DNA of 64,000 nucleotides from the human T2T-CHM13v2.0 reference genome, Homo sapiens, in the NCBI RefSeq assembly GCF_009914755.1, contig NC_060930.1; one strand, 5' to 3'. Made by a program: the position numbers and the translations under genes. Below the pieces are notes generated by a model. That model ran no database searches, had not been told where the DNA came from, and saw nothing but the letters and a program-made list of their open reading frames with translations. Of this stretch, positions 1 through 64,000 are shown piece after piece. Positions within the stretch are counted from its first letter, which is position 1, and every line of letters begins with the position of its first letter.

Positions 1-2643
1 GGAGGAGACTGGCCTCCCAGGTGGGGTATGAAAGGACACAGTCTCGGTGTCCCCTTCCAGCATCTCTCTTCCCTGCCTGTCCCCAAGGTCCAGCCCTGGC
101 ATTTCACAATCCTGCAGTCACTGCAGAATTCCCTGTCCCTTTGCTAAGAGCGCTGAGGTGGTGTAGAAGGAGGGAGCCAGGCTTCATGCCCAAGACAGAC
201 AGGGGAACAAAAGGGTGGGCTGTTGGAGAAGGGAGGAGCCCTTCAGCTCCCCCAAGCCCCAGGGGGTCAAGCCTCTCTGAGTGAATAAGCCTAGCCTGGA
301 AAGTAAAACACAGGGCAGGCCCCAAAAGGGTCATGTCTGGGCACCCTCACCTTGGCAGGGGGGTGGGGGAACATGGGCCTGCGGCAGAGGCAGGGCCCTC
401 ATGGCACCGAGCTGGGCTGCCCCCTTGGCAGGCTCACCCAGCTCAGAGGCCTCTTCAGGCTGGGAAAGCTGAGGAGGTGGATGGCTCAGACCCAACTTAG
501 AATAGAACTATCATGAGGCATTGAGTGGGGTTCTGGGTTGGTGAAGGGGGCTTCGCACAGCCTATAGAGCTCAGCAGTGGGGGTCCAGTCCCCAGCCCCG
601 GCCATACCTCACCTCAATATTTCTATCCCCTCCTAGAAGGCACAGTGGATGTACAGTGCAGGTAGAGCAGGGAAACTGAGGCACAGAGCCTGTCCTCCAG
701 CTCTGGAAACCTGCTCTGCCTGTCTGGCCACCAGCACCATCCTTGAAAATGAACCCCCATGTTTCTCACAAGCACACAGGACTCCAAATCCTACCATTCC
801 AGGGTCCTACAGGACTCCAGATCCTACCGTCTCAGGGTCCTCTTCTACCCTGGGGACATATATTTTCGAGAAAGAGGCTCCCCAAAGTGGGGCTGTGGAA
901 AGAGGGCACCGTGCCTTTTCCTGAGTCCTGGTCTGGGATTGGGTGACGAGACCAGTAAGGGGCTCAGCCACAGCTCTGGGCTCCAACCCCGGCTCTGCTT
1001 CTCACTAGCCATGAGGCCTTGGGCAAGTTACTGAAGCCTCTCAGGGCCTCAGTTTCCTCCTCGGAGAACAGGACTAAGTCTCCCTGCTCTTGTCTCTCAT
1101 AGTTGATAGTATCCAAAAGGTCCTGGTACCCCACCCAGGACTCATACCCTTAATCACTAGTCCTCCCTCTTCCTCCTCACCAGGGGCCCAAGGGCTCAAG
1201 CACTGGCAGGGGCTGCTGAGGAGCTGACGGAGCCACTGCTGTTGATAGAGCCGGTGCCAGGCCCTGGGCAGGCACGGGGCCCAGGCACACAATGGGGCTG
1301 TGTGTGCACCCAGCGTTACTCTGGAGTGGAGCTGGGCAGGCAGGCTGGCATCTGGGGTCAGGCCAAGAATTCATGTCTCTGGAGAAAGCCTCCCCACCCC
1401 CTCCCAGGCAGCACAGCTCTTTCCAGGGGTGAGCAAGCACCACCCACTCCCCCACCCGGCCTAGGAAGGGAATGGGAACTTGCCCTGGTGGCAGGTACTG
1501 GGAAATGGGGACTCCTGAGTCTAGCCACTGGCTGGGCTGCTCGCTTGCGAGGCATTTTGGACCTATTACGTAATCTGGGGTTGCAGCCTCCTCTTTGGCC
1601 AGAGGGAGGGTGAAGTCTGCGGGGGCCAGGAGAAGGAGCAAGAGAAGTCTGGCTGCGACCCCCACCCCATACAGAGGGCCTCAGTCCTCCCTCCCCAGCT
1701 TACCAGGGCCCTGGGCTCAGCACAGGTTTTCTGAGGCACCCAGGACTCCTGGCCACCCAGCCTGCACCAGGGTGCTGGGGTACCCCAGGAGAGGAGCTGG
1801 CTCACTCCCCAGGAGAATGAGTCACCAGCTGGCTGCAGCCAGGATGGCGAGGCAGGTGGTGGGCAGGTGGAGCTTGTCCTCTCCTGTCCCTGGCAGGTCT
1901 TCTCAAGCTGGAAAGCCACTCAGCTGGTATCAGTGCTGACCACAGCATCCCAGCCCAGGCCTCACTGGGCCACTTCTTCTGGTGCAGGGACCGTCTGGCC
2001 ACAGGATTCAGAGAGACTTGATCCCCTCCGGTCCCTACGCTGACTCACTCTTATAGCTGTAGGCATGGGCAGCCTACTCCTCTAATTGTCTCTGAGAGGG
2101 TGTCAGGCTGCAGGGAAGGGCAGCCACCTACCCCCAGGGAGAAACGCGGTCTGAGGCGAGGAAGGAGGGGAGAACTCAGGCACCTGGTGGGCAGCAGGGA
2201 AAGGCAGACAGCCAGGCCACCTTACTCCTCAGGCTGTGGCCAAAACAGGGAGGGCCCCTTTGCATGAATCATTTTCTATTCTCCCCAGAGCCAGGAGGCA
2301 CCCAGGAACAGGAGCTAACTGGCCCTGCTCCCTGGCTGGCTAGACATGTGGCACCCTCCCTCACGCCCAGTCATAACGACACAGATAGGCGTCCTGATGC
2401 ATGCCACCCACACTCCCTGAAGGTCATACACAAAGTCACAGTGGCAGCCCAGCCCAGTGGACACAGTTGGATGGCCACCCATCCCCTGACACCCACAGGA
2501 ACCCCCCAGCCTGAGCTAGAGTGGGCCACACCACATCCTGTAGGCCCCAAACAGTGCTGAGTCTGGGAGCACCTCAGCTCCGAGGGCTCCTTCCTGGTCA
2601 GAGGGCAAGGACCTTTCCCAGCCAAGACCACTGCACTGAGTCC

Positions 2644-2805
2644 TGTGTGTGCGTGTGTGTGTGCACGTGTGTGTGTGTGTGTGCGTGTGCATGTGTGTGT
2701 GTGTGTGCATGTGCATGCGTGTGCATGTGTGCGTGTGTGTGCATGTGCATGCATGTGCGTGCATGTGCGTGCGTGTCTGTGTGTGTGTGTGTGTGTATGC
2801 ATGTG
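2644..2805. repeat. Compound (TG)n/(TGCA)n microsatellite
   Basis: About 160 bp of alternating purine-pyrimidine tgtgtg/tgcatg; source of spurious HT/CV-repeat ORFs. Confidence 0.9.
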
Positions 2806-3818
2806 CTTCTACCACCCCTACTCTGAGAAATCACTCCCATGCCCTGAGAAAAGAGACGGTGAGAACCAAAGGGCCTTCGGAACCTGAGCCCATCGTGTTT
2901 GTTTTCCAGATGAACAAACTGTAACTCACATTGGGGAAGTGTCTTTGTTCTAGATTATGAATAAGGCTGAATCTGGAACCCAGGCTGGGGTAGCTTATGG
3001 CTAGTCAGACAAAGCAGAGGATGGGGAAGAGGGAGCAGGGGCGAGAAGGAAGAAAAGGGAGGCGAGGGAAAATTCATCACCAGATCAGAGGTGCGGCCTT
3101 GATGGTATCATTCCATTCATTCATTTCAAATATTTCTTGAGCACTTACTACATGCCAGCACTCTGGCAGGGCCTTTCTGCCCATATCACCCCTCCCTCCT
3201 GTGAGACACTGCTTCTGAGACGGACTATTGTCTTCAGGGGACCCCCATCCCGAGGGTGCGGGGAGACTGGGGCAGCGCTGGAAGCTCTACCCTTGAGTGG
3301 CGGCCCGGCCCCAGAGAGGCCCTGGAGGCAGCCTCCTCTGCCCTCCACACCCCAAGGGACTCCAGCCCTCAGGGAATCCAGTGACCACAGCACTCCAGAC
3401 CCTGATATACAGGTTGGCACTCCTCCGGGAGTCCATGCCAAGTCAGAGGGCACAAAATGTCAGACGACAAGGAGCCTGGGAGTCACCTACCAGAAAGTCC
3501 CAGGTTGATGTTAGCAGCAGCACTCCCATTTTCAGACAAAGTCGGCCTGGACCCTTGATATGTAAAACATGAGGATGAAGCCGCTCCATGGAGCACCAGG
3601 AGTCAGTGTGAGGAGCAGGAGAGCAGCATGGGGAGTGGGAGGACCACCCCACCTGGCCTCCAACCAGGGCCTCCCCCACGCTCCCAGATAGTACCCAAGG
3701 CACCTTCTGGGACTGTGACGAAGAATCTGAAAACCACAGTTTTCTCTGGCCTCTCCATGTTGCGGAAGTCTGGAGGAAGCAGGGAGTATGTGCGGACCAC
3801 ACAGCTTAGGGAGAGCTA

Positions 3819-4249
<431 letters not shown>

Positions 4250-6584
4250 TCTCACGGATTCAGGTCCTCCCATGCTCCCAGTACAGGGCAAAAAGCTCCA
4301 CGTACATCACGCCTATGACCCAGGTATTATCATTTCTTTCTTGTATATAAAGAAGTGGGCGTTCAGGAAGATTAAGTGACTCATCCAAGGTCACCCAACC
4401 TGTGAGTGGCAAAGCCCAGATTCCAACCCAGCACATAGCTCTTGACCCCCACTGCAGCCTTGCAGACATCACCACTGTCGTGGTGCCTGGCTATAACAAC
4501 TTCCTCTGAGCCCCACTGCAAGCCTCATCTCACTCAAAGAAAAGCTGAGAGGTCTCCTACCCAACTCACCCCAACAGGATGTCACATACGGAGCTTCTCA
4601 GTAATATAGCACTACCACTGCTACTAATACCACCACCTCTCTATTATACAGCACTTTCTATTTAGGCAGTTCATACAGTATTATCTTACTTAATCCTCAC
4701 AACACTACACTCCCATCTCCATCTCACAGAGGAGGAAACTGAGGCATACAGAGGTTGATGAGTTGCCCAAGTTTACACAGCTAGGAAAGAGCCGAGCTAG
4801 GATTCAACCCCAGGCAGTCTCACCCCAGTGGTACACCCCCTCCCTATAATGTCTGCTGGCTCCTCCTTCAGCGGTAGCTGTCACAAGCACCATAGTTTGG
4901 GGCTTGCCTCCCTCCTCTGAGGCCTCTCTGCAGGGGTCTGAGGCCAACTGGACCCCTGAGGGGTGGATGTGGGAAACCTATCTGATGAGCACCTTCAGCT
5001 CATCCTCTCCAGCTGTGGTAACACCATCCCCACCACCCACCCACTCACAGGAGCTAGAGCTGGAAGGATGAGATCCTGGGAGAGCAATCAACGCACAAGC
5101 ATGAATAGGACACCTACTGCATGCCAAGCTTCAAGCTGTGGCAGGTGCAGGAAGTAGAAGATTCTGTCCTTGCTCTCCTGCCAGAGGCTCCAGTCCCCAG
5201 AAATGTCCAAAGGAGTAGCCCCTGCCACCCCCACCCCCTTTAGTGCTGGCTGCACCAGATGTTGGCAACACTTAGAAACAGGGCTAAAAATAGACTCTAT
5301 AATGAGTCTGTGCTAAGAATAACTTGGGCAAACAGCCCTCCAGGAGAGGACACTCTCTGACAGGGAGCCACCACCTCCTCCCACCTCACAACCCAGCCTG
5401 GCCTACCCCCTGGCCCATCACTCAGAGTCCCCCACAGCTAGCAGAGGACCTGGAGCATTTCGAACCTAACTGCTGTGTTGATGGAGGCATCGGCATGCCC
5501 GCGTGCACCCTACATCACAAGCCAGGTGACCGGCCACCCTCCATGAAGGGTGGGGGCATCAAAGGACTGGGCAGAAGCTGGTGGGAACTCCCTGCTCCAG
5601 GCAGAGCTGTACTGAGGCACCAAGTCACTTGAGTTGTTTCCCCACTCTAACACCAACTCCCAGCAGGAAACTAGGAAAATAGGGCCCCCCAGCTCGAAAA
5701 TCGTGCTTCATTTCATGTCTCACCTGTGACATGGGTCCCTCGAGTCAGCTAGACCGGCCCACTTCAGACATGTTCAGGGGAACTGAGAGCAGAGAGAGGC
5801 AGCAGTACACTGAAAAGCAGACATCAACTGTGGCCGGGGGAGGGGATCAGAACTTTAGGGCCCCAACCATGCTAGCTCCCACAGCCAGGGCCTCCTTTTC
5901 CCATGTCCTCACTGCCCCCAGAAATTATAAGAACTGTCAGACTCATGGATATCTGCATATGGATTGAAAATTAGTAGAGCACGTTCATGTATGATATCAG
6001 AGCTGAACTTCTCAAAAACTCCAGAAGACAGACAAGATGATGAGTTTCATTACACAACTGAGGAGAATGAGGCTCAGGAAATGGAATTAACTTGCTAGGG
6101 GCCCTGCAGCTGGGATGAAGCCTTATTGCCATCTATTAGTCTGAGAAGGATCTCCCAGCAGCCATAAACTAGGCATAGCTCCATCTCATAGCAATGCCCA
6201 GAAGGAAACAGACACCCTCTAATGCTGGGAGCAAGCAGGAGGGGGCCAGAAAAAGGTAAGGAGCTCTCAGGAGGAAACAGCAGCACACACAACACTTCTC
6301 TGAGGACAAAGGAAGAAGGAAGAGGAAGAGGTATCCTGGGCAGAGCACTGGCCATGGAGTCAGGAGCAAGGAGTCTGGCCCTAGCTCTGTAACAGGTAAC
6401 TGCATAACCTGGGAAAATCCCTTCCTAAGTTTCATTCCAGGTCTTAGTTTCTCTATCTGGAAAATGGGGCTTTAAACACCAGGCCTTTGAGATACCCTAG
6501 AGTATATATCATGACCACATATTGGAGATGTACAACAAAAATTAGCATATCACAGGCTCTGACAAGCCCTACAGCAAAGAAAAC

Positions 6585-7225
<641 letters not shown>

Positions 7226-7468
7226 ATTTTTCTTTTTTTTTTTTTCTTTGACTTACAGTCTCCTGTGCCTGCTTGACCTCTAAACCTTTCCACAGAAAAC
7301 ATCTTGGGAAACCCTGGAATAGATTTGGAGCCACCAACTCAAATGCCTGCAGGGGCCAACAGGAAACATGAAAGCCTGAAGCAGGCCCAAACACAATCCG
7401 TTGGGACCTGCGGTTGGCTGCAAACCCTAAAGAATTCCTGACAGCTCTGGAGATTCAAGTAGTCTAGC

Positions 7469-8004
7469 ACAGGGGTCCCCAGTCCCCAGGCCACAGACCC
7501 ATACTAATCCATGGCCGGTTAGGAACCAGACCACACAGCAGGAGGTGAGTGGTGGGCAGGCAGGCAGGTGAGCGAAGCTTCATCTATATTTGCAGCCACT
7601 CCCCATTGCTCACATTACCACCTGAGCTCCACCTCCTGTCAGATCAGCAGTGGCACTGGATTCTTATAGGAGTGCAAACCCTATTGTGCATTGTGCATGT
7701 GAGGGATCTAGGTTGCATGCTCCTTAGGAGAATCTAATGCCTGATGACCTGTCACTGTCTCCCATCACCCCCAGATGGGACCGTCTAGTGGCAGGAAAAC
7801 AAGCTCAGGGCTCCCACCAATTGTACATTATGGTGAGTTGTATAATTATTTCATCATATATTACAATGTAATAATAATAGAAATAAAGTGCACAATAAAT
7901 GTAATGCTCTTGAATGATCCTGAAACCCTCCCCTGCCATCCATCCATGGAAAAACTGTCTTCCACGAAACCAGTCCCTGGTGCCAAAAAGGTTGGGGACC
8001 GCTG
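7469..8004. mobile_element. MER1A-like hAT-Charlie DNA transposon
   Basis: Terminal inverted repeats caggggtcccca ... ttggggaccgctg; about 535 bp; internal motifs typical of MER1. Confidence 0.8.
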
Positions 8005-9922
8005 GTCTACCACTTCTATTTCACTGAAGGTCTCCTTCAGGACCCATCCAACATCTTCAACAACCCTATTGAGAGGAGCAAGGAAGGGGTCAGTGCCCTG
8101 TGTCACACAACTGAGGAGACTGAGACCTAGGAGGCCAGACACCCGGCCCAGGGTCACACGGCAGTTACTGGCATGCAGGTCATGTGGCAGGTCCCATTTA
8201 TTCGGCCCTTATTGTGTACTATGTACTTCTCAGTCTTTATCTCACATAGCTCTCACAACAACCCTTTGAGGAAGGCACAGAGGAAGAAACCAATGGTCAG
8301 AGAGATTCAGTCACTGTTTGAGGACCCACAGCTAGAAAGTGGCACTACCCAGATTTGAACTCTAGTATCCCGAATCCAGAACTCAGGCCCTCAGGCCAGC
8401 TCTCCCATTTACTAGCTAGGTAACCTTGGGTGAGAGATTTAACCTCTCTGGGCCTCAGCTTCCTGAGGCCCATTTTATTATCCCTGTAAAATGGGATAAT
8501 AAAAAGACCTGCATTCGGTTGTTGTATAAAGTTTGCAAATATATAAAAGTGCTTAGCACAGCGCTGGCACACAGGAGTGCCAATATATGTGACCTGTCAT
8601 TAAACACCACATTCTACTGTGGGAGCTCATGCCTGAGCCTCTGGGCTCTGTGCTCAGTGGGTTGGAAGCCACCCACAGCCTCCTGAAAACTGGCCCCTGC
8701 CAATCAGTCCTAGGTTACTGCCTCTCCACCTGCCACCACAGCCCCTTAAGCTGGGACTCCTGGGGTACTCAATGAAGAGTGGAGCTTTAGAGGTTGGGGG
8801 TTCCCAGATTTAGGCCAGATCTGGGTCTCATCATCTGAGGCCCCTACTGGGCTGCCTGCACTCAAAGCTGGGGATATCCCCAGCCTGCCATGGGTCACAG
8901 GCTTCTCCTCCCACTGCCCTAGGTCACAGGGTAGGGAGGCCAGGGGCTCTCCAGACAGGCAGCTGATGTCCTCATGACCTTCCCCAGTCCTCCCAGCCTT
9001 AAAGACGACAATCATAACCCACCCAGAGCTCTTCATACTTCCTGCAGCCGGTTCATCCACAATAGGTCACAAGATGGGCATCACCACCCAGGAGGCTGGC
9101 CGCTCAGGAGACAGTGTGCCTCCTTTACAGATGGAGAAACTGAGGTCCTGACTAGGCCAAGCACTTCCCAGGGCAGGGATCTAAATAGTGGGAAGTCTTC
9201 TGGCTTCTGGATAGGGCTCAAGCTGAGAGCCAGGTTGCAGGCCAGGCCCACGTGGGTCTCACCCATAGTGACTACAGATCCTGCAAGCTGGGGGAGGGGG
9301 CATCAGTAAGGCCGAGTCCTTCTCTACCCCACCCCACCCCAGCCAGGGAGACTGGCACAGCCCTCACCCATATATAATTATTCCATCATATATTACAATG
9401 TAATAATCATAGAAATAAAGTACACAATAAATGTAATGTTCTTGAATAATCCTGAGACCCCAACCTCCACCCAACCCCCTGCTCCAGCAAGCATGGGCAG
9501 CTCCTGCCAGGCCTGACCCTGCAGCCTTCCACTGACGGCAGCCTCCCACCTTTCCAGGTAGCTCTCCAGCCCCCAGCCCCAGCCCCCAGGACCCAGGCCA
9601 ACCATTCACCCCAGGCATCACCCCCTCTCATCGTCCCCACCTGACACAGGGTCATCACCCAGGAATCCCTCTCTGACCACTCTGCTCCCTCCTCTGCTGA
9701 CCCACAGTCTTGGTAACCACCTTGCTAAGAACTGGGCCCTGATTCTCCAGTCAGACCATGAGGTTTGCTGAGGACAGGCACCCTGGCCATAGCACTGCTG
9801 CTGCGCCTTATATTCAGTAGGTGCTCTATAAACATGGCACAGGAGGGACAGAATCTCTAATGCAGTGGCACCAAAGTTTTGGACCATGGCTCACAGAAAA
9901 ATATACTTTATTTGACACTAGG

Positions 9923-9961
<39 letters not shown>
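9923..9961. repeat. (CA)n microsatellite
   Basis: Near-perfect CA run. Confidence 0.9.
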
Positions 9962-9963
<2 letters not shown>

Positions 9964-10534
9964 AACATGTTCTACACAACAATGCTTACTGATACTGAGC
10001 AATACACTTGAATATTTTCTAGTCTCTTCTTTTTCATTAAAAAAAAATTCATGGAGACCCACCAAACTGATTTCATGGCTGAATTAGGGTCCAATTAGTG
10101 GCCCTGATCCACAATTTGAAAAACCTCCCTCCAAAAGTATCTGTGCAGCCCAACTATCTGCCTGGCGCGTGGCCCTCTCTACAACAGGCGCCTAATAATG
10201 GCATCCATCTGTCAGACACTTACTCCAGGCCAGACCTGTGCTAAGCATTTTACTATGGTGTCTTATTTCATCCTCACCATCACCCTAGGAGATAGGAACT
10301 GCTATCACCCCCATTTTAAATGTGGTGAAACTGAGGCCTGAGGCCAAACAGTAACTGGCTCAGACAGAGCTGAAAACCAGGCCTGTGTGAATCTGAAGCC
10401 AGATTCAGAACCACTGCACCCTCATGCCCACAGATGAGTGGCCTTCAACTGCTCTCTCAAGACTACACCCTGGCAGGGAGCTCACTCTCCTAGGAAGTCT
10501 CTTCCAACTCCAACTACTAATAAACCATTCCTTA

Positions 10535-10836
10535 TATTATTATTATTATTATTAAGGCAGAGTCTCCCTCCGTCGTTCAGGCTGGAGTGCAGTGGTGCAA
10601 TGTAGGCTCATTGAACCCCTTCGCCTCCTGGGTTCAAGCGATTCTCCTGCTTCAGCCACCCAAGTAGCTGGGATTACAGGCACATGCCACCATGCCCAGC
10701 TAATTTTTTGTATTTTAGTAGGGACGGGGTTTCACCATGTTGGCCAGGCTGGTCTCAAACTCCTGACCTCAGGGGACCCGCCCACCTCGGCCTCCCAAAG
10801 TGCTGGGATTACAGGCGTGAGCCACCGCACCTGGCT
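10535..10836 (-). mobile_element. Alu
   Basis: Antisense Alu with (TTA)n tail. Confidence 0.9.
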
Positions 10837-11894
10837 CCATTCGCTATATTAATTTAACTCTTTATAGCTGTGGGTTACTTTGATTACTTAATTGGGGATG
10901 GCACAGAGAAAAGAAAGGGCTCCCTGGCCAGAGCCCACAGGCTGCAAGGCCAGCCCTCACACCCCTCCCAGCAGACCCTCCATCCTCCTCCTCTCCCATA
11001 CTTCTATTGGAACCCAGAAAAGGGGCAGGGGTGTGGGTGAGGGGCCCACCTGTGGGCTGAGTGGACCATTCTGCCATTCTCCCTCACTGATATAGCTGCC
11101 CTGGAGCAAGTCACTCTAGCCCCTGGGCCTACATGTCCCCATCTGCAAAATGGGAATGATAGCAGCATCCCCCTCATGGGGTGACTGAGGGTGAAGGGGC
11201 TGGTACAGATGAATCACTGGGCACAGTACCTGACATGGAATAAGGCCAGGTAAACATGAGCTCTTACTATCAATCTCAGTTCCAGCTCAAACTTCCACCA
11301 TCAAAAATGATCGTCAGGAGCCCTGGGCAGTTTTTTGCCATCTGCACACAAACATGCTATGTCCTGGTGAAGTGTTAACCTGTGCAGGCACTTAGTGGGA
11401 GGCTGGCTCTATTCTGAGCACTTTATGTGAGTAAAGTCTTTTACTCTTCAGAACTCACAAGGTGGGCACTATAACTGTCATCTCCATGTTACAGATGAGG
11501 AAGCAGAGGAGGATAACTTGCCAGCATCATGAAACTGCAAAACGACAGGGCCAGGATTCAAGCAGGTGGATGTAGAGCATATGCTCCCAGCCCCTAATGT
11601 AAATGGGTATTCACTGTGGCCTGGCCAGTGACATGCTAAGCCCATCCTGCCCATGACCTTCTCACTCGACCCTTGAAATAAGCCTGGAGAGATGAGGAAA
11701 CTGAAGCACAACTCTGGCTGACTCCTGATTTCCCACGCTGTCCAACCTGCACTCCAGAGCTTGGCCACCTTCTTCCCCATTCTTTCCCTCACCCCAGCCT
11801 TGGCCATGCTCAGAGACCCCCACCCCTCCCCAAAGACATCCCAATGCCAGTGCAGCCTGAGGGGCCTCATCCCTACCCACCCACCTCCCCAAAG

Positions 11895-12008
11895 ACACCA
11901 CACGCATGCACATACACTCACACAGATGCACACAGGCTAACACACATGGACACACATTCACACACATGCTCACACACATGCACACACTCACACACATGCA
12001 CGCGTGTG
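11895..12008. repeat. Degenerate (CA)-rich simple repeat
   Basis: Reiterated cacacatg/cacactca units. Confidence 0.75.
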
Positions 12009-13734
12009 CTCTCATACCTTCGAGAGGGCAGCCCCCTGGAAGGAGGCCCCTGGAATGCTCAGCTCCTCCAGGGGCCGGAGCCCAGGGCCGCACCCCAGCC
12101 CCAGGGCCGGGCTCAGTTTCCTCATTTCCCCGGCGGCTGCTGTTTCTCACCCAGCCCCCTGCACCTCAGCTGGAGAGGAAGTTGCACAATCCCCTGGGAG
12201 CTGCAAATGCGGCCGAGGATTACTCACAGCACAGAGGGAACTGCGCCCCGACGGCACAGTCCCACACCGCAGCCTACCCAACACAGACTGCTTCAATCTC
12301 ACCCGCCCGGCTCCAGGCGCCCACAGCGCTCCTTGGTCCTCCCACAGGAGGCCTCTCATGGCCGCCCTGACCCCAGCCTGACCTCAGAGGGCCCTAGGCA
12401 GATGGAGAGACACAGAGCAGCAAGAATTTCGCCAGAGTCCCAATCCCACCAGGTCCAGGGTGGGCCTAACCCTAACCCCAGCCCCGCTTCCTAGAGACAT
12501 GTGTCCTTCTAGCCAGAAGCCCCACAGCTCACCATCTTCCTGACTGGCCATACACCTGCAGTCTTGGCCTTGGGCCTTCCCAGGGCCTCCAGACACCCAG
12601 GTCGAGGCCGTACTACAGCCCACCTTGAAATGGAGCCTGAGATCAAGCAGAGCCCTGGGCAGCTCCGGGAAGATCCACACCACCGCACACTTTTCACTTG
12701 TGCAGAAACTGTTCTTGATACACATGCAAGTTCAGTGGTTCCTCAGCCCCCCAGCACTTTTTTAGCAGCCTGCCAAAGAGACTGGGCAGAGATTTCACTT
12801 AGTGCTTCTTTCTGGTGGCCAAGGGATTCCCATCGTTGATAAGCAAATACCCTGTATTAAGAAAGGTTAAGCTATTATCGGTCGTCTGCGTCTCAGGGTG
12901 GATGAGTTTACTGGGCCCTTTCGTGAGTGCAGGTTTCAGGAAGGAAGCGGGCAGCAGAGAGGAGATGAGGCAGGCCGTGGCTCCTGGAGAAGGCAGGAGA
13001 TGCCAGCAATGTGAGGGAAGCCCAGAACAGTGAGGCCAGAGAGGCCCAGGGAGGATGGACCCAGACTCTGGTCCAACCCTGGGCCTCCCTGGGCTGGCAA
13101 ATTCTGGAAGGACACAAAGGATGAGTAGGAGCCAGGCCTGGGTGTGCAGAGCCCCCAGGGAGGACCTCTGGCTCCCGCCCCTTGCCGCCCGAGACCTGCA
13201 ATGGGGCCTCAGATAAGGAACATGATAAATACCTCTTATCACCCCCACAACCTTGGACTCCCATCCAGCTAAGGACAAAGTTGGAAATGTTTTTGTCCTG
13301 GGCCCCAAGGCTCCCAGAGAACCCCTCATTTCTGCAGCCCTCATCAAAAGGCTGGGGCCCGCAGGGACTGTGGGGGAAGCGCCTCACAGCCCCTGCAGCA
13401 GCACGAACCAGGACTGAGGTTCACAGCGGTCACCTGATGCCTCCAGCTTGGTGGACAGGGAACACAGTCAAGGAAGAAGGGCCAGTGCTGAAAAGGCCTG
13501 GCTCTACTGGAACGCAACAGCCACAAGGCCCCTTTGCAGGGACGCCTCCCCCAAAATGCCTGCACATTCACCATCTCCCCCATCCTGACAAGAGCCCCAT
13601 GAAGGGGAAGGGCAGCAACGCTTGCTATCCGTTTTTCAGATTCCAAGGAGGCTGAGGCTCAAATCACTTAAGTGACTTCCTCGAGGCCATGCAGCAAGTT
13701 TATGGCAAATCTGTTTCCTGGCTCTTTTCCTAGA

Positions 13735-13902
13735 TCAGAGTTTCTCAACCTCAACACCAGACACTCAGGGCCAGGTAATTAGTTACAGGGGCTGTCCTGT
13801 GCATTTTAAGATGTTTAGTGGTATCCCTGGCCAATATCATCAGACATTGGCAAATGTCCCCTAGGGGGACAAAATCACCCCTAGTGGAGAACTACTGCCC
13901 TA
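13735..13902. mobile_element. MER20-like DNA transposon (internally deleted)
   Basis: cagagtttctcaacctc ... cagacattggcaaatgtccc ... gagaactactg, matching MER20 ends. Confidence 0.7.
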
Positions 13903-14370
13903 GAAGCACCTAAAAGATGGGCACCTGCCAATTCCAAATTGAACGGTACACCTGCTGAGGGCTCTAGCCTGAGAGTCTCCCCCTCTCCCCCACCAGATGT
14001 GCTAGGCAAGAGGGCCTGAAGGGTGATGGGTACTCTGTGGTTCAGTACCCTCTGGGAAGAGGCTTCTTAGCCCCAGCAGGCACTGCCACTTAGGGGGTCT
14101 CCCCACAAGACCAATATCACCTTCCAACTCCCAAGCTACATGCCAACCCCCTTCCTGGCATTCAATATTACCCTGATCTTTCAACCGTTTTGATCATATA
14201 TTCCTATCAGTAAAAACTTTTGAGCACTCTCAATATATGCTTCTTTCCTTGTAAATTGCTTATATATACCCCGATGCATGAATATATTATAGATGTCAGC
14301 AAACATACCCCAAAATTATATATTTTTAAAATGAGAATGAAAATGCAATACACCAGGATGAGACATGTTA

Positions 14371-14700
<330 letters not shown>

Positions 14701-14986
14701 TTAACAGACTACGGCTATACACAACATAAGTGACTCTCACAAATACACTGTTGGGTGGGAAAAGCCTGACGTAAAAGAACATGTCCAGCGCCATTCCATC
14801 TGTATTAAATTCAGAGTCAGGCAAAACTAAACTCAGCTAAGGGATGCAGACATAGGTGGTTACATAATAAAAGAGGCAAGGAGCTGATTATCGTACAGTC
14901 AGGATAGTGATTACCTCTGGGGGTGGAGGGCACATGAGTTGATTTTGGCGTACAAGCTACATTCTGTTGTTTATTCACCTGGGTGA

Positions 14987-15296
<310 letters not shown>

Positions 15297-15966
15297 GGGG
15301 TTCACTTTTATAATTATTTACTACATTATATGTGTATGTTTATGCTTTTTAAGCAACTATGCTATATTTCACAATTTTAAAAGAAAGAAAAGAATGAGAT
15401 ATAAGTAAATAGATACAGTATTTTCTTCCCATACCTAGTTTCGCAAAACACTATAATTAGATCCAAAGAAGTGGATGACAACCTATAGTTAGGCACAGGT
15501 CTGGAGTAGTGATAATGCTTGGGGCTGTCTAGGGAGGGTCCCTTCCCCCAGTTGGCCCAGGCTGCTGGCTGCCCCTCAACCCACAGGAGCCGACTACCAT
15601 AGCCTCTTTCACCCGCCACCCCGCCCAGGATGTCCCAGCCACCACACACCCCTTCCTGGCCATGGGTAGGGGGTTGCGTCAGGCTGGGCACCTTCGCAGC
15701 CACCTCACCCTACCGTGGACCATTCCTCTGGGCCCCTGACAGCAGGACTTGGAGGCTGACTGTGAGAAAGGTACTGGTGGGGTGGGCCCTGGTCATCCTT
15801 TGAACACATCAAAAGAAGGAAGGTGGCAGAGAAGGAAATAAAGAGGAAGGAGAGAAGGGGAGACAAAGAGCAGGAGAGAGAGAGATAGTCCAAGGCTGCA
15901 GATGCTGTGGAACTAGATGGAGGCTCAGAGGGTGGCGGAGGGTGGAGGGGAGAAAAAAGGCTTGTG

Positions 15967-16265
15967 GCCAGGCAAGGTGGCTCACGCCTGTAATCTTAAC
16001 ACTTTGGGAGGCCGAGGCGGCTGGATCACTTGAGCCCAGGAGTTTGAGACCAGCCTGGGCAACATGGTGAGATCCCATCTCTACAGAAAATTTTAAAAAT
16101 TAGCCAGGTGTAGTGGCACGTGCCTCTGGTCCCAGCTACTTGGGAAGCTAAGGTAAGAGGATTGCTTGAGCCCAGAAGGTTGAGGCTATAGTGAGCCATG
16201 ATTGTGCCACTGCACTCCAGCCTGGGCAACACAGAGAGACCCTGTCTGCAAACAAACAAAAAAGA
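15967..16265 (+). mobile_element. Alu (AluJ-like)
   Basis: Dimeric Alu consensus. Confidence 0.9.
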
Positions 16266-18470
16266 AGGTTCTGGAGGTGGGAGGAACAGAGGCACTGCCC
16301 CCAGGTTCCAGGCCCAAGCATGGAGGCTCAGTCACAGGCAGGTCCAAGGAGGCCTGAGCTGTCGGCCCTGATCCAGCACCACATCTCCCCTTGGCCCCAG
16401 AGCTTCCAAGTGGCAGGTGGGTGGCTCAGAGCCTCCTTTCAAAGGCTCCAGCAGCCTCTAGTCCTCCTGGAAGGAAGGACTTGTCCAGAACGTAGCCTGC
16501 AGAGGTGACCCCCAGGTGAGAAGGCCCAGGGAGCAGTAGAGTAGCCCTTCCTGGGGCCCAGAAGGTGGAAAGGGCTGAGGGCCTAAACCACGCTGAGTCA
16601 AGGTCTCTGTGCCAGCAAGAGGCCCAAGGAGAATGCTCTTCAGGGCAAAGGGCAGGTATCACCGCGCTTATGTTGTTTAGTACATTAGTCTACACTAGCT
16701 TCTCGCATTCTGCTCCTCTCTGCCCTCTGTGGTTACTAAGATTCCCTGGCTAGGACATCGGCACCTTGCGGGAGAAGCTGTGATCTTGTTCCCACCCGCC
16801 CTGCTTGGCCAGCCCAGTGCCAGGTACCTCTGATGTGCTCAGTACATGCCTGTTGACACTGAAGGCCTTGTGCTGCTGAATCCCTGGGCCTCGATCCCCT
16901 CCTCTTGACAACATGGGGGCAGCGCCAGCTGCCCTCTGACACCCCCAGCTCTACGGTTCCAATTAGCCCCAAAGCAAGGCCAGCCAGCACCGTCCTGGCA
17001 AGGCAGCAGAAAGTGCACCTGGCTAGAGCTGGGAGGGGACAAGAGGCGGCAGGGGGTGGACAGTATAGTGTGTCACCTCCTGGCCACTCTGCACCCCTCA
17101 GGGACTGTGGGGGGCCGCGGCAGGTGCTGTCCTCAAAGCAATTATAAACAAGGCAAAGGACAGGCTGTGACTTCCCTTGGCAAACAGGAGAAAACAAACC
17201 GGAGCCCCACCCCACAGACCCACTGGTAGAACTCGGGGAGGGGGGGTTGGGGGAGGTGCTGGCAGACTCTCTGTGGGGAGGAACAGACTGTGAGCCCTAC
17301 ACCAGGAGGAGGCTGGGCCTGGATCACTGTGCGGGGAGGGAGACAGGGCAGAGGCAGAGGGCTCAGCGCCTTGTGGACCTGTGGGCGAGGCCCCTGGGTG
17401 TCAGCTGGTGAAGCACCTGCAGGGTAGAGACGGTAGACAGAGCATTTTTTTGGTGTCTGCATTTCTGGGCACACAATGGGGGCTCAATCCCATTCTCTCA
17501 TCCATTCCACAAAGATTTATTGAGCAGCCACTATATATGAGGCTCTCTTCTAGGTGCTAGGGGTACGGCACGGACCAAAACACAGCAAACCCCTGTGCCC
17601 AGTCACCTGAGGACTGGCGGGCTCAGACACCAATCTCGCCCCCACTCCCGGCCCCGCCTCGCCTCCCCTGCAGCAGGGCTGTGGGACCTGCCACCTCTTC
17701 TCACCTCCTACCAGGCTTCACCCCAACTCCCTCCAGTTTCCACAAACAACTCCACACCCCTGCCCCCAGGGGCCAGCCCCCAGGCTCTCCCAACCATCCA
17801 CTCTCTCAAGGCCCAGGACCACCTAGAAGATGACAGAGACTCCACTACCTCCAGCAGGGACCCTCCCCCTACCCTCCCTACATCTCTGGTCTGGGAGAGG
17901 AAAGGAAAAGGGAACAGCTTATTTCTGTGTGTGTCTGTATCATTTTTATTGTTAACAACAACTACGATTCAAGCTGGAATCAAATACTTGCCCTCCATAG
18001 GGTGGGAAAGTGAAATAACAGGAAGTATTTTAAGAGCCTCCCTTCAACAAAGTGAGGGTCCTCTCTGAACACCTCCCCAATTATTGCAATAATGCTACTT
18101 TAGCTCCAAGCACCTTCACAGCAGCTTCAGACCCTGACGCATGTTCTGAGGCCCCTCAGCTAGTGCCATCCTTGTTTGTCCGCCTCATCCTGCCTTCATC
18201 AACCAGTGCACAGTTTTAAGCACTTGTCCCAGAGAGTGGGACCAAGAGCTGCAAGGCCGAACAGTGGATAGTTTCAGGGGAGGTGGGGACAGGTGGAGAA
18301 ATGGGAAGGACTGACTGTAGAGGGGACACCAAATTTTCTCAGAAGTGGTCCATGCCCCTGGCGACCTGCCTTCAAAAGGGGACAGGCCTACCAGGCCCAA
18401 AGTCAGAGACACAGAACCCAGGAGAAGGACGGCTCTCACCTGGGTAGCTGCAAAGCGGCAGGACCCGAAG

Positions 18471-18785
18471 GCAGTGGTTTTCCAGGTGTGCTCTGGGGAC
18501 CAGCAGCATTAGCATCACTAGAGGACTTGTCAGAAATTCAAATTCTAGACCACATGGAATTTGCAGAAACACCGGGAGGGGCCCAGCATCTGTGTTTAAA
18601 CAATTCCTCCAGGGAGTTCTCATGCATGCCCAAATTTGAGAACCACTGCCCTAGAGAAAGGGCATTGGAATCATCCCAGAAAAAAAAAAATTAAATAAAG
18701 ATGCCTAGGCCCCTCCCCAAGAGATTCAGATGCAATGGTGTTGTCTAAGAGTTCCGCAGGTGATCATAATACCCAGCCAGGCTGC
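18471..18785. mobile_element. MER5A-like element plus adjacent fragment
   Basis: cagtggtttt ... agcagcattagcatcac ... tttgagaaccactg. Confidence 0.6.
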
Positions 18786-20585
18786 AGTAAGATGGAACAG
18801 TGCCCCGGTCTCTCTGAAATGTGTGCCCTGATGGAGGGAAAGATTTGCTTATAGGGAAGGAGTGAGGAAGGGCTACGAGGAGGGAATATGAGCCATGGGT
18901 TTCTGGATGGAGAGTCTGGTGGAATCCCTGGATTAATCCCTACAGCACCGCATCTTACTCTGGGACCACTGCTGAATGCATAAGAGCCAACCAGGTGGCC
19001 TGCATGGCCTGGCAAGCAGGTGCTGGATCTTATGGGGCCAGGTGGCTCTCCCCATAAGAAAGCTGGACAAAAGATGGGTGGCCAGACCTCATTTTTCCTC
19101 CTTAAGCCCACACTTAAGAGCCAGGAAGGAAAGCTGGTGATGACCCTGCCTGTTGCCTCTGCTCCTCTTGGCTCTCACCCACGGCTTTGCCATTTCACAG
19201 CAAAGCATTTCCTGTGGGCATGATAAGTCCCAGATCCTACCCTATCACTGCGATTTTATCTCTGTCCCCAATGACATCACAGCCAAGGGGATCTGTATCT
19301 CTGGTGCAGTGTGGAGGAGGGACAGATGATAGGAGAGCAGGGGACAGCCACAGCTAGGAGTGCATGGTCAGTGGCCAGGCCAGATGCTACCCAGGGAAAC
19401 CCAAGTGGCAGGGCAGGGGTGGTAGAGATGCCTCAGGCATTGCCAAGCCCCCTGCACCGTCTTATTCAACAAGGAGAGGAGGCTGGTGTGGTGGGACAGA
19501 GAGTGGTGGGAAGCCCCACGTAAAGCATTACATCAGAGAACATTAGACACATGGAGAGGCCTGTTTGCAACCCATAGGTCTTTATTCCTTCCCTAGAGCT
19601 CTCCATGCCTCTATTTCCTCACTTAAGAATGAGAAATAAATAACTCACTGAGTCATAACAGTTCATTAGGCGCTATTCTAAGTACTACATGTGCATCAAT
19701 ATCGGCATACTCAGCCCTCACGACAGCACTAGTAGGTGGGTGCTGCAAGAACCCTCACTTTTTAGGTGTGGAAACTGAGGCACAGTGGGGTTAAGCAGCT
19801 TGCCGAGGCTCACACAGTGTTAAGTGGCAGAGCTGTGCAAGCCACATAGCCTGGCCCCAGAGCCCACGTTCTCAACAACCCCCTGACCAGGTGACACTGG
19901 TCCAGTGCTCAATATATAGTGGCTATGGCTGTCCCAAGAAAAACTTCCTGGTTGCTTCACCAGGACCAGTCTTTAGCTAAAGCTCAATTCTGCGGACTGC
20001 AGCATCTCCCAAACACCCCTAACAACCCACCCCCACCACCCCTTGCTTTCTCTTCCTTTTTCTTCCTCCCCGGTGCCTTTGGCAAAGATTTGTAGAAGGT
20101 TCGCTTTGGAGGGAATCCCACAGATGATCCAGATTCACAGATATGGAAACTGAGGCTGAACAAAGCAGAGACCTGCCCAGCCACACAGCCAGTGAGAGGC
20201 ACAGTGGGGTCTCTCGACTCCTGGTCCAGTGCTCTTATGACTTTACTGCCGTCCCATTCTCACCCAATGATCCCCACAGCCTCTTCTGCACATCTGATTA
20301 AACAAGGGCCTGCTGAGGGCTGCACTGTACGTTAATGGACGTGGAATGCATGGCACAAAGCCGGGCACCTAGAAGGCCATCAGTAAGGATGCCTCCTCCC
20401 TTCCTGGGTGTCTGGGGCTTCCAAAGAAGCCCAGGAAGTCTTGCCTGAACCAGTCTCCTTCCCTGGCCAGTCAAGACAGGTTCCAGCCGGAGGTCCTTTG
20501 GTCACCCATGCTGGCAGCTCAGAAGAAAGGCCAGGAAACAGGTATGGTGCTCAGACAGGGGCCTCAGCAAGTTCCCACCCTGCTT

Positions 20586-20705
20586 TTTTATTTTTATTTT
20601 TTTCATACAAATTCTTTTTTCAATTGAGTCCAGGTCTCGCTATGTTGCCCAGGCTGGTCTCGAACTCCTGAGCTCCAGCGATCCTCCCACCTAGGCCTCC
20701 CAAAG
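20586..20705 (-). mobile_element. Alu monomer (FLAM-like)
   Basis: Single antisense Alu arm. Confidence 0.75.
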
Positions 20706-22109
20706 ATCTGCTTAGAGCAGGAAACCCTGGATAGAGAAAAGAAGGTCCCCAGACCACCACACCCCCACCTTTTAAGAGAGAACTCCTGGGAAACCCCTTG
20801 AAGAAGTGGTCTTCTTTAGGGACTGAGAACACAGACTTTGGAGTCAATTGGACCTAGGTTAAAATTCCAATCCTGTCACTTCCAGGCTGTGTGATTTTAA
20901 GTGACTTGCTTAACCTCTCTGAGTAAGTAAGTGTAATGCAAACAGTAATTCCCACCTCACTCTAAACACACAATAAATGTTGGCAACTATTGTATAATCA
21001 ATCTTATTATAATATTGTTCTAGTATAGCATAAAAGAAGAGATGAATATTCTATTAATATAATCTTGTTTTATTGTTACACTCTCATAGACACACATGCA
21101 CAGTTCATCTCTACCCACATTCCTAGACACTTTAACCACACACACAAACTCACAACCATTACATAAACCCCACACCAACCCAGAAAGCAACATCATGTAC
21201 TCACCATGTACCAGGCACTGCCGCACCCTTAGTCCTCACAACAGCCTGTGAGGTGGGTGTGTTTTCATCTCCCTCCTCTCAGATGAGGATCCACACTGTA
21301 CATGCATATATGTTCACTGCGTCCTGGGACGTGAACATTTCTGGCAGCTCTGGGAACCCTGAACTCCCACCCTCCGATCAGAGGAGGCCAACCCAATTTC
21401 CATGGTCATCTCCAGGGCAGCCCCAAGCCAGGCCCCAAGTGCTGACTGCCCTCCATCCCCAGGACAAAGGCCCAACCTGGTTTTCATGACAGCTGTGGTT
21501 GGGGAAACCCCTGTTGCCTGCAGAAACCGAGTTGACTTTGAAAAGGAAGAGACAGAACCCAGGGGGTGGCTGGGCTACTCCCTGTGGGGGCAGGTGCTAA
21601 GTAACTCTATTAACTCTGGCTAATGATGCAATTACAGTCATAAACAGAGCCCCAGGAGGGCTCAGGGCCAAGAGCTAGACCCTCAAAGGGCAGCCAGACT
21701 TGAGGGGTGGGAGTCCCCTTCCACCTACTTCTCAGCTTTCCAGAAACAGGCTGAGGAGGCCTGTGACAGCGCACGTGGGACCCTGGAAGGGCTCCTGCCT
21801 GCCCTGGCCCACTCCCTGCCCACCTCTGACTGTGAGTCACCAGGCCATTAGCCCGTAAAAGCCCAGTTGGCTCTCCCTAGATTCAGTGCCCACCTAGGGT
21901 GTCCCCTGCCCTATCCCCTGAACTCCTTCCAGGGCACCCGGAACCAAGATACCTGGGTCCCCATTTGGCTCCGTCTCCCAGAGCTGAGTTGAGGACAAAA
22001 TAACCCTGCAGCTGTAACAAGCCTTGTAAATGGTAAGCACCATTGGCTTCCCTCGGGGAGAAGCAGAGCATGGAGTCACCCAAACAGCTCTGCCCTTCAT
22101 TTACACCCT

Positions 22110-22167
22110 CTGGCTCCCAGCTCTCCGGGCCCCGCGGCCAGGAGGCAGACGGAGAGAAGGGAGCCAG
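22110..22167 (-). ncRNA. MIR10398: microRNA hairpin MIR10398 (TFEB intron 1)
   Basis: Inverted repeat ctggctcccagctctccg (22110-) and cggagagaagggagccag (-22167). Minus-strand arms UGGCUCCCUUCUCUCCGUCUG and GCCCGGAGAGCUGGGAGCCAG match my recollection of miR-10398-5p and -3p. Confidence 0.75.
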
Positions 22168-22649
22168 GCGAGTTGCTCGTGGTCCTGGGGCTGGGGTCAC
22201 CGGCATGGTGAAAGCATACCGTCAGGTTAGCAGGCAGGGACCTCAAGGCAGCTGACCCTTCCCTTCCTCTGCCTCTGCCTCTCCTGGCCGGCCAGGAACT
22301 ATTGCTGGCTGTCCCTCCCCGGACAGTGAGCTCCCTGAGGGGAGGGCCTGAGGACTGTCTCCCAGTCGTGGCACCAAGAACTGCGTTCTAACCGAGCGCA
22401 TCCGCATCTGTCCACCCAGAAGGAAACCAGAGACCAGCCTCCAACCTCATCCCCAGCTGCCCAACAGTGCCAGGTCTGGGCCAATGGAATCTCGGCCAGG
22501 GCGGGTGCAGGGGCCTGAGGCCACACCCCAGAGGTGTCACTGGGGGCCTGCATCCGTCTTGTCCCTTTCCCTGAGGGATGAAGCAGCCCCTCACTCGGGA
22601 TGGGGGGAGGGCAGAGGATGGGAGCTGGGCAGTAATTAACCTGCACTTC

Positions 22650-24300
22650 CCCAGCGAGCTCTAAGCCAAAAACTGCGCTCAAGTTGAGTGCAGAAGCTCC
22701 GCGCTGAACCGTCCCCAGAACAGACAGGCGAGAGAACGACGGCTGGAGCTGAGGGGGGTTCGGGGGAAGGCGCAGCGGCCAGGGGCTGGCGGAGAGCGGA
22801 GGGCGGGGGCCTGGGCCCAGCGGGGTTCGCGCAGACAAGCCCCGCCCCGGGCTCCCTCCCTTCCTCACCCGGGGCGCGGGGCTGGGGCGCGCCAGGCGGC
22901 TGCGGCGCGAACCTGCTCGCGCAGCCCGGAGCAGCTCGGGGCAGCCGTGCGTGAAGCCGGAACCCCGCGCGGGGAGGGGGCCGAGCTGGCATCTGCCCGC
23001 TCCCTTCCAGGAGGCGAGCGGACGCGCTGGGCCAGAGCTGGTCGGGACAGCCCAGGGGTGGGCGGCACGGACTCGGGGGATCGGGGGGAAGGGGGCGTGT
23101 TTTCCGGGATTCGGGACCGAGACGGGGGGAGGGGGAAACTCGGGGGGCGGGCAGGCAGCTGGGAACCCGGGGGGAGGCAGACAACGGGGCGCACGGAGGG
23201 AGCGCTCCGGGGTTGGTGTTCCCCAGGGTCATAGAATAACCCACGGGGAGAAAGAGACTGCCCAGGGACTCGAGGGGACGGGGCCAGGGGCGGCTTCTTC
23301 AAGAGACCGAGCTGGAGGAAGGGACGGGAAGGGAGGGAGAGATGGTACTTCCACCCGCCCCCCCATCAGCCCAGCCCCCGGGGCGTGGCGCCGCTCTGGT
23401 CCTCCCACTCCCCCCGCTGGCCTGGCCAGACTCAGCCCCCGCACACCTCCCCTACCTCCGACCCCCTCTCAGGCATCGCCGGCCCCAGCCGTGTCCGGTG
23501 GAGGGGGAGTGGGCGCGGGGCCCGCGCGTCCCTCAAACTTCTTGCGAGTTCACCATCACGCCTCCCGCCCCTTCGACTCCCAGCTCCGGGCCGGGAAGGC
23601 CCATGCCCGCCCGGCCCCTCCCGCCCGGTTACATAAGGTCGCGGAGAAGCCGCCCCCGGCCCGCGCCTGAAGGGAGGGGCCGAGGGGGCTCCCGGCTCGG
23701 CGGGCAGCGCCGCTCGGGCCACGCGCTGGGCGCCCGGGGGCGGACGGACTGCGGGTGGGTGGCGGCGCGCACGGTCCTGCTTCCCTCTCCTGCCGGCATC
23801 CCCCACCCTCCCACCTGTCTCCGGGACCCACGGGATAGGGGCCAGGGAGCCTGGGTCGAGGGTCCCGGGCCCTCCTCGTGCCTCTCGCTCCCCGGTCCCG
23901 CTCACCTCGCTCTGAAGGTCAATCTGTCCGCCGCCCGCGCCCCGCGGCTCCGGCAACTTGTCGCAAGTTCGGGTGCCTGGCCCGCAAGCTGTGCCCGCCA
24001 CCTGCTCCCGGCCTGCTCCGGCCCCGTGCCACCAGGGAGGCCCGCCCCGTCCGCCCTTCCCGCCGCCGTCGGCGCCGCGGCCGCTCCCTGCGTCCCGCCC
24101 GGGCCGCCGCCTCCGCTGTCACCGAGCCCCGCGCCCGGCGCCCGGGCTCCGGCTGTCACTCCACGCACACTTCCCTCCGCGCCCGGCAGAGGGCAGCACC
24201 CGCCCCGCCTCCCAGCCGCTCTGCCTCGGCGCCCACTGGGAAGCGTAGTTCTCGCTGCAGTCCCGCTAGGCACGCCGGGATTTGTAGTCCCGCTCAGCGG
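22650..24300. promoter_or_regulatory. TFEB: CpG island / TFEB promoter region
   Basis: Very GC-rich with dense CpGs and GC boxes, in contrast to CpG-depleted flanks. Confidence 0.92.
23906..24160 (-). other. TFEB: TFEB major non-coding first exon (5' boundary approximate)
   Basis: Ends ...GACAGATTGACCTTCAGAGCGAG|gtgagc (canonical donor), matching the recalled TFEB 5'UTR. Confidence 0.75.
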
Positions 24301-24701
24301 ACTAAGGCTTACAGGGAAAGAGGCTCTTGACTTGGAACCTCTGATCCACTTCTACCTCTTTGCAAGTTTTCTTTCTCCTCTCAGTAAAGTCCCAAACCAG
24401 GGCTCACTAAGATACATTCTGTAGCCTGTCCGACCCCCTAAAAGGAACCTGCAGCCTGCTGTCCTTCGGCAGTCTAAGAAAGAGAGGGTCCCAGATGGTG
24501 TGCTGTTGCCATAGAAACTCCACCTGTGGCAAATTCCAGCTTCTCTTCAGGAGTAGGGTGCAGGACCTGGATCTTGCACTTTTATCCCTGCCCCGATCAT
24601 AAGGGGCAAGGCCAGGGTGAGCCTGGCGAAGTACAGGGTAAAATATGACAGTAGAAGGCAGCCTGCCCCCATTATGGGTTCTACATTCACGCCCCACTCA
24701 C

Positions 24702-24721
24702 CAGCCTGAGCTTGCTGTCAT
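24702..24721 (-). CDS. TFEB: Coding end of an alternative TFEB first exon giving an N-terminally extended isoform (MTASSGW...)
   Basis: aacATG ACA GCA AGC TCA GGC TG|gtgagt with a perfect donor; matches the recalled N-terminus of the long TFEB isoform. Confidence 0.7.
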
Positions 24722-25279
24722 GTTGCTGGACAGAAATTGTCTGAGCTCCTTTCATGTCACCTTCCCTTGTTGGAAGTTCACAGGGTGCGGAGGCATCATT
24801 CTCTACTTTCTCCTCTTCCCCGCCCCTTTTTCCCTGTCTCCTCCCCCAGCCCCTCCCCTGCTTTTCTTCTCCTTCCCCTCCTCCTTTTCTTCCTCTCTCT
24901 CCTCCTTCCCCACATACAATGTTGCTCCTGGTTTCTGGATCTTTTGCTAAGAGGCTCCTGAGGAGGACAGGGATGAAGTCCAAAGGGACAAGATCCCTTG
25001 CTGAGTTGGTTCCAGCAAATAGGCTCGATTTCTCTGTGACTCAAGTAGGAACACTCTCCCCCGGCCCGCCACCCACCCACCCATGATGGCGCTACCACTG
25101 TCTTCCCTTTCCAGGGGAAAAGTATGAACTTTAAGCTCTGAGGGTTACAGAGCCCATCCCAAGCCATGCCTTAGGTCCCATTTCTCTTAGAATCACAGTG
25201 ACCCACCAGGAAACCTTGTAGCCACTCAGGGAAAACTCCCTTCCAAAAACAACAGGATGACCAACATAAAGAAGAACTA

Positions 25280-25285
25280 TTTATT
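25280..25285 (-). terminator. PGC: PGC polyadenylation signal AATAAA
   Basis: tttatt on the plus strand, about 120 nt after the stop codon. Confidence 0.85.
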
Positions 25286-25407
25286 ATTAGAGAAAGTCCA
25301 GAGTCCAGAAAAAGAAGGCTGAATCCAGAGTGGAAAGACAGATACAATGCCCTAGGAGGGTGCAGGGTCAAGAGGAAGAGGGGAGCCCACGTGTCGAGGC
25401 AGCAAGT

Positions 25408-35937
<10,530 letters not shown>

Positions 35938-36022
35938 GATGCTGGTCCCCAACTGGCCACAGAGGAAGAGCAGCTCTGAGTTCTGCAGTCGCAGTGGAGT
36001 GAAGACCTGGGCACTCTTTCCT

Positions 36023-36030
36023 CTTTTATA
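36023..36030 (-). promoter_or_regulatory. PGC: PGC TATA box (TATAAAAG)
   Basis: cttttata on the plus strand, about 90 nt upstream of the ATG. Confidence 0.85.
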
Positions 36031-36345
36031 CGCCCAAGATTAGTCTAATCGCTGCCTCCCTGCCCTGGGCAGCCATGACCTCAACCCAGGGTGTACCCTG
36101 TGCTTCGTGTATCGTTTCTGTGTATTTTTCCTTCTTGAGGGTGGCCGCAACAGACTTTCATCTTATTGACTTTTTAGTTCAAGCATCGGAGGCCAGGAGG
36201 TGCAAGCGATAAGAGAGAAAGTTGCCGTAAGATGGAGTGGTGAAGATTACGTCTTGTTCCCAAACCAGAGGCATAATGTGTGCATTTAGGGACGAGGGCC
36301 AGAAAAAGGTAGAGGCAGAGTGCTGGGATAGATAGGATCTATAGC

Positions 36346-36552
36346 CAGGGTTTCGCAACCTCAGTGCTGTCGACATTTTGGAACAAATAGTTCTTTGTTG
36401 TGGGCCCCATCCTGTGTACTATAGAATGTTTAACAGCATTCCTGGCATCTACCGACTCGATGCCAGGAGCAGTCCACCCATTGTGCCAACCAAATATATC
36501 TCCAGGCACTGCTAAGTGTCTTCTGGATGGGCAAAATCATTGAGAACTGCTT
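36346..36552. mobile_element. MER20-like DNA transposon
   Basis: cagggtttcgcaacctcagtgctgtcgacattttgg ... ttgagaactg. Confidence 0.75.
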
Positions 36553-37659
36553 GTCTCTAGGTTATGTACTTGAAGCTTTGACTCCACTCCTAACTCCTAG
36601 CACCCTCAAACCCTCAGGGGAGGAGATAGGGGTGTCAGGGGGTCAAGAGGTCAGTAGCTAGTAGCTAGGATGCTGGTTACAATGATGGTGATGGTGAGGG
36701 TGGTGCTGATGGCAGTGTCGGGAGTTCTGGTGCTGGTGGTGGGGCTGGGATGACAATGGCTGAAGTCACAGCTATTTGAGCAGCTTCAGAGGCTTTCAAG
36801 GTCAAACAGGACATTTGGAGAAATGCTTGTCATAATTCAGCAAATGCTCAGGACACACTCATAGAGTAAGCCACACCAGCTTCTGGTTGTGCCTCTTGTA
36901 CCGACCTAGATCAGAGGCCTGGAGCAGGGGCATATGAAGAGGGACAGGCCTGCGCCCTGCTGCTGTTCCTCGTTCTCTCTTCTGCCCCGCTGCGTCCCTG
37001 CTTCTGTCTTCAGTTCTCCTAAAGTGCCTATGTCTCCCATGACCCACTCCCAAGCCCTTGTGCAGCCCCCAAGTCTGATTTGTTAGTTCCTCTATCCCTC
37101 ATCTCGGCACCCCCTCCCCCACCTCCCCCAACTCCCACCCCACTTCCCAGCTACCAGCTTCCCATTGCCTGAGGTGACCTGGAGCTGGCCCAGTGCCTGC
37201 TCACCTGGCCCAGGACAGCTCTCCATTTTGGAGTGAGTGGGAAAAAAATCCCCGTGCCAATAGCCTCTCTGCGACCTCGTACCCCACACTCAGGGCTCCA
37301 GGCAGATTTGTCAGGTCCTCAGGCCCCAGGCAGAAGGCCAGGACCAGATCTGTAAACACTGATATCATCCAGCTGGTGGGGGATTTTCCACTCTAGCCAC
37401 TGCTACCCACTGCCCAGCCAGAGCCCTGGAGCTTCCCCAAGCCTTATAATGGGGGAGGGGAGGGAGGACTAGAAGTCAGCTGGGCCTGGCACAGAGAGGG
37501 AGGTCCCTACCTGATGGTGTCTCAAGCCAACTTAGCTTCCATTCCTCCCTGTGGTCCCCAGAGGTACATTGGACTATGAGGTGAAAGACAAGATAGGGAG
37601 TGCCTTCCCTGGGTTGAGGGGAGTCCCCATATTTGGGAAGCAGGTAAATAAAATTATAG

Positions 37660-37994
<335 letters not shown>

Positions 37995-39303
37995 TAATAT
38001 AGCAGAATTCATGGGATCCCCTAAGTCATGTGAGGCCTCCAGATTCCCCAACAAAAGCTTCAGGGACCCTTTTCTTATCTGGTAGGACTCCAGGAGTCTG
38101 GCTGCTGCCAGGCTAACCTTCCGCAAACACCCAAGAAGTCACAACAAATCCCTTCCGAGAGTCCCTGATCGACTGCATCAAGCTAGGGCATCCCAGCTTG
38201 GCTGCCAGACCCTGGGGCCTACAGCCCCTGCCTACTCAATTGATCTTCTGACAGCTCGGTCAGATCCCAAGTCCTCTCCTGCCTGTGGTCTGCCCTGTCT
38301 GCTGCCCCCCATATCTGAAAAAACCCACATGACTAGAAGCTCCCAGAGAGCAGAGCCCATGGCTTTTGCATCCCTGTGCCTGGCTCAGAGCTCAGGAAAT
38401 CTCTGAACAATAGATAGAGCTCAGGAGATTGTCTTGCTGGGGCTTAGTTATAGCTCCCACACCCCGTTATCCCAGGGCTCTGATTGCTAGCCTACACCCC
38501 CAGGAGATTTTGTCAAATTCTGGGTCCTCAGGTCCCCTCATGGTGGTGGTGCCCAGGCTTTTTCTTATCGCCTTCTAGTCTCATTTCCTTTAAGCATCAC
38601 TTGCATCAAAACTCATCAGAAGCCCACTGCTAACTAAATAAAACTCAAACTTGTTATCTTGGCATTCAGGACATTCTCCATTTCCTACGTTTCCAAAATC
38701 ATCTTCTACAACTAACCTATACTTTCCTTTCTCCCCAGGAGGCCTCTTATTTCCTCACCTCCATGCCTTTATTCATGCTATGCCCTCCATGTGAAATACC
38801 CTTCCCGAGCATAGTCACCTGTAAAATCTCCTCATCCTTCAAGACCCAGCACGAATGCCACAAAGTCTTCTCTGTTGAGCCCACCTATTCTCAAACTGAC
38901 TGTTATTGTGGAGAATTTTGCTTTTGTTCCCTTCAGGTATTTATTTCATACCATCTTATATCCCAGTGACTTGCCCAAAATCCTATAGCTTTTAACTGAA
39001 AGAGGTTTCTTCCTGCACATGGTACCTTCGGTATCACAAACTCATCTTTCAGAAGATCTACAAAAATGACAAAATGACAATAGGAATGGGAATGTCTTTG
39101 GAAGAGGTGGCAACTACATAGCATGCACACTACCACTGCTCATTCATCATCATTGGCAGACATCACTAATCAATCATGTCACTTTCCCACAGGGCTCAGA
39201 CATGGCCTTAGAATCCTTCCCTAGCTAATGTTCCATGAAGACATGCTCAATGAATCTTGACATGACAATCTCCAAGTCCCTTAATGGAGGATTTTTTTTT
39301 TTA

Positions 39304-39636
<333 letters not shown>

Positions 39637-40369
39637 CTACTAAATTTCATTTAAAATTCTATACATAGATCACTTTTTAAAAAATCAAGGCAACTCAAAA
39701 TTACAACTATTTGTGGCCTTCTAAATTATCTTCCAGCTCTTATTGTGCACACTGAGATTTGAACATAGCTGTGATCGTTGTGTAAAGGCAACTTCTGTTT
39801 TGCCCTTGTCACTTTGGATTACTGCATATACACATTTCTGTGCATTAAGATAGGCCACATTTTTGTCACTTTCAGTGGCCACGCAGTGCTCTATCATCTT
39901 GGTAGCTAAGATTACCTGGCTCTATTCATTTGGGTTATTTCCAATTTCTCACTGCTATCAATAGCACTTGGGCTCACAAGCTAAAAATCACCCAAAGGAG
40001 TACAATAGTGAGCCCTCCATTCTCAGAGTCACTCAAGCAGAGGTCAAAGGACCACCTTTTGAGGAATACTGGTAGTGGGGTCTCTTGCGGAGGGTGTGAG
40101 ATTGGGCCTCGTATCTGAGTTTTCCCTGTATATTCTAACCCCTGAGTTTGTTACCTTAGCTCAGGAGACAAGTGATCTAAAAACCTTAAGTCTTTGGCGG
40201 CTGTCTACATAAATTTTTAGGTACAATTTCAGCTATTGCCTTGGTTTTATAGTTTTTTCCCTTAAATGTTGTATGTGTCTTTTATACTTATACCATTAGT
40301 TCAACTGAACCTATTGGGGACATATTGGACCTGAGGTTTGTTTTTCTCAAGTTCAAAAATTTATGCTTT

Positions 40370-42220
<1,851 letters not shown>

Positions 42221-43310
42221 GAAGAACTGAACCCAGGGTTTTAAAATGAGCTCTTACTCTCCTGCCAAAATATTCCATCACTGAGGATGTGCCAGGCAGG
42301 GTACTTTCTATGGGTTTAATCTTGCAATTCTCACAACGATCACACAACATAGGTTACCTTATCCCCATTCTACCCTGATAGAATACAGAGGAGTCCATTT
42401 TATCTGTCTGTATCTCAAACATCTGGAAATAGATCTCTGTATATCTAAATGCATGAATAGACAGATTGACTATTTTTTCTCTGGTCTTTGATTAACATAC
42501 CTTTGCTTGCAGATGACTGCTTCCTTTCTGGGTTGGTGGAAAGGAGGTTGTACTGGATGGATGAAGGCACATTTCGCAGGGCAGCCCAGCTTCAGGAAGG
42601 GGAGGGATAGGGTGGAGCCTTAGGATCAGCTAGAATCTGAGATGCAAACACTACCAGGACCCTTTCTCCATTTCTCATTCCTGCTTCTCTTTGCTTTGCC
42701 CTCTCTTCTCTCTCTCTTTCCTCCTGTAGGTTGGCTTTTTCCATCTAACTGACCAACAGCAGCTGAGTCTTACATTTCCAGAGAAATAATTAACCCAAAA
42801 TTCCCAGGAAAGTTCTCTGATTGGCCCATCCTAGGTCAGGTGTCCTCTCCTGAATCAGTCAACTATGGCCAGCAGGTAGGATCATATAAGAATTTGGTGG
42901 CTCCCTCAGGAAGCATTTTGAAGAGTGTGGACAGGAGGAGTTCCCAGAAGAAGTAAGGGATGTTTCTGGGAAAATAATATTGGATATATCCACATAGATT
43001 TATTTCTGATGACTTGTGGACTCTATTCAAATTCTTCACTCACTCTTCTTTGCACATATTAAAGAATGTGATGTGTGACATGCAATCGACTTAAAAGGCC
43101 AATCTCCACCACCTGTGAATGCTTTGACCCTGACAATTCACTTACCCTTTCTGAGCCTGAGTTTCCTTGACTGTAGAGTGGAATAATACCTACCCTGCAG
43201 TCTTGCTATAATGATTCAATAAGGCCCTGGTTATGAATGTGCCAGCACAAAGCTGGCCCTCACTATCAGCTGAGTATGAGTCTTTTTCTTTAAATTGGGT
43301 GGGGGGCTAG

Positions 43311-44115
<805 letters not shown>

Positions 44116-44156
44116 AATCACATTTTAAAAAGAAGATCAGAACAAAGGTCTCTGAG

Positions 44157-44203
44157 GATAGACAGATATAGATAGATAGATAGACAGGCAGACAGACAGA
44201 TAG
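44157..44203. repeat. (GATA)n/(GACA)n tetranucleotide repeat
   Basis: Direct reading. Confidence 0.8.
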
Positions 44204-44508
44204 AATAAGAAGGAGGAGGAGGAGAAGGGAGAGAAGAAAGGAGACAGAACACTAGTCCTCAGAGAACCCCAATGGCAACGAGGGGAGGCAGTCCTTGCTC
44301 TCAGGGAGTCCTGGGCTGCTGGGGAGACTACACATTCACCCATCATAACATAGCCCACAATGGCAAAGATGCAGAGGAGAGTTCAGGTGAAATAGGGATG
44401 AGTGACCTCCTTTGAACAGCCACGCTTTTATTGTAATAAATTTCAGCAGACATATATAACAGGTGCATTCACCTGTGATTTTATGGACACAATGGGTTAA
44501 AACAAAGG

Positions 44509-44619
44509 GACCTGCCAATAACTCTGGCATTCACAGGGCTCCAGTCGGCCTTACCTGTGCACAGCTGGCTGTTCATGTTCCCAAAGGTGACTTCTCCCGA
44601 AGTAACTTCATCCTGTTGG
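44509..44619 (-). pseudogene. Pseudo-exon 6 (QQDEVTSGEVTFGNMNSQLCTGKADWSPVNAxSYWQV)
   Basis: Phase-2 acceptor catag|C; aligns to [39 protein letters not shown]; one 1-nt deletion. Confidence 0.85.
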
Positions 44620-44851
44620 CTATGAAACCAAAGACACAGACTCGGGAAGAGGCAGCTGCAGGGTGATCAGACCCCAGTTTCAGGAACCCATTCTGTGAAT
44701 CAACCCAGCAGTCCTGGCCCACTTTGTCACCCTCCTGCTTCTCTTGTACCCACACAGTCCCTGGCTGTGGTACTGTGAACAGAAGCTTCTGTTCAGAGAT
44801 AGATCAACATGGAGGAGAGGAGGAGGAGGCTCCTGGGCAGGGTTCTCTCAC

Positions 44852-45049
44852 CTGCTGAGACAGAAACTGACCACGGCCCTGGAATCAGATTCCACTTAAC
44901 AAGGCAGTCCATGACTGCAGTGGCCCCAAGTACAGAGACAGATGGATAGGACAGCCCTATTATCACATCAAAGGGAATGCTTTCGAAGGTGGTGCCAGCT
45001 CCCTCTGGCTTAGGCCGTACTCCCGGTTGGTGATGGCCAAACCCTGGGT
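44852..45049 (-). pseudogene. Pseudo-exon 5 (TQGLAITNREYGLSQRExGTTFESIPFDVIIGLSYPSVSVLGATAVMDCLVKWNLIPGPxVSFCLS)
   Basis: gcag|ACC ... AG|gtgaga; 198 nt versus 200 nt in PGC (two 1-nt deletions); 27/66 identical residues by hand alignment. Confidence 0.92.
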
Positions 45050-45187
45050 CTGCTCCCCTGAGAGGAGGGGAATCCACTGGGGGTGGCCCTCAGGAGAACC
45101 AGGACGTCAGAGCCTCCCTCAGCAGGAAGGAAGCTAGCTGTACTCTCAGCTCACTCGGGCACCGGCTGGCTGCCTGCCCCCACCTAT

Positions 45188-45269
45188 CGTCACAACATCA
45201 AAGCCCAGGCCTCTGCCGAGACGGCGGACAGGGAGAACAGACGGCCCTCCAGGGAGTGCCTGTGCCTGG
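45188..45269 (-). pseudogene. Pseudo-exon 4 (RHR...HSLEGRLFSL...LGFDVVT)
   Basis: Phase-1 acceptor aacag|CC; HSLEGRLFSL aligns to [10 protein letters not shown] and LGFDVVT to FGYDTLT; internal deletions; donor reads ataggt. Confidence 0.7.
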
Positions 45270-45542
45270 CTGTTAGGAGCGAAGCATGCACATCAGGACC
45301 ACACTGCCCCTCCCCTCCCCTCACCCCCACATCAGCGCCATCTGGTCCCAGTGGTGACCTACACCCCACCCTGGACCCTGTGCTCTCCTAAATGGTGAGC
45401 CGAATGCCACACTGGCTCCTGTGGCTTCTCCTGCCTGGTGCCCTCACATTTTGCCTCTGCCACTTCCAATTCTGGTGGCTCTTCCCACCTTGCCTCCTCC
45501 ATGTAGCCCCTGCCTGAATCCCCAGCCCTCCAAGGGGGCCTC

Positions 45543-45838
45543 TTTTTTTTTTTTAGACGGAGTCTTGCTCTGTCACCAGGCTGGAGTGCAGTGGCGCGAT
45601 CTCGGCTCTCTGAAACCTCCACCTCCCATGTTCAAGCGATTCTCCTGCCTTAGCCTCCCGAGTGGCTGGGACTACAGGCATGAGCCATCAGGCCCAGCTA
45701 ATTTTTGAATTTTTAGTAGAGATGGGGGTTTCACCATGCTGGCCAGGCTGGTCTCGAACTCCTGACCTCAGGCGATCCACACCCGCTTTGGCCTCCCAGA
45801 GTGCTGGGATTACAGGCGTGAGCCACCGTGCCCGGCCG
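45543..45838 (-). mobile_element. Alu (in pseudogene intron 3)
   Basis: Antisense Alu flanked by duplicated ggggcctcttttt. Confidence 0.92.
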
Positions 45839-46072
45839 AGGGGCCTCTTTTTGGACTCTATATTGGACATCATGAAACATACGGCCTATAATGTGCACTG
45901 CTCATCCCCGCCTATGCTCCTGGCCTTTCTGGAGAGACTGGAAGCTTCAGGAGGACAAGAATGATGCCTTGTGCCACTCTGGGACTTACTGCTACAGCTC
46001 ACAGGAGGGAGGGACTGTTTCTCCCACAAGCTCTAGGCACCTCCCTCCTGTGGGCTCTAGATGAGCACGCAC

Positions 46073-46184
46073 GACAGCTGGGCATTCACAGAATGACGGC
46101 ACCGCCAGGTTGGCTGAGTCCATGCCAAAGAGGATCATAAAGCTCTGAGGGTGTCCCCAGCTTGATCTCCCCAGAGTAATACAT
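46073..46184 (-). pseudogene. Pseudo-exon 3 (MYYSGEIKLGTPxQSFMILFGMDSANLAVPS-FCECPAC)
   Basis: 20/39 identical to PGC exon 3 by hand alignment; 112 nt versus 118 nt; donor gtgcgt; acceptor reads ccccaa. Confidence 0.9.
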
Positions 46185-46325
46185 TTGGGGAGAGAGATTC
46201 AGCCACTGAAGGTGAGTTGGGCCCCAGGCCCACAGTGACCCCTAGTCCCACTCTTCAGCAGCTCCCACGGGGGATGACTCTGACCTTGACAGATGACTTC
46301 CCCACTGTCTTGAGTCTTTAAGATC

Positions 46326-46603
46326 TCTCCCCTCAGACTGGGGCTCCCTGAGGACAGGGCTGTGTCTCCCCTCAGACTGGGGCTCCCCGAGGACGGGGCT
46401 GTGTCTCCCCTCAGACTGGGGCTCCCCGAGGATGGGGCTGTGTCTCCCCTCAGACTGGGGCTCCCCGAGGATGGGGCTGTGTCTCCCCTCAGACTGGGGC
46501 TCCCCGAGGATGGGGCTGTGTCTCCCCACAGACTGGGGCTTCCTGAGGACGGGGCTGTGTCTCCCCTCAGACTGGGGCTCCCTGAGGATGGGGCTGTGTC
46601 CTC
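46326..46603. repeat. 39-bp minisatellite, about 7 copies (tctcccctcagactggggctccccgaggatggggctgtg)
   Basis: Near-identical tandem units, seen as 13-aa repeats in the ORF track. Confidence 0.92.
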
Positions 46604-46716
46604 TCAGGACTCAGCTTCATTCAGCTTTGGTGACACAGTAAGAAGTGAGTCACCCCTGTGAGGAGGTGGGTGGTGACAGGTGGGTGGGCAGAGCCTGACC
46701 CACTCAGGTGTACAGG

Positions 46717-46996
46717 CAGTCATGTATTACTTAACGACAGGAATGTATTATGAGAGAGGGGTCATTAGGAGACTTCATTTTTGTGTGAACATGATGGAGT
46801 GCACTTACAGAAACCTAGGCTGTGTGGTAGGGCCTGTTGCTCCTACCCTGACCCGCACAGCATGTCATGGTCTTGAATACCTTAGGCAACTGTAACACAA
46901 CGGTAAGCATTTGTGTGTCTAATCTTAGACAAGATACAGTAACAATACAGTATTATTATCTTATGGGACTGCAGTGTATAAGCCTCTCTCATTGAT
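46717..46996. mobile_element. Tigger3a/MER7A (Golem)-like DNA transposon
   Basis: cagtcatgtattacttaacgacagg ... acttacagaaacctag ... gtaacacaacggtaagcatttgtgtgtct ... tcttatgggac, matching the recalled Tigger3a consensus. Confidence 0.75.
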
Positions 46997-46999
46997 GCC

Positions 47000-47093
47000 T
47001 GACATAGTTGAGATGTTTGTTGGCAGGGTCAGGCTGGAGTTTCTTCAGGAAGTCTGAGAGTGAGAGCCGCTCCTGCATTTCTTTAGCAGGACC
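47000..47093 (-). pseudogene. Pseudo-exon 2 (VLLKK...MQERLSLSDFLKKLQPDPANKH)
   Basis: Phase-2 acceptor gccag|G; aligns to VPLKK...[22 protein letters not shown]; internal deletion; homology ends at the Tigger element. Confidence 0.8.
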
Positions 47094-47394
47094 CTGGCAG
47101 GTGGGAGTTCAGCTGATTTCACTCATAGCCCAGTTTCTCTTAAGTCCAGCCAACCACGAGTTAAGGCTCTCCAGCCAAGGTTAGCATGAGGCCTGGGGCT
47201 GAGATGGGCCACAGTCTCATTGCTTTATTTAATCATCTCTTGCTGCCATCAGTGATGGATTCAGTGGAGAGACAGGGTTGAACGTGACGTACGAGAGCAG
47301 GAAATCTAATCTGCTCCAAGAGAAATCTAATCTAATCCCTGGATCCAGGGAAGGAAGGAACTCCTGAACTTTGATGTCTTTCAAGACCCGGCAG

Positions 47395-47555
47395 GTTAGC
47401 CAGGTATGGTGGCATGCGCCCGTAGTCCAAGTTTCTCTGGATGCTGAAGCAGGAGGATTGCTTGAGGCCAGGAGGTTGAGGCTGCAGTGAGCTATGATTG
47501 AGCCACTGCACTCCAGCCCAGATGACAGAGCAAGACCCAGTCTCAGAAAAAAAAG
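47395..47555 (+). mobile_element. Alu right-arm monomer (FRAM-like)
   Basis: Single right arm with A tail. Confidence 0.8.
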
Positions 47556-47623
47556 ACCAGGCCTGGAGGACACTCACACTTGACACCCCTGTCCCCACCC
47601 CTGATCACCCCCTGACTCTGTAC

Positions 47624-47682
47624 CAGAGCAGCCCTTCAGAGAAATGGAAGCCAGTGACGGCAAGGAGCAGCCGCTTGCTCAT
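47624..47682 (-). pseudogene. Pseudo-exon 1 (signal-peptide remnant MSKRLLLAVTGFHFSEGLL)
   Basis: ATG to TG|gtacag is 59 nt and phase 2, the same as PGC exon 1; resembles pepsinogen signal peptides of the MKWLxLxLxCLxLSEGL type. Confidence 0.75.
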
Positions 47683-49526
47683 GGGCAGCTTCTACCTCTT
47701 CACCAAGGCTGGAGGGAGAGACCCCACCATAGCCCAGCCATGAGCTTAGGAAGCAGCAGATCAGGGTAGAGGGGCCTTTATTGAGGAGGAAATGGGAAGG
47801 CAGGAGCAGCCCTGAAGAAAGCAGGGGGAATGATCCAGGCAGGGGAGGAGTGTGGGCTGGCGGGGGTCTGGATAGGACTCTTTGTAGGGAGCTCCCAGAC
47901 CTGTTCCAGAGGCGCCAGGAGGAACCCATGCTCCTTTGCCTTGTTCTCCCAGTACCCTGTGGGAGTTGGAGGGGCAGCAGGAGGCAATGCAGGTAAGAGA
48001 GGCCATGAAGGAGGGGTTGTTTGGACTGAGCTGGATGTGGTCCCAGACTAGGTCTCTCTGGGTGGGGTTGAGAATTGGGTGGCAGAAAGGGGAGAGTCCA
48101 GTGTCCAGGTTCCGGCACATCAAACGCCAAAGAACGTAATCACCAGGGCCTGGATAAGGAGCAGGAACCGAGCCTAATGCAAAAGTCCCAAACCAAACAC
48201 TGATAATGGGCTCAGGAGGCTCTAGGCCTGGACCTCACGCTTCCACCCCGTGGCCCCTAGTCAAGCCTCATATGGATACGGTTACAGTCCCAGGTCCTTG
48301 GAGCCAGCTCAGATCCTGGCCAATCTAGTTTGGCTTCTGGAGAGGTGTGCCTGTGAGCAGCAGTGTGCCACTGGCCACGGCTCTCCCTGTGCTCAGGGAC
48401 TCCTAGTGTGGGACACCAGGGGCCCATGACGGGGGCTGGGGCTGAGCAGCCTCCAGAGGGATGCCCCTTGGTAGGTATGTATAGCACATCAACTCTTCCC
48501 AACATCCCAACATCCAGAGGGACTGGCTCTGTGTGCCCATTGTACAGTGTGGAAAACTGAGAACTGGAGCAGATAGGGGGAACCCCAGCCTCAGGGGGTC
48601 TTCATGCACCCCACAGTGATGGGGAAGAGAAAGGATCCAGAGGCCTTAGATGAGCCTTAAAGCCACCTGCATTGACTTCCTGCCTGAAGATCCCCTTTTG
48701 CTGATTCTGAGGTTACCTGGGAGGTGTGTGTCTGACTGTGCCTGTTTCCTGCCAAGTCTGGGGACCCTCCCCCAGCCCCGCTCAGATTCCAGGGAGCTGA
48801 GTCTCTGATCCTAAAGTTCCAGGAGGATCTCTGAGAATCTCCACTTTTTCCCTTTGTAGGAGAATGTTTCACTGCTGCCTAGTGCTAGGACCGAGGCCCC
48901 AGGGGCTTGTCCTCCAGGGAGTCTGTCTCACTTCTGCTGTGCTCTCTCTGCTGACTCCCCAGACCTGCTCTGGACATGAATATGCCTTTCCACCCACAGC
49001 ACTGCTGCTGCATGTCCCAAAGCCCTGGGTGTGTGGTGGGGCTTGGCATCCAGGTTACACTTGATCACAGGTCCAGCAGACAGCAGAGACCAAATCACAG
49101 GGACAGGAGCAGTGAGATGGGGCCTCCACAAGGCCTGGCCTTGCCCTCAGGAGTTCGGGGCTGGTGGAGTGCTTGGCGGTGCCTGAAGGACCCTGCTCTG
49201 CAATCTCTGGCTCCAGGGATGGGTCACAGTGTCAAGGGAACTGTCCCCCCAGGCTTCCAGCTCAAATCTGCCCCTCTTACCCCCAAATTCCTTTCCCATA
49301 TTAGTAAAAGTTTTCTCTTCTTCCAGTTGTCAGACCCCAAACCTCAGAGTCCTCCTTAATCCTCTTTTTCCTTTTCCCATATCCTACTTATATTTCGATT
49401 GTCAATGCCCTATTGGGTCCACCTTCAGAATACATCCCAAATCTGTCCACCTCTCCCCTTTTCCACTGCCACCACCCAATTCCAAGCCACCATCATCTCC
49501 CTCTAGATTATAGCAGTAGCCTCCTA

Positions 49527-49913
<387 letters not shown>

Positions 49914-50274
49914 TCAGAACCCTCCAATAGCTTCCTATTGATCTTAAAGTAAAATCTACATGCTTCCCCCAGGTCCTGGTCCTCATGAGGGCATGAATCC
50001 TCCTCATGCCCTCATCCCCTACTCACTCCATTTCTTCCCTCGGACAGCTACACTGGCCTCCTTTCACCCTTTTGCTTGTCCTTGAACCCATCCAGCACAT
50101 TCTCCCTATCGTGCCTTTGCACTTGTCATCCTTCTGCTTGGAATTTCCTTCCCTCAGTTGTTCATTCAGCCTCTGTCTTGCACTCAAATCTCTGCTTCAA
50201 TGTCACCTCCCCAGAGAAGTCTTCCTTGACATGCCCATTCCCGACACTCAACCACATTACTCCTTGTGCATTTT

Positions 50275-51375
<1,101 letters not shown>

Positions 51376-51562
51376 TAAACTTAACGTATGAATACTTGCC
51401 AGTTAATTGCCTCACCATCAGAAGAATGTAAGTTCACGTGGGCATGGGCTGTATTTGTCCTCCTTGCTGCTCTGTCCCCAGCACTCAGCACAGTGCCTGG
51501 CACATTAGCAGGCTCTCCATAAGTATGTGTTGGTTATGAATAGGAGACAGATTGAGATTTTA

Positions 51563-51937
<375 letters not shown>

Positions 51938-53164
51938 TCATGATCCACAGCCTGGCCCATGCAATCCACATGCAGGCGCACAGCCCACCATTCCATAGCC
52001 TGGAAAGTGCAGTCGCCTCCACTTTCCCTGACCACCCTTAACCCAGCCCTCCCACCTCATGGCCCATCTGCTTCTCTCCTCCCAACAGCCCAGTCCTTCC
52101 CCTCCCAACTGCCCTCCCACCAGGCTAATTGCTAAGCCCACACTCCCTTCTTGGTCCCCAAGTCCTCCTCATGCTCGTGGTCCACTTCCTTCAGGAAGCT
52201 TCTCCACATCACTCATTACTGTGACAACCATAACAAAGCTAAGCTTGGGCTCTGTGCCAAGTACCCACTGAAAGCTTTATGTGTGTTTTCCTACTGAACT
52301 CATAGCAACATTATGGGGTAAGTCATTAGTTCCCTTTAATAGATGAGGAAACAGGTTCAGAGAGGTTGAGTGATCTGCCTGAGGTCACACAGCTACCAAA
52401 TGGCAGAGGCACGTGTCCCATAGTCCTGTCTGGTGTGATCCTCATTCCCCCAACTAGACTGCAAGCTTTGAGGAGTCAGGGCTTTGTCTGGACTCAGCCC
52501 ACACAACCCAGATTCTGTATCCTGGGCCCATTGTGTCCAGTGTTTGGGAAATCAAAGTCACTAACCTGTGTGACTGTACATTGTGTCTCCCCTCCCCCAC
52601 CCCCCATGAATAAAAAATTGATATGTTCCTCAGGCTATTTAATCCCAGGGACAGGAGCTCACTGGGGAAAATGGCCAGCACCAGCCCACTGGACCAGAGA
52701 GACAAGGAGCCTCAAAGGATCGCTGGTAACTCTTCCCCACCCCACACACCCCTCAGCCTGATGTCCTGCACCCTGCCTGCCATTGCTGCTCTCACCTCCT
52801 CCCCAGCAGCTGCCCAGCTCTCTCCAACCCAGGCAGCACACAGTCAAGATGAACAATTTAATTACAATTTACATTTATTTTCCCCCAGAGAGCCAGAGCC
52901 CCCAGTTCTCCATCTTGTCACCTCACACACTTTTTCTGGGACGTTATTACCCAGAGGGCAACCAGGCCAGGCTGAAGGGGGGCAGGTAGAGGGAGGCAAC
53001 AAGGAGGGTCCCCCAAGGGATCATGCCTCTCCAGCTATGGGGGTAAAGTGCAGGGAGAAGGAGACAGCTGTAGATACCCTCCTTCATCAGCAGGGCTAAT
53101 GGTTCCCTGCCCCCACCCATTAACTCAGTCATTATACTAATGATCCCTTAAAAATGAGCCTAAT

Positions 53165-53462
53165 GGCCAGGGTGAGGTGGCTCATGCCTGTGATCCCAGA
53201 ACTTTGGGAGGCCGAGGCGGGTGGATCACAAGGTCAGGAGTTCAAGACCAGCCTGGCCAATATGGTGAAACCCTGTCTCTATTAAAAATACAAAAATTAG
53301 CCAGGCGTGGTGGTGGGAGCCTGTAATCCCATCTACCCAGGAGGCTGAGGCAGGAGAATTGCTTGAGCCTGGGAGACGGAGCCGAGGTCACACCACTGCA
53401 CTCCAGCCTGGGCGACAGAGCGAGACTCCATCTCAAAAAAAAAAAAAAAAAAAAAAAAAAAA
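53165..53462 (+). mobile_element. Alu with a long pure A tail
   Basis: Dimeric Alu flanked by duplicated tgagcctaatg. Confidence 0.92.
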
Positions 53463-53634
53463 GTGAGCCTAATGACAACCTGCACCTGGAGCACAGGTGA
53501 TGCTCTCACTTGCCTGTGTCACTCATCCAACTCCTCTCCACAGGCAACTCTGCAAGGAATGACCATCCCTGGAGAAACGGGAGCCCAGAGAGACCCAGAG
53601 AGTGACTCACCTGGTGAAGCAAGACAAGTGGCGA

Positions 53635-53930
53635 GGCCGGGCATGGTGGCTCACACCTTTAATCCCAGCACTTTGGGAGGCCAAGGCAGGTGGATCACCT
53701 AAGGTCAGTTCAAGACCAGCCTGGTCAACATGGTGAAACCCTGTCTCTACTAAAAATACAAAAATTAGCTGGGCGTGGTGGTGGGTGCCTATAATCCCAG
53801 CTGAAGCAGGAGAATCACTTGAACCCAGGAGGCGGAGGTTGCAGTGAGCCGGTATCATGCCATTGCACTCCAGCCTGGGCGACACAGCGAGATCATCTCA
53901 AACAAACAAATACACAAACAAACAAAAAAC
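53635..53930 (+). mobile_element. Alu with the same 12-nt right-arm deletion
   Basis: Target-site duplication acaagtggcga. Confidence 0.9.
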
Positions 53931-54413
53931 AAGTGGCGAGAAGACCTTTTAGTCAGGGGGGCTCACAGAACCAAGTTCCCGGAAGCACTTGGCTGAGAGC
54001 TCCAGGTACTCCAGCCTCACCATCCACCCCCAGCAGAGACCCTCCTCCCAGACACTTCTCTCAGACACCCCCAGCCACCCCTCTCTACTCTTCACTTGTC
54101 TTAGAGACAATTTAGTACCTCTAAATTCCAGAACAGACTCCAATCACCTAGAAGAAATGTCACCTGAATGAACGGACAGTTAACAAGCCAAGGACTCCAA
54201 TACAGAAGGGGTTGGGGGTGAGGAATACTGCAGTTGTTTAAGTGGAGACCTGGTGATTTCAGGTCAGGGTCAGCTTTAAGGGCCCAAGAGCCAACAGAGC
54301 CAGTAAAGTGCTAGCTCAGACATGATACTTATGCTAACTTGGGTACTCAGTTCTGGGTCAAACTAGAACACAAAGCAGTAGACACCTAGCCATGCTGGAA
54401 AGAACCATGTTCA

Positions 54414-54921
<508 letters not shown>

Positions 54922-57900
54922 CTACTATGGGCCAGTCGCCATGCTTCATGCTGGGTAGACATTCTCTTGTTTGACCCTCACAACAACTGTTATTATCCCT
55001 GTGTGACAGATGAGGAAACTGGGGCATGAGTCAAGTTGTTAGTAAGTGGTGATGCCAACTTTCAAAGTTCAGCACCCTGGCAGAGAGACTAGACTTAGCC
55101 ATGCTGTGATCCAGGAGCAGAATTAGGACCCAGTGGGAAGAATTATAGGGACTTCATAATACTTGAGTCAAGGGAGGGCTTGTTAGGTAGTGAGCTCCCT
55201 GTCCTGGAAATGTAAGTATCTTCAGGACTCCTGTTGCAGAAATCCCTGGATGGGTCCTAGCTTAGCTGCCCTACAAGCTCTGAGATTCTATCTTGGACCC
55301 TGTGAACTATACAGAGCCCTGAAGGGCTCACACAGGCCCTCCCCACCCTTGCCTCCGCCCTCCCTATACCTTTCTGAAAGCCCACGGGTGCCTCATTACA
55401 AGACCCCCCACCTGTGAGTAGGACACCCCTTGAAGATATTGGTCAGAGAGCGCCCCAGAGCTCAGGAAGCCTAAGCTCTGAGGGCCTCCCATGAGGCTGA
55501 TTTGCTCTCTGGAGAGGCAGGCAGGGGCGAGTGAAGTCAAGCCTCTTCTTGCACACCTGCTCTGGCCTCTCCCGTCGACACAACCAGGAGCCATTTCTGA
55601 GGAAATGAGAGTAGAGGGGCAGAGTTGGTAGGTGGGCATAGGGCAGGCCCCAGGGGAGAGCAGGTTCACCCTATAGTTAACTGGGAAAGGCCTTGGCTTG
55701 GATTTCAGGATTCCTGAGTGGGAGCACTGGAATGTGATCCCCTGCTGGGACTCAATCCAGGGAGAAGCACCCAACACAGTCTCCCTGCAGCCCACCTGAG
55801 AGAATGAGGCTCCTTCAGGCCAGGCAGGGAGCAGGGGGTGGAGGAGACACACGACAGGCATCCAGCCCTAGCCCAAGCCACCAATTAACTTCATGGCCTG
55901 AGGCAAGTTACGTCACCTCTTGGCCTGTTTCCTCCTCTGTACAGTGATGATAACATCCCGCCAGTGAGGCCTGATAAATATTCGACAAGGCCCTGTGGAA
56001 AGCTGACTGTGTTTATACCCTTGTAAAGTGCTATTATTACCCGGGGGGACCTTGGGAAGGGCCCCTCCTGGTCTGACCTGAAATGTCACTCCCAGACAGG
56101 ATGCTGGATCCTGTCCTTTCCTGAGGGCAGCCCAGGGGTGGGTAGGGCCTGTTTCTAAAGAAGAGAACCCAGCACTCGGCAAACATGCACTGATGCTGGT
56201 GATGATCTTTGGATGATGATGGTGATGGAAACTGATTCCATCTGTGCACCACAGCCTGACGGCAGGGCGGGCTCAAACACAGGGGCGGCAGTTACCCTCC
56301 TGGGCATCGCTCCCACCCACCCCTTCCCGCCAGGAAAGCTGTCCACTCACACCCTGTCCTTCCCTCGAGAGGAAAATTCCTGTAGTAGACCTCATGGGCC
56401 AGAGGCAGTGACCAGGGGAGGGGACAGGAAAGGTTGGGGGCCACACTGAGCTGGAAGTCGACTCCTTCGACACCCCCAAGCCCCACAAAATGATCATCGA
56501 AGCAATTATGACTTGCTCTAGGGAGACCCCAGGGGTCAGGCCAGGATCTGGCGACCCAGAGAATGAGAATAACTGCCCCTTCTTGATTTGTTCAGCAAAG
56601 CGACAGCCTAGGGGGACTTAAGAGTTGTGACTTCTAAGGGAACAGCTGAGTTGTTAACACAGCTTGCAGGAGCCTTGTCTACTTCCAAAGTGGGGCCATG
56701 TTCATCGTTTCATTGGCTACTTCTCATACCAGCTCCATGTCTTCCAGGTACAAAAGCCGAGCCCAATTGGGTAACCAAATGCTTAAGGTAGCAGAGATAA
56801 TGACCCAGTCAGGACAGGTCTCTTAAGCCAGCCTCTGGCTACCCCATCATAGTATCTGTCCATCGATAAGGCGGAGCCTGCACTGACCCATGAGTCACAA
56901 ACACGGCCAGGACCCCTAAGCCTGGTCCCGGCATAGCCATACCTGCCCCCACATATCCACCCTCCTGTTTGGAGACACCCACCACCCCAACTGTGGAGGT
57001 CATGAGTAGTAGCAGGGGTAGTGTATGTGGACATCCAAACAGAATTGAGCTGCTTGGTAAGGCTGCAGAGAGAAGACAGCATTTCCCTACTACAGTGTGG
57101 AAAACTGCAATGAATCCAGCCTGCAGCAGGTGACCCCTCTGGTCCAGAGATCAAAAGGATATAAGGGGGAGAAGGGTTTGGTGCCAGCTCTGGGGTTGTG
57201 GCAGCTGCCCTCTTGAGCTCTGCTGGGCCCCACTCGAAGGGCCTTTTCACATCCTGTTGTGGCCAGTCGTCACTGCCCATTTCACTGACAGAAAGTGACA
57301 CCTGAGGTCGGGGGGTCTGAAAGCTTCCAGTCCAACCCCCACTCAGAGGAGGTAGGATCCAGGAAATGAGGCCCAGGCAGCAGTGTCCTGGACAGTAGGA
57401 GGGGGAGGGAACTGGGTGGGGTGTCTCGCCTGGGCTTGTTTCCTTGGTGACGAAGAGGACAGGTCTGCTTGCTCCACAGGACAGGGAGCTGGAGCACAAA
57501 CAGTGACAAGGCTTTTCCCCAAGTTGGACAAACACAACTCTCATTCTTCACCTGGGCCCTGAGTGGCTTATCACAAAAGCAGCATTTCCTTTAGATGAAC
57601 CGCACTGGGGTTTCAGACAGAAATGGAGTCTTGGAGGAAAGGAAGCCAGCAAGAGGAGGAGGAGGAGAGAGGCAGCCTCATGACAGAGAAAGGAGCTCCT
57701 GGAACAGATCAGCACTAGGTTGTGTGTGCAGCACAGCCCCGCTGGACCCTGTGCTTCCAGGCAGGTGCTCCAATGTGGCGGCTCTGTTAGCGCCCAGCCT
57801 TGTGGCAGGGTAGAGGCATCCTAACAGTCCATTCCTGAAGGGACGTTCTCTAGGAAAGACACTTAGCAAGCCAGATTATCTAGTTACACATTACACTGTA

Positions 57901-58185
57901 TTTTTTCATTTTGCTATAATCCTAGGATTTTAGTAAAGTCCTGTTTAAAGGTTTGGTCTTGACTCAGCCATGCTGGGGGCAGCTAAGGAGGATCCAGGAT
58001 CCATCTCTGGGCCAAGGTGGTAAAGGACAGCAGTGCCCTTTGGGGCCTGCCTATTGGCAGGGGCGTCAGTGAGGGCTCCCCAAGAAGGCGAAGGTGTCTC
58101 TTCTGTAGCTGTGCCCGCTCCGCTGCACTCCTCACCTGTTACCAGCCTCAGAGGGCTGGGCTCTACCTCATTAGGGCAGTCCTCA

Positions 58186-58603
<418 letters not shown>

Positions 58604-59180
58604 TCATGGACTTGTCACAAAAACCATAACTGACCCAAATTCCCCAGAGTGAAGCCCTTACCTCGATTAGGCCTGCCCTGTGTCCAACCCAGGACCACAC
58701 CAGAAAAGATTCCCTAAGAAGATGATATCCACTGGGCCAGAATTTAAAAATAATTATATTAATAATAAATATGTTAAATTACATTTAAAACAATAAATAG
58801 AAAAATAAACTGATAAATAAAATCAACAGGTACAAAATGTTTCAAAATTCCAACCAAAAAAAACACACACGGACAGTCGGCAGACAAGACAAATGGACAG
58901 AACGGGAGGGCGCTAAACGCAATCACAGGAACCCTTCACAGTTGACGTCTCGGCTCCCTCCTCGCCTGGTCACCCTTCTCTTCCCAGCCTGGAGACAGAC
59001 CAGGAGACTCGGTGGCTGATATCTCTGGGGACTCCAGCCAGCACAGGGAAGCATCTGGTCCCACCTCCATGCCTTCTGCAAAGCAACCCTGAACCCTGGG
59101 GAGGGTGGGTTCAGAGGACAGGAGTGTGAGGCAGAGGCTGGATCATGGTGGGGCAGAGGGTGGTGAGGACCGGGAAGTCC

Positions 59181-60095
59181 CTACAGAGGCAGGTCGGTGC
59201 TGTTGTGCCGGGTTTTCCTGGCGGTGCCATCGTCTCGGGGCAGAGCTCTCTGCAGGTTGGACATGGCCACGGTCTTTTTGAGGTCAATCACGGCGTAGGA
59301 GTCTGAGCTTCGGGCAGGGTGGGTGGTGGGCATGGGGGCTTGGGGGCTCGAGGGGTTCTGGGGCCCCTTAGGGCGGTCTCCACCCCAGCCCTTTAGCTCC
59401 ACCTGGATGTAGTTAAGCTGCCTTGGGGGCTCGGGCCCCGGCCGGCGGAAATCAAAGTTGAAGACCCTTGGGGAGCCGCGGCGGCGGGTCAGTGGCACAG
59501 GAAAGCTGCCGTGGCTGCGGATGGCGGCCCGGGTGCTGGTGGGCTTCTGCAGTGGGGTCTCGTCCTCCTCACCATCAGGGAAGCCATTGGAAGAGGGTGT
59601 GAGCCCATCCCTCGAGTCCCCATCATCCCCAGCCTCCCCTCCCAGCTGCTGGGCTTGGCTTTCCCACACAGGGGGCAGTGGGGGCAGGTTCTCATAGTGC
59701 AGCAGGGCGGCCCGGCGGTGGGCAAGGCCATTCCAGCCCGGCTCCTCTGGGCTCAGTCTCCAGCCAGCCCCTCGCCACAGCCCCCCGGTGACGTTCTCGT
59801 AGGTGCACTTGGGCTGGGCTGGACACTCAGAAGGGGCCTCATTGTTATTATTGTGGTGTGGGGGGTCATGCAGGCTGGGACAGAGGCCCTGGCACTTCAC
59901 CATGTGCCGCCGAGCAGGGGTCGGGCCCAACACAAACTTCACCTGGCCTGGCTGCAAGAACACCTGTGGGTCCCGTTGGTCAGGTCCCCGGGCCTGCGGG
60001 AGGAAGGGTGCCTGACCCTCAGGCAGGGGCTGCAGGCAGTGGCGGCCCCTGCGGTGGTCATCTTCACTGGCCGGTGTGTTGACATAGGTGTGGGA
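59181..60095 (-). CDS. FRS3: FRS3 (FRS2-beta/SNT-2) last coding exon
   Basis: ccag|TCC CAC (SHTYVNT...); Grb2-type YVNT, YENV, YENL and SHP2-type YIQV, YAVI motifs; ends RKTRHNSTDLPL*; lies within ORF 59181..60221. Confidence 0.96.
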   Translation of the reverse strand, partial: SHTYVNTPASEDDHRRGRHCLQPLPEGQAPFLPQARGPDQRDPQVFLQPGQVKFVLGPTPARRHMVKCQGLCPSLHDPPHHNNNNEAPSECPAQPKCTYENVTGGLWRGAGWRLSPEEPGWNGLAHRRAALLHYENLPPLPPVWESQAQQLGGEAGDDGDSRDGLTPSSNGFPDGEEDETPLQKPTSTRAAIRSHGSFPVPLTRRRGSPRVFNFDFRRPGPEPPRQLNYIQVELKGWGGDRPKGPQNPSSPQAPMPTTHPARSSDSYAVIDLKKTVAMSNLQRALPRDDGTARKTRHNSTDLPL

Positions 60096-60377
60096 CTGGG
60101 GAAAGAGTCCAAGTGAGGCAGGAGTGTCCCAGGGCAGGGAGAAAAGAGAACAGAAGGGACAGGATGAGAGAAAAGAAGCACACAGAAAAAGACCTGGAGT
60201 TTCTTCTTCCTTGTCCTCCAACCCTTCTGAGGAAGCTGCTCCCTTTTGGGGACAGGAAGGGACCGTTACAATGTTCTTCCCCTTCCCGTGATCCTTACTG
60301 GGAGGAGGTGGCCTTATTTCCTATCCCTCGTCCCCACCCAGACCAACAGGGCAGGGGCTGGCCGGCTGCGTGCTCAC

Positions 60378-60526
60378 CTGCTCATCAGGAGCAATGAGGG
60401 CATGGGTGGACTCTTCCCCAAGCGAGGGGTGCCGCAGGCTGCTTGTCGAGAGCCGCCGGGGAGCTGAGAATCGTGGGCCCTCTCCAGGGCAGCCATTGGA
60501 AAAGCTGGAGACAGTGTAGCCTAGAG
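60378..60526 (-). CDS. FRS3: FRS3 penultimate coding exon (ALGYTVSSFSNG...LIAPDEQ)
   Basis: cag|CT ... CAG|gtgagc; phase consistent with both neighbours. Confidence 0.93.
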
Positions 60527-61305
60527 CTGAGCACACGGGAGACAAGCCCAGGAGAGGGGAACTTAAGCCACCTGACAACCACTTGCAGCTGTGTGTGTGG
60601 CATCCTGGGACTCCTCTAATGGAGGACAGATGTTCTCAGGGCGTCACAGTGGTTAAACCCCACTGAGCCACCAGCCCCCCATTATCCTTCATCTTTCCTC
60701 TGCTCTTCAAACCCTGCCCTTTCCCTCAAGCTCAGCTTGAAGCACCTCACCACTGTCTCCATTATAGCCTCACCCGAAACGCATAAAGCACATCTTGCTG
60801 TCACTGGACCGTCCCTTTGCTTCATTCTAGGTCTGCCAGTAAGGTCCAGGGAAGCTCCTCAAAAAAAGGGACTGCGCTTCTATTTCTCCTGTCCCCCATG
60901 GGCCAGTCCAAGGAGCGCTGAATACCAAACAGGTACCTGATCTGAATTCAATGACTGAATAAGCAGAAATTGTAGGACCCTCTCCAGAATACGGTCATGG
61001 CCAGAGATGCCTGCACCAGCAGCAAGGAAGGTATATGGGGATGACCCAATAGACAGAGGAAGAAAGCAAAAAAACTCCAGACTGCCAATTCTACGGAAAC
61101 CCAAAGTCTTCCTGTCTGCTCCCCAACCATCAGTCAATACAAGGCCCAGAACTCAACAACCTCAGTTTGAGTCACCTAGCCCAGCCCAGGACTTACCGAT
61201 CCTCAAGAATGGTTCTGATCATGGACAACTGTCCTGGAAGGCTGGCTCACCCAGCCTTCTCCCAACCAGCCAGCTTAACTAGTCCCTCAGATTTGTGCTT
61301 CCTGG

Positions 61306-61347
<42 letters not shown>
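61306..61347. repeat. (TG)n microsatellite next to an FRS3 donor site
   Basis: Direct reading. Confidence 0.9.
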
Positions 61348-61349
<2 letters not shown>

Positions 61350-61365
61350 ACTGGGGTCTCCTCAC

Positions 61366-61527
61366 CATTGGGTGGCTGGGGGGCTCGAGGGAGGTCAAGC
61401 TCAGCGGGGTGGCTATTGCGGGTGATGATGACAGGCTCTTCCATCACATTGATGCTGTTGCACTGCATCAGATCCTGAAGGAGGTTGAAGATTTCCTCAG
61501 CCCGGGAACACTTAAATGCAAATATTC
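61366..61527 (-). CDS. FRS3: FRS3 exon encoding the end of the IRS-type PTB domain (GIFAFKCSRAEEIFNLLQDLMQ...PQPPN)
   Basis: cag|GA ... G|gtgagg. Confidence 0.95.
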
Positions 61528-61564
61528 CTGGAGAAGGAGAGGAAGAAATGACCCTAGGCAATAG

Positions 61565-62817
<1,253 letters not shown>

Positions 62818-63986
62818 GGTGAGCGAACACTCTACCTCACATGCTTCCCCCATCTTCCTCTGCCTAACACCCCCTGCTTCCTAGGAAAAAAAACTCCATC
62901 CAGAGCACCAGCCCTCAGATCGCTGATGACAAGAGGGTCTACTCTGTTCCCTGCTTCTTCACTTATTAGCCCAGTGTGTGGCCAGAAAGCAAATGCCTAC
63001 TGTATATAGGTCCCTAACCTCATAGATTAAACTCTGGCACGGGAAGGAAGAAATCATGGGCAGACTAGCTAAAGGCAAACATGGCAAGGCAATCACAAGG
63101 CTCCTCAATGCAGCCAGCCTCACAGCCCTTCAAATTGCAACACTGCAACTCAAGGTCCCAGGAACAGCAGGACTGGGCTGAGTGTCTGTCAATCAGGGGA
63201 CTCAAAGATGCCCTTGGGGTACTGGGCCAGCATGGACTCCTCTGTAACAGGGGGACCTGGGACCTAGGGGAGGCTACGTGGGGTGTGCCTGTGCATATAC
63301 CCACAACTAAGACACAATTAGCCTGGGGAATGGGACAACTATGGTTTGCACAAATAGGATGGGGAGGAAACAGGGAAGAAAAATAACTACTCTGGCAAAA
63401 TATGACGAGAAGTAGAAAAGACTGGGAAAGACTGGAGTTGTAGAGAACCCCGTGTTGGGGCCAGGGGTAGCCCCTCTGGGAACCCAAGTGTAGATCAAAC
63501 ATCACTAGGAGCAAGGATGCCTCTGCCTGCTCTGCCTGCTCACCCAGCGCCCCTGCCTCTGCCTCATGAATTCCAAAGGTAAGATGCATGGAGGGAAGTC
63601 TCCTCCAGCAAACATGACCTCGGAGGCTCACTATTTTGTTGGCAGCCTCATCAGAGAAGCTTGTTCATTCCACCTCTGCACAGCCATAATCCCAAACTGC
63701 ACTGAACACAATCCCATGCAGGATTCCTTTTGCACAGCTTAAGTCTGGATCCTAAGAGATAAACTCAGACCATGCCACTTCTTCAGAGAGCTGTGGCTGG
63801 CTCTAGCCTTGACCTTATGGAATAACCTACCACCCCTGACCTCTGACTGCAGGGAGAATACATCACACTCTACTGCCCACAGGTGATGGGGATAACACTA
63901 ACCTCTTGAGGGCTAACCTATACATTAGGAACCCTGGAGTACTGCATAAGCCCCTATCCCAGGGTGGAGCAGGGCCTGGTACTCAC

Positions 63987-64000
63987 CCTGGCCTGTCTGA
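63987..64000 (-). CDS. FRS3: 3' end of an FRS3 PTB-domain exon (...QTGQG), cut by the window edge
   Basis: CAG ACA GGC CAG G|gtgagt; phase 1 matches the next exon. Confidence 0.85.

What the first reader, a model, noticed from the sequence alone, without database searches (positions are those of the whole stretch)
44509..47782. Hidden fossil second pepsinogen gene in tandem upstream of PGC
Seen: six minus-strand segments align in order to PGC exons 1-6 with the same intron phases (2,0,1,0,2). Exon 1 is 59 nt in both; exon 5 is 198 vs 200 nt; exon 3 is 112 vs 118 nt. Hand alignments give about 41% (exon 5) and 51% (exon 3) identity to PGC. Frameshifts hide most of it from the ORF track; only ORF 44793..45077 shows a fragment (PFDVIIGLSYP). 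Established: pepsinogens share a 9-exon structure, and extra pepsinogen-C-family paralogues (Pgb, Pgbc, Pgc2) exist in other tetrapods. Inference: this is an ancient tandem paralogue, not a recent PGC copy, since motifs such as SEGL, MYY-GEI and ITN-E-GLS look like non-human PGC-family proteins. I do not recall it being annotated in human, but cannot check.
Basis: partly seen in the sequence, partly recalled or inferred. Interest (0 to 1): 0.92.

Follow-up and report, generated by a model that had tools for sequence, protein, structure and literature searches.

The report
Decayed second pepsinogen-C gene beside PGC
Between the human PGC and FRS3 genes lie the badly eroded remains of a second stomach-enzyme (pepsinogen C type) gene, most likely the Pgc2 copy that marsupials, birds and reptiles still use and placental mammals were thought simply to have lost.

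Summary
On the minus strand, 8.5-11.8 kb upstream of PGC, five collinear segments match pepsinogen-C exons 1, 2, 3, 5 and 6. Exons 3, 5 and 6 each beat 200 of 200 shuffles over the whole 22.7-kb interval. Exons 1 and 2 become significant only with non-eutherian queries. A type-C profile ranks six fossil pieces, in order, as the top 6 of 1,107. Exon 4 is not supported and exons 7-9 are not detectable. Exon 1 is 59 nt and ends at a GT. Exon 5 is 198 nt between an intact acceptor and GTGAGA.

The gene is dead: at least four frameshifts, the first catalytic DTGS reads GMDS, there is an Alu and a minisatellite in introns, and the 3' half is missing.

It is not a recent PGC copy: there is no DNA-level match and AU rejects a PGC1 grouping (p=0.019). 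Identity, exon-5 scores, a propeptide gap, clade-specific residues and the ML tree all favour Pgc2. Support is modest (74/0), and a position sister to PGC1+Pgb is not rejected (p=0.13).

RefSeq does not annotate it, and the two pepsinogen papers I read do not mention it. It is a new member of a known kind, of moderate interest.

The parts
47775..47783 (-). TATA-like AATAAAGG motif about 100 nt upstream of the fossil ATG. PGC has TATAAAAG at a similar distance. Weak and not significant.
   Evidence: the two motifs fall in the same columns, but only 84 of 214 columns are identical, so promoter homology is not shown.
47624..47682 (-). Exon 1 relic (signal peptide): ATG, 59 nt, phase 2, followed by GTACAG.
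   Evidence: alligator Pgc2 query scores 40, 0 of 500 shuffles. 58 of 67 queries end at 47626-47635. Human PGC does not detect it. Own HMM E=7.5 only.
47437..47563 (.). Partial Alu in intron 1.
   Evidence: Masked repeat in the annotation file. Many genome-wide matches at 73-81% identity for this stretch. The name Alu is from my own knowledge of the sequence.
46992..47093 (-). Exon 2 relic (propeptide). Acceptor AG ends at 47094; core match 47084..47007. It has an internal deletion of about 7 codons plus a frameshift. The 3' end is unclear and there is an in-frame stop after 46992.
   Evidence: score 61 with wombat P0173 and bird P0159, 0 of 200 shuffles each. HMM positions 30-55, E=0.014; acceptor position.
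46326..46600 (.). 39-bp minisatellite, 7.1 copies, in intron 2.
   Evidence: 95% matches. Related arrays on chr6 at 40.57 and 39.11 Mb.
46073..46184 (-). Exon 3 relic, 112 nt. One frameshift after G-T-P and one codon missing. The first catalytic motif reads G-M-D-S where D-T-G-S is expected. The acceptor is AA instead of AG. The donor GTGCGT resembles PGC's gtgagt.
   Evidence: score 91, 0 of 200; 21/37 to Pgc2; E=0.0019 and 0.69 for the two frames.
45535..45842 (.). Full-length Alu inserted between exons 3 and 5.
   Evidence: Masked repeat. Dozens of matches at 86-89% identity genome-wide.
45188..45283 (-). Possible exon 4 trace (ends L-G-F-D-V-V-T where L-G-Y-D-T-V-T is expected). Not significant.
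   Evidence: best score 35, 12/27 identity. Shuffles reach 39. Absent from the HMM hit list.
44852..45049 (-). Exon 5 relic, 198 nt, with two 1-nt frameshifts, an intact cag| acceptor and a |gtgaga donor, ending in phase 2. It holds the only visible ORF fragment.
   Evidence: 108, 0 of 200; 34/65 identical to Pgc2 proteins; 27/64 to PGC; 23/65 to Pgb; E=1.1e-6 and 0.18. Pfam Asp E=0.012.
44503..44619 (-). Exon 6 relic with an intact tttcatag| acceptor and one frameshift. Similarity stops at Y-W-Q-V and no donor is recognisable.
   Evidence: 76, 0 of 200; E=3.1e-5.
43155..43199 (-). Exon-9-like trace in the right order and on the right strand. Not significant.
   Evidence: score 41 against shuffles with mean 30.5, sd 4.4, max 52. 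54 of 67 queries point to the same 20-nt bin. HMM E=24-72.

Best explanation
This is the in-place, unprocessed remnant of a second type-C pepsinogen gene. It stood head-to-tail upstream of PGC on the FRS3 side of the ancestral tetrapod Pgc cluster. Most likely it is the human relic of Pgc2, the lineage still active in marsupials, birds, crocodilians, turtles and squamates and reported as absent from placental mammals.

It does nothing as a protease. The first catalytic aspartate is gone, at least four frameshifts and an in-frame stop break the frame, exon 4 is eroded or lost, and exons 7-9 (which carry the second catalytic aspartate) are deleted or unrecognisable.

Shown: homology, exon order, strand, three intact splice sites, the lesions, and that it is not a recent PGC copy.

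Inferred: Pgc2 orthology, and loss of constraint roughly 100 Myr or more ago. After that it decayed neutrally by substitutions, small indels, Alu insertions and a minisatellite expansion.
For: Homology and layout: (the top 6 of 1,107 stop-free pieces are fossil pieces in collinear profile order).

Gene structure: exon 1 is 59 nt followed by GT; exon 5 is 198 nt between AG and GTGAGA; the exon 6 acceptor is intact.

Dead: DTGS is replaced by GMDS; frameshifts in exons 3, 5 (two) and 6; no exons 7-9.

Ancient: the only DNA matches in the genome are itself, Alus and the minisatellite. The terminal branch is 1.8 changes per column. Identity to sauropsid Pgc2 is 45.9% where marsupial Pgc2 has 75.1%; that ratio of 0.61 corresponds to about 0.23 neutral substitutions per site in my simulation.

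Type C: the fossil lies inside the type-C clade at 100/99*, outside pepsinogen A and cathepsin E outgroups.

Pgc2 rather than PGC1 or Pgb:
- The ML tree puts it on the Pgc2 side of a 94/98 branch that unites PGC1, reptile Pgc1 and Pgb.
- AU rejects fossil+PGC1 (p=0.019) and disfavours fossil+Pgb (delta lnL 7.0, p=0.076).
- Mean exon-5 score: Pgc2 135.5 (marsupial) and 138.4 (sauropsid); mammalian PGC1 114.2; Pgb 97.2.
- Mean identity: 45.9% and 45.7% to Pgc2; 40.5% to PGC1; 40.2% to Pgb.
- It keeps 4 of 11 Pgc2-specific residues, against 1 of 16 PGC1-specific and 1 of 10 Pgb-specific.
- It shares the one-residue propeptide gap found in 28 of 28 Pgc2 and 1 of 39 other proteins.

Position: Castro et al. 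state that Pgc1 maps on the Tfeb side of the cluster (PMC3298455 Discussion). In a Tasmanian devil BAC a progastricsin gene follows FRS3 by about 18 kb on the same strand (PMC3414760 table). In human the fossil's ATG follows FRS3's 3' end by about 11 kb on the same strand.

No intact eutherian Pgc2: of 31 eutherian proteins among the 118 full-length hits, 17 are PGC1, 14 are Pgb and 0 are Pgc2.
Against: Fossil+Pgc2 has only 74/0 support.

AU does not reject the fossil as sister to all of PGC1+Pgc1+Pgb (delta lnL 0.73, p=0.132). It does not reject Pgb at the 0.05 level.

Reptile Pgc1 scores almost as well as Pgc2: sum 341.9 against 344.5-355.5, and identity 44.1%. Slowly evolving references resemble any old sequence.

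Clade-specific columns are few (4 strict, 11 relaxed).

The fossil's frames were chosen by similarity, which inflates identity and makes the decay estimate a lower bound.

Pfam alone is below threshold and the genome-wide Pfam scan misses the fossil.

I could not read any other mammalian genome, so neither orthology by synteny nor shared lesions were tested directly. The gene order in other tetrapods rests on one sentence and one table in papers whose figures I could not see. No amphibian sequences were in the tree.
Confidence: 0.75

Rival explanations
1. It is the remnant of another ancient type-C paralogue, not Pgc2. This could be an otherwise unknown lineage sister to PGC1+Pgb, or an old stem-mammal duplicate of the Pgc1/Pgb ancestor.
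For: AU does not reject the fossil as sister to the whole PGC1+Pgc1+Pgb group (p=0.132). Reptile Pgc1 scores are close to Pgc2. The branch is very long, so placement is unsure.
Against: It needs an extra lineage that no living amniote in my 118 hits shows. Pgc2 is a known lineage missing from exactly this locus in placentals. The propeptide gap, the initial M of exon 3 and 4 of 11 Pgc2-specific residues point to Pgc2.
Confidence: 0.13
2. It is the copy of pepsinogen B left behind when Pgb moved from the Pgc cluster to its present locus (human 1p13) in the mammalian ancestor.
For: Papers describe Pgb as arising in the cluster and being translocated in mammals (PMC3298455 and PMC2441467, passages). 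AU p=0.076 is not below 0.05.
Against: Pgb gives the lowest scores and identity of all clades: exon 5 mean 97.2, identity 40.2%. Delta lnL is 7.0 against it. Only 1 of 10 Pgb-specific residues is kept, and it lacks the extra propeptide residue that 19 of 19 Pgb proteins have. The exon 3-5 tree excluded it from the Pgb-plus-bird clade at 98* (quick tree).
Confidence: 0.07
3. It is a recent tandem duplicate of human PGC (PGC1) that decayed quickly.
For: Tandem position, same strand, same exon sizes.
Against: No nucleotide-level match to PGC. AU rejects fossil+PGC1 (p=0.019). Human PGC fails to detect exons 1 and 2, which non-eutherian proteins find. 1 of 16 PGC1-specific residues is kept.
Confidence: 0.02
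4. It is chance similarity or compositional artefact, with no gene remnant at all.
For: Pfam is below cut-off. The fossil is absent from the genome-wide Pfam scan. Three of nine exons are at noise level.
Against: 0 of 200 shuffles reach each of exons 3, 5 and 6. 0 of 200 reach the chain score. The top 6 of 1,107 pieces are collinear. Splice sites sit at the expected places.
Confidence: 0.005

Closest known systems
Pgc2 (annotated 'gastricsin-like' in marsupials, birds, crocodilians, turtles and squamates; nomenclature of Castro et al. 2012, PMC3298455)
   Same: Highest identity (about 46% over 187 columns) and highest exon-5 scores. Shared propeptide gap. M at the start of exon 3. The I-T-N motif. 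ML placement on the Pgc2 side. Position on the FRS3 side of PGC.
   Different: The human copy is dead: catalytic motif lost, at least 4 frameshifts, exon 4 and exons 7-9 not recognisable. Membership in the clade has weak statistical support (74/0).
Human PGC (progastricsin, Pgc1), 8.5 kb downstream on the same strand
   Same: Same family (type-C pepsinogen). Same strand. Exon 1 is 59 nt in both. Exon 5 is 198 against 200 nt, with the same phase at the ends of exons 1 and 5.
   Different: Only 40.5% mean identity to mammalian PGC1. No DNA-level similarity. AU rejects a PGC1 grouping. PGC is intact and expressed, and the fossil is not a gene any more.
Human PGBP (pepsinogen B pseudogene, 1p13; older symbol PGCP1) and CYMP (chymosin pseudogene)
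   Same: They are also unprocessed, unitary pseudogenes of gastric aspartic proteases in human.
   Different: Both are annotated and keep all or nearly all exons, with far higher scores (PGBP exon 5 scores 196 against PGC, the fossil 108). They carry only a few stops or frameshifts, so they are much younger. PGCP1 in papers refers to the chr1 locus between PIFO and OVGP1, not to this relic.

Membership tests
Peptidase A1 (pepsin-like aspartic proteases, Pfam PF00026) | Significant match to the family profile | tested here: inconclusive
   Pfam: 1 of 5 pieces matches, E=0.012, 15.5 bits, below the 19.9 cut-off. Not listed among the 90 genome-wide matches. My own type-C HMM gives E=1.1e-6, 3.1e-5 and 0.0019 for three pieces, and the shuffle controls are clean. 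So it is homologous, but below the curated membership score.
Peptidase A1 (pepsin-like aspartic proteases, Pfam PF00026) | Two catalytic Asp motifs (D-T/S-G) | tested here: not met
   The first motif reads G-M-D-S where the three reference rows printed (human PGC, a marsupial Pgc2, a marsupial pepsin B) have D-T-G-S. The exon carrying the second motif (exon 7) was not found. It is therefore a relic, not a working member.
Peptidase A1 (pepsin-like aspartic proteases, Pfam PF00026) | Nine-exon pepsinogen gene structure with conserved phases | tested here: inconclusive
   Exons 1, 2, 3, 5 and 6 are in order. Exon 1 is 59 nt, phase 2. Exon 5 is 198 nt, ending in phase 2 with AG and GT intact. The exon 6 acceptor is intact. 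Exons 4 and 7-9 were not found.
Pgc2 lineage of type-C pepsinogens | Falls inside the Pgc2 clade in a tree | tested here: inconclusive
   The best tree has fossil+Pgc2 on one side of a branch, support 74/0. The alternative, sister to PGC1+Pgc1+Pgb, has p-AU 0.132.
Pgc2 lineage of type-C pepsinogens | Pgc2-specific residues and the propeptide one-residue gap | tested here: met
   Gap: 28 of 28 Pgc2, 1 of 39 others, and the fossil has it. M at the start of exon 3: 24 of 28 against 0 of 39. It keeps 2 of 4 (strict) and 4 of 11 (relaxed) Pgc2-specific residues, against 1 of 16, 1 of 8, 1 of 10 and 1 of 8 for the other sets. The numbers are small.
Pgc2 lineage of type-C pepsinogens | Lies in the Tfeb-Frs3 cluster, on the Frs3 side of Pgc1 | tested here: met
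   Human order is TFEB, PGC, fossil, FRS3, all on the minus strand (given annotation). That Pgc1 is the Tfeb-side gene in other species comes from one sentence of PMC3298455. A devil BAC has FRS3 followed by a progastricsin gene on the same strand. I could not read other genomes.
Unitary (unprocessed) pseudogene | Introns retained, disabling lesions, and no intact gene of the same lineage in the genome | tested here: met
   Introns and splice sites are present. Frameshifts, a stop and a lost catalytic motif. The genome-wide PF00026 scan lists matches only on chr1, 6 (PGC), 11, 12, 19 and 21. By position I assign these to the annotated aspartic-protease genes and pseudogenes, to two loci I take from memory to be BACE1 and BACE2, to the chr1:115.48 Mb relic, and to two isolated weak hits.
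Recent segmental duplicate of PGC | Nucleotide-level similarity including introns | tested here: not met
   The DNA search of the whole genome with 44480-47800 returns only itself, Alu copies and minisatellite relatives.

The most novel reading that the evidence does not exclude
The relic is an undescribed physical trace of Pgc2 in placentals. If the same lesions are shared across all placental orders, it dates one pseudogenisation event to the placental stem and gives a rare-genomic-change marker tied to a change in gastric proteases. Candidate lesions are the 2-nt loss in exon 3, the two 1-nt losses in exon 5 and the loss of the 3' half. If the lesions are not shared, Pgc2 died several times and may survive intact in some placental lineage.
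Probability: 0.4. Interest if true: 0.45.

Novelty: new member of a known kind. Interest (0 to 1): 0.35.

Why it matters
Published work treats Pgc2 as simply absent from placental mammals. A recognisable relic at the expected place shows that the gene was lost by decay in place, not by clean deletion or assembly gaps. It fixes where the gene stood, and it provides lesions that can be compared across placentals to date the loss. It also adds an unannotated pseudogene to a well-studied clinical-marker locus (PGC). It changes nothing about human physiology and is not a new kind of element.

Tried and rejected
Exon 4. PGC, 106 fragment rows and 67 full-length references gave only noise in 46075..45050. 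The weak candidate at 45283..45188 is kept as inconclusive.

Exons 7-9. Four Pgc2 queries over the whole interval and 67 queries over 44500..41800 gave noise. The only exception is a consistent but non-significant exon-9-like trace.

Other relics in the 22.7-kb interval. The HMM found nothing else with E below 1.

Promoter homology. 84 of 214 columns are identical, which is not evidence.

Rfam. 0 families in 42500-48500.

Pfam on stop-free pieces was too weak to decide.

The length window of the search for homologous proteins kept full-length proteins out of reach of any stop-free piece of the window. I reached them in three steps: a PGC exon-3 open frame, then a 156-aa snake fragment, then a 7-row profile headed by a 234-aa row. 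Each search listed the best 120 only (of 159, 141 and 3,644). 292, 203 and 4,165 unnamed candidates were left out by the tool. No amphibian protein was among those listed.

Rows left out:
- The tree used 66 of the 118 full-length hits, picked by hand for taxonomic spread, plus human PGC.
- The tree used 42 references, 4 outgroups and the fossil.
- The exon 3-5 tree had 112 rows: the stored fragments of at least 140 aa, human PGC, four human paralogues and the fossil.
- The clade labels are mine, taken from the tree.

Literature. Searches were run; 'progastricsin pseudogene' returned 0 papers. I read passages and two sections of PMC3298455, and passages of PMC13389413, PMC2441467, PMC3414760, PMC9394163 and PMC9356722. 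None of the passages I saw mentions a chr6 relic. Their figures and supplements (synteny maps, gene tables) were not visible and may bear on gene order and on whether a remnant was drawn. GENCODE and Ensembl pseudogene sets could not be checked.

The time estimate uses my recollection of human-lineage neutral divergence, not a tool result.

Full report
WHAT IS THERE

RefSeq annotates nothing between PGC (window 25267-36000, minus) and FRS3 (from 58738, minus).

A tblastn search of the PGC protein, spliced in a script from its annotated coding exons, was run against 36001-58700. It gave minus-strand hits in query order:
- residues 33-54 at 47078..47013 (E 1.3)
- residues 83-129 at 46150..46016 (E 0.002)
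- residues 138-208 at 45113..44874 (E 8e-5)
- residues 208-244 at 44645..44532 (E 0.002)

The best collinear chain scores 116.7 bits. 200 shuffled PGC proteins gave mean 56.5, sd 13.2, max 92.3, and none reached the real score.

FRAMESHIFT-AWARE ALIGNMENT

The matches were visibly split between frames. I wrote a local protein-to-DNA aligner that allows frameshifts (BLOSUM62, frameshift penalty 12). I ran each PGC exon peptide over the whole interval on both strands, with 200 shuffles each.
- Exon 3 scores 91 at 46178..46076, 20/35 identical.
- Exon 5 scores 108 at 45046..44856, 27/64 identical.
- Exon 6 scores 76 at 44615..44509, 15/36 identical.
- No shuffle reached any of these (means about 39, sd about 3.5, maxima 47-54).
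- Exon 2's best hit is in the right place (47078..47013) but scores only 39, which 58 of 200 shuffles reach.
- Exons 1, 4, 7, 8 and 9 were at noise level with human PGC.

CURATED PROFILES ARE WEAK

Pfam Asp matches only the exon-5 piece, at E=0.012 and 15.5 bits, under the 19.9 cut-off. That is 1 of 5 pieces. The six-frame PF00026 scan of the whole genome lists 90 matches, none in the fossil. The relic is therefore far more eroded than the annotated human pseudogenes PGBP and CYMP, which that scan finds easily.

REFERENCE PROTEINS

The word search only sees proteins of 0.55-1.75 times the query length, and no stop-free piece of the window is long enough to reach full-length pepsinogens. I climbed in three searches.
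- The open frame around PGC exon 3 gave P0001-P0120, mostly bird fragments covering exons 3-5.
- A 156-aa snake fragment gave N-terminal fragments, including a wombat one.
- A 7-row profile headed by a 234-aa Anolis row gave 118 new full-length type-C pepsinogens (best 120 of 3,644 listed; no amphibians among them).

A tree of 66 of them plus human PGC resolves three groups and one unresolved set:
- A Pgc2 clade (100*) with birds, crocodilians, turtles, squamates and four marsupials.
- Mammalian PGC1.
- Pgb (100*).
- A set of reptile Pgc1-like genes, left unresolved in that tree.

This matches the scheme of Castro et al. 2012 (PMC3298455; abstract and passages).

By best BLASTP hit, the 118 split into 37 Pgc2, 37 Pgb, 26 reptile Pgc1 and 18 mammalian PGC1. 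The 31 eutherian proteins are 17 PGC1, 14 Pgb and 0 Pgc2.

EXONS 1 AND 2 APPEAR WITH THE RIGHT QUERIES

A wombat propeptide and a bird type-C propeptide each score 61 at 47107..46992. 0 of 200 shuffles reach that over the whole interval.

The exon 2 acceptor AG ends at 47094. About seven codons are missing after the first five residues. The frame then runs through the conserved D-P-A-x-K motif to a stop.

Upstream, 58 of 67 references place exon 1 ending at 47626-47635. An alligator query scores 40 (0 of 500 shuffles within 47108-48300). A marsupial query scores 35 (4 of 500). The DNA shows an ATG at 47682 and exactly 59 nt, then GTACAG. Human PGC misses this exon because its signal peptide lacks the S-E-G-L tail that the fossil and most non-eutherian proteins share.

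PROFILE CONFIRMATION

A profile HMM was built from the 67 full-length proteins and searched against all 1,107 stop-free pieces of at least 12 residues from both strands of the interval. Six fossil pieces are ranked first, in collinear order:
- exon 2, E 0.014
- exon 3a, E 0.69
- exon 3b, E 0.0019
- exon 5a, E 0.18
- exon 5b, E 1.1e-6
- exon 6, E 3.1e-5

Exon 1 ranks eleventh at E 7.5. Nothing else in the interval has E below 1.

WHAT IS MISSING

Exon 4 is not supported. 67 references score 20-35 in 46075..45050, against shuffles with mean 25.3, sd 3.4, max 39. A candidate at 45283..45188 has 12/27 identity and a plausible exon end, but it is within noise.

Exons 7-9 were not found with four Pgc2 queries over the whole interval or 67 queries over 44500..41800. 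An exon-9-like 15-residue trace at 43199..43155 scores 41, where shuffles reach 52, although 54 of 67 queries point to the same 20-nt bin.

STATE OF THE GENE

- Exon 5 is 198 nt (PGC 200) between cag| and |gtgaga and ends in phase 2.
- The exon 6 acceptor is intact.
- The exon 3 acceptor reads AA. Its likely donor GTGCGT gives 112 nt against PGC's 118.
- There is one frameshift in exon 3, two in exon 5 and one in exon 6.
- The first catalytic D-T-G-S reads G-M-D-S.
- Intron 2 holds a 39-bp minisatellite of 7.1 copies.
- An Alu lies between exons 3 and 5, and a partial one lies in intron 1.
- No Rfam family matches.

NOT A RECENT COPY

A DNA search of the whole genome with 44480-47800 finds only itself, Alu copies and minisatellite relatives.

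WHICH LINEAGE

Mean exon-5 scores are 135.5 (marsupial Pgc2), 138.4 (sauropsid Pgc2), 127.6 (reptile Pgc1), 114.2 (mammalian PGC1) and 97.2 (Pgb). Four-exon sums are 355.5, 344.5, 341.9, 326.6 and 308.7.

Exon 5 is 34/65 identical to an Antechinus and a gecko Pgc2. It is 27/64 identical to human PGC and 23/65 to a marsupial Pgb.

Over 187 aligned columns the fossil is 45.9% and 45.7% identical to Pgc2 (sauropsid, marsupial), 44.1% to reptile Pgc1, 40.5% to PGC1 and 40.2% to Pgb.

In a careful ML tree of 47 rows, the fossil lies inside type C (100/99*). It is outside the branch uniting PGC1, reptile Pgc1 and Pgb (94/98), on the Pgc2 side with support 74/0 and a terminal branch of 1.8.

AU tests:
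- fossil+PGC1 is rejected (delta lnL 5.6, p=0.019)
- fossil+Pgb is disfavoured (7.0, p=0.076)
- fossil as sister to all three non-Pgc2 groups is not rejected (0.73, p=0.132)

Clade-specific characters agree with Pgc2 but are few:
- The one-residue propeptide gap is in 28 of 28 Pgc2 and 1 of 39 others, and the fossil has it.
- M at the start of exon 3 is in 24 of 28 Pgc2 and 0 of 39 others.
- 4 of 11 Pgc2-specific residues are kept, against 1 of 16 (PGC1), 1 of 8 (Pgc1), 1 of 10 (Pgb) and 1 of 8 (all non-Pgc2).

POSITION

All four human features (TFEB, PGC, fossil, FRS3) are on the minus strand, in that order. Castro et al. write that Pgc1 maps on the Tfeb side of the cluster (Discussion). A Tasmanian devil BAC table lists FRS3 followed about 18 kb later by a progastricsin gene on the same strand (PMC3414760). 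The human fossil's ATG lies about 11 kb beyond FRS3's 3' end, on the same strand. I could not see the synteny figures or read other genomes.

AGE

On the fossil's columns, marsupial and sauropsid Pgc2 are 75.1% identical, while the fossil and sauropsid Pgc2 are 45.9% identical. The ratio is 0.61. In a simple neutral simulation on PGC codons, that ratio corresponds to about 0.23 substitutions per site. This is a lower bound, because only recognisable parts were aligned. From memory, not from a tool, human-lineage neutral divergence since the placental radiation is of that order. The estimate therefore fits a loss of constraint in the placental stem, roughly 100 Myr or more ago, and agrees with the published absence of Pgc2 in placentals.

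PRIOR KNOWLEDGE

- PMC13389413 (2026) repeats the tandem arrangement next to frs3. In the passages I saw, it discusses pseudogene remnants only for ctse.
- PGCP1 in two human-genetics papers is the 1p13 locus between PIFO and OVGP1, which is today's PGBP.
- A search for 'progastricsin pseudogene' found 0 papers.

I found no description of the chr6 relic. I could not check GENCODE or the papers' figures and supplements.

VERDICT

This is a real, ancient, unprocessed pseudogene relic of a type-C pepsinogen. It is most probably the placental remnant of Pgc2. I put the family-level claim near 0.95 and Pgc2 specifically near 0.75. It has no expected function. It is a new member of a known kind and of moderate interest.

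Noticed in passing
G000 chr1:115483128-115486296 (+), locus L005:3128-3205, 3847-3972, 6201-6296: A second unannotated aspartic-protease relic. Three collinear plus-strand pieces resemble exons 3, 4 and 6 (tblastn E 3e-8, 1e-4, 2e-6). The best matches are a fungal aspartic proteinase (exon 3) and fish cathepsin D-like proteins (exons 4 and 6), not pepsinogens. The nearest annotated gene is a lncRNA 30 kb away. It could be the human trace of nothepsin, which PMC13389413 says mammals other than monotremes have lost. That link is my guess.
   Followed up: partly
window 46326-46600: A 39-bp minisatellite (7.1 copies, 95% matches) sits in the fossil's intron 2. Related arrays at about 90% identity lie on chr6 at 40566093-40566809 and 39105234-39105669. 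The ORFs it creates on both strands are repeat artefacts.
   Followed up: partly
G000 chr1:111397709-111398197: Pfam Asp matches to PGBP's last exons lie about 1-1.5 kb beyond the annotated 3' end of the PGBP gene record (111399203). The RefSeq pseudogene record therefore seems to stop short of exons 8-9.
   Followed up: no
proteins P0011-P0120 (bird 'PEPC protein, partial', about 148 aa): The bird exon 3-5 fragments fall into two well-separated clades (33 and 63 rows), and several species have one of each on a single contig. Both group with pepsinogen B, not with Pgc2, which suggests a tandem Pgb duplication in birds. The N-terminal 97-aa 'Gastricsin, partial' fragments look like split halves of the same genes.
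   Followed up: partly
protein P0173 (wombat, 119 aa): Its first 20 or so residues look like translated intron (a polypyrimidine tract read as L-L-P-P-P) before the true exon 2. The part of its match to window 47107-47094 that lies upstream of the acceptor is not evidence of homology.
   Followed up: no
window 43480-44140: A cluster of Alu-type repeats lies directly downstream of fossil exon 6, where exons 7-8 would be expected. Insertion-associated deletion may have removed the 3' half.
   Followed up: no
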